Source of the DNA: Escherichia coli
Lineage (GTDB): Bacteria; Pseudomonadota; Gammaproteobacteria; Enterobacterales; Enterobacteriaceae
Direction: 5' to 3' (one strand)
DNA length: 64,000 nt
Assembly (NCBI RefSeq): GCF_009931435.1
Contig: NZ_CP043414.1
Of the stretch, positions 1-64,000 are shown piece by piece. How positions within the stretch are numbered: position 1 is the stretch's first letter; the number at the start of each line of letters is the position of its first letter. A model generated the notes under the pieces. The model did not search any database. It had not been told where the DNA came from and saw nothing but the letters and a program-made list of their open reading frames with translations. The translations under genes and the position numbers were made by a program.

Positions 1-1802
1 GAGTAATAGATGTAGAACGGAATCATCGGCAGATTGTTGGTGCTGTAAGAAGTCGCCGCTGCCAGCCAGGAACAACCTGCGCCCAGCTCGTTGATCCCTT
101 CTTGCAGAATCTGACCTTTCTCGTCTTCTTTATAGTAAGCAACCTGCTCGCGGTCCTGCGGGGTGTACTGCTGACCGTTCGGGCTGTAAATACCAATCTG
201 ACGGAACAGACCTTCCATACCGAAAGTACGCGCTTCGTCGGCGATGATCGGCACCAGACGATCTTTGATCGACTTGTTCTTCAGCATCACGTTCAGGGCA
301 CGAACGAAAGCGATAGTGGTAGAGATCTCTTTGCTCTGCTCTTCCAGCAGCGCGCCGAAGTCTTGCAAGCTCGGCAGCTCCAGCTTCTCGGTGAAGTTCG
401 GCTGGCGGCTTGGCAGATAACCGTGCAATTTCTGACGCTGAGCGTGCAGATAGGTATGCTCTTCAGAACCTTCCGGGAAGGTGATGTACGGCAGTTTTTC
501 GATATCAGCATCAGACACCGGCACATTGAAACGGTCGCGGATATGACGCACGCCGTCCATGTTCATTTTCTTAACCTGGTGCGCGATGTTTTTACCTTCA
601 GCTGCGTCGCCCATGCCGTAACCTTTAATGGTATGAGCAAGGATTACTGTCGCTTTGCCTTTGGTTTCCTGCGCTTTCTTGAATGCAGCGTAGATTTTCT
701 TCGGATCGTGACCACCACGGTTCAGCGCCCAGATCTGCTCGTCAGTCCAGTCTGCAACCAGAGCTGCGGTTTCCGGATATTTACCGAAGAAGTGTTCACG
801 AACATACGCACCATCTTTCGATTTGAAGGTCTGGTAATCGCCGTCAACGGTTTCGTTCATCAGCTGGATCAGTTTACCGCTGGTATCTTTACGCAGCAGT
901 TCGTCCCAACGGCTACCCCACATCACTTTGATCACGTTCCAGCCAGCACCTTCGAAGATGCCTTCCAGTTCGTTGATGATCTTGCCGTTACCGGTGACCG
1001 GGCCGTCAAGACGCTGCAGGTTACAGTTGATAACGAAGACCAGGTTATCCAGTTTTTCACGGGTAGCGATGGTGATCGCACCTTTGGATTCCGGTTCGTC
1101 CATCTCGCCGTCGCCGAGGAAGGCGTAAACGGTCTGTTTAGAAGTATCTTTCAGGCCACGGTGTTCCAGATATTTCAGGAATTTAGCCTGGTAAATAGCA
1201 CCAATCGGACCCAGACCCATAGATACGGTCGGGAACTGCCAGAATTCCGGCATCAGTTTCGGGTGCGGATAGGAAGAGAGGCCATTGCCGTGAACTTCCT
1301 GACGGAAGTTATCCAGCTGCTCTTGAGTCAGACGACCTTCCAGGAAAGCACGTGCGTAAATGCCCGGGGAGATGTGGCCCTGGAAGTAAACCAGGTCGCC
1401 GCCATCCTGCTCGTTGCGTGCACGGAAGAAGTGGTTAAAGCACACATCATAAATGGTTGCGGACGACTGGAAGGACGCCATGTGGCCGCCCAGTTCGAGG
1501 TCTTTTTTCGACGCACGCAGAACCGTCATGATGGCGTTCCAGCGGATAGCTGAACGAATACGGCGTTCCAGTTCCAGATTACCCGGATACTCCGGTTGTT
1601 CTTCAACGGGGATGGTGTTGATGTAGTTGCTGATACCGGTGCCTGCGGCTACGTTGACACCGCCTTTGCGGGCTTCAGCAAGCAGTTGGTCGATCAGATA
1701 CTGAGCACGCTCAACACCTTCTTCACGGATGACCGATTCGATCGCCTGGAGCCAGTCGCGAGTTTCGATCGGATCCACGTCATTTGGGAAACGTTCTGAC
1801 AT
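1..1802 (-). CDS. aceE: Pyruvate dehydrogenase E1 component, N-terminal ~600 codons (3' end lies beyond window start)
   Basis: Reverse-complement of 1741-1802 translates MSERFPNDVDPIETRDWLQAI; reverse-complement of 1-120 gives ...EKGQILQEGINELGAGCSWLAAATSYSTNNLPMIPFYIYY, matching remembered AceE. Not in ORF track because no stop in window. The + strand track ORF 102..1553 is its antisense shadow. Confidence 0.93.
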   Translation of the reverse strand, partial: MSERFPNDVDPIETRDWLQAIESVIREEGVERAQYLIDQLLAEARKGGVNVAAGTGISNYINTIPVEEQPEYPGNLELERRIRSAIRWNAIMTVLRASKKDLELGGHMASFQSSATIYDVCFNHFFRARNEQDGGDLVYFQGHISPGIYARAFLEGRLTQEQLDNFRQEVHGNGLSSYPHPKLMPEFWQFPTVSMGLGPIGAIYQAKFLKYLEHRGLKDTSKQTVYAFLGDGEMDEPESKGAITIATREKLDNLVFVINCNLQRLDGPVTGNGKIINELEGIFEGAGWNVIKVMWGSRWDELLRKDTSGKLIQLMNETVDGDYQTFKSKDGAYVREHFFGKYPETAALVADWTDEQIWALNRGGHDPKKIYAAFKKAQETKGKATVILAHTIKGYGMGDAAEGKNIAHQVKKMNMDGVRHIRDRFNVPVSDADIEKLPYITFPEGSEEHTYLHAQRQKLHGYLPSRQPNFTEKLELPSLQDFGALLEEQSKEISTTIAFVRALNVMLKNKSIKDRLVPIIADEARTFGMEGLFRQIGIYSPNGQQYTPQDREQVAYYKEDEKGQILQEGINELGAGCSWLAAATSYSTNNLPMIPFYIYY

Positions 1803-1962
1803 GGGTTATTCCTTATCTATCTAATAACGTTGAGTTTTCTGGAACCTGTCCCATTGAACTCTCGCCGGAAAGCTCAATAAGACAGGTTCTACGTTTAGTT
1901 GCCGCGCTTTTATATGCGCTTGATTTACAACATCTTCTGGATAATTTTTACCAGAAAAATCA

Positions 1963-2727
1963 CTAATTCTTTCGTTGTTCCAGACGACGCAGAGAACGCT
2001 CACGGCGGCTCTCTTCACGGCTTCTGTCGAGCAAAATTTCTTCGATAAAGGCCAGATGGCGATGCGATGCTTCGCGCGCTTCTTCCGGCTTACCGGCCAT
2101 AATCGCTTCGAATATGCGAGTGCGGTGACTACTCACCAGCGGCAGCATCTCGCGACGCGAATAGAGCAATTCGAAGTTCTGACGGACATTCTGAGCCAAC
2201 ATCGGCTCCATACACCTTAGCAGATGAAGCAGAACTACATTGTGGGCTGCTTCGGTGACGGCAATCTGATACTGGAGGACGGCGTTTGATTCCGCGTCCA
2301 GATCGCCAGACTGCTGCGCCAGCTCTATGGCGTGGTGGAGTTCACGGATGCGTTCCTTGTCTTCATCGGTACTACGCAGCGCGGCGTAATAGGCGGCGAT
2401 ACCTTCCAGGGCGTGTCGTGTTTCGAGCAAGTCATACTGTGATTCAGGATGGTCGGAGAGCAGCTCCACCAGCGGATCGCTGAAACTTTGCCAGAGGCTG
2501 CTCTGAACAAAAGTGCCGCCACCCTGGCGACGAAGCAACAAGCCCTTTGCTTCGAGACGTTGAATCGCCTCACGCAAGGAGGGACGGGAGACGTCGAACT
2601 GTTTCGCCAGTTCGCGTTCCGGTGGGAGTTTTTCGCCCGGGCGGAGTGTGCCTTCGAGGATCAAAAACTCCAGTTGCTGCTCAATCACATCGGAGAGTTT
2701 TGGTTGGCGGATTTTGCTGTAGGCCAT
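1963..2727 (-). CDS. pdhR: Pyruvate dehydrogenase complex repressor (GntR family), 254 aa
   Basis: Track ORF 1963..2760 trimmed to internal Met ([14 protein letters not shown]...) that matches the known 254-aa PdhR; ATG at 2725-2727. Confidence 0.93.
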
Positions 2728-2758
2728 GAGTTCCTGTCTTAAGCCACTTGCCGAAGTC

Positions 2759-2775
2759 AATTGGTCTTACCAATT
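2759..2775. promoter_or_regulatory. PdhR operator palindrome AATTGGTCTTACCAATT in pdhR promoter region
   Basis: Perfect inverted repeat ATTGGT-N3-ACCAAT read directly in sequence about 32 bp upstream of the pdhR start; matches the PdhR box consensus from memory. Confidence 0.7.
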
Positions 2776-3179
2776 TCATGTCTGTGACGCTAAAGTAACA
2801 AAGTATTCACCTCATGTCCATACAGGTTTTGATTGAAATCATGAAACTGTGCACATTTTAACAAGTTGACATATATAACGTTTCAAAGTTGTAACTATGC
2901 ACAAATGTAGACTTTACGTAGGAAAGGGATTTTTTAACGATTATTAAACTATAAAAATCCGAATTGAACCGATTCACTTACCAATTTATCGATTTTTAAT
3001 TCAAAAATAATGAATTTATATTCATTTTGTATGTTGAGGGGATTTGAGGCTGACCTTTACAAACGGTTCCTTTTTAAGCAACTCATCTTCAACCATGCAT
3101 AAAGCGGGTGCATTCGCTGCCGCATACCATTATTCTTTATCTGACGGAAGTCCTTTTGTAACAATTCAAACGTCTTTGA

Positions 3180-3197
3180 TGTAAACAAATTAATACA
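3180..3197. promoter_or_regulatory. Putative TyrR box (TGTAAACAAATTAATACA) in aroP promoter region
   Basis: Matches TGTAAA-N6-TTTACA consensus with 2 mismatches in right half; aroP is a known TyrR regulon member. Exact site assignment not verified. Confidence 0.4.
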
Positions 3198-3267
3198 AAA
3201 AACGGAATTGCAAACTTACACACGCATCACTGCGTAGATCAAAAAAACAATCACCGCACGAGGTTTC

Positions 3268-4641
3268 ATGATGGAAGGTCAACAGCACGGCGAGCAGCTA
3301 AAGCGCGGCCTTAAAAACCGCCATATTCAGCTTATCGCGCTGGGTGGCGCGATAGGGACCGGGCTATTTCTGGGTAGCGCCTCCGTAATACAGTCCGCAG
3401 GGCCAGGGATTATCCTGGGTTACGCCATTGCTGGTTTTATCGCCTTTCTGATCATGCGTCAGCTAGGTGAAATGGTGGTCGAAGAACCTGTCGCAGGCTC
3501 CTTTAGCCACTTTGCTTATAAATACTGGGGTAGCTTTGCCGGTTTCGCTTCTGGCTGGAACTACTGGGTACTGTACGTTTTAGTTGCCATGGCAGAGCTG
3601 ACTGCCGTGGGTAAATACATTCAGTTCTGGTATCCGGAAATCCCCACCTGGGTTTCTGCCGCCGTGTTCTTTGTGGTGATCAACGCCATCAACCTGACAA
3701 ACGTAAAAGTGTTTGGCGAGATGGAGTTCTGGTTTGCCATTATCAAAGTTATCGCAGTGGTGGCGATGATCATCTTCGGCGGCTGGCTACTGTTCAGTGG
3801 CAACGGCGGCCCGCAGGCGACCGTTAGCAACCTGTGGGATCAAGGTGGTTTCCTGCCGCACGGCTTTACCGGACTGGTGATGATGATGGCGATTATCATG
3901 TTCTCTTTCGGCGGTCTGGAACTGGTGGGGATCACCGCAGCAGAAGCTGATAATCCGGAGCAAAGTATCCCGAAAGCAACTAACCAGGTTATCTACCGCA
4001 TCCTGATTTTCTATATTGGTTCGTTAGCCGTTCTGCTCTCGCTGATGCCATGGACCCGCGTTACTGCTGATACCAGTCCGTTTGTACTGATCTTCCACGA
4101 ATTGGGCGATACCTTTGTGGCTAATGCGCTGAACATCGTGGTACTGACTGCTGCGCTCTCCGTGTACAACAGCTGCGTATATTGCAACAGCCGTATGCTG
4201 TTTGGTCTGGCACAACAGGGCAACGCGCCAAAAGCGCTGGCGTCTGTCGACAAACGCGGTGTACCGGTTAACACTATTCTGGTGTCTGCGCTGGTTACGG
4301 CATTGTGCGTGCTGATTAACTACCTTGCACCGGAATCCGCATTCGGACTGTTAATGGCGCTGGTGGTATCTGCACTGGTCATCAACTGGGCGATGATTAG
4401 CCTGGCGCATATGAAATTCCGTCGCGCCAAGCAGGAACAAGGCGTGGTAACTCGCTTCCCTGCTCTGCTTTATCCGCTGGGTAACTGGATCTGCCTGCTG
4501 TTTATGGCGGCGGTACTGGTGATTATGCTGATGACCCCAGGAATGGCGATTTCGGTATACCTGATCCCGGTATGGCTGATCGTGTTAGGTATCGGCTATC
4601 TGTTTAAAGAGAAAACCGCCAAAGCCGTAAAAGCGCATTAA
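3268..4641 (+). CDS. aroP: Aromatic amino acid:H+ symporter, 457 aa
   Basis: Track ORF; translation MMEGQQHGEQLKRGLKNRHIQLIALGGAIGTGLFLG... matches remembered AroP over its full length. Confidence 0.96.
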   Translation: MMEGQQHGEQLKRGLKNRHIQLIALGGAIGTGLFLGSASVIQSAGPGIILGYAIAGFIAFLIMRQLGEMVVEEPVAGSFSHFAYKYWGSFAGFASGWNYWVLYVLVAMAELTAVGKYIQFWYPEIPTWVSAAVFFVVINAINLTNVKVFGEMEFWFAIIKVIAVVAMIIFGGWLLFSGNGGPQATVSNLWDQGGFLPHGFTGLVMMMAIIMFSFGGLELVGITAAEADNPEQSIPKATNQVIYRILIFYIGSLAVLLSLMPWTRVTADTSPFVLIFHELGDTFVANALNIVVLTAALSVYNSCVYCNSRMLFGLAQQGNAPKALASVDKRGVPVNTILVSALVTALCVLINYLAPESAFGLLMALVVSALVINWAMISLAHMKFRRAKQEQGVVTRFPALLYPLGNWICLLFMAAVLVIMLMTPGMAISVYLIPVWLIVLGIGYLFKEKTAKAVKAH

Positions 4642-4650
4642 TCTCTCTAC

Positions 4651-4675
4651 GCCCTCACCCGTGCAGGGTGAGGGC
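4651..4675. terminator. Bidirectional intrinsic terminator hairpin between convergent aroP and ampE
   Basis: GCCCTCACCC-gtgca-GGGTGAGGGC perfect 10-bp stem read in sequence, located between the aroP stop (4641) and ampE stop (4684). Confidence 0.65.
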
Positions 4676-4683
4676 AATAATCT

Positions 4684-5538
4684 TTACACCAACGCCCCGT
4701 AAATCGTCAGTAGCGCAATTACCACCACGACCACGAACGAGGTTTTCTTCGCCATGGAAACCGCTGCCTTCGGCGTCTCCACCTTATCGACATGCGGTTC
4801 ACGCGCCAGAGAGAACTGTGCCAGACGTGTTAATACCTGATATTGCGAAGTATGGAAATCACCCAGCGAAGCAAACCAGGCCGGTAACGCTTTTTCCCCA
4901 TGACCGATCAAGGCATATACCACACCCGCAAGACGAACCGGCACCCAATCCAGTACATGAAGCACGGCATCAATGCCGGACTGTAAACGATGATGCGGCG
5001 TCTGGTAACGCGCCAGCCAGTATTGCCATGCACGCAAAAACGCATACCCCATCAGCGTAACGGGTCCCCAGGTTCCCCCCACAATCAGCCAGAACAACGG
5101 AGCAAGATAAAAACGAAAGTTAATCCACAGCAATGCATTTTGCAGCTCACGCAAATACTCACGTTCATCGCAGCCTGCTGGGACGCCGTGAATCATGGTG
5201 AGTTCGCCAGCCATCGTGGCACGGGCATGGCTATCATTACGTGAAGCAGCTGTCAGATAAGCATGATAATGAAGACGAACTTTACCTGCGCCAATACACA
5301 GCAAACCAATCAGCAGCCACACCAGCAGCGTGGGAACGTTGAACAATACTCCCTGCAATGCGCGTAACAGTAAAAAAGTCACGCCCATCGCAATAATGGT
5401 CATGCCTAATGTGCGCCCGAGAGAAAAATGTTTCACCCGCCGGAAGAACGCCTCAAGACGATGATCAAGCTGCCAGTGCTCGCCCAGCTTAAACAGGCGC
5501 TCGAAAATTAACACCAATAGGGTTGTAAACAGCGTCAT
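4684..5538 (-). CDS. ampE: AmpE inner membrane protein, 284 aa
   Basis: Track ORF 4684..5577 trimmed to [22 protein letters not shown]... (known AmpE N-terminus); start overlaps ampD stop by 4 nt. Confidence 0.93.
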
Positions 5539-6086
5539 GTTGTCTCCTTGCTGACCAGGGCGCGAAACCGTGCCCAATCAAAGGCGGGGCCGGGATCGGT
5601 TTTCCGATCCGGCGCAATATCACAATGGCCCGTCATGTTATTAGCGATATCTGGATAGCGATCAATCAGTGCCCGCGTAACCGCCGCAAGCTGTTGATAC
5701 TGCGCATCGGTATACGCCAGCGTATCGGTGCCTTCCAGCTCAATCCCAATAGAAAAATCATTGCAGCGTTCGCGCCCCTGATACTGAGAGACTCCGGCAT
5801 GCCAGGCACGTTTATCGAAAGGAACATACTGGACTATTTCACCATCGCGGCGAATCAAACAGTGAGCGGAGACGCGCAAATGGGCGATCTCAGCAAAGAA
5901 AGGATGTGCCTGCGGATCAATAGTTCCAGTGAATAATGCGTCGATCCACGGACCGCCAAACTCGCCTGGCGGCAGGCTAATATTGTGCACCACCAGCAGG
6001 GTGGGTGTTTCGTCATCCGGGCGGCAATCGTAATGTGGTGAGGGAACGCGGCGCGCGCCAACCAGCCACCCCTGTTCTAACAACAT
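5535..6086 (-). CDS. ampD: 1,6-anhydro-N-acetylmuramyl-L-alanine amidase, 183 aa
   Basis: Track ORF; [45 protein letters not shown]... matches AmpD. Confidence 0.95.
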
Positions 6087-6113
6087 GCAGGATCTCCTTA
6101 TATGTGGTGCTAA

Positions 6114-7067
<954 letters not shown>

Positions 7068-7269
7068 TTGCTGACAGATTTATCCGCTCCATCGCGGGCG
7101 GATAATCTCCCCTTTCCCAACTTTCTTCGTAACGCCTCGCAAATTTCTTGTCTTTCGCTGCAACGTAATAAAAAACTCCGGAAGCTGCTTTCCCGTTTCG
7201 TTTTTTGCCCCTCGCTTGTGCTGATGGCGTTTGCCAAAGTAGCGCCAACCAAATCAAGGAGCGAAACAA

Positions 7270-7710
7270 ATGGACAAGCAACGCGGTTTTACACTTATCG
7301 AACTGATGGTGGTTATTGGCATCATTGCCATTTTAAGCGCCATTGGTATTCCCGCTTATCAAAACTACCTGCGCAAAGCCGCACTCACCGACATGCTACA
7401 AACCTTTGTGCCTTACCGTACCGCCGTAGAGTTGTGCGCGCTGGAACATGGTGGATTAGATACCTGCGACGGTGGCAGCAATGGCATTCCCTCGCCTACC
7501 ACCACCCGCTATGTTTCAGCCATGAGTGTGGCAAAGGGCGTGGTGTCGCTGACCGGGCAAGAAAGTCTCAATGGGCTAAGCGTCGTTATGACACCGGGTT
7601 GGGATAACGCAAACGGCGTCACCGGCTGGACGCGCAACTGCAATATTCAAAGTGACAGCGCATTGCAGCAAGCCTGCGAAGATGTCTTTCGCTTTGATGA
7701 CGCCAACTAA
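7270..7710 (+). CDS. ppdD: Type IV prepilin-like protein (prepilin peptidase-dependent protein D), 146 aa
   Basis: Track ORF; MDKQRGFTLIELMVVIGIIAILSAIGIPAYQNY... carries the class-III signal/N-methylation motif G-FTLIE. Confidence 0.95.
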   Translation: MDKQRGFTLIELMVVIGIIAILSAIGIPAYQNYLRKAALTDMLQTFVPYRTAVELCALEHGGLDTCDGGSNGIPSPTTTRYVSAMSVAKGVVSLTGQESLNGLSVVMTPGWDNANGVTGWTRNCNIQSDSALQQACEDVFRFDDAN

Positions 7711-7719
7711 GGAGCGGCA

Positions 7720-9117
7720 ATGAATATTCCACAGCTCACCGCCCTGTGTCTGCGTTATCAGGGAGTCTTGCTGGATGCCAGCGAAGAGGTGGTTCATGTT
7801 GCGGTGGTTGATGCCCCTTCGCATGAGCTACTGGACGCATTGCATTTCGCTACCACCAAACGTATTGAGATCACCTGCTGGACGCGCCAACAAATGGAAG
7901 GTCACGCCAGTCGCACCCAACAGACATTGCCCGTAGCTATTCATGAGAAGCATCAGCCCAAAGCAGAGTTGCTGACTCGAACGTTACAATCTGCGCTGGA
8001 ACAACGCGCGTCTGATATTCATATCGAACCAGCGGACAATGCCTACCGCATCCGCTTGCGTATCGACGGTGTATTGCATCCTTTACCGGATGTTTTACCG
8101 GATGTTTTACCGGATGCCGGAGTCGCATTAACCGCCAGATTAAAAGTGCTGGGCAACCTGGATATTGCGGAACATCGCCTGCCGCAGGACGGGCAATTCA
8201 CTGTCGAACTGGCAGGAAACGCCGTCTCATTTCGTATTGCGACCTTACCATGCCAGGGTGGTGAAAAGGTGGTATTAAGGTTGTTACAGCAGGTGAGCCA
8301 GGCACTGGATATCAACACGCTGGGGATGCAGCCGTTACAACTGGCGGACTTTGCTCATGCCTTGCAACAACCACAGGGACTGGTGCTGGTAACTGGCCCT
8401 ACAGGCAGCGGCAAAACGGTCACGCTTTATAGTGCCCTGCAAACGCTGAATACCGCTGACATTAATATTTGTAGCGTCGAAGATCCGGTTGAGATCCCCA
8501 TAGCCGGACTAAACCAGACGCAAATCCATCCGCGTGCCGGTCTTACCTTTCAGGGCGTTTTGCGTGCGTTATTGCGCCAGGACCCTGACGTCATCATGAT
8601 CGGAGAGATCCGCGATGGCGAAACAGCAGAGATCGCTATTAAAGCGGCGCAAACCGGTCACCTGGTGTTGTCTACCCTACACACCAATTCCACCACTGAA
8701 ACGCTGGTACGTTTACAGCAAATGGGAGTCGCCCGCTGGATGCTCTCATCGGCGCTTACGCTGGTAATAGCCCAGCGTCTGGTACGCAAACTTTGCCCGC
8801 ATTGTCGCCAGCAGCAAGGGGAGCCCATCCATATTCCAGACAATGTATGGCCGTCGCCGCTGCCCCGCTGGCAAGCACCCGGTTGTGTACATTGCTACCA
8901 CGGTTTTTATGGTCGCACGGCCTTATTTGAAGTTCTGCCCATAACACCGTTCATACGTCAGCTTATTTCCGCTAATACCGACGTTGAATCGCTGGAAACG
9001 CACGCCCGACAGGCGGGTATGCGAACGCTTTTTGAAAACGGCTGCCTGGCCGTGGAGCAAGGCTTAACCACCTTTGAAGAGTTAATCCGCGTATTGGGAA
9101 TGCCGTATGGCGAGTAA
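7720..9117 (+). CDS. hofB: Type IV pilus assembly ATPase (PilB/GspE family), 465 aa; contains in-frame 12-bp tandem duplication
   Basis: Track ORF; MNIPQLTALCLRYQGVLLDASEEVVHVAVVD..., Walker A GPTGSGKT present. 4 aa longer than the 461-aa K-12 HofB as I recall it. Confidence 0.93.
   Translation: MNIPQLTALCLRYQGVLLDASEEVVHVAVVDAPSHELLDALHFATTKRIEITCWTRQQMEGHASRTQQTLPVAIHEKHQPKAELLTRTLQSALEQRASDIHIEPADNAYRIRLRIDGVLHPLPDVLPDVLPDAGVALTARLKVLGNLDIAEHRLPQDGQFTVELAGNAVSFRIATLPCQGGEKVVLRLLQQVSQALDINTLGMQPLQLADFAHALQQPQGLVLVTGPTGSGKTVTLYSALQTLNTADINICSVEDPVEIPIAGLNQTQIHPRAGLTFQGVLRALLRQDPDVIMIGEIRDGETAEIAIKAAQTGHLVLSTLHTNSTTETLVRLQQMGVARWMLSSALTLVIAQRLVRKLCPHCRQQQGEPIHIPDNVWPSPLPRWQAPGCVHCYHGFYGRTALFEVLPITPFIRQLISANTDVESLETHARQAGMRTLFENGCLAVEQGLTTFEELIRVLGMPYGE
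8082..8116 (+). repeat. Tandem 12-bp repeat (CCGGATGTTTTA x2 plus partial third) inside hofB, encoding PDVL-PDVL-PDA
   Basis: Read directly: tttaCCGGATGTTTTACCGGATGTTTTACCGGATGCC; in frame with hofB. Confidence 0.9.
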
Positions 9118-10309
9118 GCAACTCTGGCGCTGGCGTGGCATAACCGGCGACGGCAATGCGCAAGATGGGATGCTATGGGCAGAGAGCCGTGCTTTGCTGC
9201 TCATAGCACTACAGCAACAGATGGTTACCCCACTTAGCCTGAAGCGAATCGCCATCAATTCTGCGCAGTGGCGAGGAGATAAAAGCGCGGAAGTCATTCA
9301 TCAACTGGCGACGCTACTCAAAGCCGGGTTAACGCTTTCTGAAGGGCTGGCACTGCTGGCGGAACAGCATCCCAGTAAGCAATGGCAAGCGTTGCTGCAA
9401 TCGCTGGCGCACGATCTCGAACAGGGCATTGCTTTTTCCAATGCCTTATTACCCTGGTCAGAGGTATTTCCGCCGCTCTATCAGGCAATGATCCGCACGG
9501 GGGAATTGACTGGTAAGTTAGATGAATGTTGCTTTGAACTTGCTCGACAGCAAAAAGCCCAACGTCAGTTAGCCGATAAAGTGAAATCAGCGTTGCGTTA
9601 TCCCATCATCATTTTAGCGATGGCAATCATGGTGGTTGTGGCAATGCTGCATTTTGTACTGCCGGAGTTTGCTGCTATCTACAAGACCTTTAACACCCCA
9701 TTACCGGCGCTAACGCAGGGGATCATGACGCTGGCAGACTTTAGTGGCGAATGGGGCTGGCTGCTGCTGTTGTTCGGCTTACTGCTGGCAATAGCCAATA
9801 AGTTGCTGGTGCGCCGCCCGACCTGGCTCATCGTGAGGCAAAAATCACTGTTACGCATCCCAATTATGGGTTCACTGATGCGAGGGCAAAAACTCACGCA
9901 GATCTTTACGATTCTGGCGCTGACACAAAGTGCAGGCATTACTTTTTTACAGGGCGTAGAGAGCGTCAGAGCAACAATGCGCTGTCAGTACTGGGAGCAA
10001 CTTCTGACACAAATCCAGCACGATATCAGTAACGGTCATCCTATCTGGCTGGCGCTAAAAAATGCCGGTGAGTTTAGCCCGCTCTGTTTGCAATTAGTGA
10101 GAACAGGAGAGGCATCCGGTTCGCTGGATCTCATGTTAGACAACCTCGCCCGTCATCATCGGGATAACACCATGGCGCTGGCGGATAACCTTGCAGCCTT
10201 GCTCGAACCGGTGTTGCTGGTCATAACGGGAGGAATTATCGGTACGCTAGTGGTGGCAATGTATTTGCCAATTTTCCATTTAGGCGATGCGATGAGTGGG
10301 ATGGGATAA
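9107..10309 (+). CDS. hofC: Type IV pilus inner-membrane platform protein (PilC/GspF family), 400 aa
   Basis: Track ORF; MASKQLWRWRGITGDGNAQDGMLWAESRALL...; overlaps hofB 3' end by 11 nt. Confidence 0.94.
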   Translation: MASKQLWRWRGITGDGNAQDGMLWAESRALLLIALQQQMVTPLSLKRIAINSAQWRGDKSAEVIHQLATLLKAGLTLSEGLALLAEQHPSKQWQALLQSLAHDLEQGIAFSNALLPWSEVFPPLYQAMIRTGELTGKLDECCFELARQQKAQRQLADKVKSALRYPIIILAMAIMVVVAMLHFVLPEFAAIYKTFNTPLPALTQGIMTLADFSGEWGWLLLLFGLLLAIANKLLVRRPTWLIVRQKSLLRIPIMGSLMRGQKLTQIFTILALTQSAGITFLQGVESVRATMRCQYWEQLLTQIQHDISNGHPIWLALKNAGEFSPLCLQLVRTGEASGSLDLMLDNLARHHRDNTMALADNLAALLEPVLLVITGGIIGTLVVAMYLPIFHLGDAMSGMG

Positions 10310-10310
10310 C

Positions 10311-10334
10311 GCTGGCGTGTTACTCCACGCCAGC
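10311..10334. terminator. Hairpin between convergent hofC and guaC
   Basis: GCTGGCGTG-ttactc-CACGCCAGC perfect 9-bp stem immediately after the hofC stop. Confidence 0.55.
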
Positions 10335-10343
10335 ATTGGGAGA

Positions 10344-11387
10344 TTACAGATTGTTGAAGATGCGGTTTTCTTGTTCCTGTACACGGATAAATGTGGTGCG
10401 CTTGGTCAGCTCTTTCAGGCGTGCAGCCCCAACGTATGTACAAGCTGAACGCAGGCCGCCCAAAATATCACGCGCGGTATTTTCAACCGGGCCTCGCAGC
10501 GGCAGCTTAACGGTTTTACCTTCTGCTGCGCGATATTCCGCAACGCCGCCAACGTGACGTTTCATCGCAGACTCGGAGCTCATGCCGTAGAACAGCATAA
10601 ATTTCTCGCCGTTCTCCTCAACGATGCGACCACCGCTCTCTTCGTGGCCCGCCAGCATGCCGCCAAGCATGACGAAATCGGCACCGCCGCCAAAGGCTTT
10701 CGCGACATCGCCCGGCGTGGTGCAGCCACCGTCGCTGACGATCATTCCGCCCAGACCATGCGCAGCATCGGCACATTCGATCACCGCAGAAAGTTGCGGA
10801 TAACCGACGCCTGTTTTGACGCGAGTTGTACAAACAGAACCTGGGCCAATGCCAACTTTAACGATATCAGCACCGGAGAGGATAAGCTCCTCACACATTT
10901 CACCTGTCACGACGTTGCCAGCACAAATGGTTTTGGTCGGCCACGCTTCACGCGCTTTCGCAACGAACTGCACGAAGTGTTCGGAATAACCATTCGCCAC
11001 GTCAATACAAACGAAGTTTAATGCCGGGTTCAGGTCGAGAATCTGTTTAGTTTTTTCGAAGTCCGCATCAGACGTACCGGTAGAAACCATCACATGTTTC
11101 AGCACATCAGCGGAAGAATTGTTGATAAACGCTTGCCACTCTTCGACAGAATAGTGTTTATGCACAGCAGTCAGAATATCAAAAGAAGCCAGCGCAGAGG
11201 CCATAGAAAATGTGCCTACGGTGTCCATATTTGCGGCGATAATCGGCACGCCGGACCAGCTCTGACCTGAATGTTTGAAGGTGAATTGACGTTCCAGTTC
11301 AACATCGGAACGGCTTTTAAGAGTGGAGCGTTTAGGGCGGATGAGAACGTCTTTAAAACCTAACTTCAGATCTTCTTCAATACGCAT
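10344..11387 (-). CDS. guaC: GMP reductase, 347 aa
   Basis: Track ORF; [60 protein letters not shown]... matches GuaC. Confidence 0.96.
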
Positions 11388-11611
11388 GTGCGGATTCCTG
11401 GGGTTAATGGCTATAAGGGTAAGAGCGCAACTCCAGTGACGCTATCATACGCACTAATCAATGCGGCGCAAGACTGCGAAATTGTCTTTTTTTACGCTAC
11501 AATCCCATAAATTTACCTGGTAAATAGTGAGCGAACGTTTCATCAATTTCGCTTTCGTGCGCTCATTTTTAACGTTTTGATAATCATGATGAATTCCCGG
11601 GAATATAAATT

Positions 11612-12232
11612 ATGAGGTATATAGTTGCCTTAACGGGAGGCATTGGCAGTGGCAAGAGTACCGTTGCCAATGCGTTTGCTGATCTCGGAATTAACGTCAT
11701 TGATGCCGATATTATTGCGCGTCAGGTGGTTGAACCAGGTGCACCTGCGCTACATGCAATTGCTGATCACTTTGGCGCTAACATGATTGCTGCTGATGGA
11801 ACATTGCAGCGCCGGGCCTTGCGCGAGCGGATTTTCGCCAACCCGGAAGAGAAAAACTGGCTTAACGCCCTGCTGCATCCGCTGATTCAGCAAGAGACGC
11901 AACACCAGATCCAGCAAGCATCTTCCCCCTATGTACTTTGGGTTGTGCCATTGCTGGTAGAAAACTCATTGTATAAAAAAGCGAATCGAGTGCTGGTGGT
12001 GGATGTCAGCCCAGAAACGCAACTTAAACGCACCATGCAGCGCGATGATGTCACTCGCGAGCATGTTGAACAAATTCTTGCTGCTCAGGCAACGCGCGAA
12101 GCCCGCCTTGCCGTGGCAGATGACGTCATTGATAATAACGGCGCACCGGATGCTATCGCATCGGATGTTGCCCGCCTGCACGCACACTATTTGCAGCTTG
12201 CGTCGCAGTTTGTCTCACAGGAAAAACCGTAA
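11612..12232 (+). CDS. coaE: Dephospho-CoA kinase, 206 aa
   Basis: Track ORF; [40 protein letters not shown]... (P-loop). Confidence 0.96.
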
Positions 12233-12975
12233 TGCAGACCCAGGTCCTTTTTGAACATCCACTAAATGAAAAAATGCGTACATGGCTGCGCATTGAGTTT
12301 TTGATTCAGCAACTCACCGTTAATCTACCCGTCGTTGACTACGCTGGCGCTCTGCATTTCTTCCGCAATGTCAGTGAATTACTGGATGTTTTCGAGCGCG
12401 GCGAAGTCCGTACTGAGCTGTTGAAAGAACTTGACCGCCAGCAGCGCAAACTCCAGACCTGGATTGGCGTGCCTGGCGTGGACCAGAGCCGTATTGAAGC
12501 ATTAATTCAGCAGTTAAAAGCGGCGGGGAGCGTATTAATTTCCGCGCCGCGTATCGGGCAATTTCTGCGTGAAGATCGTTTGATTGCTCTGGTGCGTCAG
12601 CGACTGAGCATCCCAGGCGGCTGTTGTAGCTTTGATTTACCTACATTGCACATTTGGCTGCATCTACCCCAGGCGCAGCGCGACAGCCAGGTAGAAACCT
12701 GGATTGCCAGTCTGAACCCGCTCACCCAGGCACTTACCATGGTGCTGGATTTAATTCGCCAGTCGGCCCCCTTCCGTAAACAAACCAGCCTGAATGGTTT
12801 TTATCAGGATAACGGTGGCGATGCCGACTTGCTGCGCCTGAATCTGTCGCTCGATTCACAGCTTTATCCGCAAATTTCCGGTCATAAGAGCCGTTTTGCC
12901 ATTCGTTTTATGCCGCTGGACAGTGAAAACGGACAGGTACCGGAACGTCTGGATTTCGAACTGGCCTGTTGCTAA
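12232..12975 (+). CDS. zapD: Cell division factor ZapD (FtsZ-associated), 247 aa
   Basis: Track ORF; [30 protein letters not shown]...; start overlaps coaE stop (TAATG). Confidence 0.95.
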
Positions 12976-12984
12976 GGAGTAAAA

Positions 12985-13179
12985 ATGTCAGAAACTATTA
13001 CGGTGAATTGCCCAACCTGCGGGAAAACGGTGGTGTGGGGTGAAATCAGCCCGTTTCGGCCATTTTGTTCCAAACGTTGTCAGCTGATCGACCTAGGAGA
13101 ATGGGCTGCTGAAGAAAAACGAATCCCCAGCAGTGGCGATCTTTCCGAAAGCGATGACTGGAGCGAAGAGCAGAAGTAA
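12985..13179 (+). CDS. yacG: DNA gyrase inhibitor YacG (zinc finger), 64 aa
   Basis: Track ORF; [44 protein letters not shown]... with CxxC...CxxC motif. Confidence 0.93.
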
Positions 13180-13202
13180 TTGGGTGTAAAAGGTGAGATG
13201 TT

Positions 13203-13306
13203 GTCGGATGCAGCGCGAACGCCTTATCCGACCTGCAAGATCTTTTATATCAATGTGTTAAAAAATTGTAGGCCTGATAAGACGCGCCAGCGTCGCATCA
13301 GGCATC
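13203..13306. repeat. BIME: two REP (repetitive extragenic palindrome) units between convergent yacG and mutT
   Basis: GTCGGATGCAGCGCGAACGCCTTATCCGAC and TGTAGGCCTGATAAGACGCGCCAGCGTCGCATCAGGCATC read in sequence; classic REP consensus. Confidence 0.85.
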
Positions 13307-13335
13307 CAGTGTAAATGTTGGATGCCTTAACCGAT

Positions 13336-13725
13336 CTACAGACACTTAAGCTTCGCAATTACCGGTTCATTGGCTGGCGGAAAATCATCTGCATTGAGGC
13401 TGGCCTGTGAAATCCACTCACCGGGTTGCCCTTCTTTACCCCACGGCTCCCCTTCCCAGCTTTCGACCAGCCAGAACCACAGTGTTATATGCCTGTCCGG
13501 GAATTCATATTCCAGTTTTTCAAATAGCGAATAATGTTGTGGGGTAATCCCGACTTCTTCCTGAAGTTCACGCACCACCGCCTGTTCCGGCGTTTCGCCC
13601 ATTTCAATTTTACCGCCAGGAAACTCCAGTTTATTCGCCATGTGCGCATCTGCGGCGCGACGGGTTATAAAGATTTCATTGTTCTCGTTGCGAATAATAC
13701 CTACCGCAATTTGCAGCTTTTTCAT
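13336..13725 (-). CDS. mutT: 8-oxo-dGTP diphosphatase (Nudix), 129 aa
   Basis: Track ORF; MKKLQIAVGIIRNENNEIFITRRAADAHMANKLEFPGGKIEMGETPEQAVVRELQEEVGI (Nudix box). Confidence 0.95.
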   Translation of the reverse strand: MKKLQIAVGIIRNENNEIFITRRAADAHMANKLEFPGGKIEMGETPEQAVVRELQEEVGITPQHYSLFEKLEYEFPDRHITLWFWLVESWEGEPWGKEGQPGEWISQASLNADDFPPANEPVIAKLKCL

Positions 13726-13737
13726 TGTCTTAAACCT

Positions 13738-13770
13738 ATAAAAAAGGCGCAGAATCCTGCGCCTTTTGTT
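13738..13770 (-). terminator. Intrinsic terminator downstream of secA
   Basis: On minus strand: GGCGCAGGATTCTGCGCC followed by TTTTTTAT, about 20 nt after the secA stop. Confidence 0.65.
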
Positions 13771-13783
13771 TCAAGAGTTAGCT

Positions 13784-16489
13784 TTATTGCAGGCGACCGT
13801 GGCACTGCTTGTATTTTTTACCAGAACCGCACGGGCAAGGATCATTACGTCCAACTTTGCGTTCACCGGTTTGTGCCGCCAGTGCAGCTGCGGCTGCAGA
13901 GTCATCATCCTGATGGCTAAGCTGCTGCATTTGCGCTAAACGCTCGGCTTCCATACGACGCTGTTGTTCCAGCTCTTCAACCTCTTCAGGCATACGTACC
14001 TGGACTTTGCTCAGCGTGCTGATGACTTCATATTTCAGCGACTCCAGCATCGCTGCAAACATGGAGAACGATTCACGTTTGTATTCCTGCTTCGGATCTT
14101 TCTGTGCATAGCCACGCAGGTGGATACCCTGACGCAGATAATCCATCGCCGCCAGGTGCTCTTTCCACAGGGAGTCAAGCGTTTGCAGCATGACGCCTTT
14201 CTCGAAGTGACGCATCATCTCAGCGCCAACCACTTCTTCTTTACGCTGATACACTTCGATGGACTGCGCCAGAATACGCTCACGCAGCGTCTCTTCATGC
14301 AGTTCTGGCTCTTTGTCCAGCCACTCGGCAATCGGCAAATCGAGGTCGAAATCGTTCTTCAGACGTTCCTGCAGCCCCGGAATATCCCACATTTCTTCCA
14401 GCGACTGCGGCGGAATGTAGGCATCGATGGTCGCTTTGAACACATCTTCACGAATGCTGTTGATGGTATCGCTCACATCGCTGACATCCAGCAGTTCATT
14501 ACGCTGGGAGTAAATAGCGCGACGCTGATCGTTAGCCACGTCATCATATTCCAGCAGTTGCTTACGAATATCGAAGTTACGGCTTTCAACTTTACGCTGA
14601 GCGTTGGCAATCGCTTTGGTCACCCACGGGTGCTCGATGGCTTCGCCTGGTTTCATACCCAGTTTACGCATCATGCCGGAAACACGGTCAGAAGCAAAAA
14701 TACGCATCAGCGCATCTTCCATCGACAGGTAGAAACGGGAAGAACCGGCATCCCCCTGGCGCCCAGAACGACCGCGTAGCTGGTTATCGATACGACGAGA
14801 TTCGTGACGTTCTGTACCGATGATATGCAGACCACCTGCAGCCAGTACCGCATCGTGACGCACCTGCCAGTCGGCTTTGATTTTTTCAATTTGCTCTGCG
14901 GTCGGATTTTCCAGCGCGGCAACTTCTGCCTGCCAGCTACCACCGAGCACAATATCTGTACCACGACCCGCCATGTTAGTCGCGATAGTCACCGCCGCCG
15001 GATAACCCGCTTGTGCAACAATCGCTGCTTCGTTAGCGTGGAATTTGGCGTTCAGAACGTTGTGTTTGATACCGGCTTTGGTCAGCTCGTTTGACACCAA
15101 TTCCGATTTTTCGATGGAGATAGTACCCACCAGCACTGGCTGGCCCTTCGCAGTACGCTCTTTGATATCTTCGATGATCGCCTGGATTTTTTCCGCTTCA
15201 GTCATATAGACCAGATCTGGCAGATCTTTACGAATCATCGGACGGTTGGTTGGAACAACAACGGTATCCAGCTTGTAGATTGAGCTAAATTCGAAAGCTT
15301 CGGTATCAGCAGTACCGGTCATGCCCGCCAGTTTTTCATACAAACGGAAGTAGTTCTGGAAGGTGATCGACGCCAGCGTCTGGTTTTCGTTCTGGATCTG
15401 TACACCTTCTTTCGCTTCCACTGCCTGATGCAGGCCATCGGACCAGCGACGTCCCTGCATGGTACGACCGGTGTGTTCATCAACGATGATAACTTCACCA
15501 TCTTTAACGATGTAGTCTACGTCACGGGTAAACAGTGCGTGAGCACGCAGCGCCGCGGTTACGTGGTGCATCAGCATAATATTAGCCGGAGAGTACAGCG
15601 ACTCACCTTCATCCATGATGCCTTCTTTCACCAGCAGCTCTTCGATCAGCACCAGACCACGTTCGGTCAGGTTCACCTGGCGAGATTTTTCGTCCACCGA
15701 GAAGTGGCCTTCGCCCTGGAAGGTTTCGGAGTCTTCTTTTTCCTGACGGATCAGGTGCGGAATAATTTTATTCACGCGTTTATACATTTCCGAGCTGTCT
15801 TCTGCCGGGCCGGAAATGATCAGCGGTGTACGCGCTTCATCGATCAGGATGGAGTCCACTTCGTCCACCAGCGCATAGTGCAGTTTACGCTGTACACGTT
15901 CTTCAGGGCTGAACGCCATGTTATCGCGCAGGTAGTCAAAGCCGTATTCGTTGTTCGTACCGTAAGTGATGTCAGCTGCGTAAGCTTCACGCTTCGCCGG
16001 TGCTGGCATACCCGGCAGGTTGATACCGACAGTCAGGCCAAGGAATTCAAACAGCGGACGGTTGTTTTCGGCGTCACGTTGCGCCAGGTAGTCGTTGACG
16101 GTAACAACGTGTACGCCCTTACCGGTTAATGCGTTCAGGTAAGCAGGCAGCGTTGCGGTCAGGGTTTTACCTTCACCGGTACGCATTTCCGCGATGCAGC
16201 GTTCGTTAAGAACCATACCGCCGAGTAACTGAACGTCGAAGTGACGCATACCAAAGACGCGCTTACTTGCCTCACGCACCACAGCGAAAGCTTCTGGGAT
16301 CAGATTTTCCAGCACTTCGCCTTTTTCCAGACGTGCACGAAACTCTGCGGTTTTCCCTTTCAGTTCTTCGTCGGAGAGTTTTTCCATCTCCGGTTCCATG
16401 GCATTGATGATGTTGACGACTTTGCGCATCCGGCGCAGGGTGCGATCGTTACGACTACCGAAAACTTTAGTTAATAATTTGATTAGCAT
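13784..16489 (-). CDS. secA: Preprotein translocase ATPase SecA, 901 aa
   Basis: Track ORF; [43 protein letters not shown]... C-terminal zinc-binding [14 protein letters not shown]. Confidence 0.97.
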
Positions 16490-16550
16490 AATAAAATCTC
16501 AAACGCCCCGCGTTGCGGAGTCAATAAAATGAAGTAAAGGTTTATTGTTG

Positions 16551-17231
<681 letters not shown>

Positions 17232-17293
17232 TCACCTGGCCGGAGAGAGTGCCAGATTTGCCAGTCGAATTTTATACGACAGTATAAATGTCG

Positions 17294-18232
<939 letters not shown>

Positions 18233-18311
18233 CTATCCAACCGAAGTGTACTATACATTCGGCGGGCCAGTTTAGCACAAAGAGCCTCGAAACCCAAATT
18301 CCAGTCAATTC

Positions 18312-19463
18312 TTAATCAGCTTGCTTACGCAGGAATGCTGGGATATCCAGATAATCCGGCTCTTTCGCAGTTTGCGGCGCATTGTCATTCACGACTTTAG
18401 CAACCGGCTTCTGCTCCTGGGTCAGCGGAGCCATCCCGTGCTGCTGGTAGCGATCCATCACTGGCTGCTGAACCTGCTTATTGGTCACCAGAGTGATTTC
18501 AGGACGTTTGTCCATACCGATACCTGTCGCAACAACAGTTACGCGCAGCTCGTCATTCATATCCGGGTCAAGAGAAGTACCGATAACGACAGTTGCGTTG
18601 TCGGATGCAAATGCACGGATGGTGTTACCTACCGTTTCGAACTCATCCAGACGCAGGTCGAAGCCCGCCGTGATGTTAACCAGCACGCCGCGCGCGCCAG
18701 ACAGATCGATATCTTCCAGCAGCGGAGAGGAAATAGCCATTTCAGCAGCTTCTTCCGCACGGTCTTCGCCGCTCGCCACACCAGAACCCATCATTGCGTA
18801 GCCCATTTCAGACATTACGGTACGTACGTCTGCAAAGTCCACGTTCATCAGGCCTGGACGAGTAATCAGTTCAGCGATACCTTGCACAGCACCTTTCAGT
18901 ACATCGTTCGCTGCGCCAAATGCATCCAGCAGGGAGATACCGCGGCCCAAGACTTTCAGCAGTTTGTCGTTAGGGATAGTGATCAGAGAGTCCACATGCT
19001 TGGACAGTTCAGTGATCCCCTGCTCAGCGAATGCCATACGCTTCTTGCCTTCAAAGTTGAAAGGCTTAGTCACGACAGCAACGGTCAGGATCCCCAAATC
19101 TTTTGCCACTTCAGCGACAACTGGTGCTGCACCAGTACCGGTACCACCACCCATACCCGCAGCAATAAAGACCATGTCTGCACCTTCCAGCGCCGCACGC
19201 AGTGCATCGCGATCCTCATCAGCCGCATTACGGCCAACTTCTGGATTTGCGCCAGCTCCCAGTCCTTTGGTGATACCGCTACCGATTTGAATCGTCTGTC
19301 CAACCGCTGTTTTACGCAGCGCTTGTGCATCGGTATTTACCGCGAAGAATTCAACACCTTCAATGCGCTCGCGCACCATGTGTTCAACAGCATTACCGCC
19401 GCCGCCGCCGACGCCGATGACTTTAATCACCGCGTCATTGGTAAGTTCCATTGGTTCAAACAT
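18312..19463 (-). CDS. ftsZ: Cell division GTPase FtsZ, 383 aa
   Basis: Track ORF; [30 protein letters not shown]... tubulin signature GGGTGTG present. Confidence 0.97.
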
Positions 19464-19523
19464 AGTTTCTCTCCGATTTGTGCCTGTCGCCTGAGGCCGT
19501 AATTATCGTCGACCTCATAAAAA

Positions 19524-20786
19524 TTAAAACTCTTTTCGCAGCCAACTATTGAGTCGCTTGATCCACGAGCCAACTGATGCTGTAACACGTTTTTCTACTT
19601 CAGCTTCACCGTTAAGATGTGACTCTTTCCCGTAGTGAAGCAATCCCACCGCCGTCGAATAATACGGCTCCTGAGCATAATCCGTTAAACCGGTAATGTT
19701 CAGCGGCGCGCCGATACGCACTTGCGTATGAAACACGCGCTGAGCACAGGCTGCAAGACCTTCGATCTGCGCTGCGCCACCAGTTAAAACAATGCCTGCC
19801 GCCAGGTGATGTTTAACCCCTTGTTGGCGAAGCTTTTCCTGCAACTGCAATATCTCTTCGTTGACCAGGTTGAGCAGCTCGGTATAGCGCGGCTCGATCA
19901 CCTCTGCCAGGGTCTGACGTTGCAGACTCCGCGGTGGACGACCGCCTACGCTCGGCACTTCCACGCTCTCATCTTTTCCAACGATGGAACCCAGCGCACA
20001 ACCGTGGCGAACTTTAATCGCTTCGGCGTCGCTTGGCGGCGTGCCAAAGGCGTAAGCGATATCACTGGTCACGACATTGCCAGCATAAGGAATTACCTTA
20101 GTGTGGCGCAATGCCCCACCGGTATAAACGGCGATATCCATTGTACCACCACCGATATCGACGACGCAGACACCCAGTTCACGTTCATCTTCCGTCAATA
20201 CCGAATAACTTGATGCCAGTCCGGCAAATATCAGTTGGTCAACTTTCAGCCCACAACGTTCAACCGCTTTGACGATGTTTTTCGCCATATCGTTGTGACA
20301 TGTGATCAGGTGCACTTTTGCCTGCATCCGCACGCCCGAAAGTCCTACCGGATTCTTGATCCCTTCCTGATAGTCAATCGCATACTCTTGCGGGATCACA
20401 TGCAGCACACGATGCTCATCGCGCACACGCACTGATTTCGCGGTATGGACGACGTTTTCCACATCTTCTTGCGTCACTTCTTCTTCAGAAATAGGCACCA
20501 TACCAATTTCATTCTGGCAGCTGATGTGCTTACCAGAAAGCGCCAGATATACCGAAGAGATCTGACAATCTGCCATCAATTCTGCCTGGTCAATGGCGCG
20601 TTGTACGCACTTGACCACGGATTCGAGGTCGTTCACCCCGCCTTTATCCATACCACGCGACGGGCAGCTGCCCACGCCAATGATATTGACCATACCGTCG
20701 GGCAGAACTTCCCCTACTAAAGCGGCAACCTTCGCGGTACCAATCTCCAGTCCTACTACCAGTTTTCTGTCCGTCGCCTTGATCAT
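19524..20786 (-). CDS. ftsA: Cell division protein FtsA (actin-like ATPase), 420 aa
   Basis: Track ORF; [39 protein letters not shown]... Confidence 0.96.
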
Positions 20787-21613
20787 TGTTGTTCTGCCTG
20801 TGCCTGATTTTGTTGCTGAGTAGATTCCTCTGGCGGCAAAGGCGCCCAGCCTACTGCCGCTCCAGAGTCATAACGCAAATCAACGTAGCTAATCCGTTTG
20901 CCATCGGTTTGCGCCTGCTGCTGTAAAACCGGATAAAGTTCTACAAAGCGAGCCAAACGTTTCATCGTATCGCCCCGGCCAAGATTGAGCTTAATATCGT
21001 TATTCAGCGTCAACTGCCAGGAACGCCGCGCGGTCATCGCCGCTTCCTTCAGAGTAAATCTGTCCTTTGCCAGCATCTGCCCCATTTCGCGATAGCCCTG
21101 CAACACTTCATTGGCGCTGCCTTCCGGGCCATACAGCATTGGAAGCACCTGCTTGCTGGTGCGATCTGGTGGTACGCTGAAAGTGTTTCCTTCCGCGTCT
21201 ACCATATGTTGATCATTCCACCGCGCAATCGGCACATATTCAACCAGATGAATCTTCAATTCATCAGGCCACTGCTTTCTGACGCTCACCTGCTTAATCC
21301 ACGGCAGGCGTTGTTCTATTTGCGTCTGGATGATGTTGACATCCTGGGTCATAAAGGTACCTGGCTCACCCAATGCCAGGATCGACTGCCGGATATCGTC
21401 ATTACGCGTGTAATGGCGTTCACCGGTCAACACCAGCTTTGAGAGCGGCAGGCGTTGCGCATCTTCCATCCAGCCCAACACGACCCAGCCGCTCACCAAC
21501 ACTGTCGTTAAAACGGTCAGCAGGAAAAGGATCCCCGCCAGACGCGTTCCATTATTGCGGCGAGAAGAAACCTCTTCTTCGCTGTTTCGCGTGTTCAGAG
21601 CAGCCTGCGACAT
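20783..21613 (-). CDS. ftsQ: Cell division protein FtsQ, 276 aa
   Basis: Track ORF; [45 protein letters not shown]... Confidence 0.95.
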
Positions 21614-21614
21614 A

Positions 21615-24003
<2,389 letters not shown>

Positions 24004-24056
24004 TCTTTACGCCATTAACTTCTTACATTCATACGATGCAAAAGGCATCGCTACAA

Positions 24057-25124
24057 TTACGCCCGGGCAGCCCGGCTCACTTCATTTGCCACTCGCTCGG
24101 TGGCATCCGGAATGGATGCAGCACGGGCGCGTTCTGCCATGGTTAATAAGGTTTCTCGCGACCACCCGGCCAGGGTGTTGGCGACAGCATCCACAGTAAG
24201 CTGTGGCTGCTCGATAATTTTGGCTGCGCCCGCTTTTTCCAGCGGTAGCGCATTCCAGTATTGCTGGCGGTCTTTATGTTGAAACGGCACAAACAATGCC
24301 GGTAGCCCCGCTGCGGCAATTTCACTCACCGTTAACGCACCGGAGCGGCAAACGACGACATCCGCCCACGCATACGCCGCCGCCATATCATCAATAAATT
24401 CCGTCACTTTATGCTGCGGTTGCCCCGCTTCCGCATACGCCTGTTCAACGGATTGTTGCGAACCTTTGCCGCTCTGATGCCAGATAGTGACTGAATCGCC
24501 CAGCTTTGCTGCAACCTGCGGCATTGTTTGGTTAAGAATACGAGCGCCCTGAGAACCGCCCACTACCAACACACGAACCGGACCTTCACGACCAGCCAAA
24601 CGTTGCTGCGGCAGTGGCAACGCCAACACATCGGTACGAACAGGATTACCCACCACTTCCGCATTAGGGAAAGCGCCTGGAAACGCCTGCATCACTTTGG
24701 TGGCAATCTTCGCCAGCCATTTATTGGTTAAGCCCGCAATACCGTTTTGTTCATGAAGTACAACCGGAATGCCTAACGACCACGCTGCCAGTCCACCTGG
24801 ACCTGATACGTAGCCGCCCATACCGAGCACCACATCAGGTTTGAACGCTTTCATAATCGCCCGTGCCTGACGCCAGGCGTTAAAAATACGCAGAGGCGCA
24901 GCTAACAGTGCTTTTATACCTTTACCACGCAGACCAGAGATACGAATGAAATCAATTTCGATGCCATGTTTTGGCACTAAGTCCGCTTCCATACGGTCGG
25001 CAGTCCCCAGCCAGCGAACTTGCCAACCCTGAGCCATTAGATGGTGCGCAACCGCCAGTCCCGGGAACACATGTCCACCGGTTCCGCCGGCCATCACCAT
25101 TAATCGCTTTCCTTGACCACTCAT
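24057..25124 (-). CDS. murG: Lipid II synthase (UDP-GlcNAc:undecaprenyl-PP-MurNAc-pentapeptide GlcNAc transferase), 355 aa
   Basis: Track ORF; [40 protein letters not shown]... Confidence 0.96.
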
Positions 25125-26365
25125 CGTGAACCTCGTACAAACGCCTGCGCTTTCTCCAGACGCGTTTCATAATCAATACGCAACAGCATCATGATGGCTG
25201 TCGACATAATCAGTAAGCTCGAACCACCGTAACTGATCAGCGGCAATGTCAGACCTTTGGTCGGTAACATCCCCGCTGCCGCGCCTACGTTAACCAGTGC
25301 CTGGAAACTAAACCAGATGCCAATGGAACAGGCGAGAAAACCGGAAAAACGATGGTCAATTTCTAATGCTTTACGGCCAATCGACATCGCACGAAAAGCG
25401 ACGAAGAATACCATTAAAAGTGCCAGCACCACACCGACATACCCCAGTTCTTCGCCGATAATGGCGAAAATAAAGTCAGTGTGTGCTTCCGGCAGATACT
25501 CCAGTTTTTGAACCGAGTTACCTAAACCTTGCCCCCACAGTTCGCCGCGACCAAACGCCATCAGCGATTGCGTTAACTGATAGCCGCTACCAAAGGGATC
25601 TTCCCACGGATTCCAGAATGCGGTAACACGGCGGATACGGTACGGTTCGGCGAGGATCAGTAACACAACCGCTGAAATCCCCATGCCGATAATGGCAATG
25701 AACTGCCACAATTTCGCCCCCGCCAGGAACAACATCGCCAGCGTGGTCACAAACAGCACCACCACCGTACCAAGGTCTGGCTGTGCCAGCAGTAACACTG
25801 CCAACACCAAAATCACGCCCATCGGTTTCAAGAAGCCGCGCAGGTTATTACGCACTTCGTCGCCTTTACGCACCAGATAGTTGGCGATATAGCAAAACAG
25901 CGACAGTTTTGTCAGCTCCGCAGGCTGGATACGCAGCAAGCCGAGATCGATCCAACGCGATGCCCCTTTAACAGAGCTACCCACTACCAGAACGATCATC
26001 AACAGGATGATTGAACCGAGTAGCATCGTAGCGCTGTAACGTTGCCAGAACTCCATCGGCAGACGCAGCGTAATGATCGCCAGAATGAACGCCAGGATCA
26101 GGTAGACGCCATCACGCTTAGCGAAGAAAAAGGGATCGTTAGTCAAGCGTTGTCCGATAGGCATTGATGCGGACGTCACCATGATAAAGCCGATCGCCGC
26201 GAGGCCGAAGGTCAGCCACAGTAAGGTGCGATCGTACATGATCAGGCTGTCGGTATCTTTTTCCCGCGAGCCCATCACCCAGCCCTTTAGCGCCGTGGAG
26301 ATCCAGACCAGGATACTGAATCCTGGCAGGCGCGGCATTTTCAGGCGAGGGAGAGATAAACGCAT
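25121..26365 (-). CDS. ftsW: Peptidoglycan glycosyltransferase / lipid II flippase FtsW (SEDS), 414 aa
   Basis: Track ORF 25121..26368 (MMRLSLPRL...); start set to second Met to match the 414-aa protein; either start is possible. Confidence 0.93.
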
Positions 26366-27681
26366 CAACCTAACTCCTTCGCCAGACGGGCAAACTCATT
26401 GCCTCGTTGTTCAAAGTTCTTGAATTGATCAAGGCTGGCACAGGCCGGGGAGAGCAGAACCATATCTCCTGGTTGAACACGCGGAGCCAGCAAGCGCATC
26501 GCCTGTTCCATGGTTTCGGTTTGTTCTGCCACTTCCGGGCGCAGTGCCGCCAGCTGTGCGCCGTCACGACCGAAACAATACAAACGTACGTTATCGCCAT
26601 TCAGGTAACGTGCCAGCGGACTAAAGTCCGCCGATTTACCATCGCCGCCCAGCAACAAATGCAGCGTGCCATCTACGTGCAGGCCATTGAGCGCCGCTTC
26701 CGTACTGCCGACATTGGTCGCTTTCGAGTCGTTAATCCAGCGCACACCGTTATGTTCCAGCACCACTTCAAAGCGATGCGGTAGACCAGTGAACGTAGTT
26801 AACGCTTTCAGGCTACTGGCGCGTGGCAAACCAGCTGCGTCTGCCAGAGCCAGTGCCGCCAGCGCATTGGTGTAGTTATGCTGACCGGAAAGTTTCATCT
26901 CTTTCACGTTCAACACTTTCTCGCCTTTCACCCGCAGCCAGGTTTCACCCTGCTGATGATTCAAGTGATAGTCGCCCATATTGATACCAAAGCTAACGCA
27001 ACGTTCATCCGCACCACGAATCGGCATTGTTAAGGCATCATCAGCATTAACCACGCAAACTTTCGCATTTTCATAAATGCGCAGTTTTGCCGCACGATAC
27101 TGCTGTAAACCAAATGGATAGCGATCCATATGATCTTCTGTCACGTTCAGAATGGTCGCTGCCACCGCCTGTAAACTGGAGGTGGTTTCCAGCTGGAAGC
27201 TCGACAGCTCGAGCACGTACAGTTCGCACTCAGCATCCAACAGCATCAACGCGGGCAGGCCAATGTTGCCACCCACGCCAACGTTAACGCCCGCCGCTTT
27301 CGCCATTTCACCCACTAGTGTGGTGACCGTGCTTTTGCCATTAGAACCGGTGATCGCCACGATTGGTACTTGTGCTTCACGACAGAACAGTTCGATATCG
27401 CCAACAATTTCGATTCCGGCATCAGCGGCAGCGCTTAAGGAAGGATGCGCCAATGCAATGCCGGGACTGGCGACGATCAGATCAGCCGCCATCAGCCAGT
27501 CGTCATTAAGACCGCCCGTGTGGCGTTCTACGGCTTCGGGTAATTTATCCAGGCCAGGCGGTGTCATCCGCGTATCCATGACGCGCGGCGTCACACCGCG
27601 AGCGAGGAAAAAGTCCACGCAAGAAAGCCCGGTGAGGCCCAGGCCGATAATGACGACATTTTTACCCTGGTAATCAGCCAT
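26365..27681 (-). CDS. murD: UDP-N-acetylmuramoylalanine--D-glutamate ligase, 438 aa
   Basis: Track ORF; [47 protein letters not shown]... Confidence 0.96.
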
Positions 27682-27683
27682 GA

Positions 27684-28766
27684 TTAACGTACCTTCAGCG
27701 TTGCCAGACCAATCAGGACCAGCATCAGCGAAATAATCCAGAAGCGCACAATGACACGCGGTTCCGGCCAGCCTTTCAGTTCATAGTGGTGATGAATCGG
27801 TGCCATGCGGAAAATACGTTGTCCGCGCAGTTTAAAGGAGCCGACCTGCAGGATGACGGAAAGCGTTTCTACCACGAACACGCCCCCCATAATCACCAGC
27901 AGGAATTCCTGACGCAGCAGCACGGCGATAATGCCCAGCGCGCCACCTAACGCCAGCGAACCTACATCGCCCATAAAGACTTGCGCCGGATAGGTGTTAA
28001 ACCACAGGAAGCCCAGCCCTGCCCCGACTATCGCGGTACAGACAATGACCAGTTCCCCGGCGTGTCGCAGATACGGTATGTGTAAATAGCTGGCAAAGTT
28101 CATGTTGCCGGTTGCCCATGCCACCAGCGCAAAACCACCGGCGACGAATACAGTCGGCATAATCGCCAGGCCATCAAGACCATCGGTCAGGTTTACCGCG
28201 TTGCCGGTGCCCACAATGACGAAGTAAGCCAGCAGAATGTAGAACAGCCCCAACTGCGGCATCACATCTTTAAAGAACGGGACCACCAGCTGCGTTGCGG
28301 GCGTGTCTTTCCCGGCAAGATACAGCGCAAAGGCAACGCCCAGCGCGATCACCGACATCCAGAAATACTTCCAGCGCGCAATCAGGCCCTTGGTGTCTTT
28401 ACGCACCACTTTGCGATAGTCGTCGACAAAACCAATGATGCCGTAACCCACCAGCACCACGAGTACGCACCAGACGTACGGGTTGGAAGGGTAAGCCCAC
28501 AGCAGCACGGAGATCACAATCGCTGTCAGGATCATAATCCCGCCCATGGTCGGCGTACCGCGCTTGCTGAAGTGTGATTCAGGACCGTCGTTACGCACTA
28601 CCTGACCAAAGGAAAGTTTTTGCAAATGAGCAATCATGCGCGGGCCCATCCACAATGAGATGAACAGCGCAGTCAGCAGGCTGACGATGGCGCGAAACGT
28701 CAGATAGGAAAAGACGTTAAAGCCGGAATAATATTTGACCAAATGTTCGGCCAGCCAAACTAACAT
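27684..28766 (-). CDS. mraY: Phospho-N-acetylmuramoyl-pentapeptide transferase, 360 aa
   Basis: Track ORF; [46 protein letters not shown]... Confidence 0.96.
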
Positions 28767-30118
28767 GTCCCATTCTCCTGTAAAGCGCGTACTACCTCTT
28801 CCATGGCAGCACTACGTGAACCCTTAACTAAAATCGTAATTACCTGTTGCTCAGCAATCAGTGATTTAAGACGTGTGATAAGCGCAGTTTTATCGGCAAA
28901 ATGTTCACCAACGCCGCTGGCGGTACTGATAGCATGGCTTTGTTTACCCACACTTAACACGCGGTCAATACCCGCCGCCTTCGCCGCTTCGCCCACCTGT
29001 ACATGGCAGGCCTCGCTTTCAGCGCCCAGTTCCGCCATATCGCCCACCACCAGCACACGGTAGCCCGGCATTTCAGCCAGTACCTGAACAGCGGCGGTCA
29101 TGGAGCCGACGTTAGCGTTGTAGGAGTCGTCGAGCAGCAACTGATTTTCCGCCAGTTGAATGGGGAACAGACGGCCAGGAACAGCTTTCAGATTTGCCAG
29201 CCCCGCTTTAATAGCATCAAGCGTTGCGCCCACGGACATGGAGAGCGCAGCGGCTGCCAGCGCATTCGCAATATTGTGACGCCCCGGCAACGGCAGCAGA
29301 ACATCGACGCTACCCGTTGGGGTTTGCAGCGTAAATTCCGTACCGTGCGAGGTCACGTGGATATTGGTGGCGGTGAAATCGCTGTTGTTAGCATTCGGTG
29401 AGAAGCGCCACACTTTGCGTGAGCCAATCACACTCTGCCAGTTCAGCCAGTCGTTGTTGTCGGCATTCATAATGGCGATACCGTTTTCCGGCAGGCCGCT
29501 AAAGATTTCACCTTTCGCTTTCGCGACACCCGCAAGCGAGCCAAAACCTTCCAGATGCGCCGCTGCCAGGTTGTTGACCAGCGCCGCTTCCGGGCGAGTC
29601 AGACTCACAGTCCAGGCAATTTCGCCCTGATGGTTCGCGCCAAGTTCAATTACTGCGTAATCGTACTCTGGCGTTAAGCGCAACAGCGTCATCGGTACAC
29701 CGATGTCGTTGTTGAGATTGCCTGCCGTATAAAGCGTGTTGCCACACTGGCTTAAAATCGCTGCCGTCATCTCTTTAACGGAGGTTTTGCCGGAGGAACC
29801 GGTCAGAGCAACCACGCGCGCCGGAACTTGCTGGCGAACCCATGCAGCCAGTTCACCAAACGCCAGACGAGTATCCTTGACGATTACCTGCGGCAGATCG
29901 ATATCCAGCGGACGGCTAACCAGTAGTGCCCCCGCACCGCCAGCTTTCGCCTGGTCAGCAAAATCATGGGCATCGAAACGTTCGCCTTTCAGGGCAACAA
30001 ACAGGCAACCCGGCGTCAGTTTTCGCGTGTCAGTGGTTACAGCATCAAGGGTGATATCTGCCCCTTTTAGTTCACCGTTGAGAATATCGGTAAGTTGGCT
30101 AAGGGTTACGCTAATCAT
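28760..30118 (-). CDS. murF: UDP-MurNAc-tripeptide--D-alanyl-D-alanine ligase, 452 aa
   Basis: Track ORF; [53 protein letters not shown]... Confidence 0.96.
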
Positions 30119-31602
30119 GCAATTACCCCCAGCAGACGCGCTACCGTGACGCGATCGGAATAGTCGAGACGCTGATTGCCAACAATCTGGTAATCTTCAT
30201 GGCCTTTGCCCGCGACCAGTACCACATCGTTCTCTTTAGCCTGCATAACGGCGCAAGTCACCGCTTCAGCGCGGCCTTCCATCACTTTGGCATGTCCGGC
30301 ATCTAACATTCCCGCCAGAATATCGTTGATGATGGCACGCGGCTCTTCGGTACGCGGGTTATCGTCCGTCACCACCGCCACGTCAGCAAACTCTTCAGCA
30401 ATTGCTCCCATCAGTGGACGCTTACCTTTATCGCGATCGCCACCACAGCCAAAGACGCACCACAGCTTGCCCGCACAGTGCAAACGCGCCGCCTGTAAGG
30501 CTTTTTCCAGTGCATCTGGCGTATGCGCGTAATCCACCACTACCGTCGGTTTGCCTGGCGCAGTGAACACTTCCATACGTCCACAAACCGGCTGCAGGCG
30601 TGCGGCAGTTTTCAGCAGGTCAGCCAACGGATAGCCCAGCGCCAGCAGCGTCGCCAGCGCCAGCAGCAAGTTGCTGACGTTAAAAGCGCCCATCAGATGG
30701 CTTTCAATTTCGCCATCGCCCCAGCTTGAGCTAAAGCGAATAGTCGCACCGCTGTCGTGATAGTTCACTTCAGTCGCTTTCAACCAGCGTCCGTGACAGT
30801 TCGGATTGATATGATCTTCCATTGATACCGCAACCGCGTCCGGCAGTTTTGCCAGCCAGCGGCGGCCCACTTCATCGTCGGCGTTAATAATCGCCTGACC
30901 GCAATGATGCTCAGAATAAAGCAGCCATTTCGCGGCTTCGTAGTGTTCCATATCACCATGATAATCAAGGTGATCGCGGCTTAAGTTGGTAAAGACCGAC
31001 GCCGCAAATTTCAATGCCGCCACACGGTGCTGTACCAGTCCGTGGGAGGAAACTTCCATTGCGCAAAAAGTCGCGCCCTGATCCACCAGTCCCGCCAGCT
31101 CATGCTGAACATCGACTGCCGAACCGGTGGTATTTTCTGTCGGGATCACTTTTCCCAGCAGGCCGTTACCAACAGTCCCCATTACCGCGCTGGTTTCGCC
31201 AAGCAGTTGGCTCCACTGCGCCAGCAGCTGGGTAGTCGTGGTTTTGCCGTTGGTGCCCGTTACGCCCACGAGACGTAAATTGTCAGAGGGTTCATGGTAA
31301 AAGCGGCCCGCCAGTGCAGATAAACGCTCATTGAGCTGGCTGAGATAGATGACTGGTACGCCGTGCATTTCACGGATTTCACCGTCGGTCGCCTCATCTT
31401 TCGCCTCTGCAATAATGGCAGCCACACCTTGCGCTATCGCCTGCGGGATATATCGACGCCCGTCCGCCTGATGACCTACTACAGCTACAAAGAGATCGCC
31501 CGCCGCAGCCACACGGCTGTCGAGTGTCATCTCTCGCAGTGCTCGCGAAGGTGCGTCTGGCACCCACGGAGCAAGAAGGTCGCGCAAATTACGATCTGCC
31601 AC
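30115..31602 (-). CDS. murE: UDP-MurNAc-L-Ala-D-Glu--meso-diaminopimelate ligase, 495 aa
   Basis: Track ORF; [55 protein letters not shown]... Confidence 0.96.
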
Positions 31603-33355
31603 CTGTCCCCTCGCCTTGATTAATCACAAATTCATTTTTATCACCCGTTGTCAGCGCATCCGGCTCGATGTTCATGGTACGCAATACGCCGCCCATGATG
31701 GCACCAAAGACCGGCGCGGAAACGGCGCCGCCGTAGTATTTACCCGCCTGCGGATCGTTGATAACAACAACCAGCGCGAAGCGCGGCTGACTCGCAGGCG
31801 CAACGCCTGCGGTATAAGCAATATATTTATTGATGTAGCGACCGTCCGGCCCGACCTTTTTCGCGGTACCGGTTTTAATGGCGATACGATAGCCTTTAAT
31901 CGCCGCCTTCACGCCGCCGCCGCCCGGTAGCGCCACGCTTTCCATCATATGCACTACGGTGCGAACAATGGATTCCGGGAAGACACGTTCACCAGGAACC
32001 GGGGGGTCAACTTTGGTAATCGACAGTGGGCGATAAATGCCGTAGCTGCCGATAGTTGCGTAGACTCGCGCTAACTGTAACGGTGTTACCATTAGCCCGT
32101 AGCCGAAAGAGAAGGTGGCCCTCTCTATGTCAGACCACCGTTGTTTTTGAGGATATAAGCCACTGCGTTCTCCGACCAACCCCAAATTGGTCGCTTTTCC
32201 CAGTCCAAAACGTGAGTAAGTATCTACTAACGCTGAGGACGGCATCGCTAACGCCAGTTTGGAAACACCGACGTTACTCGACTTCTGTAATACCCCGGTC
32301 AGGGTTAATTCGCTGTAGCGTGCCACGTCTTTGATTTCGTGGCCGTTAATTCGATAAGGAACGGTATTCAGTACCGAGTTTTCTCGCACCACGCCACGTT
32401 GCAACGCGGTCATCACCACCATCGGTTTGACCGTTGAGCCCGGTTCAAAGACGTCGGTAATGGTACGGTTACGCATCGCCTCTTTCGGCGTGCCACTCAG
32501 ATTGTTTGGGTTGTATGACGGGCTGTTAGCCATCGCCAGCACTTCACCGGTGTTGACATCCACCAGCACGGCGCTACCAGATTCAGCTTTGTTAAAGGCC
32601 ACCGCGTTGTTCAGTTCGCGATAAACCAGCGCCTGCAGGCGTTCATCAATACTCAGCGCCAGGTTGTGCGCCGCCTGACTGTCGGTGGAAGAGATATCTT
32701 CAATTACGCGACCATAGCGGTCTTTACGCACAATGCGCTCACCCGGCTGCCCGGTAAGCCATTTATCGAAACTCTTCTCGACGCCCTCAATCCCCTGACT
32801 ATCGACGTTAGTAAAGCCGATGAGGTGAGCGGTCACTTCGCCGGATGGATAATAACGGCGAGATTCTTCACGCAGATGAATCCCCGGCAGTTTCAGTTTT
32901 TTGATGTACTCTGCCATGTCAGGGTTTACCTGACGCGCCAGATAAATAAAGCGCCCTTTCGGGTTAGCGTTAATGCGAGCTGAGAGCTGATCCAATGGAA
33001 TGTTGAGCGCGTTAGCCAACGCCTTCCAGCGGTCACCGACGCTGATACCACCAGCGTCATGCACCTCTTTCGGGTCAGCCCAAATCGCTTTTACCGGCAC
33101 GCTCACCGCTAACGGGCGACCAGAACGGTCAGTAATCATGCCGCGGGAGGTGGAAACTTGCTGAACGCGAAGAGAACGCATGTCGCCCTCTTTTACCAGC
33201 ATATCCGGGGAGATAACTTGTAACCACGCTACGCGTCCGAGCAGAAAAGCCAGCGCCAGGAGAATACAGCCGCATAACAACGCAAAACGCCAACTGATAA
33301 AGTTGGCATGTTCTTCCTGACGTTTTGGTTTCTGCGTTTTCGCCGCTGCTTTCAT
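31589..33355 (-). CDS. ftsI: Peptidoglycan D,D-transpeptidase FtsI (PBP3), 588 aa
   Basis: Track ORF; [47 protein letters not shown]...; STVK active-site motif present. Confidence 0.96.
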
Positions 33356-33370
33356 GCGTCGCGTTTATCC

Positions 33371-33736
33371 TTATTTTTGCACTACGATATTTTCTTGTGA
33401 CGGATCAACATGCTGCATTTGCAGCTTTTCCGTGGCGATCCTTTCCACCCGGCTATGGTCGCCGAGCGCATTCTCTTCAAGGATCAGGTTGCGCCATTCA
33501 ATGTCTAAAGCATCTCGCTCCAGCACCAGTTGTTCGCGCTGAGCGGTCAGTAAACGGGTATGGTGCGCCGTGGTTACCACGGTCACCGCCGTCAAAATAA
33601 TGCAAATGAACAGGCAGAGTGGCAGCTTCCCAAATCGCAAAAGATCGTCACCGATAACACCAGGCAATGCATGGCGCTCGTGGCTTCCCATCGATCCTTT
33701 AACTTTGCTTAGAGCTTCTGTCACTCTGCTGATCAT
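33371..33736 (-). CDS. ftsL: Cell division protein FtsL, 121 aa
   Basis: Track ORF; [51 protein letters not shown]... Confidence 0.95.
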
Positions 33737-34674
33737 GCGTTCGTCCTCTCTGCAATACGCAGAACTGAACTACGGGCACGAGGGTTCTCAGCCACCTCTT
33801 CTTCGCCCGGCATTAACTTGCCTAGTGCTCGCAGCTGACGGCCACCCAGTTTTTTGAGCTGCTCTTCAGTCATCGGTAACCCTGCCGGAACTTGCGGACC
33901 ACGGCTGTTTTCACGCATAAAGCGTTTCACAATGCGGTCTTCCAGCGAGTGGAAGCTGATGATCGAGAGCCGCCCCCCCGGGGCCAGCACGTTGAGCGAG
34001 CTTTTTAGCGCCTGCTCTATCTCCTCCAGTTCACTGTTTACCCAAATGCGCACCGCCTGGAAGGTACGGGTCGCGGGATGTTTGAATTTGTCTTTCACCG
34101 GCGTTGCGGCAGCCACGACTTCCGCCAGTTCTTTGGTGCGGGTCATCGGCTGTTCGCGGTTTCGCTCGACAATGGCGCGGGCAATGCGTTTGGCAAAACG
34201 CTCTTCACCATAGGTTTTCAATACCCAGGCGATATCGGCTTCTTCTGCGGTTTGTAGCCATTCAGCGGCTGACTGCCCACGGGTTGGGTCCATACGCATG
34301 TCCAGCGGGCCATCGCGCATAAAGGAAAAGCCGCGTTCTGCATCATCAAGTTGCGGTGAAGAGACACCAAGATCGAGGAGAATGCCGTCGATCTTGCCGA
34401 TAAGATCGCGCTCGGCAACGTATTCGCCCAGCGCGGAGAAAGGTCCATGGATGATGGAGAAGCGCGGATCATCAATAGTCTTCGCAACGGCGATAGCCTG
34501 CGGGTCGCGATCGATCGCCAGCAAACGCCCCTCTTCGCCAAGCTGCGAGAGGATCAGACGTGAGTGACCACCGCGACCAAAAGTCCCATCAATGTAGATG
34601 CCATCAGGACGGATATTGAGGCCATTAACGGCTTCATCCAGCAGCACCGTAGTATGTTTATAGTTTTCCATCAT
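33733..34674 (-). CDS. rsmH: 16S rRNA m4C1402 methyltransferase RsmH (MraW), 313 aa
   Basis: Track ORF 33733..34803 trimmed to [38 protein letters not shown]..., the known RsmH N-terminus. Confidence 0.93.
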
Positions 34675-34675
34675 T

Positions 34676-35134
34676 TTATAGAGACAAGTCCTGCAGTCGC
34701 TCCGATAAGTCTCCAGTAGCCAACTGCTCTGCGTCGATATCTTCCTTGACCTGTTGATGCCAGGTTGTTTCATCCCACAGCTCAAACTTGTTGAACTGTC
34801 CAACCAGCATCACTTCTTTTGTCAGACCGGCATGTTGCCGCAGTACTGGCGCGATTAACAATCGACCGGCGCCATCCATCTGACATTCGCTGGCATGACC
34901 TAACAGAAGGCGCTGCACACGGCGCTCAACCGGGTTCATGCTCGACAGACGCGATAATTTTTGCTCGATAATTTCCCATTCAGGCAGGGGGTAAAGCAGC
35001 AGGCACGGGTGATGAATGTCAATGGTGCAAACCATTTGACCGGCAGCGTTCTCAAGCAGCTGTTCCCGATAACGGGTAGGCACTGATAAGCGCCCTTTGC
35101 TGTCGAGATTGACTAACGTTGCTCCCCGGAACAT
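34676..35134 (-). CDS. mraZ: Transcriptional regulator MraZ, 152 aa
   Basis: Track ORF 34676..35170 trimmed to [29 protein letters not shown]...; the upstream 12 codons of the track ORF overlap the operator repeats. Confidence 0.93.
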
Positions 35135-35149
35135 GCCAGCCTCACCCCT

Positions 35150-35181
35150 TATTCCCACTTTGCCCCACAATTTCCCACTGA
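35150..35181 (-). promoter_or_regulatory. MraZ operator: three direct repeats GTGGG spaced at 10 bp in the mraZ leader/Pmra region
   Basis: Minus strand reads GTGGGAAATT GTGGGGCAAA GTGGGAATAA immediately upstream of the mraZ SD; consistent with reported TGGGN direct-repeat MraZ binding sites. Confidence 0.6.
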
Positions 35182-35734
35182 AAGGAGTTTACGGAGCGGA
35201 GGAAAAGCTTGTCAAGCCAGTCACAAGGCATACCGAGGTAAAAAACCCGATGTTTACGGCTAATATCAGCGTTGTTTATTTTACGTCCAACGTGCGAAGC
35301 AAATTAACGTTATGAATAGCTGTAAGAAAAAATCCCTCATCGTCATCACCGTTTTAAAATGACTAACTATTTTCCACAGCAAATATAAAGTGTCAGTTTG
35401 CGACGCGAGCGGCATTTTAGGACATATCTTCCCCGGTTAACAGTCCCTGTTGCGTCTGTGTGGCGCTTGATGCCAGCAGGTTTGCGCAAAAGCAAAGAAA
35501 AGTGTTTGTTAAATCGGCAATTCATCTCTGCATGTAACAAAATAATGCAAAAACGCTCTGTCAATATTGCTTAATTATTGTGAATTTCAGCAGGTGAGTT
35601 AATTAATGGGCGGGTTTAAAAGCATTTATCAATAATAGCCAGGAATAGTCTTATTTACTTTAAGGATATTGATGTCCATTCCCGTACTCGACGCGCCAAT
35701 GAGAAATTCACTGGCGCGTATTTTTGTTCGCGGC

Positions 35735-36739
35735 TTAGTTACGGCTGAGCACGCCGCGGCGATAGAGATTACGTTTAATGCGCGTTAACCCAGGTTTTGG
35801 CTTACGCGGTTCGTCCAGGCTTGCCAGGACAATTTCCAGCACACGCTCTGCGACATCGCGGTGACGTTGAGCCACTGCCAGCACCGGGCACTGTAAGAAG
35901 TCGAGCAGTTCGTTATCGCCAAAGGTGGCAATTGCCAGGTCAGAAGGCAGTTTGCCATCGCGACGCAGCGTGACATCCATCACCCCTTGCAACAACGCAA
36001 ACGACGTTGTGAACAGCGCCTGCGGCATCGGATGCGTTTCCAGCCATTTTTCGAATAACTGGGCAGCCGCCTCCCGCTCATAACTGTTGGCATAAAGGAA
36101 ATGCACTTCGCGCGGATCATCTTTCCAGGCAGTACGGAAACCTTGCTCACGCAAGAAGCTCACAGAAAGCTCCGGCAGCGCGCCAAGATAAAGCACCGTC
36201 TCGGCGGGAAACTTACGTAACTCTTCCGCCAGCATTTCGGCATCATCCTGATCGGCACCAACCACGCTGGTGAAGTGTTCACGATCGAGGGCGCGGTCCA
36301 GCGCGACAATCGGGAACGGGTCGTTAGCCCAGCGTTGATAAAAAGGATGCTCTGGTGGCAACGACGTCGAAACAATAATGGCATCAACCTGACGCTGTAG
36401 AAGATGCTCAATACAACGCATTTCGTTGTCTGGCTGATCTTCTGAGCAAGCAATCAGCAGTTGATAACCCCGTTGCCGCGCCTGACGTTCAAGATAATTA
36501 GCGATGCGGGTATAGCTGGTGTTCTCCAGATCGGGGATCACAAGACCAATAGAACGTGTGCGTCCAGCACGAAGCCCAGCTGCCACGGCGTTCGGGTGGT
36601 AATTGTGCTCACGCACCACAGCCATGACTTTTTCAACGGTTTTGTCGCTCACACGGTATTGCTTCGCTTTGCCGTTAATAACATAGCTTGCAGTGGTCCG
36701 CGACACTCCCGCTAGCCGAGCGATTTCATCCAGTTTCAC
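35735..36739 (-). CDS. cra: Catabolite repressor/activator Cra (FruR), LacI family, 334 aa
   Basis: Track ORF; [65 protein letters not shown]... Confidence 0.96.
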
Positions 36740-36863
36740 AATTGCCCCTTGCGTAAAATGTAAAAACCATAGCCATTGTACTGGTATGGGTTAAATTCAT
36801 TAACATCTAAGCGCAGAAAATTAACTGCGGCAACTGCTTTTATTCCAGGTTCCCACTGAATTC

Positions 36864-36893
36864 GCAAAAAAAGCCCAACGTGACATGTTGGGC
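36864..36893 (-). terminator. Intrinsic terminator downstream of ilvH
   Basis: Minus strand: GCCCAACATGTCACGTTGGGC followed by TTTTTTT, located between the ilvH stop (36919) and the cra promoter. Confidence 0.7.
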
Positions 36894-36918
36894 TGCAAAT
36901 TGCGCATTGAGATCATTC

Positions 36919-37410
36919 TCAACGCATTATTTTATCGCCGCGCGAAAGTCCAACTACACCAGAGCGAGCAACTTCCACAATTTTCGCCACATCGCGAATC
37001 GATGTTAAAAATGCATCAAGCTTATCGCTGGTGCCTGCCAGTTGGACGGTGTAAAGCGATGGCGTGACATCGATGATTTGCCCACGAAATATTTCCGTAT
37101 TGCGCTTCACTTCGTCACGTCCGTAGCCGCTGGCCTGAATTTTCACCAGCATAATTTCCCGCTCGACGTGCGCCCCCTGCCCCAGCTCGCTCACGCGCAA
37201 GACATCGACCAGTTTGTGTAATTGCTTTTCGATCTGCTCAAGCACTTTTTCATCGCCCACGGTCTGGATGGTCATACGCGATAATGTCGGATCGTCGGTG
37301 GGCGCAACGGTCAGGCTTTCAATGTTGTACCCACGTTGGGAAAAAAGGCCAATCACGCGGGATAACGCGCCTGATTCATTTTCGAGTAAGACTGATAATA
37401 TCCGGCGCAT
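36919..37410 (-). CDS. ilvH: Acetolactate synthase III small (regulatory) subunit, 163 aa
   Basis: Track ORF 36919..37440 trimmed to [36 protein letters not shown]... (ACT domain). Confidence 0.94.
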
Positions 37411-37412
37411 AA

Positions 37413-39137
37413 TCAGGTTCTCTCCGTTTTGCTTAACCACATTTCATCCATTCCACCCCCGCGAATCTGCATCGGGTAGACGTGCTCACTGCCATCGACG
37501 GTAACATCAACAAAGACCAGACGATTATTGCGCACCTGTTCCAGCGCCTCGCTAAGTTTGCTTTCCAGCTCTTGCGGATGAGAAATCTGGATCCCAACAT
37601 GCCCATAGGCTTCCGCCAGACGGACGAAATCGGGTAGCGATTGCATATAAGATTGTGAATGGCGGCCGGAATAGATCATGTCCTGCCACTGCTTCACCAT
37701 CCCCAGATAGCGATTATTAAGATTCACCACCAATACCGGCAACTCGTATTGCAAGGCGGTAGACAGTTCCTGAATGTTCATCTGAATACTGCCGTCACCA
37801 GTGACGCAAACCACGGTTTCTTCTGGCAGCGCCATTTTGACGCCCAGTGCCGCAGGTAAACCAAACCCCATCGTGCCGAGGCCACCAGAGTTAATCCAGC
37901 GACGCGGTTTGTCGAAAGGATAATAAAGTGCGGCGAACATCTGGTGCTGCCCGACATCAGACGTCACGTAAGCGTCCCCCTTCGTCAGTCGCCAAAGAGT
38001 CTCGATAACCGCCTGCGGTTTAATCTTTTCACTGTGAATATCGTATTTCAGGCACTGACGAGCACGCCACTGTTCAATCTGCTGCCACCAATCGCGGATC
38101 TCATCCAGCGGTTGATGGGCAGATTCTTGCGACAGGAGTTCAAGTATTTGTTCGAGGACCTGGCGGGCATCTCCAACAATCGGGATATCAGCAGTCACAG
38201 TTTTAGAAATGGAAGTAGGATCAATATCGATATGCAGAACCGTGGCATTTGGGCAGTACTTCGCCAGATTGTTCGTCGTTCGATCATCAAAACGTACCCC
38301 GACGGCAAAAATCACATCCGCGTTATGCATCGTCATATTGGCTTCGTAGGTACCGTGCATTCCCAACATGCCCAGTGCCTGACGATGCGTTGCTGGAAAC
38401 GCCCCCAGCCCCATTAATGAGGAAACAACGGGCAGATTCAACGCCTCCACCGTGTCTTTCAACTGCTGATGGCAGCCCGCCGTGATTGCCCCACCGCCTA
38501 CATACACAACCGGTTTTTTTGCCGCCACCAGCGTTTGCAGAGCGCGCTTAATTTGCCCTTTATGTCCGGAGGTCGTGGGATTATAAGACCGCATACTGAC
38601 CGACTCCGGCCAGACATAGGGTAATTTGTTCGCCGGATTTAGAATATCTTTCGGTAAATCAACGACCACGGGTCCAGGACGACCACTTGCCGCCAGCCAG
38701 AAAGCCTTTTTCAGCACCTGCGGAATGTCTTCCGTTTGCTTAACCAGAAAACTGTGCTTCACCACTGGGCGGGAAATTCCCACCATGTCGCACTCCTGAA
38801 AAGCATCGTAGCCTATCAACGAAGTTGCTACCTGCCCGGAAAGAACAACCAAGGGAATGGAGTCCATATAAGCGGTGGCGATGCCGGTAATCGCATTGGT
38901 CGCCCCTGGCCCCGATGTTACCAGCACGACGCCGACTTCCCCGGTCGCGCGTGCCAGACCATCGGCCATATGCACCGCCGCCTGCTCATGACGAACTAAT
39001 ACATGATCGATACCACCCACGGTATGCAATGCATCGTAAATATCAAGGACCGCGCCTCCGGGATAACCGAATACTTGTTTAACGCCCTGATCGATAAGCG
39101 ATCGGACGACCATCTCGGCTCCAGACAACATCTCCAT
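37413..39137 (-). CDS. ilvI: Acetolactate synthase III large subunit, 574 aa
   Basis: Track ORF 37413..39149 trimmed to [37 protein letters not shown]... (TPP enzyme). Confidence 0.94.
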
Positions 39138-39453
39138 GGCCTGCCTCACTGTTTAACGGAAAAATGTGTAAAACACATTAACCGCCCGATCTTGCTTAAG
39201 CAATTGGTAGCCAGAGACATAAATACGAGGTAATAAGAATAAACAGGAGGAAAGGTGAAAAGAAACGATAAAATCCTCCATTACGGAGGATTAAATTGAT
39301 AATAAATCGGCTAAATCCCACAACTTACAGCAATTTCTCTATTTTTTTAATTAATCCTAAAATAGTGAACTCACACATTCAGAATAAAATTCTATATTCA
39401 ATAAAAAATACAGAATAAATCAGTAATCAATATCTGACCTATTCTGCATTCAG
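39138..39453. promoter_or_regulatory. AT-rich ilvIH promoter / Lrp-binding region
   Basis: Position immediately upstream of ilvI, strongly AT-rich; the ilvIH promoter is a classic Lrp-activated promoter. Individual sites not resolved. Confidence 0.5.
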
Positions 39454-40398
39454 TTAGCGTTTGCAAATTGAGACTAATTGCTCTTCCATCCACTGATGGC
39501 CTTTGTCGCGCCCGGCAGCTTCATGCCAGGAGAGATAACAGGTTCTGCTATTTTGTTTTAATGGCAGCGGTAATACCTGTAACTCTAAAGATTCAGCGAA
39601 CTCTTCAGCCAGCCAACGCGGCGCAATAGCGACCAGATGCGTTTGCGACACCACGCTCAGTACACTCATCATTGCCATGCCCTGATACGCGATACTGGCT
39701 TGTTTATCTACCGTGTCATACCACGGTTGACTAAATGACGCGAAACGATCGAGCGAAACTGCCGCATGTTGTTCGTTATAAACATCATGTTTCAGTAACG
39801 GGCCTTTAATTGTTGGATGATTTTTGCTGGCTACCAGCACCATTTCATCTTTAAATAATGGCACACTGGTAAATTCAGGACGATGGAAGTCTTCATAACT
39901 AATCACAAACTCCGTTTCCTGATAACGCAGTTGATGTTCAGTGTTCTGATTTAATGAAGACTTGAACATAACATGTATATTTGGCGCAGTTTGCTCAATG
40001 TGATTATAAATCTGCGAGGTCAGAATGCTGTCTAACGGACTGCAAACACAAAGATGAAATACACGTTCACTGCTCGCGGGTTCAAAACCTGAACCTGGCA
40101 ATTCATTTTGTACTAATTGCAATGCCTGACGAACTGAACCAAAAAGTTGAAATGCGCGAGCAGTCGGTTGAATGCCACGGCCATAACGAACAAAAAGCTC
40201 GTCATTAAACATCACCTTCAGGCGTGCAACCGCGTTACTGACCGCAGGTTGCGACATCCCCAGAACATGAGCGGCACGGGTGATGTTTTGCTCCTGCATC
40301 ACGGCATCGAAAACGGTTAATAAGTTGAGATCGACCATGCGTAGTTGTGGCTTGCTTAACTCCGCCGTCTCTGGTTGATCTGTTTGTACCTCTGGCAT
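39454..40398 (-). CDS. leuO: LysR-family transcriptional regulator LeuO, 314 aa
   Basis: Track ORF 39454..40482 trimmed to [60 protein letters not shown]... Confidence 0.93.
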
Positions 40399-41056
40399 AC
40401 TTAACTCCACTGTCACACTTAACTCCCTTTCCCTTATTGGAATGCAGAGAAATAATCCTCGAGAATATGATTTATCATGCATATAAAATAAGAAAAAGGA
40501 AAATGAGAAAAATTAGGAAAACATAAAGATACGGGTTCTTATAAAAACAGAACCCATTGCCGAGTAAAGAGTCATTTACCGCAGCATAATAATCCATAAT
40601 GTTTTTGTTGCGAAAACAATCTAATCATAACTACCGCGAATACTCAATCATCCACAAAATGGATTAAATGTGCTTTTTTAATAATTAATTTATATGTTTA
40701 ATGCATTAATTCTTAACATTAATAGAACAATAATATTCACCAAATGAATATCAAAAAATTAGCAAAACATATAATTCAATACAAATCATCAAGATAGGTT
40801 TTGTAACGCGTGCATTTTATCCCCCTTTTCCTCGTTGATTAGATGCAAAAATTTATTCTGAAATATGTCAACCGATGAAAAGCGTCGGTGGTTAAGCAGA
40901 AATTAATATCGCTTGTTTTAACCACCGCAGCACAATTAGCTAATTTGACGAATGCAGAACTCACTCTGGCGGAACGTTTTTGTTGCGTCAGGGTTGACAT
41001 CCGTTTTTGTATCCAGTAACTCTAAAAGCATATCGTATTCATCTGGAGCTGATTTA
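40399..41056. promoter_or_regulatory. AT-rich leuO-leuL divergent control region (H-NS/LeuO-controlled, promoter relay region)
   Basis: ~660 bp strongly AT-rich spacer between divergent leuO and leuLABCD, as in K-12; regulatory role from literature, sites not resolved. Confidence 0.5.
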
Positions 41057-41143
41057 ATGACTCACATCGTTCGCTTTATCGGTCTACTACTACTAAACGC
41101 ATCTTCTTTGCGCGGTAGACGAGTGAGCGGCATTCAGCATTAA
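41057..41143 (+). CDS. leuL: leu operon leader peptide, 28 aa, four consecutive CUA Leu codons
   Basis: Track ORF 40952..41143 trimmed to ATG at 41057: [28 protein letters not shown]; ggt cta cta cta cta aac read in sequence. Confidence 0.92.
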
Positions 41144-41165
41144 GCCAGCACGCAGTCAAACAAAA

Positions 41166-41193
41166 AACCCGCGCCATTGCGCGGGTTTTTTTA
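41166..41193 (+). terminator. leu attenuator terminator
   Basis: CCCGCGC-catt-GCGCGGG followed by TTTTTTTT between leuL and leuA. Confidence 0.85.
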
Positions 41194-41235
41194 TGCCCGA
41201 AGCGAGGCGCTCAAAAAGAGACAAGGACCCAAACC

Positions 41236-43898
<2,663 letters not shown>

Positions 43899-43900
43899 TC

Positions 43901-45917
<2,017 letters not shown>

Positions 45918-45949
45918 TTTGTACACCGTCCGGCACTCAATCGCCAAAA

Positions 45950-46177
45950 AGAAAAAAGCCAGCAGATAATCACTGCTGGCGTGGCGATTAACACCAATAC
46001 TCAGTCACACATGATGTCCGCAAATCAGTAGTCAGAATGACTCCCCTCCCACTGCATCAGCTCTTCAAGCATGGTTAATCGTTGTGGGACGCTTAACCAA
46101 CGCAACCAGCACAACGTCGCTGTCGCGGTAAAATAGTGCTGATAAAACTGACGTATGGGGCACCTCCTTGCTTCATC
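45950..46177 (-). ncRNA. sgrS: Small RNA SgrS (glucose-phosphate stress)
   Basis: Minus strand begins GATGAAGCAAGGAGGTGCCCCATACGTCAG... and contains the conserved ptsG-pairing seed GTGTGACTGAGTATTGGTG followed by hairpin GCCAGCAGTGATTATCTGCTGGC + U-run; matches remembered SgrS. Ends are approximate. Confidence 0.85.
46025..46156 (-). pseudogene. sgrT: sgrT-homologous reading frame inside sgrS with start codon ATA instead of ATG
   Basis: Frame encodes (I)RQFYQHYFTATATLCWLRWLSVPQRLTMLEELMQWEGSHSDY, homologous to K-12 SgrT (MRQFYQHYFTATAKLCWLRW...); the codon aligned with the K-12 ATG is ATA (plus-strand tat at 46154-46156). No alternative in-frame start nearby. Confidence 0.55.
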
Positions 46178-46244
46178 GTTAGGAATTATTGACTTAATAT
46201 AGGGAAAATAAAATTGCTGACTTTTGCGCAGGAGTTCCCCTTTT

Positions 46245-47900
46245 ATGCCATCTGCTCGTCTGCAACAACAGTTCATCCGCCTGTGGCAATGCTGCGAGGG
46301 TAAATCGCAGGACACAACGCTCAACGAACTAGCGGAGTTATTGAGCTGCTCCCGTCGTCATATGCGCACCCTGCTCAATACCATGCAGGATCGCGGCTGG
46401 CTGACGTGGGAAGCGGAGGTCGGGCGCGGTAAACGCTCACGTTTAACATTCCTCTATACCGGGCTGGCGCTTCAGCAACAGCGAGCAGAGGACCTGCTGG
46501 AGCAGGATCGTATCGATCAACTGGTGCAACTGGTTGGCGACAAAGCGGCTGTGCGGCAAATGTTGGTTTCTCATTTGGGACGCAGCTTCCGCCAGGGGCG
46601 GCACATCCTGCGCGTGCTCTACTATCGTCCGTTGCGCAATCTGCTGCCCGGCAGTGCATTGCGCCGTTCCGAAACCCATATCGCCCGGCAAATCTTCAGT
46701 TCGCTAACGCGCATAAATGAGGAAAATGGGGAACTGGAAGCAGACATCGCCCACCACTGGCAGCAAATATCACCGCTTCACTGGCGCTTCTTTTTGCGTC
46801 CAGGAGTCCATTTTCATCATGGTCGTGAACTGGAAATGGACGATGTGATCGCCTCTTTAAAACGAATCAATACGCTGCCGCTTTATTCGCATATTGCGGA
46901 CATTGTGTCGCCGACGCCCTGGACGCTGGATATCCATCTCACGCAACCGGACCGCTGGTTACCGTTACTGCTGGGGCAAGTTCCGGCGATGATCCTGCCA
47001 CGAGAATGGGAAACCCTCAGTAACTTTGCCAGCCATCCCATCGGCACCGGTCCGTATGCGGTGATCCGCAACAGCACCAATCAACTGAAAATTCAGGCAT
47101 TCGATGACTTCTTCGGTTATCGCGCATTAATCGACGAAGTAAATGTCTGGGTTCTGCCAGAAATTGCCGACGAGCCAGCCGGCGGTCTGATGCTAAAAGG
47201 GCCGCAGGGCGAGGAAAAAGAGATTGAAAGTCGGCTGGAGGAAGGTTGCTACTATTTACTGTTCGACAGCCGCACCCATCGCGGGGCGAACCAGGCGGTA
47301 AGAGACTGGGTAAGCTATGTTCTCTCCCCCACCAACCTGGTCTATTTTGCCGAAGAACAGTACCAGCAACTCTGGTTTCCAGCCTACGGGCTGTTGCCGC
47401 GCTGGCATCATGCCCACCCGACGCATTGCGAAAAACCCGCCGGGCTGGAAAACCTCACCCTGACTTTTTATCAGGATCATATTGAGCATCGAGTGATTGC
47501 CGGGATCATGAAGCAGATTCTGGCAAGTTATCAGGTCACACTGAAAATTAAAGAGATCAGCTACGATCAGTGGCACGAAGGAGAGATCGAAAGTGACATC
47601 TGGCTTAACAGCGCCAACTTTACGCTGCCGCTGGATTTTTCGCTGTTCGCGCACTTGTGCGAGGTGCCGCTGCTCCAACACTGTATTCCGATCGACTGGC
47701 AAGCCGACGCCGCCCGCTGGCGCAATGGCGAAATGAATCTGGCGAACTGGTGCCAGCAACTGGTCGCCAGTAAAGCAATGGTGCCACTTATCCACCACTG
47801 GCTGATCATTCAGGGGCAACGCAGTATGCGCGGTCTGCGTATGAACACCCTCGGCTGGTTCGATTTTAAATCCGCGTGGTTTGCGCCGCCGGATCCATGA
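46245..47900 (+). CDS. sgrR: Transcriptional activator SgrR, 551 aa
   Basis: Track ORF 46224..47900 trimmed to ATG 46245: [44 protein letters not shown]... Confidence 0.93.
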
Positions 47901-47939
47901 TTGCTGGTTGATAACAAAATCACTACACTAACGCCGTTC

Positions 47940-48045
47940 TCAACGGGGTGCCACGCTGCCGCGTGCGCTGAGAAAATACCCGTCGAACCTGATCCGGATA
48001 ACGCCGGCGAAGGGATTTGAGGCTCCTTCTCAAGTCCTTTGCCAC
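47940..48045 (+). ncRNA. TPP (thi-box) riboswitch in thiBPQ leader (SroA region)
   Basis: GGGGTGCCACGCTGCCGCGTGCGCTGAGAAAATACCCGTCGAACCTGATCCGGATAACGCCGGCGAAGGGA read in sequence; contains the conserved CUGAGA and ACCUGAUC...GGGA thi-box elements. Boundaries approximate. Confidence 0.85.
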
Positions 48046-48063
48046 TCTTCTTTGAGGTGCAAA

Positions 48064-49047
48064 GTGTTAAAAAAATATCTTCCCCTGCTGTTGCTCTGTA
48101 CAGCACCCGCTTTCGCTAAACCCGTTCTGACTGTTTATACCTACGATTCCTTCGCCGCCGACTGGGGGCCAGGTCCGGTGGTGAAAAAAGCCTTTGAAGC
48201 CGACTGTAATTGCGAACTGAAACTGGTGGCGCTGGAAGATGGCGTTTCGCTTCTCAACCGTCTGCGGATGGAAGGCAAAAACAGTAAAGCCGATGTGGTG
48301 CTGGGGCTGGATAACAATCTGTTAGATGCCGCCAGCAAAACCGGGCTGTTTGCTAAAAGCGGTGTGGCAGCGGATGCCGTTAACGTTCCCGGTGGCTGGA
48401 ATAATGACACTTTTGTCCCATTTGATTACGGCTACTTCGCCTTCGTCTATGACAAGAACAAACTGAAAAATCCGCCGCAAAGCCTGAAAGAATTGGTTGA
48501 AAGCGATCAGAACTGGCGAGTGATTTATCAGGATCCGCGTACCAGTACGCCGGGCCTGGGCCTGTTGTTGTGGATGCAAAAAGTCTATGGCGATGACGCC
48601 CCGCAAGCCTGGCAGAAGCTGGCGAAGAAAACCGTCACGGTCACCAAAGGCTGGAGCGAAGCCTACGGCCTGTTTTTAAAAGGCGAAAGCGATCTGGTAC
48701 TGAGTTACACCACCTCTCCGGCTTATCACATTCTCGAAGAGAAGAAAGATAACTACGCCGCCGCGAACTTCAGCGAAGGTCACTATTTGCAAGTGGAAGT
48801 CGCCGCCCGCACCGCTGCCAGCAAACAGCCGGAGCTGGCGCAAAAATTCCTCCAGTTTATGGTTTCTCCGGCTTTTCAGAATGCGATCCCAACCGGCAAC
48901 TGGATGTATCCGGTGGCAAACGTCACGCTGCCTGCCGGTTTTGAAAAATTGACCAAACCGGCAACCACGCTGGAGTTCACGCCAGCCGAGGTGGCGGCAC
49001 AACGTCAGGCATGGATTAGCGAATGGCAACGCGCCGTCAGCCGTTAA
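48064..49047 (+). CDS. thiB: Thiamine ABC transporter periplasmic binding protein, 327 aa, GTG start
   Basis: Track ORF starts at TTG 48052; set to GTG 48064 (VLKKYLPLLLLCTAPAFAKPVLTVYTYDSFAADWG...) to match the known 327-aa protein. Confidence 0.92.
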   Translation: MLKKYLPLLLLCTAPAFAKPVLTVYTYDSFAADWGPGPVVKKAFEADCNCELKLVALEDGVSLLNRLRMEGKNSKADVVLGLDNNLLDAASKTGLFAKSGVAADAVNVPGGWNNDTFVPFDYGYFAFVYDKNKLKNPPQSLKELVESDQNWRVIYQDPRTSTPGLGLLLWMQKVYGDDAPQAWQKLAKKTVTVTKGWSEAYGLFLKGESDLVLSYTTSPAYHILEEKKDNYAAANFSEGHYLQVEVAARTAASKQPELAQKFLQFMVSPAFQNAIPTGNWMYPVANVTLPAGFEKLTKPATTLEFTPAEVAAQRQAWISEWQRAVSR

Positions 49048-50633
49048 TTCCCGGCTGGTTAATTCCAGGCGTAAGCGCCGCTACGCTTGTGGTGGCGGTT
49101 GCACTGGCGGCATTTCTCGCCCTGTGGTGGAACGCGCCGCAGGGTGACTGGATGGCAATCTGGCAGGACAGCTACCTGTGGCATGTGGTGCGCTTCTCCT
49201 TCTGGCAGGCGTTTCTCTCGGCGCTGCTCTCTGTCGTACCCGCGATATTCCTCGCCCGCGCGCTCTATCGCAGGCGCTTTCCGGGTCGGCTGACGCTGTT
49301 GCGTCTGTGCGCAATGACCTTGATCCTCCCGGTGCTGGTTGCTGTTTTCGGCATTCTTAGCGTCTATGGTCGCCAGGGCTGGCTGGCATCACTCTGCCAA
49401 TCGCTCGGTCTGGAGTGGACCTTTTCGCCCTACGGCCTGCAAGGTATTTTGCTGGCGCACGTATTTTTTAATCTGCCGATGGCGAGCCGCTTATTACTCC
49501 AGGCACTGGAAAACATTCCCGGCGAACAACGTCAACTTGCCGCCCAGCTTGGGATGCGCGGCTGGCATTTTTTCCGCTTCGTCGAATGGCCGTGGTTACG
49601 GCGTCAAATCCCGCCGGTTGCCGCGCTTATCTTTATGCTCTGTTTCGCCAGCTTCGCCACCGTGCTATCGCTGGGCGGCGGTCCGCAGGCGACCACTATC
49701 GAGCTGGCAATCTATCAGGCGCTGAGTTACGACTACGATCCCGCCCGCGCGGCGATGCTGGCGCTGATCCAGATGATATGTTGCCTTGGGCTGGTGCTGT
49801 TGAGTCAGCGACTAAGTAAAGCCATTGCGCCCGGCACCACGCTGCTGCAAGGCTGGCGCGACCCGGACGACCGTCTGCATAGCCGCATTTGCGACACGGT
49901 GTTAATTGTGCTGGCGCTGCTGCTGTTGCTGCCACCGTTACTAGCGGTGATTGTCGATGGGGTAAATCGCCAGTTGCCAGAGGTGCTGGCACAACCGGTG
50001 CTGTGGCAGGCGCTGTGGACCTCGTTGCGTATTGCGCTGGCGGCAGGCGTATTATGCGTAGTGCTGACCATGATGCTGCTATGGAGCAGTCGCGAATTGC
50101 GGGCACGGCAAAAAATGCTGGCGGGTCAGGCGCTGGAGATGAGCGGAATGCTGATCCTCGCCATGCCGGGGATTGTGCTGGCAACGGGCTTCTTTTTACT
50201 GCTCAACAACACTATCGGCCTGCCGCAATCTGCTGACGGCATTGTGATTTTCACCAATGCGTTAATGGCGATCCCTTACGCACTGAAAGTGCTGGAAAAC
50301 CCGATGCGCGATATCACCGCGCGTTACAGTATGTTGTGTCAGTCGCTGGGGATTGAAGGCTGGTCGCGCTTAAAAGTGGTGGAACTGCGCGCCCTGAAAC
50401 GTCCGCTGGCGCAGGCGCTGGCCTTTGCGTGTGTGCTGTCGATTGGTGATTTTGGCGTGGTGGCGTTGTTCGGTAACGATGATTTCCGTACCCTGCCGTT
50501 TTATCTCTACCAGCAAATTGGCTCCTATCGTAGCCAGGACGGTGCGGTGACCGCGTTAATTCTGCTGCTGCTCTGTTTTCTGCTGTTTACCGTGATTGAA
50601 AAACTACCGGGGCGAAATGTTAAAACTGACTGA
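49023..50633 (+). CDS. thiP: Thiamine ABC transporter permease, 536 aa
   Basis: Track ORF; [40 protein letters not shown]... Confidence 0.95.
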
Positions 50634-51315
50634 TATCACCTGGCTTTATCACCATTTGCCGATGCGTTTTAGCTTAACGGTGGAACCCGGCGAGCAGGTG
50701 GCGATCCTCGGGCCAAGCGGCGCGGGTAAAAGTACCCTGCTAAATTTGATCGCCGGTTTTCTGACGCCAGCCAGCGGTTCGCTGACTATCGATGGTATTG
50801 ATCACACCACGACGCCGCCGTCACGCCGTCCGGTATCGATGCTGTTTCAGGAGAACAACCTGTTCAGTCACCTGACGGTCGCGCAGAACATCGGGCTGGG
50901 GCTTAATCCTGGATTGAAGCTGAACGCGGCGCAGCAGGAGAAAATGCATGCTATCGCCCGCCAGATGGGGATTGATAATTTAATGGCGCGATTACCGGGC
51001 GAGCTTTCTGGCGGTCAGCGACAGCGCGTGGCGTTAGCGCGTTGTCTGGTGCGCGAACAGCCGATTTTATTGCTCGATGAACCGTTCTCTGCGCTCGATC
51101 CGGCGTTACGTCAGGAGATGCTGACGCTGGTGAGCACGAGCTGCCAGCAGCAAAAAATGACGCTATTGATGGTGTCGCACAGTGTGGAAGATGCGGCGCG
51201 GATCGCCACACGCTCGGTGGTGGTCGCTGACGGGCGCATCGCCTGGCAGGGTAAGACTGAAGAATTGTTGAGCGGTAAGGCGAGTGCTTCGGCAATATTG
51301 GGGATTACGGGTTAG
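50617..51315 (+). CDS. thiQ: Thiamine ABC transporter ATP-binding protein, 232 aa
   Basis: Track ORF 50596..51315 trimmed to [18 protein letters not shown]...; Walker [10 protein letters not shown]. Confidence 0.93.
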
Positions 51316-51322
51316 TATGCAC

Positions 51323-51410
<88 letters not shown>

Positions 51411-51427
51411 CCCGCACAGACTATCCC

Positions 51428-52192
51428 CTAAACCCCAACCACTTTCCGCAAAATATCGATATATACCGGCATCAACGGGTGGCGAATTAACACTACCAGC
51501 GCCACTACACCGACGGCAGAAATTAACGGTGCCAGCCACAACAAACGACCGCGCGACAAATAATGACTTAAACGGTCAGTCGCTTTACCACTGCGCCATA
51601 ACCGCCAGCACAGCCAGCCACCAACCCACAAAAACACCGCTGTTGCCAGCAGCAACCATTTAAACTCGCCACTCTGCATTCCGGCAGGAATATCGATCGC
51701 CGCGCCCGCCAGAATCCCCGGCAGGAAGTAAAACGGCGGCCATAACAGGCAGCCGATAATATTTGGCGTAATAAATTTCGCCACCGGGAGATCCAACATT
51801 CCCGCCACCATTGGCACCAGCGGACGCGTCGGGCCGACAAAACGACCGACCAGAATGGTAAACATGCTGTGTTGATGCAACGCATGTTCAGTTTTATCGA
51901 GTAATGCTTTGTTCTTCTTCAGAAACGACCAGCGATGCAACGGCTTTTTAAAACGCCAGCCCAGCCAGAAGGAGATCCAGTCGCCCAGCAGGCAACCGAC
52001 GATCCCTGCCAGCCAGGCGTGCCAGAAACTTAACTCGCCGCTGCCAATCAGCGCTCCCAGCCCCGCCATCAGCACCGTACCGGGTAGAATCAAACCGACC
52101 AGCGCCAGCGACTCCAGAAAGGCCACCAACACCACCGCCATCAATGAATACACGGTGGATTGGGTAATAAAGTGTTCCAGCAATGCTTGCAT
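51428..52192 (-). CDS. yabI: DedA-family inner membrane protein, 254 aa
   Basis: Track ORF; MQALLEHFITQSTVYSLMAVVLVAFLESLALVGLILPGTVLMAGLGALIG... Confidence 0.94.
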   Translation of the reverse strand: MQALLEHFITQSTVYSLMAVVLVAFLESLALVGLILPGTVLMAGLGALIGSGELSFWHAWLAGIVGCLLGDWISFWLGWRFKKPLHRWSFLKKNKALLDKTEHALHQHSMFTILVGRFVGPTRPLVPMVAGMLDLPVAKFITPNIIGCLLWPPFYFLPGILAGAAIDIPAGMQSGEFKWLLLATAVFLWVGGWLCWRLWRSGKATDRLSHYLSRGRLLWLAPLISAVGVVALVVLIRHPLMPVYIDILRKVVGV

Positions 52193-52277
52193 AATGTGCC
52201 TGTCAAATGGACGAAGCAGGGATTCTGCAAACCCTATGCTACTCCGTCAAGCCGTCAATTATCTGATTCGTTACCAA

Positions 52278-53156
52278 TTATGACAACTTGACGGCTACAT
52301 CATTCACTTTTTCTTCACAACCGGCACGGAACTCGCTCGGACTGGCCCCGGTGCATTTTTTAAATACTCGCGAGAAATAGAGTTGATCGTCAAAACCAAC
52401 ATTGCGACCGACGGTAGCGATAGGCATCCGTGTGGTGCTCAAAAGCAGCTTCGCCTGACTAATGCGTTGGTCCTCGCGCCAGCTTAAGACGCTAATTCCT
52501 AACTGCTGGCGGAACAGATGCGACAGACGCGACGGCGACAGGCAGACATGCTGCGCGACGCTGGCAATATCAAAATTGCTGTCTGCCAGGTGATCGCTGA
52601 TGTACTGACAAGCCTCGCGTACCCGATTATCCATCGGTGGATGGAGCGACTCGTTAATTGCTTCCATGCGCCGAAGTAACAATTGCTCAAGCAGATTTAT
52701 CGCCAGCAGCTCCGAATAGCGCCCTTCCCCTTGCCCGGCGTTAATGATTTGCCCAAACAGGTCGCTGAAATGCGGCTGGTGCGCTTCATCCGGGCGAAAG
52801 AAACCGGTATTGGCAAATATTGACGGCCAGTTAAGCCATTCATGCCAGTAGGCGCGCGGACGAAAGTAAACCCACTGGTGATACCATTCGCGAGCCTCCG
52901 GATGACGACCGTAGTGATGAATCTCTCCTGGCGGGAACAGCAAAATATCACCCGGTCGGCAGACAAATTCTCGTCCCTGATTTTTCACCACCCCCTGGCC
53001 GCGTATGGTGAGATTGAGAATATAACCCTTCATTCCCAGTGGTCGGTCGATAAAAAAATCGAGATATCCGTTGGCCTCAATCGGCGTTAAACCCGCCACC
53101 AGATGGGCGTTAAACGAGTATCCCGGCAGCAGGGGATCATTTTGCGCTTCAGCCAT
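52278..53156 (-). CDS. araC: Arabinose operon regulator AraC, 292 aa
   Basis: Track ORF 52278..53207 trimmed to [49 protein letters not shown]... Confidence 0.95.
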
Positions 53157-53184
53157 ACTTTTCATACTCCCGCCATTCAGAGAA

Positions 53185-53205
53185 GAAACCAATTGTCCAT
53201 ATTGC
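53185..53205. promoter_or_regulatory. araO2 AraC half-site (DNA looping operator) in araC leader
   Basis: AACCAATTGTCCATATTGCAT contains the TCCATA AraC half-site motif, ~280 bp upstream of PBAD as expected. From memory, not verified. Confidence 0.5.
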
Positions 53206-53363
53206 ATTAGACATTGCCGTCACTGCGTCTTTTACTGGCTCTTCTCGCTAATCCAACCGGTAACCCCGCTTATTAAAAGCATTCTGTAACAAAGCGGGAC
53301 CAAAGCCATGACAAAAACGCGTAACAAAAGTGTCTATAATCACGGCAGAAAAGTCCACATTGA

Positions 53364-55196
<1,833 letters not shown>

Positions 55197-55206
55197 GGAC
55201 ACGACA

Positions 55207-56709
55207 ATGACAATTTTTGATAATTATGAAGTGTGGTTTGTAATTGGCAGCCAGCATCTGTATGGTCCGGAAACCCTGCGTCAGGTCACCCAACATGCCG
55301 AGCACGTCGTTAATGCGCTGAATACGGAAGCGAAACTGCCCTGCAAACTGGTGCTGAAACCGCTGGGCACCACGCCGGATGAAATCACCGCTATTTGCCG
55401 TGACGCGAATTACGACGATCGTTGCGCTGGTCTGGTGGTGTGGCTGCACACCTTTTCCCCGGCCAAAATGTGGATCAACGGCCTGACCATGCTCAACAAA
55501 CCGTTGCTGCAATTCCACACCCAGTTCAACGCGGCGCTGCCGTGGGATAGCATCGATATGGACTTTATGAACCTGAACCAGACTGCACATGGCGGTCGCG
55601 AGTTCGGCTTCATTGGCGCGCGTATGCGTCAGCAACATGCTGTCGTTACCGGTCACTGGCAGGATAAACAAGCACATGAGCGTATCGGCTCCTGGATGCG
55701 TCAGGCGGTCTCTAAACAGGATACCCGTCATCTGAAAGTTTGCCGCTTTGGCGATAACATGCGTGAAGTGGCGGTCACCGATGGCGATAAAGTTGCCGCA
55801 CAAATCAAATTCGGTTTCTCCGTCAATACCTGGGCAGTTGGCGATCTGGTGCAGGTGGTGAACTCCATCAGCGATGGCGATGTTAACGCGCTGGTCGATG
55901 AGTACGAAAGCTGCTACACCATGACGCCTGCGACACAAATCCACGGCGAAAAACGGCAGAACGTGCTGGAAGCTGCGCGTATTGAGCTGGGGATGAAGCG
56001 TTTCCTGGAACAAGGTGGCTTCCATGCGTTCACCACCACCTTTGAAGATTTGCACGGTCTGAAGCAGCTTCCAGGCCTGGCCGTGCAGCGTCTGATGCAG
56101 CAGGGCTACGGCTTTGCGGGCGAAGGCGACTGGAAAACTGCCGCCCTGCTTCGCATCATGAAAGTGATGTCAACCGGTCTGCAGGGCGGCACCTCCTTTA
56201 TGGAGGACTACACTTACCACTTCGAAAAAGGTAATGACCTGGTGCTCGGCTCCCATATGCTGGAAGTCTGTCCGTCGATCGCCGTAGAAGAGAAACCGAT
56301 CCTCGACGTTCAACACCTCGGGATTGGCGGTAAAGACGATCCTGCCCGCCTGATCTTCAATACCCAAACTGGTCCGGCGATTGTCGCCAGCTTGATTGAT
56401 CTCGGCGATCGTTACCGTCTGCTGGTTAACTGCATCGACACGGTGAAAACGCCGCACACCCTGCCGAAACTGCCGGTGGCGAATGCGCTGTGGAAAGCGC
56501 AGCCGGATCTACCAACCGCTTCCGAAGCGTGGATCCTTGCTGGTGGCGCGCACCACACCGTCTTCAGCCATGCGTTGAACCTCAACGATATGCGCCAGTT
56601 TGCCGAGATGCACGACATTGAAATCACGGTGATTAATAACGACACCCGCCTGCCAGCGTTTAAAGACGCGCTGCGCTGGAACGAAGTGTATTACGGATTT
56701 CGTCGCTAA
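55207..56709 (+). CDS. araA: L-arabinose isomerase, 500 aa
   Basis: Track ORF; [49 protein letters not shown]... Confidence 0.96.
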
Positions 56710-56712
56710 GTA

Positions 56713-56810
56713 GCCGCATCAGGTATGTAACGCCTGATGCGACGCTGACGCGTCTTATCTGGCCTACACGTTCCGATTTTGTAGGCCGGATAAGCAAAGC
56801 GCATCCGGCA
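56713..56810. repeat. REP-like palindromic units in araA-araD spacer
   Basis: GCCGCATCAGGTATGTAACGCCTGATGCGACGC...TGTAGGCCGGATAAGCAAAGCGCATCCGGCA read in sequence; REP family by consensus. Confidence 0.75.
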
Positions 56811-56813
56811 TTC

Positions 56814-56856
56814 TTTTCCCCCTCGCCCCTTTGGGGAGAGGGCCGGGGTGAGGGGA
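56814..56856. repeat. GC-rich imperfect palindrome (boxC-like) immediately upstream of araD SD
   Basis: TTTTCCCCCTCGCCCCTTTGGGGAGAGGGCCGGGGTGAGGGG; CCCCTCGCCCC pairs with GGGGTGAGGGG. Family assignment (boxC-like) is from memory and uncertain. Confidence 0.45.
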
Positions 56857-56877
56857 AACGACCTCTCAGGAGTCAAC

Positions 56878-57573
56878 ATGTTAGAAGATCTCAAACGTCA
56901 GGTTTTAGAAGCCAACCTGGCGCTGCCAAAACACAACCTGGTCACGCTGACCTGGGGCAACGTCAGCGCCGTTGATCGCGAGCGCGGCGTCTTTGTAATC
57001 AAACCTTCCGGCGTCGATTACAACGTCATGACCGCTGACGATATGGTCGTGGTCAGCATCGAAACCGGTGAAGTGGTTGAAGGTACGAAAAAGCCCTCCT
57101 CCGACACGCCAACTCACCGGCTGCTCTATCAGGCATTCCCGTCCATTGGCGGCATTGTGCATACGCACTCCCGCCACGCCACCATCTGGGCGCAGGCGGG
57201 CCAGTCAATTCCGGCAACCGGCACCACCCACGCCGACTATTTCTACGGCACCATTCCCTGCACTCGCAAAATGACCGACGCAGAAATCAACGGCGAATAT
57301 GAGTGGGAAACCGGTAACGTCATCGTTGAAACTTTCGAAAAACAGGGTATCGACGCAGCGCAAATGCCTGGCGTTCTGGTCCATTCTCACGGCCCGTTTG
57401 CATGGGGTAAAAACGCTGAAGACGCAGTGCATAACGCCATCGTGCTGGAAGAAGTCGCTTATATGGGGATTTTCTGCCGCCAGCTTGCTCCGCAGTTACC
57501 GGATATGCAGCAAACATTGCTGGATAAACACTATCTGCGTAAGCATGGTGCGAAGGCATATTACGGGCAGTGA
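56878..57573 (+). CDS. araD: L-ribulose-5-phosphate 4-epimerase, 231 aa
   Basis: Track ORF 56848..57573 trimmed to [48 protein letters not shown]... Confidence 0.95.
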
Positions 57574-57578
57574 TTTAA

Positions 57579-57612
57579 GAGAAGCATCTGGGTAACAGGT
57601 GCTTCTTTTTTA
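57579..57612 (+). terminator. Intrinsic terminator after araD
   Basis: AGAAGCATCTG-ggtaac-AGGTGCTTCT (one mismatch in stem) followed by TTTTTTATTAT, 6 nt after the araD stop. Confidence 0.65.
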
Positions 57613-57619
57613 TTATCAC

Positions 57620-58063
57620 TCAGGCAGCAAGAAAAATTTCTGCCCCTATTCCCTCAATTAACAGTGCTTCTAATGAAGGGGCAATATACACCGCATCATC
57701 AAGATCTAAATTACCAAAACCGACGAGATATAAACCAAACCCCTCTTTTCCTTCGGCATAAAAAATCACTTTTCCGCCTTCATCATCGCCAATCGCCAGA
57801 GCGTGTGGAATATAATCCTGAATATGGTATGCGGCATTCATCTCACTACAGCCTGCGGCTCCCCAAATTCTGATATAAGACGTTGAATCCATCACTTTTA
57901 ATTCAACGTCTGCCATCAGAGTAATAAAGGTTAAATACTCATCAGGAATTGCAATGTGAAAATAATTTTTTATAAGTTGACCGAGTCCACTATAATCTAA
58001 TACGGGTTCCCATGACGCCAGCGTGAATTTTTCATGCAATTTAACAATAGGAAACTTACTCAT
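57620..58063 (-). CDS. Hypothetical protein, 147 aa, SUKH/SMI1-KNR4-like (putative immunity protein)
   Basis: Track ORF; ATG start overlaps upstream ORF stop (ATGA). Segments IPDEYLTFITL, ALAIGDDEGGKVIFY, GLYLVGFGNLDLDDAVYIAPSLEALL resemble the SMI1/KNR4 (SUKH-1) pattern. Assignment by eye only. Confidence 0.6.
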   Translation of the reverse strand: MSKFPIVKLHEKFTLASWEPVLDYSGLGQLIKNYFHIAIPDEYLTFITLMADVELKVMDSTSYIRIWGAAGCSEMNAAYHIQDYIPHALAIGDDEGGKVIFYAEGKEGFGLYLVGFGNLDLDDAVYIAPSLEALLIEGIGAEIFLAA

Positions 58064-58407
58064 TTCATCATCCTTTTCTTATACTTCTGGGGTAAAATAT
58101 CCGTTATAACGCCTTCACCTATAAATCCGGCTTCCCACAGCAGAAACTCACTGCCACAGCTGATCCACGGCATTACAAGTTCAGGATTTAAAAACGCCAT
58201 CTCAAGATTGTGTACCATTTCGCCAGGGTGAATCGTTTTTCCATAGCCGTCGATGTAAATCCGGCAGCCATAACCATATGAAGATAACTCATTAATCCCT
58301 TTAAAAAAGACAGGACAGCCGTAAAAACGGTTAGATGATAACAAAGGGCCACGATGCGATTTTTGCGTTGAAGAGTATAGTGTAATGGTAATCCGAACCT
58401 TTCTCAT
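58060..58407 (-). CDS. Hypothetical protein, 115 aa, no recognisable family
   Basis: Track ORF; ATG preceded by GGAGGG SD (minus strand TTCGGAGGGAAGATG); translationally coupled to the downstream SUKH-like ORF (4-nt overlap). Confidence 0.6.
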   Translation of the reverse strand: MRKVRITITLYSSTQKSHRGPLLSSNRFYGCPVFFKGINELSSYGYGCRIYIDGYGKTIHPGEMVHNLEMAFLNPELVMPWISCGSEFLLWEAGFIGEGVITDILPQKYKKRMMK

Positions 58408-58419
58408 CTTCCCTCCGAA

Positions 58420-58752
58420 TTAATTACGCTCTTCAATCAAATATGTCGTTTTATTAGTCCAGGCGATTATTTTATAGGGTCTGTTAATAATACCTTTCTG
58501 CGTATAATCAGCCATAATTTCTGATGGATACCAACCATAACCAAAGCAAAATAAAGCACCTACATTAATAAGCTCACTAATTACACTTAGTTTCTCATTT
58601 TCATTACTGGTATTTTTGCTAAATCGATCATTGTCGGCAGAAAAACCCAACCGTTGCATTTTTTCAACGTTATCATATCCGGTCACTACCGTTTCAATGA
58701 AATTATCACTTATGCTAACCACTATAATACAATCGCTCGGCAGTGTGTTCAT
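58420..58752 (-). CDS. Hypothetical protein, 110 aa, no recognisable family
   Basis: Track ORF; ATG start; 12-nt gap to next ORF; AT-rich upstream region 58753-58975 likely holds the promoter. Confidence 0.55.
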   Translation of the reverse strand: MNTLPSDCIIVVSISDNFIETVVTGYDNVEKMQRLGFSADNDRFSKNTSNENEKLSVISELINVGALFCFGYGWYPSEIMADYTQKGIINRPYKIIAWTNKTTYLIEERN

Positions 58753-58975
58753 TTCCCCTTGATCCTTCTAAAGTCATTTTTTCACCACAACAATGAATTC
58801 AATAGATATAATGAATATATGCAGCCATTTATATATAATTAGCATTACACCCTAATGCCTTAATATAACCCAAACAGAAATCGTCCGATAATCAGAAAAT
58901 GTAATCATTGAATAAAGCAGGAACCTTTTTATCGCATGAGAAACCGAAGATGGTTGATGCCGTTTCGTCAAACAT

Positions 58976-58995
58976 TACTGTACAAAATATCAGTG
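58976..58995. promoter_or_regulatory. LexA-box-like sequence upstream of polB (one mismatch to CTGT-N8-ACAG)
   Basis: TACTGTACAAAATATCAGTG: CTGT-N8-TCAG. polB is a known SOS gene; the K-12 box as I recall (CTGTATAAAACCACAG) is a perfect match, this one is not. Confidence 0.45.
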
Positions 58996-59001
58996 TTCAG
59001 T

Positions 59002-59034
59002 AAAAAACCAGGCTATAATCAAGCCTGGTTTTTT
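59002..59034. terminator. A-run/hairpin/T-run element just upstream of polB (hairpin loop contains TATAAT)
   Basis: AAAAAACCAGGCTATAATCAAGCCTGGTTTTTT; perfect 7-bp stem CCAGGCT/AGCCTGG. Could terminate transcription from either side and/or supply the polB -10. Confidence 0.55.
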
Positions 59035-59048
59035 GATGGATTTTCAGC

Positions 59049-61400
59049 GTGGCGCAGGCAGGTTTTATCTTAACCCGACACTGGCGGGACACCCCGCAAG
59101 GGACAGAGGTCTCCTTCTGGCTGGCGACGGACAACGGGCCGTTGCAGGTTACGCTTGCACCGCAAGAGTCCGTGGCGTTTATTCCCGCCGATCAGGTTCC
59201 CCGCGCCCAGCATATTTTGCAGGGTGAACAAGGCTTTCGCCTGACGCCGCTGGCGTTAAAGGATTTTCATCGCCAGCCGGTGTATGGCCTTTACTGTCGC
59301 GCCCATCGCCAGTTAATGAATTACGAAAAGCGCCTGCGTGAAGGTGGCGTTACCGTCTACGAGGCCGATGTGCGCCCGCCAGAACGCTATCTGATGGAGC
59401 GGTTTATCACCTCACCGGTGTGGGTCGAGGGTGATATGCGCAATGGCGCTATCGTTAATGCCCGTCTGAAACCGCATCCCGACTACCGCCCGCCGCTCAA
59501 GTGGGTTTCTATTGATATTGAAACCACCCGCCACGGTGAACTGTACTGCATCGGTCTGGAAGGCTGCGGGCAGCGCATCGTTTATATGCTGGGGCCGGAG
59601 AATGGCGATGCCTCCGCGCTTGATTTCGAACTGGAGTACGTCGCCAGTCGTCCGCATCTGCTGGAAAAACTCAACGCCTGGTTTGCTAACCACGATCCCG
59701 ATGTGATCATCGGCTGGAACGTGGTGCAATTCGATCTGCGAATGCTGCAAAAACATGCCGAGCGTTATCGTATTCCGCTGCGGCTGGGGCGCGATAACAG
59801 TGAGCTGGAGTGGCGCGAGCACGGCTTTAAAAACGGTGTCTTTTTTGCCCAGGCCAAAGGGCGGCTAATTATCGACGGTATCGAGGCACTGAAATCCGCG
59901 TTCTGGAATTTCTCTTCATTCTCGCTGGAAACCGTCGCTCAGGAGTTATTAGGCGAAGGAAAATCTATCGATAACCCGTGGGATCGGATGGACGAAATTG
60001 ACCGCCGTTTCGCCGAAGATAAACCTGCGCTAGCAACTTATAACCTGAAAGATTGCGAACTGGTGACGCAGATCTTCCACAAAACTGAAATCATGCCGTT
60101 TTTACTCGAACGAGCGACGGTTAACGGCCTGCCGGTAGATCGGCACGGGGGATCGGTGGCGGCGTTTGGTCATCTCTATTTTCCGCGAATGCATCGCGCT
60201 GGTTATGTCGCGCCTAATCTCGGCGAAGTGCCGCCGCACGCCAGCCCTGGCGGCTATGTGATGGATTCGCGGCCTGGGCTTTATGATTCGGTACTGGTGC
60301 TGGACTATAAAAGCCTGTACCCGTCGATCATCCGCACCTTTCTGATTGATCCCGTCGGACTGGTAGAAGGTATGGCGCAGCCTGATCCAGAGCACAGTAC
60401 CGAAGGCTTTCTCGATGCCTGGTTCTCGCGGGAGAAACATTGCCTGCCGGAGATTGTGACTAACATCTGGCACGGGCGCGATGAAGCCAAACGCCAGGGC
60501 AATAAACCGCTGTCGCAGGCGCTGAAGATCATTATGAATGCCTTTTACGGCGTGCTCGGTACTACCGCCTGTCGCTTCTTCGATCCGCGCCTGGCATCGT
60601 CGATCACCATGCGTGGTCATCAGATCATGCGGCAAACCAAAGCGTTGATTGAAGCGCAGGGCTACGACGTGATCTACGGCGATACCGACTCAACGTTTGT
60701 CTGGCTGAAAGGCGCACATTCGGAAGAAGAAGCGGCGAAAATCGGTCGTGCACTGGTGCAGCACGTTAACGCCTGGTGGGCAGAAACGTTGCAACAGCAA
60801 CGGCTGACTAGCGCACTGGAATTGGAGTATGAAACCCATTTCTGCCGTTTTCTGATGCCAACCATTCGCGGAGCCGATACCGGCAGTAAAAAACGTTATG
60901 CCGGGCTGATTCAGGAGGGCGATAAGCAGCGGATGGTGTTTAAAGGGCTGGAAACCGTGCGCACCGACTGGACACCGCTGGCCCAGCAGTTTCAGCAGGA
61001 GCTATATCTACGTATCTTCCGCAACGAGCCATATCAGGAGTACGTCCGCGAAACCATCGACAAACTGATGGCTGGCGAACTGGATGCACGGCTGGTTTAC
61101 CGTAAACGCCTTCGCCGTCCACTGAGCGAATACCAGCGTAATGTGCCGCCTCATGTACGCGCCGCACGCCTTGCGGATGAAGAAAACCAAAAGCGCGGTC
61201 GCCCCTTGCAATATCAGAACCGCGGCACCATTAAGTACGTATGGACCACCAACGGCCCGGAGCCGCTGGACTACCAACGTTCACCGCTGGATTACGAACA
61301 CTATCTGACCCGCCAGCTACAACCCGTGGCGGAGGGAATACTCCCTTTTATTGAGGATAATTTTGCTACACTTATGACCGGGCAACTTGGGCTATTTTGA
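59049..61400 (+). CDS. polB: DNA polymerase II (family B), 783 aa, GTG start
   Basis: Track ORF; (M)[40 protein letters not shown]...; exonuclease and polymerase motifs (YGDTDS) present. Confidence 0.96.
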
Positions 61401-61563
61401 GCAAAAAAAGAGTTCGCCAGATACCATTTTGATGCGTGACGAATGCTTTGCCATCCAGTACCATAGCGCCCTTTCCATTCCTGGACCTGAATAACACCAC
61501 TACCTCATAAGCACGGTAGCGGGTGGTTATTGCCTGCAATTAAAGATATAGAGCCGAACACAT

Positions 61564-64000
61564 ATGCCTTTTACACTTGGTCAACGCTGGATCAGCGATA
61601 CAGAAAGCGAATTGGGACTTGGAACCGTTGTCGCGGTGGATGCGCGAACTGTCACTTTACTTTTCCCATCTACTGGTGAAAACCGTCTGTACGCACGCAG
61701 TGATTCCCCCGTGACCCGCGTGATGTTCAACCCTGGTGATACCATTACCAGCCATGACGGCTGGCAGATGCAAGTCGAAGAAGTAAAAGAAGAAAATGGC
61801 TTGCTGACCTATATCGGTACTCGCCTGGATACTGAAGAGTCCGGCGTAGCCCTGCGTGAAGTTTTCCTTGATAGCAAACTGGTGTTCAGCAAACCGCAGG
61901 ACCGTCTGTTTGCCGGGCAGATTGACCGTATGGACCGCTTTGCGCTGCGTTATCGCGCACGTAAATATTCCAGCGAACAGTTCCGTATGCCGTACAGCGG
62001 CCTGCGCGGTCAGCGTACCAGCCTGATCCCCCATCAGCTCAACATCGCTCATGATGTTGGTCGCCGCCATGCGCCGCGCGTCCTGCTGGCTGACGAAGTG
62101 GGTTTAGGGAAAACCATTGAAGCCGGGATGATCCTGCATCAGCAACTGCTCTCTGGCGCTGCTGAACGTGTACTGATTATCGTCCCGGAAACCTTACAGC
62201 ATCAGTGGCTGGTAGAAATGCTGCGCCGTTTCAACCTGCGTTTTGCCCTGTTTGATGATGAGCGTTACGCCGAAGCCCAGCACGACGCTTACAACCCGTT
62301 CGACACCGAACAGCTGGTGATTTGTTCGCTGGATTTTGCCCGTCGTAGCAAACAGCGTCTGGAACATCTCTGTGAAGCCGAATGGGACCTGCTGGTGGTC
62401 GATGAAGCGCATCACCTGGTGTGGAGCGAAGATGCGCCGAGCCGTGAATATCAGGCCATTGAACAACTGGCAGAGCATGTGCCCGGCGTTCTGCTGCTGA
62501 CTGCGACCCCGGAACAACTGGGGATGGAAAGCCACTTCGCCCGTCTGCGCCTGCTGGACCCGAACCGTTTCCACGATTTCGCGCAGTTCGTTGAAGAGCA
62601 GAAAAATTATCGTCCAGTAGCAGATGCCGTTGCCATGCTGCTGGCAGGTAACAAACTGAGCAATGATGAACTGAACATGCTCGGTGAGATGATCGGCGAG
62701 CAGGATATTGAGCCGTTACTGCAGGCGGCAAACAGCGACAGCGAAGATGCCCAGAGCGCCCGTCAGGAACTGGTTTCCATGCTGATGGATCGCCACGGCA
62801 CCAGCCGCGTGCTGTTCCGTAACACGCGTAACGGTGTGAAAGGCTTCCCGAAACGCGAGCTGCACACTATTAAGCTGCCGCTGCCGACGCAGTATCAGAC
62901 GGCGATTAAAGTGTCCGGCATTATGGGCGCACGTAAAAGTGCCGAAGATCGCGCTCGCGATATGCTCTACCCGGAGCGTATTTATCAGGAATTTGAAGGC
63001 GATAACGCCACCTGGTGGAACTTCGATCCGCGCGTTGAGTGGCTGATGGGCTACCTGACCAGCCATCGCTCTCAGAAAGTGCTGGTGATCTGCGCTAAAG
63101 CCGCTACCGCGCTGCAACTGGAGCAGGTACTGCGTGAGCGTGAAGGTATCCGCGCCGCGGTGTTCCACGAAGGCATGTCGATTATTGAGCGTGACCGCGC
63201 TGCGGCATGGTTTGCCGAAGAAGACACCGGCGCGCAGGTGCTGCTGTGTTCGGAAATCGGTTCTGAAGGGCGTAACTTCCAGTTCGCCAGCCACATGGTA
63301 ATGTTCGATCTGCCGTTCAACCCGGATCTGCTGGAGCAGCGTATTGGTCGTCTGGATCGTATCGGTCAGGCGCACGATATTCAGATCCATGTGCCTTATC
63401 TGGAAAAAACCGCTCAGTCGGTACTGGTACGCTGGTATCACGAAGGTCTGGATGCATTCGAGCACACCTGCCCGACCGGACGCACTATCTACGATAGCGT
63501 GTATAACGATCTGATTAACTACCTGGCCTCACCGGATCAAACCGAAGGCTTTGACGATCTGATCAAAAACTGCCGCGAGCAGCACGAGGCGTTGAAGGCA
63601 CAGCTGGAACAGGGTCGTGACCGCCTGCTGGAGATCCATTCCAACGGTGGCGAAAAAGCGCAGGCATTAGCTGAAAGCATTGAAGAGCAGGATGACGATA
63701 CCAACCTGATCGCCTTCGCCATGAACCTGTTCGATATTATCGGTATCAATCAGGACGATCGCGGCGACAACATGATCGTGCTGACGCCGTCCGATCATAT
63801 GCTGGTGCCGGACTTCCCGGGCCTGTCGGAAGATGGCATCACCATCACCTTTGATCGTGAAGTGGCGCTGGCGCGTGAAGATGCGCAGTTTATTACCTGG
63901 GAGCATCCGCTGATCCGCAACGGTCTGGATCTGATCCTCTCTGGCGATACCGGTAGCAGCACGATTTCACTGTTGAAAAACAAAGCGTTGCCGGTAGGTA
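61564..64000 (+). CDS. rapA: RNA polymerase-associated Swi2/Snf2 ATPase RapA (HepA), N-terminal ~812 codons (3' end beyond window)
   Basis: ATG at 61564 gives [47 protein letters not shown]...; helicase motifs DEVGLGKT and DEAHH read downstream. No stop in window so absent from track. Confidence 0.93.

Follow-up and report, generated by a model that had tools for sequence, protein, structure and literature searches.

The araA-araD spacer and its coding flanks

In the window, by which we mean the whole 64,000-nucleotide stretch of Escherichia coli DNA that was analysed, araA and araD lie on the plus strand and are separated by a short intergenic spacer. The features of the two genes and of the spacer are as follows.

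55207-56709, plus strand: araA ORF (annotation of homologous E. coli loci)
56707-56709, plus strand: araA stop codon, TAA
56710-56877: araA-araD spacer, 168 bp
about 56713-56726, plus strand: truncated REP tail, GCCGCATCAGGTAT (alignment with multi-unit alleles)
56732-56767, plus strand: Y-type REP, GCCTGATGCGACGCTGACGCGTCTTATCTGGCCTAC, with its CTAC end facing araD (Y half of naRNA4; K-12 alignment)
56768-56780, plus strand: inter-REP linker, 13 nt, ACGTTCCGATTTT
56781-56809, plus strand: Z2-type REP, inverted, GTAGGCCGGATAAGCAAAGCGCATCCGGC (inverted repeats, MFE structure, alignment with K-12 units)
56812-56858, plus strand: BoxC (also PIT or TMECO) element, type B (consensus match, multi-copy occurrence, RNA hairpin)
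56820-56855, plus strand: BoxC core, 36 nt, CCCTCGCCCCTTTGGGGAGAGGGCCGGGGTGAGGGG (regex match to the consensus)
56859-56867, plus strand: junction between BoxC and the Shine-Dalgarno sequence, CGACCTCTC; BoxC-free alleles have only CGA here
56868-56872, plus strand: araD Shine-Dalgarno sequence AGGAG, 5 nt 5' of the ATG
56878-57573, plus strand: araD, L-ribulose-5-phosphate 4-epimerase, 231 aa, with its ATG at 56878-56880 (E. coli locus annotation)

The spacer length of 168 bp given in an earlier note on this DNA proved correct, as did its remark that the spacer is shorter than that of K-12, which measures 284 bp in MG1655 (quoted there as about 285 bp). The coding sequences flanking the spacer are 95-98.8% identical to those of complete E. 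coli genomes, the exact AraD protein of the window is encoded in very many public assemblies, and an alignment of the E. coli alleles revealed that the AGGAG motif is kept in all of them. The program-called reading frame containing araD runs from 56848 to 57573, starting at a GTG that lies inside the BoxC element and in frame with araD. This start would add ten codons to araD, and no Shine-Dalgarno sequence is found 5' of it. The BoxC-internal GTG is a possible cause of miscalled araD starts in genomes carrying the BoxC allele, a point of caution for annotation.

On the other side of araD, the stretch from its stop codon toward polB (GTG at 59049) contains a segment of about 1.43 kb (57574-59005) that is absent from most E. 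coli genomes. In genomes lacking it, polB starts 74 nt past araD, and only few E. coli genomes cover 57574-59005. The segment carries three ORFs.

57620-58063, minus strand: ORF
58060-58407, minus strand: ORF
58420-58752, minus strand: ORF

For the ORF at 57620-58063, a match to SUKH-1/SMI1_KNR4 was obtained that stays below threshold (21.1 bits versus a cut-off of 25.4). This match may point to orphan immunity genes.

The araA-proximal part of the spacer is a single REP pair

Read 5' to 3' on the mRNA-sense strand, the spacer is composed of the truncated REP tail, the Y REP, the linker, the inverted Z2 REP, BoxC, nine nucleotides and the Shine-Dalgarno sequence. The REP tail is homologous to the 3' end of the Z2 REP and the linker as they occur at unit junctions, and it forms a direct repeat with 56800-56811. 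Its arm at 56715-56723 pairs with 56733-56741 in a fully complementary inverted repeat of 9 nt (100%). The Y and Z2 REPs, in turn, pair with each other as one long BIME hairpin, as seen in both the inverted repeats and the MFE structure. The REP units of the spacer align base for base with those of K-12. The second REP is presumably of the Z2 type, as judged partly from the consensus and partly from identity with the K-12 units.

BIME-2 elements (Gilson, Bachellier, Hofnung; reviewed in PMC3333891) are described as y and z2 REPs in tandem, with strain-variable copy number as a defining property; the Y/Z2 unit composition is also given in PMC4550694. In the spacer, Y and Z2 units alternate in orientation with a short linker between them, and the number of tandem copies at this one locus differs between strains, amounting to one, two or three units. 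The ara repeats therefore resemble known REP/BIME-2 arrays in their 85-bp unit, in their one to three tandem copies depending on the strain, and in their position 3' of a gene inside an operon. They differ in that the window has one unit only, followed on the araD side by BoxC instead of another unit.

A permissive Rfam search returned naRNA4 (RF02564) as the only match, which originates from the Y REP and, at 30.7 bits, stays below the gathering score of 59.5. We rejected the presence of an naRNA4 RNA gene, given the score below gathering level, and attribute the match to a shared repeat. In line with this, the spacer has the same Z2-linker-Y units as naRNA4/REP325 (RF02564; PMC4550694), and the Y half of the model fits 56732-56764, whereas the Z2 half does not align in the order of the model.

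The palindrome preceding araD is a BoxC element

The earlier note had pointed to a GC-rich palindrome in front of the araD Shine-Dalgarno sequence, and such a palindrome indeed exists. Its arms, 56816-56829 and 56845-56858, are 86% complementary, and the gap to AGGAG is 9-11 nt, close to the 12 nt estimated before. On the mRNA-sense strand, it presents a pyrimidine block on the 5' side and two purine blocks on the 3' side. The palindrome is a BoxC element, a motif that was first named in the 1990s and rediscovered in 2000 as the PIT (potential intrastrand triplex) element of Hoyne and Maher (Holder et al. 2015, PMC4666352). The core fits the consensus CCCTCNCCC-N3-6-GGGNGAGGG-N3-GGGNGAGGG exactly and is the sole regex match in the 64-kb window; the full published TMECO consensus reads 5'-CCCTCNCCC N3-6 GGGNGAGGG N3 GGGNGAGGG[G/T/C/-]-3' (PMC4666352). 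Moreover, the core is identical in 36 of 36 bases to K-12 TMECO no. 3, a copy listed as 'type B mm' from the yagA-yagE intergenic region (PMC4666352 Table 1), and the flanks TTTTCC and xAA are common to both copies. TMECO subtypes are told apart by the second loop, which is TTA in type A and CCG in type B (PMC4666352); the second loop of the window element is CCG, placing it in type B.

The element also behaves as a dispersed repeat. Of 5426 complete E. coli genomes, 5327 gave matches to a 65-nt query around the window copy, with a median of 14 and a maximum of 30 places per genome, and the 23-nt purine half gave no chance match in 100 shuffles. These numbers can be set beside published counts of 23 K-12 copies by the strict TMECO motif (PMC4666352) and of 22-32 copies of 50-56 bp for E. 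coli BoxC (PMC2267715). Located between the araA stop at 56709 and the araD start at 56878, the window copy is intergenic, and it shares with the BoxC/PIT/TMECO family its multi-copy nature and its strain-variable presence. Distinctive are its context and distribution: K-12 has no copy at araA-araD, and the window copy resides inside an operon, beside a BIME and 9-11 nt from a Shine-Dalgarno sequence. Neither the main text nor two supplement files of Holder et al. 2015 (PMC4666352) mention the araA-araD site by name, and a literature search for ara-specific REP or BoxC work found none.

Rather than a locus-specific regulatory hairpin, the palindrome is one copy of a dispersed repeat, BoxC/PIT/TMECO. 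The araA-araD spacer as a whole is thus made of two known dispersed repeat families, one REP pair and one BoxC.

Four spacer alleles segregate in E. coli

The earlier note had proposed a comparison of the spacer across strains. Using a query in which the araA end was joined directly to the araD start, we obtained a sample of 59 E. coli genomes, in which the spacer takes four discrete lengths and no others.

114 bp: one Y+Z2 unit; 5 of 59 sampled genomes
168 bp (169 in one genome): one unit plus the BoxC-containing segment; 21 of 59 sampled genomes
199 bp: two units; 11 of 59 sampled genomes
284 bp (K-12): three units; 22 of 59 sampled genomes

Spacers taken from annotated E. coli genomes likewise form this modular series. 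In the K-12 spacer, Tandem Repeats Finder detected a period of 85 bp in 3.1 copies with 96% matches. Compared to K-12, the window lacks two 85-bp BIME units and carries an additional BoxC segment of 54 bp. The earlier note had called the difference from K-12 consistent with variation in REP copy number, and this holds for the 85-bp unit, which is present one to three times; as the BoxC segment is absent from K-12, however, copy number alone does not account for the difference, and the 54-bp segment contributes as well. Relative to the 114-bp allele, the 168-bp allele can be aligned as differing either by 48 bp and 6 bp around a retained CGA, or by 54 bp together with three substitutions. A simple BoxC insertion accompanied by a target-site duplication was rejected, there being no clean flanking direct repeat. 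At a coverage of at least 80%, a query spanning the BoxC-araD junction matched 1568 of 5426 complete E. coli genomes (28.9%), and BoxC is missing from araA-araD in 71% of E. coli genomes.

Aligned to a typical E. coli 168-bp allele, the window shows seven differences in the REP part, which takes up the first 106 nt, and none in the last 62 nt, comprising BoxC and the Shine-Dalgarno sequence. This split of seven versus zero is compatible with homogenisation among BoxC copies, though at a flank divergence of about 4% it is statistically not compelling. Outside E. coli proper, Escherichia sp. MOD1-EC7003, a non-coli representative of the genus, has a 284-bp, three-unit spacer consisting of REPs only, with a GGCACGAAGGAG junction as in K-12; the REP-only form is accordingly not confined to E. 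coli proper.

Predicted RNA structure and transcription signals

Folding of the RNA at 56700-56890, likewise proposed in the earlier note, yielded a strong structure of -82.1 kcal/mol (z = -4.2), with none of 200 shuffles folding as well; for the spacer, z ranged from -4.2 to -5.6. Three main hairpins are predicted: the REP tail with the 5' arm of the Y REP, the 3' arm of the Y REP with the Z2 REP, and BoxC. The first of these begins 6 nt past the araA stop. The BoxC hairpin alone was calculated at -26.5 kcal/mol (-24.1 for the opposite strand), a very stable predicted stem-loop, in agreement with the stable one that the earlier note had considered.

Strong GC hairpins of this kind raise the question of whether the palindrome acts as an intrinsic terminator, or marks an internal promoter, that splits araBA from araD, all the more as other species have a hairpin followed by a T-run at the same position. 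In the window, no U- or T-run follows the BoxC stem on either strand, the sequence continuing as GGGGAAACGACC on the plus and as GAAAAGAATG on the minus strand; where an intrinsic terminator has its U-run, the stem is followed by AAACGACC. In addition, a consensus scan of 56710-56877 detected neither a terminator-like nor a sigma-70-like promoter site. The empty scan agrees with the work of Hoyne and Maher which, in the form in which it is cited in PMC4666352, reports neither promoter nor terminator activity for PIT elements when tested. We consider a terminator or promoter role of the palindrome extremely improbable.

On the mRNA-sense strand, the purine half of BoxC (56833-56855, GGGG-AGA-GGG-CC-GGGG-TGA-GGGG) has the four tracts of a canonical G-quadruplex motif. 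G4-aware folding assigned -12.6 kcal/mol to the quadruplex alone and -29.6 to the hairpin, which outcompetes it, and we therefore rejected an RNA G-quadruplex in this half.

The same motif can be viewed at the level of DNA, where BoxC, as a triplex or G-quadruplex former, and the BIME, as a gyrase binder, could together constitute a topological or replication-pausing element, or a hotspot of recombination and instability, between araBAD and polB. Oligonucleotides of nearly the same sequence as the G-rich strand adopt an intrastrand purine-motif triplex in vitro, as followed by CD and NMR; these TMECO triplexes are stable, and TMECO loci are more strain-variable than controls (PMC4666352). For REP/BIME-2 elements, binding or cleavage by DNA gyrase and binding by Pol I have been described in references given in PMC3333891, which identify BIME-2 elements as gyrase targets. 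Furthermore, strains differ at the araA-araD site in the presence of BoxC as well as in BIME copy number. In the published experiments, on the other hand, duplex DNA yielded no signal of a triplex, and DMS footprinting in vivo revealed no protection (PMC4666352). Moreover, the hairpin prevails over the quadruplex in the RNA context, and the occurrence of only four discrete alleles in 59 genomes indicates that the site does not hypermutate over short periods. A dedicated DNA-level role of this kind appears distinctly unlikely.

BoxC adds no predicted effect on the araD ribosome-binding site

The earlier note had suggested that the palindrome may modulate araD translation. With its stem ending 9-11 nt 5' of the Shine-Dalgarno sequence, BoxC could in principle be a regulatory hairpin specific to this locus, one that adjusts araD translation by blocking or freeing the ribosome-binding site. 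Two features of the fold would fit such a function: CGACCTCTC can pair with GGAG of the Shine-Dalgarno sequence in a weak hairpin of 5 bp, and the probability of being unpaired is only 0.11-0.22 for the last three Shine-Dalgarno bases. We calculated ensemble opening energies for seven spacers, each extended by 40 nt of araA and 45 nt of araD. Opening of the Shine-Dalgarno sequence costs 2.66 kcal/mol in the window and 1.7-2.9 kcal/mol in BoxC-free alleles, and opening of the ribosome-binding site (-18 to +12) costs 6.37 kcal/mol compared to 5.1-7.8 kcal/mol; the unpaired probabilities are equally low in the BoxC-free alleles. In these alleles, the Z2 REP stem stops 3 nt 5' of the Shine-Dalgarno sequence, and a stable hairpin abutting it is thus common to all alleles. 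As the values of the window fall within the BoxC-free range, no separate effect of BoxC on the ribosome-binding site is predicted. We rejected allele-specific occlusion by BoxC on these grounds, and the suggested modulation of araD translation by the palindrome is left unsupported. Apart from the energies, BoxC is a generic repeat with at least 14 places per genome, it is missing from this site in 71% of E. coli genomes, and a published survey detected no connection of TMECO position with gene regulation (PMC4666352). Taken together, a hairpin dedicated to tuning araD is quite improbable.

Hairpins are predicted before araD in all enterobacterial species examined

To place the E. coli alleles in a wider context, one genome per species was scanned with the araD start sequence, resulting in 49 enterobacterial loci with 48 readable spacers. 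Spacer length across species ranges from 47 to 284 nt. Folding of the 48 species' spacers gave a median z of -4.1, with z < -2 in 37 of them. A stem of at least 7 bp occurs in every one of 49 spacers (48 species and the window), its 3' foot lying 0-33 nt (median 13) before the ATG. The hairpins belong to at least three unrelated types: REP-like, BoxC-like, and a GC hairpin with a T-run. The last type is found directly 5' of the araD Shine-Dalgarno sequence in Citrobacter freundii, Atlantibacter, Silvania, Entomohabitans, Huaxiibacter and relatives, and from its sequence resembles an operon-internal intrinsic terminator. Contig CACSKA010000010.1, from an assembly labelled 'Chryseobacterium sp. 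18061', also carries an araA-araD locus of the usual enterobacterial kind, with REPs of the E. coli type; this assembly is probably contaminated or mislabelled.

BoxC-like cores were detected in the spacers of nine species, namely Pseudocitrobacter, Phytobacter, Kluyvera, Buttiauxella brennerae and five Klebsiella. As a rule, these cores are present as an inverted pair, of which the araD-proximal copy is oriented as in the window and has an offset of -43 to -53 from araD, the window copy lying at -44. In total, 16 BoxC-like matches fall into 4.4 kb of spacers, compared to one weak match in the approximately 410 kb that make up the rest of these loci. BoxC-like sequence is thus enriched in these spacers, with the qualification that the species are related and that such repeats settle where intergenic DNA tolerates them. 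The minor new point of our analysis is that a strong hairpin is predicted just 5' of araD in all 48 other species, and that it is BoxC-like in nine.

The offset from araD that the window copy shares with BoxC-like copies in other genera argues for an old element at araA-araD. Conversely, the window BoxC is nearly identical to a paralogous copy in K-12, and the examined Salmonella and Citrobacter araA-araD spacers lack the element; both observations argue for a recent gain or a gene conversion. Sharing of the 3' GGGGAAC is not evidence of orthology, because this sequence belongs to the element itself.

The cross-species data also bear on whether a strong hairpin 5' of the araD ribosome-binding site is functionally required, with REP, BoxC or a unique hairpin being interchangeable. 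Such a selected hairpin could shield araBA from decay, protect the 5' end of a processed araD segment, or set the AraBA:AraD ratio through partial termination, and the E. coli alleles would then differ quantitatively in expression. The universal stem near the araD ATG, the low z-scores, the use of at least three unrelated hairpin types and the concentration of BoxC-like matches in the spacers are all in favour. So is the toxicity of L-ribulose-5-phosphate, which makes the balance between AraBA and AraD physiologically relevant (PMC7269641) and quantitative differences between alleles conceivable. Against this, structure is expected even without selection, as hairpin-forming repeats settle wherever intergenic DNA tolerates them. 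Furthermore, the species are phylogenetically related, with Klebsiella making up five of the nine BoxC-bearing ones, and E. coli tolerates one to three BIME units with or without BoxC, suggesting a loose constraint. We regard a functional requirement for the hairpin as possible but doubtful. The more far-reaching proposal, that an interchangeable REP, BoxC or unique hairpin has been selected across Enterobacteriaceae and that the four E. coli alleles set heritable AraBA:AraD ratios and thereby tolerance of L-ribulose-5-phosphate, strikes us as unlikely.

Discussion

The araA-araD spacer of the window consists of a REP tail, one BIME-2-type unit and a BoxC of type B. We think it probable that these are transcribed as part of the araBAD mRNA, where their hairpins would act as passive barriers to decay, and that BoxC is a neutral or selfish DNA repeat without a dedicated function. 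The three strong hairpins of the spacer would, by analogy with other REP sequences, passively block 3'-to-5' exonucleases and so protect the upstream araBA segment, and perhaps they are also weak attenuators of transcription. BoxC would merely add one more passive hairpin. At the DNA level, it is probably neutral or selfish. The local sequence instability linked to BoxC fits its presence/absence polymorphism at araA-araD, and TMECO loci are hypervariable between strains (PMC4666352).

Stabilisation of araBA by the spacer hairpins is plausible by analogy with REP stabilisers. An mRNA stabiliser of the REP type, for example at malE-malF, was reportedly described by Newbury et al. in 1987. Like these stabilisers, the ara spacer contains predicted stable intercistronic stem-loops 3' of the more highly expressed proximal genes. 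REPs located less than about 15 nt from a stop codon are also said, in work of Liang, Rudd and Deutscher from 2015, to reduce upstream protein synthesis via ribosome stalling. BoxC itself is not known to stabilise mRNA and, to our knowledge, attempts to find a function for it have all failed so far. REPs stabilise mRNA and BIMEs attenuate transcription (PMC3333891), with Khemici & Carpousis 2004 among the works cited there on REP mRNA stabilisers. Several points weigh against the passive reading of the spacer: the mRNA-barrier role is drawn by analogy only, and both the strong stem 0-33 nt before the araD ATG in 48 of 48 other species and the BoxC-like sequence at the same araD offset in several genera could mean that the structure is selected rather than tolerated.

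Both repeat families and the polymorphic character of the site were already known. With known repeats in one of the four common spacer lengths, the feature is genuine but unremarkable, and as REP and BoxC have been known for decades, its overall importance is small. What the locus does offer is a natural allelic series of 114, 168, 199 and 284 bp in a classic, easily induced operon. The series makes a convenient test bed, well suited to asking whether BoxC or extra BIME units alter the decay of the mRNA or the expression of proximal relative to distal genes. The recurrence of BoxC-like hairpins at the same araD offset in several genera adds further, modest value.

Follow-up and report, generated by a model that had tools for sequence, protein, structure and literature searches.

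A rare AT-rich segment between araD and polB in Escherichia carries a predicted orphan operon of three unrelated immunity genes

Introduction

The closest described systems to the locus reported here are the heterogeneous polyimmunity loci of Zhang, Iyer, Aravind et al. 2012 (PMC3482391), which that paper presents as co-directional, probably polycistronic and strain-variable sets of structurally unrelated immunity genes. [quoted passage not shown] Furthermore, Rhs loci with orphan C-terminal toxin/immunity cassettes are known from Salmonella (PMC3967940).

Here we analyse a segment lying between araD and polB in a 64-kb stretch of Escherichia coli DNA, hereafter referred to as the window. A preliminary description of this DNA gave the segment no function; the evidence now points to an orphan immunity operon. 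We consider it likely that this islet is an orphan heterogeneous polyimmunity operon acting against polymorphic toxins of the Rhs type that reach the cell through type VI secretion. Operons of this kind are known; the two immunity families of ORF2 and ORF3, together with their partner toxin domains, are absent from Pfam, NCBIfam and PADLOC. Our literature search, which was incomplete in its coverage, returned nothing on the araD–polB site.

As described in PMC3482391, the polyimmunity loci share with the islet a tandem arrangement of co-directional, closely spaced small genes, with one hairpin after the last gene in the islet. The three islet families are likewise structurally unrelated, each occupying the immunity slot beside toxin C-terminal domains, a SUKH member is present, no full toxin gene is adjacent, and the content varies between strains. 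However, judging from the same text, the islet differs from these loci in having no adjacent recombinase, in lying in a core intergenic gap where it has co-diverged with the chromosome, and in that two of its three families match no Pfam family; the loci termed 'extended' have four or more genes, whereas the islet has three. Neither 'EF-Tu' nor 'elongation factor' was found in the first 300,000 of the 357,715 characters of that paper. Like the orphan immunity genes reported for Bacteroidales and Serratia, the islet genes have no cognate effector in cis and are proposed to be protective, and SUKH-type proteins are prominent there. Those genes, however, come with experimental protection data and are often borne by mobile elements or located within effector loci, whereas the islet is chromosomal, lacks mobility genes and offers a protection that is only predicted. 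The Rhs orphan cassettes (PMC3967940; Rahnella aceris pPlas2, L010) use the same immunity families, and relatives of ORF1–3 fill their 'immunity' slot exactly, usually with a 4-nt overlap with the toxin stop codon. In contrast to these cassettes, the islet has no Rhs core repeats, toxin tips or VgrG/PAAR neighbours, and consists of immunity genes only, packed together.

Structure and composition of the segment

The araD stop (57573) and the polB start (GTG, 59049) are 1475 bp apart in the window, whereas the corresponding distance is 74 bp in XL1-Blue, a K-12 derivative, in good agreement with the value of about 75 bp given for K-12 in the preliminary description. The LexA-type box of polB (CTGTACAAAATATCAG) aligns with CTGTATAAAACCACAG in K-12, where the box stands directly 3' of the araD stop codon; the extra DNA thus corresponds to about 57574–58976 (Table 1). 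This DNA is compositionally foreign. Its GC content is 0.34–0.42 along its length (mean 0.377), as against 0.55–0.58 in the flanks and 0.524 for the window, and the GC3 of its three ORFs (0.31, 0.43 and 0.31) is well below that of araD and polB (0.62–0.63), so that the AT-richness previously reported by eye holds when composition is computed.

Table 1. Features of the araD–polB region of the window
Feature	Position	Strand	Remarks
AT-rich accessory segment, ~1.4 kb	57574..58976		Limits from alignment with the K-12 intergenic region; absent from K-12
Terminator-like hairpin and T-run	57577..57612	+	Adjoins the araD 3' end and, on the opposite strand, the ORF1 stop
ORF1, 147 aa	57620..58063	-	Putative SUKH-1/SMI1-KNR4 protein
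ORF2, 115 aa	58060..58407	-	Predicted stand-alone EF-Tu domain III-like beta-barrel
ORF3, 110 aa	58420..58752	-	Unnamed alpha/beta protein
Non-coding leader, AT-rich (GC 0.33)	58753..58976	-	5' of ORF3; the promoter of the joint transcript is presumed to lie here
LexA-type box of polB, CTGTACAAAATATCAG, CTG-N10-CAG	58978..58993	+	Unique match; right-hand boundary; belongs to polB, outside the islet
Hairpin and T-run just 5' of the polB start	59001..59035	+	Common to K-12 and E. fergusonii; core sequence, outside the islet

The anatomy of the three minus-strand genes is as first described, with a 12-nt gap between ORF3 and ORF2 and a 4-nt ATGA overlap between ORF2 and ORF1, and a Shine-Dalgarno-like sequence precedes all three starts. 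A consensus scan of the leader found no strong sigma-70 match, the promoter being presumed to lie there. Both flanking hairpins and the LexA-like box mentioned in the preliminary description were recovered. The hairpin between araD and ORF1 consists of a 14-pair stem and a 5-nt loop (57577–57609) followed by a T-run, is 100% conserved in strain 2014C-3075, and probably ends both convergent transcripts.

An integrative element or classical genomic island was considered and rejected, since neither an integrase nor convincing repeats were found. The window ORFs and features at the islet include no integrase, IS or tRNA, and the sole flanking repeat is imperfect (18 nt, 83%, 57511–57528 and 58969–58986) and may be due to chance, consistent with the earlier reading that integrase, IS and obvious direct repeats are lacking. 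The phage collection contained no DNA match to the islet, and Rfam yielded nothing in 57400–59200.

Spurious ORFs in AT-rich DNA were ruled out by dN/dS, homologues and confident folds. The AlphaFold models of the islet ORFs have pLDDT values of 91–93, and their dN/dS values are 0.11–0.59 overall, with 0.11–0.19 for ORF1 and 0.26–0.59 for ORF2 and ORF3 (0.02–0.05 for the flank genes). Purifying selection acts on the islet ORFs.

Distribution and age

A comparison with complete E. coli genomes bore out the view of the islet as a rare accessory segment: it is present in 2 of the 5426 genomes (same site, 91% identity) and absent from the remaining 5424, most of which (5396) match only query positions 1432–1475 (59005–59048), the last 44 bp. 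Besides the window, the islet occupies the same site in three divergent Escherichia (2014C-3075, SCU-301 and Escherichia sp. MOD1-EC7003). All three genes are intact in the window, whereas 2014C-3075 and SCU-301 have a frameshift in ORF2, and MOD1-EC7003 has a truncated ORF3. In E. fergusonii, the araD–polB gap holds other cargo, namely DUF6348 and DUF218 together with a mosaic version of the islet's SUKH gene, the only one of the three to survive there; this different cargo upholds the earlier proposal of a variable integration site. The gap is thus a long-lived variable site in the genus, and carriage of the islet sets a divergent Escherichia lineage apart from E. coli proper.

In comparisons with 2014C-3075, the dS of the islet genes is 0.20–0.28, and that of araD and polB is 0.28 and 0.21, respectively. 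As the dS of the islet equals that of its flanks, the islet has co-diverged with the chromosome. A recent insertion was therefore rejected, and the picture of fresh integration conveyed previously does not survive this result and the presence of the islet at the same site in three divergent Escherichia. A narrow scan of species genomes with the ORF2 alignment matched only Escherichia sp. MOD1-EC7003 and Superficieibacter electus. The same three genes were also found, in the same order and at ~78% identity, in a locus with a different flank (L012), and the dN/dS of the islet genes against this copy is below 1 even at a dS of 0.6–1.1. The retention of gene order in L012 could hint at joint working of the three genes.

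The three proteins and their toxin partners

ORF1 matched the Pfam SMI1_KNR4 model (PF09346) with a weak score (E 7.3e-4, 20.6 bits) over nearly the whole domain (ORF1 residues 33–136; model positions 12–124 of 125) and PDB entry 3d5p with an E value of 1.5e-4. Its relatives have a precomputed PF09346 match and the NCBI name SMI1/KNR4. These weak but consistent matches suggest that ORF1 belongs to the SUKH-1/SMI1_KNR4 family. Homologues of ORF1 (51–55% identity) lie directly 3' of Rhs/PAAR proteins or of orphan fragments, in each case with Tox-SHH (PF15652) at the C-terminus, starting 7–8 nt past the toxin or overlapping it by 4 nt. This layout was found in Pluralibacter gergoviae, Photorhabdus australis and Cronobacter dublinensis, and in one metagenome contig, where the preceding protein is at least 1064 aa long. 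Many SUKH-1/SMI1-KNR4 proteins pair with an HNH-fold nuclease toxin, as do the relatives of ORF1 with Tox-SHH; for ORF1 itself, in contrast, the pairing is deduced from the 51–55% homologues. ORF1 is thus predicted to confer immunity to Rhs nuclease toxins of the Tox-SHH type (HNH fold). Two genes of a Cronobacter array, encoding 116 aa and 110 aa, were considered as counterparts of ORF3 and ORF2, to which they are similar in size, and were discarded, their sequences being unrelated.

No Pfam match was found for ORF2, even at E≤10, and only 2 of its 62 relatives reached GTP_EFTU_D3 (PF03143) at E≤0.001 (6 of 62 at E≤0.1). Its model nevertheless has the three-dimensional fold of EF-Tu domain III, and we therefore regard ORF2 as being, in its predicted structure, a stand-alone copy of this fold. 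Proteins of this type differ from EF-Tu domain III in standing alone, with ~100 aa and no GTPase domain or domain II, in having only 16–19% sequence identity to EF-Tu, and in their genomic context, which is that of toxin and immunity genes rather than translation. A full HMMER search revealed a family of at least 477 clusters, all unannotated, whereas a word-indexed protein search gave only three close clusters.

Relatives of ORF2 (32–43% identity) lie directly 3' of one shared toxin domain in four contigs with an intact toxin. The toxin tip stands behind an Rhs core ending in a DPLGL motif in L024, behind a YD-repeat protein in L023 and behind a truncated upstream ORF in L020; in L035, the relative follows a stand-alone toxin of 143 aa. 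The fifth contig (L034) has a degraded copy of the same toxin 5' of the ORF2 relative, at the head of an array of 10 small co-directional genes. The motifs of this toxin are IYRAV ... KYFT[TS]S, and ORF2 is accordingly predicted to confer immunity to this unnamed C-terminal domain of Rhs/YD toxins (IYRAV/KYFTTS). The best Pfam match of the toxin was ART-PolyVal, at an E value of 0.42, and NCBIfam and PDB yielded nothing for it. The tip carries Arg and S-T-S motifs, as in ADP-ribosyltransferases, and the label 'ADP-ribosyltransferase-like' comes solely from motifs read by eye. One ORF2 relative, from Variovorax, had no obvious toxin neighbour, and a toxin-like match in Nonomuraea had no ORF2-like gene 3' of it.

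No Pfam match was found for ORF3, and the word-indexed search gave only three close clusters; the ORF3 family as a whole comprises about 63 clusters. A homologue from Rahnella aceris (42% identity) has a 4-nt overlap with the stop codon of an orphan fragment from an Rhs C-terminus, within a T6SS-Rhs array that also carries an Imm15 gene. Six metagenome loci likewise have an ORF3 relative behind the same toxin tip, which in one of them belongs to an Rhs protein of at least 1333 aa, bringing to seven the loci in which the ORF3 family is paired with the GNDYFLGPGQ tip. The motif of this toxin is ...GNDYFLGPGQHLPGGAPE...VNVN, and ORF3 is a predicted immunity protein against this second unnamed Rhs C-terminal toxin domain, for which Pfam recognised the Rhs core part only and NCBIfam and PDB nothing. 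The PDB sequence search was equally devoid of meaningful matches for ORF2 and ORF3.

Proposed function and alternative explanations

The three genes would be co-transcribed, in the order ORF3-ORF2-ORF1, from the leader to the hairpin at the araD end, giving three small cytoplasmic proteins, each from a different immunity family. Each protein may bind one class of incoming toxin tip in a 1:1 manner and block it: Tox-SHH nucleases in the case of ORF1, the unnamed tip with the IYRAV/KYFTTS motifs for the ORF2 barrel, and the unnamed tip with the GNDYFLGPGQHLPGGAPE motif for ORF3. The carrier cell would thereby survive attack by neighbours armed with such toxins. Thus, the islet most likely enables this unusual Escherichia strain to withstand three kinds of toxin injected by rival bacteria, a testable role as a predicted shield, and such shields can decide strain coexistence in the gut. 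Two unannotated toxin-immunity pairings are also exposed, each with a consistent partner toxin domain and ready for experiments. Immunity specificity is usually narrow, and the identity of the islet proteins to their toxin-linked relatives is 32–55%; we infer from sequence the actual toxin variants that ORF1–3 would neutralise.

The three toxin tips and an Rhs core were searched against the 64-kb window with tblastn, and nothing better than an E value of 0.25 was obtained. None of the three genes occupies the position of a cognate Rhs immunity gene (rhsI) in the window, a position held by their relatives elsewhere. The label 'orphan' follows from this lack of Rhs in the window, although the relatives adjoin Rhs in other genomes. 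Orphan status is that seen within 64 kb, and the cognate toxin is presumed to be absent from the rest of the genome; one encoded elsewhere could make these genes 'displaced' rather than orphan.

Since single genes are broken in other carriers, nearly all E. coli do without the segment, and ORF2 and ORF3 are under far more relaxed constraint than the flanks, the segment might be regarded as a decaying relic of an ancestral Rhs/polymorphic-toxin island, with immunity genes that have no present role. We consider this improbable, because the three ORFs are intact in the window, with ribosome-binding sites, and dN/dS stays below 1 over the long divergence from L012. Moreover, no remnants of Rhs cores or toxins lie between or beside the genes, whereas decaying Rhs arrays keep them interleaved.

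The proteins could also constitute one functional module, for example of a phage-defence or toxin-antitoxin-like nature, rather than independent immunity proteins. The order and tight coupling of the genes persist in four versions from Escherichia as well as in the L012 copy with its unrelated flank, and the operon resembles many defence islets in being AT-rich and accessory. However, every family is found elsewhere without the other two and beside its own toxin, ORF2 or ORF3 has been lost separately in different lineages while the remainder stayed under purifying selection, and E. fergusonii retains the SUKH gene alone. None of the three proteins has a recognisable enzymatic or toxic domain, or a match in NCBIfam or PADLOC (PADLOC-DB v2, E≤0.1), and PHROGs gave weak matches for ORF1 and ORF3 only, to families of unknown function. 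A single module is therefore very unlikely. Finally, although a few ORF2 relatives match GTP_EFTU_D3, it is scarcely credible that ORF2 is an EF-Tu domain III paralogue acting on translation (e.g. binding EF-Ts, tRNA or an EF-Tu partner) with the other two genes as unrelated passengers, given that, outside orphan sites, each of the five contexts examined places the gene 3' of the same toxin domain, that members of the family are found in arrays of small genes resembling immunity genes or are fused to other immunity-like domains (P0037), and that the gene is dispensable in sister lineages.

Within the preferred reading of an orphan polyimmunity operon, the ORF2 family might confer immunity through target or cofactor mimicry, with the free domain III mimicking a surface of EF-Tu that the neighbouring toxin must bind or modify. 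This idea is tentative and we hold it to be rather unlikely; if true, it would point to EF-Tu-directed Rhs toxins of a new class, recognising domain III. Our literature search, again of incomplete coverage, found no work linking EF-Tu domain III to immunity proteins, and a free-standing copy of this domain in an immunity slot is a concrete lead on the origin of immunity proteins. EF-Tu recurs as a theme in toxin biology: CDI and Rhs toxins have been described for which it serves as cofactor or target (PMC5737660; PMC9825190; bioRxiv 2025.10.28.685041). The EF-Tu-dependent toxins considered in the present work use the G domain or, as reported in PMC5737660, domain 2.

Structure and boundaries of the araD–polB islet

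The araD stop (57573) and the polB GTG start (59049) are separated by 1475 bp in the window and by 74 bp in a K-12 derivative (XL1-Blue), in agreement with the preliminary description, which gave 1475 bp and about 75 bp for K-12. In the K-12 derivative, the araD stop codon is followed immediately by a LexA box (CTGTATAAAACCACAG), then by a hairpin and polB. A LexA-type box and the same hairpin are retained in the window, so the extra DNA spans approximately positions 57574–58976. The AT-richness attributed to this islet was borne out by its GC content (0.377 vs. 0.524 in the window) and by the GC3 of its genes (0.31–0.43 vs. 0.62–0.63 for araD and polB). ORF calling recovered the three minus-strand genes described, with a 12-nt gap and a 4-nt ATGA overlap between them, and the hairpins and LexA-like box said to flank them were also located. 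A Shine-Dalgarno-like sequence, read from the DNA, precedes each of the three starts, and a consensus scan for a promoter of the islet genes yielded no clear match. As previously noted for integrases, IS and direct repeats, the islet has neither an integrase, IS or tRNA nor a convincing flanking repeat. An imperfect 18-nt direct repeat (83% identical), located at 57511–57528 (inside the araD 3' end) and 58969–58986 (immediately left of the LexA-type box), approximately brackets the islet and may be due to chance or be a vestige of the original recombination event.

Features of the araD–polB intergenic region (window coordinates)
Feature	Coordinates	Strand	Length	Remarks
Terminator-like hairpin	57577–57609			Between the convergent araD and ORF1 ends
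ORF1	57620–58063	minus	147 aa
ORF2	58060–58407	minus	115 aa
ORF3	58420–58752	minus	110 aa
LexA-type box	58978–58993			CTGTACAAAATATCAG; retained in the window
Hairpin	59001–59035			Same as in K-12, before polB; retained in the window

Protein families and their toxin neighbours

ORF1 belongs to the SUKH-1/SMI1-KNR4 family (Pfam, E = 7e-4; PDB 3d5p, E = 1.5e-4). In Pluralibacter gergoviae, Photorhabdus australis and Cronobacter dublinensis, relatives with 51–55% identity are found in the immunity slot, next to Rhs toxins whose C-terminal domain is Tox-SHH, a nuclease domain of the HNH fold. In a metagenome contig, that slot is taken by a relative with 55% identity, and the preceding long protein is of no assigned type.

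Neither ORF2 nor ORF3 was assigned to a family by Pfam, NCBIfam or PADLOC, and their genomic context was examined in a handful of family members. For ORF2, a word-indexed search retrieved three clusters only, and a full HMMER profile search retrieved 477 clusters (E ≤ 0.001), most of them of free-standing proteins about 100 aa long. The ORF2 model, obtained with a 62-sequence alignment (pLDDT 93.3), is predicted to be a stand-alone barrel resembling EF-Tu domain III. In four independent contigs, ORF2 relatives (about 34–43% identity) were located directly 3' of one common toxin domain, with the consensus IYRAV…G.EGKYFT[TS]S…YA.QAV.AF.D.PYTIV…VD.GIPAYV.P, which lies behind an Rhs core ending in a DPLGL motif (L024), a YD-repeat protein frameshifted in the assembly (L023) or a truncated upstream ORF (L020), or forms a 143-aa stand-alone toxin (L035). 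A degraded copy of the same toxin precedes the ORF2-family gene in a fifth contig (L034). The toxin has no relative in the PDB and is absent from Pfam, where its best hit is ART-PolyVal (E = 0.42), and its Arg and S-T-S motifs look, by eye only, like those of ADP-ribosyltransferases. An alternative role of ORF2 in translation is disfavoured, since its toxin neighbourhood is consistent.

The fifth contig (Logan SRR22296346) carries ten co-directional small genes at 425–4755, with the ORF2-family gene first and the pseudogenised toxin tip upstream; besides a DUF7660 protein, the array includes a second ORF2 paralogue (1959–2297). It resembles an extended polyimmunity locus. Another ORF2-family protein (P0037, 217 aa) has a C-terminal fusion to a domain bearing the motif YGGMGSFNDLILH, which in Rahnella is a separate gene directly after an orphan Rhs tip (L010, 9405–9713). 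P0037 is probably a two-domain polyimmunity protein, and the fused domain a further unnamed immunity family.

The ORF3 model was confident (pLDDT 90.8) and had no fold match in the PDB. ORF3 resembles 63 AFDB50 clusters of uncharacterised proteins of about 110 aa from Proteobacteria and Bacteroides. In Rahnella aceris pPlas2, an ORF3 relative (42% identity) within a T6SS-Rhs array overlaps the stop codon of an orphan Rhs C-terminal fragment by 4 nt. In six metagenome loci, an ORF3-type gene follows the same toxin tip as in Rahnella (…GNDYFLGPGQHLPGGAPE…VNVN), which belongs to an Rhs of at least 1333 aa in one of them and has no match in Pfam, NCBIfam or the PDB.

Possible role of the islet

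Judging from these contexts, each of the three ORFs is from a family that fills the immunity slot of a different Rhs toxin tip, with identities of 32–55% to toxin-linked relatives. The 64-kb window has no detectable Rhs core or toxin tip, and the neighbours of the islet are araD and polB. All three genes are under purifying selection (dN/dS 0.11–0.59). ORF2 is frameshifted in E. coli 2014C-3075 and SCU-301, ORF3 is truncated in Escherichia sp. MOD1-EC7003, and only the SUKH gene of the three remains in E. fergusonii; each gene is individually dispensable. Purifying selection combined with individual dispensability is the pattern expected of independently acting immunity genes in one transcript, and the family contexts suggest that the proteins would likely bind and block incoming toxin tips 1:1. 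The view that the three genes form one three-part system is disfavoured by the occurrence of the families in independent contexts, the independent decay of the genes and the lack of a defence-system match. That the islet is a non-functional remnant of an Rhs island is also disfavoured, as the ORFs are intact, dN/dS is below 1 over a large dS and there are no interleaved toxin fragments.

Loci of this kind are already known: the islet matches the heterogeneous polyimmunity locus defined in the 2012 census (Zhang et al. 2012, PMC3482391) and resembles orphan immunity genes under study in gut bacteria. The predicted immunity family with an EF-Tu domain III fold, the ORF3 family, the partner toxin domains of ORF2 and ORF3, and the araD–polB gap as a conserved variable site appear to be undescribed. 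The terms "EF-Tu" and "elongation factor" were not found in the accessible part of the census text, and a literature search of incomplete coverage identified no paper linking EF-Tu domain III to immunity proteins. Several CDI and Rhs toxins are known to target EF-Tu or to use it as a cofactor, via its G domain or domain 2. It seems rather unlikely that the EF-Tu-like protein acts as a mimic of EF-Tu to neutralise its toxin.

Distribution and age

The islet is rare, with only two carriers (2014C-3075 and SCU-301; same site, 91% identity) among 5426 complete E. coli genomes; in 5396 others, the match was limited to the final 44 bp beside polB. Among 100,044 species representatives, close ORF2 relatives were found only in MOD1-EC7003, where it is again located beside araD, and in Superficieibacter electus (48% identity), at a different genome location. 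The S. electus gene is the second of a tandem pair of EF-Tu domain III-like genes (101 and 104 aa; L019 5657–6315, L022 7657–8315) between yciB and yciA; there is no toxin in the vicinity, and the pair is another orphan doublet within a core intergenic gap. One metagenome contig (L012) carries the whole trio at 78% identity, with unrelated flanks.

Comparison of the window with 2014C-3075 gave a synonymous divergence of 0.20–0.28 in the islet genes, against 0.28 in araD and 0.21 in polB. The islet has thus diverged together with its flanks and did not arrive recently. Either loss from E. coli proper or gain by the window's group may explain the distribution. The best identity to any of the 5426 genomes was 96.8% for araA–araD and 97.9% for polB; on sequence grounds, the source is not a typical E. 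coli and probably belongs to a divergent or cryptic Escherichia lineage. Identity to MOD1-EC7003 is about 95%. A 3032-bp metagenome contig (L026, ERZ1034915) has an ORF3 99% identical and an ORF2 identical to those of the window, so the window's lineage is present in at least one sequenced community.

Variation at and near the araD–polB gap

In E. fergusonii (CP099328, L002), the gap contains DUF6348, SUKH and DUF218 genes, and this different cargo indicates that the site has long been variable in the genus. Over its 3' 359 bp, the SUKH gene is 97.8% identical to ORF1 (window 57620–57978; L002 6086–6444), but the 5' end, which encodes the N-terminal ~30 aa, is unrelated, placing a recombination breakpoint within the gene. 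The DUF218 gene and the 393-aa DUF6348 gene lie at 5278–5886 and 6515–7696, and the 3' end of the former extends through the LexA-type box (CTGTACAAAACAACAG). Identity to L002 steps across the islet, from 91.3% on the ara side (52925–57571) to 97.8% on the polB–rapA side (58978–64000); the gap may be a recombination junction.

In keeping with the shorter araA–araD spacer proposed in the preliminary description, a stretch of about 99 bp (56715–56813) in this spacer is present once in the window and aligns twice in 2014C-3075, SCU-301 and MOD1-EC7003. A 37-bp piece of the extra copy in these carriers matches window positions 13267–13303, so the stretch is probably a REP-type repeat.

Follow-up and report, generated by a model that had tools for sequence, protein, structure and literature searches.

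The short interval between araD, the last gene of the arabinose operon, and a convergent islet of small genes in Escherichia coli contains a hairpin that, together with the U-tract behind it, is probably a canonical and essentially one-directional Rho-independent terminator of the araBAD transcript. This activity is predicted from the anatomy, folding and natural variation of the element. The same features indicate that the hairpin is probably not shared by araD and the islet operon.

In the window, the 64,000-nucleotide stretch of DNA that was analysed, araB, araA and araD lie on the plus strand and are followed further on by polB. The start of araD (MLEDLK) is confirmed and its stop codon, TGA, occupies positions 57571-57573. 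Three tightly packed minus-strand ORFs, the islet, separate araD from polB (Table 1). The backbone is that of E. coli: positions 40000-56000 are 98.5% identical to the best complete genomes, and the exact SUKH and PolB proteins of the window are recorded as E. coli proteins. The three-ORF islet is rare, being present at 92.5% identity in 2 of 5,426 complete RefSeq E. coli genomes, and its GC content of 32-45% compares with 52-60% in the flanks. Divergence of the flanks from the closest islet-free genome is mosaic (95-99% identity), and a clear recombination tract was not found in this profile. A search of positions 56500-59300 against Rfam returned a weak REP-like naRNA4 in the araA-araD spacer as its sole match. 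The literature on araD, polB and the terminator yielded nothing relevant. The first-pass annotation had described the islet operon as converging on araD, and this is indeed the arrangement: the two stop codons are 46 nt apart and a single palindrome fills nearly all of the gap.

Table 1. Features of the araD-polB interval and its borders, with positions in the window.
Feature	Position	Strand	Basis or remark
araD, L-ribulose-5-phosphate 4-epimerase, 231 aa	56878..57573	+	Pfam Aldolase_II, E=1.3e-52; annotated araD in matching E. coli records
Untranslated minus-strand RNA past the ORF1 stop, ~120 nt, candidate Rho loading region	57500..57619	-	composition
Outer 5-bp inverted repeat, GTGAT 57570-57574 / ATCAC 57615-57619	57570..57619	.	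MFE structure and sequence
Hairpin after araD, 14-bp extended stem including two G·U pairs	57577..57609	+	sequence, terminator scan, folding, pair-preserving substitutions
U-tract of the predicted plus-strand terminator, TTTTTT ATTATC	57606..57617	+	invariant across all variants
ORF1, 147 aa, SUKH-1 (SMI1/KNR4) immunity-type	57620..58063	-	last gene of the islet operon
ORF2, 115 aa, standalone EF-Tu-domain-3-like beta-barrel	58060..58407	-	model and profile
ORF3, 110 aa, Escherichia-restricted alpha/beta protein	58420..58752	-	first gene of the islet operon
AT-rich region upstream of the islet operon, ~32% GC	58753..58975	-	composition; promoter scan
LexA-box-like CTGTACAAAATATCAG, right half TCAG instead of ACAG	58978..58993	+	alignment; upstream of polB
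Ancestral K-12-type hairpin, core CCAGGCTATAATCAAGCCTGG at 59008-59028, A6 and T6 flanks	59001..59035	.	alignment and scoring
polB, DNA polymerase II, 783 aa	59049..61400	+	

The core of the hairpin is a 10-bp stem (57581-57590 pairing with 57596-57605) whose arms, GAAGCATCTG and CAGGTGCTTC, enclose the loop GGTAA at 57591-57595. Past the stem the plus strand reads TTTTTTATTATC, with the U-rich tract UUUUUUAUUAUC directly 3' of the last pair: a T-run at 57606-57611 is followed by ATTATCAC up to 57619, next to the stop of the converging ORF (TCA, 57620-57622). With the outer repeat, the palindrome reaches from the stop of araD almost to that of ORF1. The hairpin begins 4-8 nt past the araD stop and lies 8-14 nt from the stop of the converging gene. 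In a 71-nt context the plus strand folds at -26.6 kcal/mol (z = -6.2), a value that none of 200 shuffles equalled; the core stem sequence is single-copy in the window even at three mismatches, and shuffles gave no match. The hairpin is real, beyond chance, and the coordinates first assigned to it, 57579-57612, prove right to within 2-3 nt.

A terminator scan called the hairpin on the plus strand only, with 14 pairs of which five are G-C. On a d'Aubenton-Carafa-type score the plus strand reaches +29.8 (stem -14.8 kcal/mol, T-score 4.93) and the minus strand -46.4 (stem -9.2, T-score 1.92); the scan and the scores together uphold the strong plus-strand bias proposed at the outset. The element shares with canonical unidirectional Rho-independent terminators a stem of 10-14 bp containing G+C, a 5-nt loop, a 6-U tract, a site just past a stop codon and stem changes that preserve pairing, and no substantive difference from this class is seen beyond its closeness to both stop codons. 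With just 7 nt between the araD stop and the core stem, a ribosome terminating at that stop could lower the efficiency of plus-strand termination.

Comparison of homologous spacers provides a further view of the element. The hairpin is conserved in more than 20 assemblies and occurs as variants V1 (GAAGCATCTG-GGTAA-CAGGTGCTTC), V2 (GAAGCGTCTG-GATAA-CAGGCGCTTC) and V3 (GAAGCGTCTG-GATAA-CAGACGCTTC). The stem substitutions that distinguish them, one double change from A-U to G-C and one change from U·G to U-A, all keep plus-strand pairing, and the T-run and the upstream TTTAAGAG are invariant in all variants. Standard pairs are found in 56 of 56 cells when the plus strand is read and in 49 of 56 when the minus strand is read. 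The covariation score was reached by 84 of 500 shuffles and is not significant with four distinct sequences only; the pattern suggests a structure maintained in plus-strand RNA. The V1 spacer shows no differences over 55 nt, as against 20-25 per 300 nt in the adjoining 3' end of araD.

Read from the minus strand, both G·U pairs turn into C·A mismatches, and the sequence that comes after the stem, UCUUAAAUCA, does not resemble a terminator tail; it contains the tail quoted earlier, CTTAAATCA. The minus-strand fold in the 71-nt context is -17.9 kcal/mol (z = -4.3). Across all three variants the plus-strand scores run from +30 to +37 and the minus-strand scores from -47 to -22, which bears out the initial remark that a convincing intrinsic terminator is missing from the islet operon. 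The U-tract is what the minus strand lacks: its tail is UCUUAAAUCA or UCUUAAAUUA, with T-scores of 1.9-2.0. No A-tract mirroring the U-tract lies 5' of the stem, where the flank is TTTAAGAG, and this distinguishes the element from symmetric bidirectional intrinsic terminators, which are built as A-tract, hairpin and U-tract. The polB-proximal hairpin (A6...T6) and a GCGCC hairpin in Escherichia fergusonii, unlike that of araD, have U-tracts on both strands. The minus-strand stems of V1 and V2 (-9.2 and -10.2 kcal/mol) contain an internal C·A mismatch, whereas that of V3 is perfect on both strands and reaches -15.3 kcal/mol on the minus strand; V3 may therefore support hairpin-dependent pausing or partial termination of minus-strand transcripts. 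The G·U wobbles and the invariant T-run point to selection on the araD-sense RNA only, so that the description of the terminator as shared becomes doubtful.

A hairpin that spans the whole stop-to-stop gap between convergent genes could also work by collision: RNA polymerase would pause at it from either side, and collisions with araBAD polymerases, both head-on and trailing, would release the islet transcript, with minus-strand 3' ends clean at ~57580 in the presence of arabinose and read-through in its absence. The bidirectional terminators reported for this class neither resemble intrinsic terminators nor require Rho (bioRxiv 10.1101/2022.10.23.513370), and the V3 stem, which pairs fully on both strands, would suit such a site. 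With the bidirectional terminators of convergent genes (Wang et al., bioRxiv 10.1101/2022.10.23.513370, and Ju et al. 2019 as cited there) the araD element has in common a single hairpin within a short convergent gap; it differs in having its U-tract on one side only and wobbles on one strand, and the islet unit is probably poorly expressed, so that the collision requirement may fail. Collision demands appreciable transcription from both sides, yet the islet is AT-rich and devoid of a convincing promoter and araBAD is off without arabinose. Furthermore, selection has not removed the minus-strand C·A mismatches of V1 and V2, and the plus strand possesses a full canonical terminator that needs no collision partner. 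Such a bidirectional pausing terminator is unlikely.

In every collection searched the hairpin was found solely at junctions between araD and a SUKH gene. Of 5,426 complete E. coli genomes, only the two that bear the islet have it; among 100,044 species representatives the sole match is Escherichia sp. MOD1-EC7003; many Escherichia albertii assemblies have it at the same junction, as does one metagenome contig, and a scan of JGI metagenomes anchored on the araD end gave no match. By these sequence comparisons, the hairpin is the form of araD terminator peculiar to the araD-SUKH junction, which E. albertii and a small minority of E. coli lineages possess. At least four architectures occur in the araD-polB spacer, a hotspot of rearrangement. 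Architecture A, that of the window, runs polB, ORF3, ORF2, SUKH, hairpin, araD. Architecture B is longer: polB, ORF3, ORF2, SUKH1, a duplicated polB 5' fragment, DUF218, SUKH2, hairpin, araD. Architecture C, found in E. fergusonii and in L014, consists of SUKH, the different GCGCC hairpin, DUF6348 and araD, with no hairpin after araD. Architecture D, common in E. albertii, comprises polB, DUF218, SUKH2, hairpin and araD. The possibility that the hairpin travels with the SUKH gene was rejected, as similarity to E. fergusonii does not extend past the stop codon, behind which another hairpin is found.

The element is not the ordinary terminator of araD known from K-12, a reading implicit in the first description and rejected here. 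Islet-free E. coli have a 74-bp araD-polB spacer composed of a LexA box, CTGTATAAAACCACAG, and a hairpin, AAACCAGGCTATACTCAAGCCTGGTTTTTT, before the polB start. When the window is aligned to this spacer, similarity is lost precisely with the araD stop codon and returns at ~58976, and the K-12-type hairpin survives 1.4 kb downstream of araD. That hairpin directly precedes the polB start, has TATAAT in its loop and is terminator-like both ways (+14.2 on the plus strand, +14.4 on the minus strand). The K-12-type hairpin resembles the araD element in terminating araBAD after araD and in consisting of a stem, a short loop and six T; it differs in its unrelated sequence, in its symmetric A6/T6 flanks and in its position, just before polB instead of directly after the araD stop. 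The araD hairpin is thus an extra, architecture-specific element, and two plus-strand terminators would therefore stand in series between araD and polB.

The palindrome coincides with the left boundary of the islet, the very point at which similarity to islet-free E. coli breaks off, and the spacer around it is prone to rearrangement. It might on these grounds be a DNA-level scar or recombination site, for instance one where a mobile cassette ends or inserts, that plays no part at RNA 3' ends. No second copy of the palindrome was found, however, whether in the window, among E. coli genomes or among the other genomes, the right boundary has no matching element, and Rfam gave no match at the hairpin. 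Its canonical stem and U-tract, the wobbles tolerated on the plus strand only and the pair-preserving substitutions fit an RNA terminator, and a scar is most improbable. A repeated or mobile element of the REP or cassette-end type was likewise rejected, the sequence being single-copy in the window and always in the same context elsewhere.

Architecture A is best read, from alignment, as the product of recombination between two SUKH copies. In the window ORF1 is a mosaic, in which ~110 nt resemble SUKH1 and the remainder resembles SUKH2 and the E. fergusonii gene. The corresponding gene in L001 is SUKH1-like until the last ~25 nt and then continues into the SUKH2 flank, and the crossover points apparently differ between lineages. 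The 3' flank of SUKH1, present in architecture C and truncated in B, reads ACGCGTCAC...AAAAGCGCC-TATTCA-GGCGCTTTTGATTG; its GCGCC hairpin has U-tracts on both strands, including that of SUKH1 itself. Recombination between the paralogs would have brought the ORF3-ORF2-SUKH operon up to the araD terminator at the cost of the operon's own U-tract hairpin. The islet operon may thus lack a terminator because this exchange removed it, and no function need be invoked: an accident of recombination explains the absence of a minus-strand terminator better than design does.

This origin bears directly on the proposal, raised in the first-pass annotation, that read-through couples islet expression to arabinose catabolism. 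Were the missing minus-strand terminator functional, antisense RNA on the 3' end of araD would link the immunity genes and arabinose catabolism, in one direction or the other. Read-through into araD is physically plausible given the weak minus-strand terminator predicted here, and the 123-bp block identical between the window and L001 (57518-57640) is unusually conserved for two diverged lineages. The arrangement arose, however, by a paralog recombination that deleted a proper terminator, in E. fergusonii and L014 SUKH and araD have a DUF6348 gene between them, and several lineages carry frameshifts in ORF2 and ORF3. The antisense strand of araD has no conserved feature beyond the araD coding sequence, and the ORF from 57559 has no Shine-Dalgarno sequence. 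The P_BAD promoter is very strong, and a weak antisense transcript would be unlikely to matter against mRNA made at that level. With an AT-rich islet devoid of a strong promoter, the coupling finds no support, and a regulatory role for the missing terminator is very improbable; nothing points to a designed link of the hairpin or the islet with arabinose metabolism, which would be speculation.

The expression of the islet itself is probably low, because no convincing promoter was found and the composition is typical of silenced acquired DNA. A sigma-70 scan upstream of ORF3 gave TTGAAT-15-TGnAAAAAT (58802-58776) as the best, weak candidate. The AT-rich region that contains it is the least conserved segment of the locus, with 86.7% identity to L001. 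For transcripts that do pass the ORF1 stop, read-through into antisense araD is plausible from the arrangement of the locus, and so is termination by Rho within the first few hundred nucleotides, though as a prediction of moderate strength only. Such read-through would most likely be brought to an end by Rho or by colliding polymerases. The RNA from the first 120 nt past the stop, which spans the hairpin and the antisense 3' end of araD, contains 26-28% C and 15-18% G, a C/G ratio of 1.57-1.75 that falls in the 87th-90th percentile of the window. The ratio is ~1.0 at 80-240 nt and 0.5-0.7, hence G-rich, at 320-480 nt. The C>G stretch is short, the hairpin itself being part of it, and the next minus-strand ATG, at 57559, is not preceded by a Shine-Dalgarno sequence. 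The suggestion that the islet operon might rely on Rho is in this way partly sustained: the first ~120 nt are suitably C-rich and G-poor, whereas the RNA further on is neutral and then G-rich.

Taken as a terminator of araBAD, the araD hairpin would stop strong, arabinose-induced transcription before it ran antisense through the islet towards polB, and the K-12-type hairpin before polB would act as a second barrier. On the minus strand the element would offer only a mismatched hairpin with no U-tract. Islet transcripts, presumably rare, would read some way into antisense araD and would end mainly by the action of Rho on untranslated RNA, with possible trimming back to the hairpin. The insulating role of the araD hairpin, the involvement of Rho and the efficiencies of termination are here inferred. 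It is decidedly doubtful that the asymmetry of the site is itself functional, in the sense that arabinose-driven araBAD traffic would end the immunity-operon transcript by collision and antisense read-through would proceed until Rho acted when arabinose was absent. If this were true, how the transcripts of an orphan immunity operon end, and how stable they are, would depend on the activity of a sugar operon; nature would here provide an instance of conditional termination that relies on collision, at a terminator that otherwise works one way.

The content of the islet suggests a link with toxin immunity. ORF1 matches Pfam PF09346 with E=5e-4 and 21.1 bits, below the cutoff of 25.4 bits; 14 of the 15 members of its family match the same entry (best 3.9e-10), and the family profile matches PDB 3D5P, the SUKH reference structure, with E=9e-10. 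The gene is under purifying selection (dN/dS 0.11-0.22). A toxin gene beside ORF1 was not found in the window, which makes it an orphan. Homologs with 52-54% identity directly follow PAAR-Rhs-Tox-SHH toxins in Photorhabdus and Pluralibacter, and SUKH proteins are listed immunity partners of Tox-SHH nucleases (Zhang et al. 2012, PMC3482391). Neither Pfam nor NCBIfam gave a match for ORF3, and its homologs were found in Escherichia only; a medium-confidence model gave no significant PDB match and no recognisable fold. The gene is frameshifted in L014 and L019 and its dN/dS ranges from 0.3 to 1.0.

ORF2 belongs to a family with 188 representatives. Most relatives are 109 aa long; in the window a 1-nt deletion near the 3' end gives the protein a different tail and makes the gene overlap ORF1 by 4 nt, and frameshifts are present in L001, L008 and L009. 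The structural model (pLDDT 93.3) superposes on domain 3 of EF-Tu with a TM-score of ~0.71 and an rmsd of ~2 Å, and the likeness is also detected by sequence profile. In one arrangement a family member is joined, by read-through fusion, behind an Rhs C-terminal region; others are fused to DUF6966, DUF5071 or DUF7420 or stand as tandem paralogs. Neighbours of ORF2 homologs in L021 and L022 were considered as relatives of ORF3 and rejected as unrelated. The link of ORF2 to immunity is circumstantial, resting on the fusions, the Rhs context and the tandem paralogs. Proteins of this type could be decoys against EF-Tu-binding toxins.

By analogy the islet looks like a small orphan locus of the polyimmunity type. 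It shares with the polyimmunity loci described by Zhang et al. (2012, PMC3482391) a tight set of co-directional small genes, a SUKH-1 member, the absence of an adjoining toxin gene and a content that varies between strains and species. It differs in having only three genes, of which ORF1 alone falls in a described immunity family.

The mechanistic import of the terminator is small: a textbook intrinsic terminator faces a poorly terminated and probably weakly expressed accessory operon. A lineage-specific intrinsic terminator of a well-known kind is ordinary biology, and its novelty is low. For Escherichia, the observations mean that the end of the araBAD unit differs across the genus, that some lineages carry two serial predicted terminators before polB, and that orphan immunity genes accumulate preferentially in the araD-polB spacer. 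The junction also offers a natural example of paralog recombination stripping an operon of its terminator. The most interesting by-product lies outside the terminator, in the ORF2 family: standalone look-alikes of EF-Tu domain 3 that accompany polymorphic toxins and are apparently undescribed.

The spacer hairpin of the window at 57577-57609 is predicted to terminate transcription essentially in one direction only, on the plus strand. A different arrangement is observed in Escherichia fergusonii (locus L003) and in locus L014, where a DUF6348 gene lies between the SUKH gene and araD and a hairpin of the form GCGCC-CTATTCA-GGCGC is common to the converging 3' ends. With U-tracts on both strands, in contrast to the one-way hairpin of the window, it looks like a textbook bidirectional terminator and offers a useful natural comparator. 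No hairpin is present 3' of araD in these two loci, and araD and DUF6348 may be co-transcribed there.

Architecture B of Escherichia albertii (loci L010-L013, L034 and L036), whose SUKH1 gene is followed by a truncated version of the GCGCC hairpin, harbours a duplicated polB 5' fragment of 101 amino acids that has brought along the upstream hairpin and the LexA-box region. This organization suggests that a tandem duplication or an insertion once took place, with the 5' end of polB as the putative recombination substrate.

Features in the window and in related loci (window coordinates unless a locus is named)
Feature	Position	Strand	Remarks
REP-like match (Rfam naRNA4)	56691-56764	+	araA-araD spacer; weak, 30.7 bits, below gathering score
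Sigma-70 consensus match TTTATA-16-TATAAT	57969-57996	+	within ORF1; 10/12
ORF2	58060-58407	-	relatives P0026-P0176, L021, L038
ORF2 3' end	58060-58080	-	1-nt deletion
LexA-box-like site	58978-58993		upstream of K-12-type hairpin
K-12-type hairpin	59001-59035		before polB
GCGCC-CTATTCA-GGCGC hairpin	L003 4445-4515		also L014; U-tracts on both strands
Duplicated polB 5' fragment	~2900-3210 in L012 and L013		between SUKH1 and DUF218

Upstream of polB in the window, the retained K-12-type hairpin carries a perfect TATAAT inside its loop and is flanked by A6/T6, which confers a terminator-like appearance on both strands. The adjacent LexA-box-like site (CTGTACAAAATATCAG) has TCAG as its right half, whereas the K-12-type and E. 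fergusonii spacers have ACAG, so lineages that carry the islet may regulate polB differently in the SOS response. The sigma-70 match inside ORF1, graded good, is antisense to the islet and directed towards polB. This match, set in AT-rich DNA, is possibly a spurious promoter, and any transcript started there would run into the K-12-type hairpin. On the other side of araD, the araA-araD spacer varies from 114 to 253 nt among strains and shows a 54-bp gap in the comparison with strain RMDEC465.

Relative to the 109-amino-acid form of most lineages, the 1-nt deletion in ORF2, present likewise in the 115-amino-acid proteins reported from E. fergusonii, replaces the terminal ILPAEV with ILPQKYKKRMMK and generates a 4-nt ATGA overlap with the start of ORF1, through which the two genes could be translationally coupled. 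ORF2 is a member of a seemingly undescribed family of ∼100-amino-acid standalone β-barrels resembling EF-Tu domain 3, and its AF2 model (pLDDT 93.3) matches that domain at TM ∼0.71 and rmsd ∼2 Å; a description of the family was sought in the literature and none was found. The 188 representatives of the family share near-invariant positions (C31, D47-C48-R49, G62, F72, W91 and G99) and include tandem paralogs. In one form, a read-through fusion places the family member behind an Rhs C-terminal region bearing a deaminase-like CAEQHA motif; other fusion partners are DUF6966, DUF5071 and DUF7420. Members of this family may act as immunity proteins or decoys against EF-Tu-binding toxins.

Follow-up and report, generated by a model that had tools for sequence, protein, structure and literature searches.

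A short gene for a SUKH-like protein, of a type known from polymorphic toxin systems, closes a row of three small genes between araD and polB in an Escherichia coli genome. The question it raises is which toxin such a protein would counter, and from where that toxin would come. We analysed the 64-kb stretch of DNA around it (here called the window). In our judgement the three genes probably form a toxin-less, heterogeneous polyimmunity islet, and the last of them would encode an orphan SUKH immunity protein of a Tox-SHH-linked subfamily that blocks an incoming Tox-SHH DNase.

Layout and boundaries of the araD–polB islet

The SUKH-like gene (orf3) lies on the minus strand at 57620..58063, with its ATG at 58063 and its TGA ending at 57620, and encodes 147 amino acids; on the plus strand, the frame across the same span is riddled with stops. 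A sequence-only reading of this DNA had placed such a gene at the end of an islet operon, and orf3 is indeed the last of three co-oriented, tightly packed ORFs. The first gene of the operon, orf1 (58420..58752, minus strand, 110 aa), is followed after a gap of 12 nt by orf2 (58060..58407, minus strand, 115 aa), the stop codon of which overlaps the orf3 start codon (ATGA). A Shine-Dalgarno-like motif can be read in the sequence 5′ of each ORF, and the three genes would be expressed as one operon. The three motifs quoted in the earlier reading are all present in the 147-aa product: IPDEYLTFI (residues 39–47), IGDDEGGKVIFY (residues 91–102) and LDDAVYIAPSLEALL (residues 121–135).

The islet occupies ~1.4 kb between the end of araD (57573) and the start of polB (59049), and its GC content is 0.32–0.45 compared with 0.55–0.60 in these flanking genes. 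In E. coli H9Ecoli, the araD–polB spacer is 74 nt long and closes with a hairpin terminator. The same conserved hairpin (aaaaaaccaggct...agcctggtttttt) is found in the window at 59001..59035 on the plus strand, where it delimits the insertion on the polB side, and most E. coli genomes align to the query only from this hairpin onward. From the araD stop codon to this hairpin, the window carries a foreign stretch of ~1.43 kb, and the three-gene islet would have been inserted at this point, ahead of the ancestral araD terminator.

A terminator scan located a second hairpin at 57577..57609, between the convergent ends of araD and orf3, with a 14-bp stem and T-runs on both sides. Its sequence is absent from reference E. 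coli, and it is probably a bidirectional terminator that arrived with the islet. At the other end, composition, sequence and a promoter scan delimit an AT-rich non-coding leader 5′ of orf1 (58753..59000, minus strand, GC ~0.32). We presume that this leader is the promoter region of the islet operon; it holds no strong consensus promoter, and the promoter scan returned no convincing sigma-70 promoter 5′ of orf1. AT-rich islets are often silenced. A repeat scan of the islet revealed no flanking direct or inverted repeats suggestive of a mobile element, no mobility genes were found, and an Rfam scan detected no Rfam elements within it. Outside the islet, in the araA–araD spacer (~56710–56850 of the window), a minus-strand ORF translates to a REP/BIME-repeat-like peptide (...CRPDKTRQRRIRRY...) and is probably an ordinary REP element.

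The SUKH protein and the toxins of its relatives

The sequence-only reading had taken the orf3 product for a SUKH (SMI1/KNR4) protein and had proposed profile, structure and neighbourhood comparisons as checks. Pfam PF09346, a profile match to the structure 3D5P, the predicted fold and the names given by NCBI all agree with that identity. The orf3 protein itself matched PF09346 at E = 7.3e-4 (20.6 bits, model positions 12–124 of 125), a match that is weak by itself; when each family member was scanned, 13 of 16 scored E ≤ 1e-3 and all 16 scored E ≤ 0.1, with a best value of 4.6e-10. These 16 homologues, toxin-linked members included, make up the family alignment (A1), which has 16 invariant columns, all of them shared by the window protein by construction. 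The A1 profile matched the sequence of 3D5P in the PDB at E = 1.7e-9 over residues 21–136. An AlphaFold2 model of orf3 built from the same alignment (pLDDT 90.9, pTM 0.86) returned 3D5P as the first Foldseek match in the PDB (E = 7.8e-7, TM 0.67/0.73), followed by 2ICG and the yeast Knr4 core (6QBO/6QBQ), with the SUKH-type T6SS immunity proteins Tdi1 and Tdi2 lower among the matches. The 3D5P entry, named 'putative glucan synthesis regulator of Smi1/Knr4 family', has been cited as the Imm-SUKH fold (Zhang et al. 2012, PMC3482391).

Orthologues from Escherichia with 93% and 86% identity are named 'SMI1/KNR4 family protein' by NCBI/UniRef, and RefSeq labels all three islet genes of E. coli 2014C-3075 'hypothetical protein'. 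Scans of the three islet proteins against NCBIfam, PADLOC and PHROGs gave only a weak match of orf3 to a PHROG of unknown function (E = 0.009), and the phage collection contained no SUKH homologue. Profile and model evidence together support the assignment of orf3 as a SUKH-1 (SMI1/KNR4) fold protein.

The genomic neighbourhoods of its relatives supply the toxin partner for which the earlier reading had suggested looking: a Tox-SHH domain, encoded directly upstream. Relatives with 47–55% identity were found in Photorhabdus, Pluralibacter, Cronobacter, the Bacillus cereus group and metagenomes, and each is encoded directly 3′ of such a domain. In Photorhabdus australis, the homologue begins 8 nt past the gene for a 1642-aa PAAR-Rhs protein with a Tox-SHH (PF15652) tip, and in Pluralibacter gergoviae it follows an orphan Tox-SHH tip of 161–167 aa within a VgrG-DcrB-Rhs locus. 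In Cronobacter and two metagenome contigs, tblastn placed the end of the Tox-SHH domain immediately before the homologue; on one metagenome contig the domain terminates a protein that is at least 1064 aa long and overlaps the SUKH homologue by 4 nt. A B. cereus chromosome carries a frameshifted Tox-SHH remnant 5′ of the homologue, whereas on the B. thuringiensis plasmid pHD120161 the SUKH gene abuts that of a 448-aa 'pre-toxin TG domain-containing protein' with a Tox-SHH end. SUKH homologues were present on 43 Bacillus plasmids. The sole exception outside Escherichia was Affinibrenneria salicis, in which a second SMI1_KNR4 gene accompanies the homologue in an array of small genes that includes no toxin.

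The Tox-SHH domain of the B. thuringiensis plasmid (cassette at locus L022, 3640–5414) is 74% identical to the Rhs-borne one of Pluralibacter (cassette at locus L005, 6621–7544), and the SUKH proteins of the two cassettes are more diverged, each being ~49–53% identical to the window protein. The comparison points to a recent cross-phylum exchange of the Tox-SHH/SUKH cassette between different secretion contexts.

Imm-SUKH is listed among the immunity proteins of Tox-SHH toxins, for which five different immunity families are given in all (Zhang et al. 2012, PMC3482391). Two Tox-SHH effectors, Txe4 and V2c, are DNases by experiment and are neutralised by the product of the gene immediately downstream. 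Given the gene order in the relatives, the published list and the data on Txe4 and V2c, the orf3 subfamily is best read as an immunity partner of Tox-SHH nucleases. In the mechanism that we propose, orf3 would be a cytoplasmic SUKH-1 protein of a narrow subfamily encoded directly 3′ of Tox-SHH domains. Tox-SHH domains are HNH/His-Me-finger DNases carried at C-terminal tips; the tips belong to Rhs/T6SS effectors in Enterobacterales and, in the Bacillus cereus group, to pre-toxin-TG proteins. The SUKH protein would bind an incoming Tox-SHH nuclease domain 1:1 and block its DNase activity, and the outcome would be protection from neighbours armed with Tox-SHH toxins.

No such toxin accompanies the window copy. 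Searches with two Tox-SHH domains (tblastn) returned only noise from both the islet and the whole 64-kb window, consistent with the earlier remark that no large toxin gene is present, and no other toxin tip was found in either. The same searches led us to reject orf1, orf2 or any other islet frame as a degraded Tox-SHH tip. A DNA search that detects roughly ≥65–70% nucleotide identity also gave no match for the Tox-SHH + SUKH module in 5426 complete E. coli genomes, both islet-bearing genomes among them; the aggressor, if any, would therefore not be an obvious E. coli strain. Since no Tox-SHH toxin lies within the window and the relatives are linked to one, the evidence supports the first of two options offered by the sequence-only reading, namely that the SUKH gene is an orphan member of an immunity subfamily, with no complete toxin-immunity pair at this site. 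Identity of 47–55% to the toxin-linked homologues, together with the usual specificity of immunity proteins, counts against assuming cross-protection.

The gene could also be displaced rather than orphan, its cognate Tox-SHH toxin lying in another part of the genome, as our view is limited to 64 kb and Rhs and T6SS loci do occur elsewhere on Escherichia chromosomes. We regard this as very improbable: toxin-immunity pairs are nearly always adjacent, as they are in all of the relatives examined, and the module search of E. coli genomes came up empty at the identities that it can detect.

Distribution, maintenance and companion genes

The islet was present in 2 of the 5426 complete E. coli genomes, both times at ~91–92% identity. 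Clusters of the islet proteins also contain members from E. fergusonii, E. albertii and Escherichia sp. MOD1, and in the cluster records the accessions of the three islet genes are often consecutive. The polB gene of the window is at best 97.9% identical to that of any complete E. coli genome, which places the source in a somewhat divergent Escherichia coli-like lineage.

Comparison of the window with E. coli 2014C-3075 gave dN/dS values of 0.19 for the SUKH gene (dS 0.198), 0.30 for orf1 (dS 0.276) and 0.73 for orf2, which is frameshifted there (dS 0.162), compared with 0.02 for both araD (dS 0.278) and polB (dS 0.205). Between the window and E. fergusonii, dN/dS for the SUKH gene was 0.35–0.37. 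The SUKH gene is thus under moderate purifying selection, and Escherichia orthologues at 82–93% identity together with these ratios (0.19 and 0.35) mark orf3 as more than a chance ORF. The synonymous divergence of the islet is similar to that of the araD and polB flanks. This pattern fits long residence at the araD–polB site with later loss from most E. coli, although the islet may instead have been co-transferred along with its flanks.

In E. coli 2014C-3075 (locus L001, 3530–3860), orf2 is frameshifted near its 5′ end, and RefSeq calls an 88-aa product; orf1 and the SUKH gene are intact in that strain, which indicates that the islet genes decay independently. In the E. fergusonii genome CP099328 (locus L006, 5278–7696), the SUKH gene shares the araD–polB spacer with a DUF218 gene and a gene for a 393-aa DUF6348 protein, and neither orf1 nor orf2 is there. 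The orf1-orf2-SUKH trio appears to be present in other E. fergusonii genomes, so that the araD–polB spacer looks like a small hotspot where the cargo varies.

These data also bear on whether orf3 has an immunity role at all. SUKH domains have non-immunity roles too, and the fold matches include the Knr4 core, so that orf3 might be a housekeeping or regulatory SMI1/KNR4-type protein, like yeast Knr4, or else a decaying remnant devoid of function. The lack of a toxin nearby would suit either version. So would the rarity of the islet, which 5424 of the 5426 complete E. coli genomes do without and which is hence dispensable, and the decay of orf2 to a pseudogene in one lineage. We nonetheless consider this unlikely. 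Apart from Affinibrenneria, every context that we examined for the closest relatives outside Escherichia links them to a toxin; dN/dS values of 0.19–0.37 argue for a maintained protein, and the SUKH gene has an unbroken frame in E. coli, E. fergusonii and E. albertii. An orphan immunity gene remains our preferred reading of orf3, and on that reading it would be co-transcribed with two further immunity-type genes that likewise lack a toxin, orf1 and the EF-Tu-domain-III-like orf2.

By itself, orf2 has no match in Pfam and no toxin-like match in NCBIfam or PADLOC. Its family is large, with 135 cluster representatives at E ≤ 1e-3 in an exhaustive phmmer search, nearly all of them stand-alone proteins of ~100 aa. 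The family profile (A2) matched EF-Tu domain 3 best among PDB sequences (E = 2e-5), the only others being two weak matches to a peptide receptor (E ~0.15), and a few family members match Pfam GTP_EFTU_D3. The structural model agrees: it has a pLDDT of 93.7 and superposes on EF-Tu domain 3 with an rmsd of about 2 Å, and the best 50 Foldseek matches listed from the PDB are EF-Tu chains or EF-Tu-containing complexes. In AFDB, many proteins of ~100 aa carry the automatic name 'EF-Tu C-terminal domain-containing protein'; the database also has an E. coli entry that matches orf2 at 100% identity.

At five independent loci, orf2 homologues stand in the immunity position behind Rhs toxins, and these toxins have one C-terminal domain in common. 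A Kosakonia homologue lies 8 nt behind a VgrG-DcrB-PAAR-Rhs toxin (locus L018, 6001–6318), others follow the Rhs toxin of an SpvB/TcdB-Rhs locus and that of a short Logan contig, a TARA contig has its homologue as the second gene after an Rhs protein of >2500 aa, and one homologue (P0144) is fused to an Rhs protein. Besides L018, the loci with orf2 relatives are L020 (6001–6489), L017 (6001–6321), L012 (477–788) and L011 (6001–6315).

The Rhs tips encoded 5′ of these homologues have in common a C-terminal domain of ~105 aa with the pattern LYRAVGP..EL..IR.TG.F...KYFTTS...FGD.PYT.IK...VDGGIPA.VLP (L018 ~5600–5993, L019 ~1270–1662, L020 ~5660–5992, L012 ~80–475 and L017 ~5100–5441). It has no match in Pfam, NCBIfam or PDB sequences and appears to be an un-annotated polymorphic-toxin domain; the 64-kb window contains no copy. 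We therefore predict, from the place of its homologues behind Rhs toxins with related tips, that orf2 is an immunity-type gene for a different toxin than orf3, specifically an orphan immunity protein for this un-annotated Rhs C-terminal toxin family. At locus L011 (5657–6315), two different EF-Tu-D3-like small genes stand in tandem with no toxin nearby, on an enterobacterial chromosome between yciB/ispA-like and 4HBT thioesterase genes, and make up another miniature orphan array, here of the orf2 superfamily.

Our literature search found no description of an EF-Tu-like immunity protein and none specific to the araD–polB islet, and we know of no report of an EF-Tu-D3-like immunity family. Mimicry of a toxin target or cofactor by the orf2 family is a speculative idea. 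If the Rhs tip acted on or through EF-Tu, the family could be a decoy of the target or cofactor, with an undescribed mechanism and toxin family, and the islet a three-antidote cassette maintained across Escherichia; we hold this fuller version to be doubtful.

The second option of the sequence-only reading, that the SUKH protein is the immunity partner of the small ORF upstream, fares less well in light of these results. Under it, orf2 and orf3 would be a self-contained toxin-immunity or toxin-antitoxin pair, with orf2 the toxin and the SUKH protein its neutraliser. In its favour, the ATGA overlap suggests translational coupling, and the three genes occur together in other Escherichia, to judge by the 2014C-3075 locus and the consecutive accessions. 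However, orf2 is predicted to be an EF-Tu-domain-III-like β-barrel, and Pfam, NCBIfam and PADLOC gave it no toxin-like match. Its homologues stand where immunity genes stand at the five Rhs loci, and the recurrent partner of the SUKH family is Tox-SHH. One E. fergusonii genome carries the SUKH gene in this spacer but lacks orf1 and orf2, which indicates that the SUKH gene does not depend on orf2. The orf2 frameshift in 2014C-3075 alongside an intact SUKH gene does not discriminate, as it would be tolerable also if orf2 were a toxin. On balance, a self-contained pair is a very remote prospect, and two orphan immunity genes for different toxins remain the better account.

Less can be said of orf1. 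It matched nothing in Pfam, NCBIfam, PADLOC or PDB sequences, and a word-indexed search returned only near-identical Escherichia homologues. The one distant homologue found (42% identity) is encoded on the Rahnella aceris plasmid pPlas2 (locus L021, 5027–6330). It belongs to an Rhs array with an Imm15 gene, and there it shares 4 nt with the 3′ end of an orphan Rhs-CT ORF, the stop codon included. The tip encoded by that Rhs-CT ORF is ~140 aa long and has no family assignment. A relationship of orf1 to SUKH proteins or to orf2 was considered and rejected, as hhalign showed no resemblance. On the strength of the single Rahnella context, we provisionally regard orf1 as a third orphan immunity gene. 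The three islet proteins are mutually unrelated. At least two immunity-family genes of different kinds thus stand in a row here and no toxin gene adjoins them, the arrangement that defines a polyimmunity locus; orf1 is the weakest leg of this assignment.

Relation to known immunity systems

The islet suggests that an Escherichia lineage, whether commensal or pathogenic, can hold antidotes to contact-dependent toxins that it does not itself make, and can do so in an otherwise invariant housekeeping spacer. It also offers a likely toxin specificity, Tox-SHH DNases, for proteins that databases label only 'SMI1/KNR4 family'. The EF-Tu-domain-III-like immunity family and the un-annotated Rhs tip may be a more useful lead than the SUKH gene.

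As a protein, orf3 resembles the Imm-SUKH proteins of polymorphic toxins, with their prototype 3D5P (BF1740 of Bacteroides fragilis), in fold, profile and size (~145 aa). With respect to the Imm-SUKH proteins paired with Tox-SHH (PF15652), its 47–55% identical homologues hold the canonical position 3′ of toxin tips. The window gene differs in that it has no adjacent toxin and lies in a housekeeping spacer rather than an Rhs or T6SS locus, and its immunity role is predicted. Txe4-Txi4 of Pseudomonas plecoglossicida and V2c-V3c of Agrobacterium tumefaciens 1D1609 involve the same toxin family as the partner of the orf3 relatives, again with the immunity gene directly downstream; here the likeness to orf3 lies in the toxin family, and the papers on the two pairs do not state if Txi4 or V3c belongs to the SUKH proteins.

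As a locus, the islet is most like the heterogeneous polyimmunity loci described by Zhang et al. (2012), being a tandem of co-oriented, unrelated, immunity-type genes without a toxin. Like them, it is AT-rich, patchy in distribution and presumably horizontally acquired, and the array in Affinibrenneria is similar. It differs in being very small, with three genes, and in lacking recombinase or mobile-element genes; it also keeps to one chromosomal site in several Escherichia species, and its synonymous divergence resembles that of its flanks. The acquired interbacterial defence clusters of Bacteroidales are comparable in concept. Set beside these systems, the araD–polB islet is a neatly documented but ordinary orphan-immunity cluster, an instance of a phenomenon that is already known.

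Follow-up and report, generated by a model that had tools for sequence, protein, structure and literature searches.

The 64,000-nucleotide stretch of Escherichia coli DNA analysed here (the window) contains the junction between the arabinose operon and polB. araD and polB are read in the same direction and are separated by three small open reading frames on the opposite strand, a predicted LexA operator and a terminator-like hairpin that holds the -10 hexamer of the polB promoter. The features are, with window coordinates:

56878-57573, plus strand: araD (L-ribulose-5-phosphate 4-epimerase), the last gene of araBAD, with the start placed at the Met of MLEDLK..., which gives the annotated length of 231 aa.
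57575-59004, minus strand: variable segment from the araD stop to the hairpin, 1.43 kb, with three minus-strand ORFs; its right end holds the operator.
57577-57609, plus strand: araD-proximal intrinsic terminator, new relative to K-12, with a 14-bp stem and a T tract (-21.7 kcal/mol, z -6.6).
57620-58063, minus strand: island ORF of 147 aa.
58060-58407, minus strand: island ORF of 115 aa.
58420-58752, minus strand: island ORF of 110 aa.
58976-58995, no strand: predicted LexA (SOS) operator of polB, 20-mer TACTGTACAAAATATCAGTG, with the core CTG-N10-CAG at 58978-58993.
58991-58996, plus strand: -35-equivalent hexamer CAGTGT, with a 17-nt spacer, overlapping the right half of the operator and placed from the K-12 transcription start site (TSS).
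59001-59035, plus strand: intrinsic-terminator-like hairpin with a 9-bp core stem (14 bp with A/T pairs), a 7-nt loop and T6 at 59029-59034.
59014-59019, plus strand: -10 hexamer TATAAT of the polB promoter, with the first T paired at the top of the stem and the remaining five in the loop.
59026, plus strand: predicted polB TSS (a T of AGCCTGG in the 3' arm), placed by comparison with the TSSs mapped in K-12 and Klebsiella pneumoniae.
59049-61400, plus strand: polB (DNA polymerase II), GTG start, 783 aa, annotated in this way in matching E. coli records.

Pfam DNA_pol_B domains were found for polB in identical context.

LexA operators follow the consensus TACTG(TA)5CAGTA, in which CTG-N10-CAG is invariant (PMC11228462). 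In the window, CTGTACAAAATATCAG is read at 58978-58993 and forms the 16-mer core of a box that keeps both invariant elements of the gammaproteobacterial LexA operator, CTG and CAG, with 10 bp between them; eight of these ten bases are A or T. The first-pass annotation had placed an imperfect box at this position, with a right half of TCAG, and it is indeed present there. Between 56074 and 60382 it is the sole CTG-N10-CAG. Candidate sites were scored by the heterology index (HI), where lower values are better, using a matrix re-derived from the 19 E. coli operators in PMC3009722, with polB left out and two of the outer flanks added from outside that table. This matrix correlates with the published HI values at r = 0.93, and gives 12.8 for K-12 polB where 13 is published. 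The window 20-mer scores 9.2, which falls among the values of known functional sites (published HI of up to about 13). No other 20-mer on the two strands of the 64-kb window comes as close to a LexA site, the runner-up scoring 12.0. Dinucleotide shuffles of 64 kb contain a site of this quality 0.08 times on average, which scales arithmetically to about 2e-4 times per 150-nt upstream region. A second canonical box within about 150 bp upstream of polB was searched for and none was found; over 58750-59048, no further LexA-like 20-mer was better than HI 16.8. If transcription starts as in K-12, the 20-mer would occupy -50 to -31 and its 16-mer core -48 to -33, over a weak -35 region. By homology to the mapped K-12 TSS, and with the start in the window strain predicted from it, the operator overlaps the promoter.

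The core of the hairpin consists of a 5' arm AACCAGGCT (59006-59014), a loop ATAATCA (59015-59021) and a 3' arm AGCCTGGTT (59022-59030). Its fold has a free energy of -22.5 kcal/mol (z = -6.1; 0 of 200 shuffles as good), it is called by a terminator scan, and the opposite strand folds at -18.9 kcal/mol. The earlier description of a hairpin adjoining the box with TATAAT in its loop is right, with the detail that the first T belongs to the closing pair of the stem. For the stretch 59005-59060 (56 nt), 407 records reach 99% or more, and the best-listed E. coli genomes, O157:H7 among them, are 100% identical. An Rfam search of 57500-59300 gave no match. It can be added that the -10 hexamer is polymorphic in E. 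coli (TATACT in K-12, TATAAT in O157:H7 and others), and that the 5' arm contains CCWGG, a Dcm site.

The other promoter element is poor. The -35-equivalent hexamer CAGTGT matches TTGACA at one of six positions, compared with three of six for the K-12 hexamer CAGCCA, and a consensus promoter scan called no promoter at the polB -10/-35 site. Because the K-12 -35 is also weak and its TSS has nevertheless been mapped, the polB promoter appears to depend on its -10. Given a -35-equivalent hexamer poorer than that of K-12, basal promoter strength is not predictable from the sequence.

For the transcription start there are mapped counterparts in two genera. In K-12, the polB TSS is at 65803 on the minus strand, with a 23-nt 5'UTR (Kim et al. 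2012; PMC3415461 supplementary file 2), and the 51-mer upstream of it is GACTGTATAAAACCACAGCC...TATACTCAAGCCT (PMC3415461). A start near 65803 had been predicted beforehand from the -10 hexamer, and the published map lists exactly this position. In K. pneumoniae, the polB TSS is at 69499 on the minus strand, with a 24-nt 5'UTR and the upstream sequence CCTGTATAAAACCCCAGC...CCAGGCTATAATCAGGCCTG (PMC3415461 supplementary file 2). Both mapped starts lie 7-8 nt past the -10 hexamer, within the 3' arm of the hairpin. By analogy, polB in the window would have a 23-nt leader (59026-59048) that lacks the 5' arm. The overlap of a terminator-like hairpin with the promoter -10, which the first-pass annotation had pointed out, thus fits the mapped starts in two genera, and it is conserved in the family. 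A low-count TSS at K-12 65946 (minus strand), inside the 3' end of araD, has also been assigned to polB, with a 166-nt UTR (Kim et al. 2012). Its equivalent in the window, at about 57482, is severed from polB by the island.

Comparison with K-12 shows which parts of this arrangement are shared. K-12 polB (dinA) has, like the window, a GTG start, a 23-nt leader, the CTG and CAG half-sites and 20 nt from CAG to the -10 hexamer. The hairpins agree at 24 of 25 core bases, the sole difference being in the loop (TATACT in K-12, TATAAT in the window). Because the distances from the box to the 5' arm (12 nt) and to the -10 (20 nt) agree in both, the window box is, judged from the sequence, the positional orthologue of the K-12 polB/dinA LexA box and not a new site. 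The operators themselves differ at 10 of 20 positions. K-12 polB has CTGTATAAAACCACAG, the perfect box that the first-pass annotation had correctly given for it; the window has flanks TA...TG and the core TACAAAATAT, and its 12-nt spacer is unrelated to that of K-12. The difference from K-12 that had been suspected is thus real. In the window, araD lies 1475 nt away with the island between, compared with 74 nt in K-12, and the K-12 derivative JM83 has tgaCTGTATAAAACCACAGccaatcaaacgaAACCAGGCTATACTCAAGCCTGGTTTTTTgatggattttcagcGTG directly after the araD stop. Homology to K-12 ends at 57574 (the araD stop) and resumes at 59005. The operator sequence differs from K-12 because the 1.43-kb segment separates araD from the polB promoter and brings an alternative class of box.

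This segment is rare. The contiguous junction of the K-12 type is present in 5391 of 5426 complete E. coli genomes, and the island version, at 91% identity, in two of the 5426 (2014C-3075 and SCU-301). An island match at 99% or better was not found in the complete E. coli genomes, to which the window is 96-98% identical. In a large assembly collection, an identical 110-aa protein occurs in 85 blocks, and every place shown has the order rapA-polB-island-araD-araA. The 147-aa ORF has a sub-threshold match to SMI1_KNR4/SUKH-1 (E 5e-4), an immunity-protein-like family. Apart from this, the island proteins had no match in Pfam, NCBIfam or PADLOC, and the 115-aa and 110-aa ORFs had none at all there. 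The polB box is 226 nt from the first island ORF, and a search near the box for a minus-strand promoter, as a sign of LexA control of the island operon, found no match. The approximately 100 nt to the left of the box were considered as the 3' remnant of a DUF218-like gene, an idea that was dropped when blastn of 58753-59004 against 82 loci matched only 2014C-3075. At the other end of the island, E. coli 2014C-3075 matches the window at every base of the 100-nt stretch 57540-57640, and a related version follows araD in Leclercia and Pseudocitrobacter. The terminator at 57577-57609 is predicted to take over araBAD termination. On the far side of araD, the araA-araD intergenic region (56715-57015) is 82-87% identical to E. 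coli references, compared with 95-99% in the surroundings.

To place the window among its relatives, 80 polB loci were collected from a survey in which each species was represented by a single genome (Escherichia, Salmonella, Citrobacter, Enterobacter, Klebsiella, Raoultella, Kluyvera, Buttiauxella and others). One locus offered too short an upstream region, and the 81 that could be used were made up of 78 species loci, the window and two more from E. coli. In 81 of 81, a CTG-N10-CAG box lies upstream of TATAAT or TATACT, at a distance of 20 nt in 79 and 21 nt in two. In an ungapped alignment of 80 sequences, CTGTA, CAG and TATA-T are invariant, and the 10-12 nt between box and hairpin vary freely. 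Over 78 distinct sequences, 86.9% of the stem cells are paired. Covariation statistics for the hairpin stem were not significant, the stem sequence itself being conserved. One clear compensated replacement is seen in Buttiauxella, where the stem AAGTGGTC/GACCACTT, shifted by one alignment column, has TATAAT in its loop. A closer comparison is that with 2014C-3075, whose island is 86-94% identical to that of the window: the 16-nt box and the hairpin are identical and the 12-nt spacer matches at 4 of 12 positions. Identical box and hairpin beside a diverged spacer point to purifying selection on both. In one case, Escherichia sp. MOD1-EC7003, the contig has just 32 nt before polB, and these bear no resemblance to the usual hairpin or box, which may reflect an assembly break at a repeat or an insertion.

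In all 73 species loci with enough upstream sequence, araD is found within 1.5 kb upstream of polB. Additional genes (cargo) lie between the two in 25 species loci, the window and 2014C-3075, that is, in 27 of 78 classified loci. The types of cargo differ, and include a plus-strand DUF218-like gene of about 207 aa, a 170-aa ORF, a pair of 283 and 139 aa, and assorted small minus-strand ORFs; in every case the cargo lies on the left side of the LexA box. Where araD is adjacent, the hairpin is always intact; it is lost or replaced in about 12 of the 27 cargo loci (including Salmonella, Phytobacter, Superficieibacter and Pseudocitrobacter). In every cargo-bearing locus, a separate predicted stem-loop directly follows araD. 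This pattern fits a main role of the hairpin in araBAD termination, a role that would become dispensable once cargo and a new terminator intervene. A different rule, that the hairpin is kept only together with a co-directional upstream gene, was rejected, as six of the nine loci with a co-directional DUF218-like gene have lost it. It is worth noting that in Superficieibacter, Phytobacter and Buttiauxella agrestis (loci L020, at 2319-2948, L047, L070 and L079) a co-directional ORF of about 202-209 aa ends in or beside the polB LexA box, so that the operator is there partly coding sequence. Judged by eye from its sequence, this ORF looks like a member of the DUF218/YdcF family.

The 5' arm behaves differently from the hairpin as a whole. 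AACCAGG(C/T) (59006-59013) is kept even in the approximately 12 lineages without the 3' arm, and because it is conserved where its partner is gone, it is, on this sequence evidence, constrained by something other than RNA pairing. AACCAGGY could be the binding site of a second polB regulator; 5' arm and loop are in any case needed as promoter DNA.

What the hairpin does in the window is a separate question. In K-12 it starts about 35 nt past the araD stop and is the first terminator-like structure after araD. This position and its sequence features suggest that it serves there as the araBAD terminator, in line with the older literature. A full-text literature search for an account of the overlap between araD terminator and polB promoter returned nothing useful. 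The window hairpin has a GC-rich stem-loop directly followed by a U tract, as intrinsic terminators do, but does not lie at the 3' end of a co-directional unit: the genes closest upstream of it are read from the minus strand, and araD, 1.4 kb away, ends in a terminator of its own. Other terminators that overlap a downstream promoter share with it the GC-rich stem and U tract, a loop that contains the next -10 and a TSS within the 3' arm; they differ in that a co-directional gene ends directly upstream. Because araD has its own terminator, the window hairpin is probably redundant as a terminator, a retained relic or a back-up insulator. It might instead still be mainly a terminator or insulator and no relic, perhaps acting in both directions (A6 and T6) and shielding polB and the island operon from each other. 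Its stem is perfect and, at 14 bp with the A/T extension, longer than that of K-12, it folds well on both strands, and it is intact in both island haplotypes. However, the island ORFs are transcribed away from it, the araD terminator is strong, the A tract is not conserved in 2014C-3075 (GTAAACC), and 12 other cargo-bearing lineages have lost the 3' arm. We regard a continuing main role of this kind as rather unlikely.

The strength of the operator is the point on which the first-pass annotation went furthest, proposing that TCAG in place of ACAG might weaken LexA repression of polB. HI scoring, which had been suggested as a check, gave:

Window operator: 9.2 for the full 20-mer, 10.0 with a matrix without uvrA, 7.6 for the inner 16 nt.
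E. coli 2014C-3075 operator: 7.6 for the full 20-mer, 8.4 with a matrix without uvrA.
K-12 operator: 12.8 for the full 20-mer, 12.5 with a matrix without uvrA, 5.7 for the inner 16 nt.

Over the full 20-mer the window is thus better than K-12, with or without uvrA in the matrix, and this advantage stems from the flanks (TA...T compared with G...CC in K-12); over the inner 16 nt the order is reversed. Because the inner part is slightly worse, we call the window operator comparable to that of K-12 and not stronger. On the standard index its predicted affinity for LexA would be the better of the two, and the sequence gives no sign of a weaker site. It also helps to see where the K-12 box itself stands. 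Its published value of 13 is among the two poorest listed for classical SOS boxes, and across species, where HI ranges from 2.4 to 12.8, E. coli K-12 is the worst and the window is in the mid-to-upper range.

Both flagged features of the window box occur in established operators. The bona fide uvrA operator ends in ...TTCAGG (PMC3009722 Table 7). uvrA, with TCAG, has a published HI of 6.2, and sulA, with CTGTAC, one of 5.4; both are classical operators with low HI. The uvrA/ssb operator TACTGTATATTCATTCAGGT belongs to a different gene, has a different core and lies in a shared divergent promoter region, but its TCAG right half is that of the window, and this half-site is therefore compatible with LexA control. 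Among the orthologous polB boxes, 15 of 78 classified have TCAG. A very similar box is found in Salmonella enterica and in Citrobacter youngae and C. braakii, where CTGTACAAAATAACAGT differs from the window 16-mer by one base (A to T); the Salmonella loci compared carry CTGTACAAAATAACAG, one base off the window. These species share with the window the CAGT flank class, the spacing and minus-strand cargo between araD and polB. They differ from it in that their cargo genes are unrelated and, for Salmonella, in the loss of the hairpin 3' arm. Salmonella polB is induced 3.4-fold by nalidixic acid. K-12 polB is induced 4.7-fold by AZT in a lexA-dependent manner (PMC11228462 Table 1).

A weakened site, with polB partly derepressed and basal Pol II higher than in K-12, would draw on several real features. 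Among the 19 E. coli operators, uvrA alone has T before CAG, so that no base is less common there, and this T adds 1.9 HI units; the C in CTGTAC adds 2.5. The inner-16 score favours K-12, and the perfect TATAAT, compared with TATACT in K-12, could raise basal transcription. Set against this are the full 20-mer score, the retained CAG, the occurrence of both deviations in classical low-HI operators and of TCAG in other polB boxes, the box left unchanged between two diverged island haplotypes, and the poor standing of the K-12 box. Weaker repression is unsupported because the features flagged for it occur in established operators and the full HI is below that of K-12; we consider it quite unlikely. 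That the box is a non-functional look-alike which arrived with the island, leaving polB constitutive from TATAAT and outside LexA control, can hardly be right: it does lie inside the replaced segment, and about 13 of the 32 positions of box and spacer are not those of K-12, in a setting where araD and polB on either side match E. coli at 96-98%, but a chance match of this quality is hardly to be expected in the region, the spacing to the -10 is that of nearly all orthologues, its 16 nt are identical in a second island haplotype whose neighbouring spacer has diverged, and an equivalent class of box occurs in Citrobacter and in Salmonella, where polB is SOS-inducible.

The class of box is linked to the cargo. 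Of the 27 cargo loci, 25 have the flank CAGT, and of the 51 loci where araD is adjacent, 47 have CAGC (Fisher p ~1e-14, uncorrected for phylogeny). The TCAG half-site, likewise counted with no such correction, is found in 14 of the 27 cargo loci and in 1 of the 51 araD-adjacent ones. The contrast between flank class and cargo is seen again inside the genera Citrobacter, Escherichia, Kluyvera and Trabulsiella. Box class would be expected to track cargo if an old cargo haplotype recombined between lineages. A broader version of this idea is that the araD-polB junction is a recurrent hotspot of integration and replacement, with two old operator-promoter haplotypes of which the window class moves with cargo across genera by recombination. 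We offer it as a speculation and would not expect it to hold in full.

Taken together, we are fairly confident that what lies here is polB's own SOS-regulated promoter, present as an alternative allele. For the window strain, we infer LexA binding, SOS induction and the TSS by analogy. In the proposed model, a LexA dimer on the 20-bp operator at 58976-58995 would cover the -35 region and block RNA polymerase, and DNA damage, through self-cleavage of LexA, would free the promoter. Transcription would then start at about 59026, within the 3' arm; because this start comes after the 5' arm, polB transcripts would be unable to form the full stem-loop and would escape termination. Transcripts arriving from upstream would carry the whole hairpin and U tract, and would be stopped. 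araBAD is silent without arabinose. In genomes of the K-12 type, the hairpin would insulate polB from arabinose-induced read-through; in the window, with the island between araD and the operator and a terminator of araD's own, it would be at most a back-up insulator.

In kind, the feature is already known, namely a polB SOS operator and promoter set in the hairpin on the araBAD side, and what the window has is a rarer, island-linked allele of it. The promoter-in-terminator layout is visible in existing K-12 data and is no peculiarity of the window strain. For SOS biology the consequences are small, as nothing in the sequence suggests that regulation is altered. Among the versions of the polB site, that of K-12 is one of the poorest and no reference standard. 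The design with a promoter inside a terminator is conserved across the Enterobacteriaceae and agrees with the mapped starts, and the difference from K-12 is traced to a small, rare gene island that replaces the junction between araD and the operator. If the pattern of haplotypes and hotspot were true, the locus would be a modest example of regulatory DNA travelling with accessory genes.
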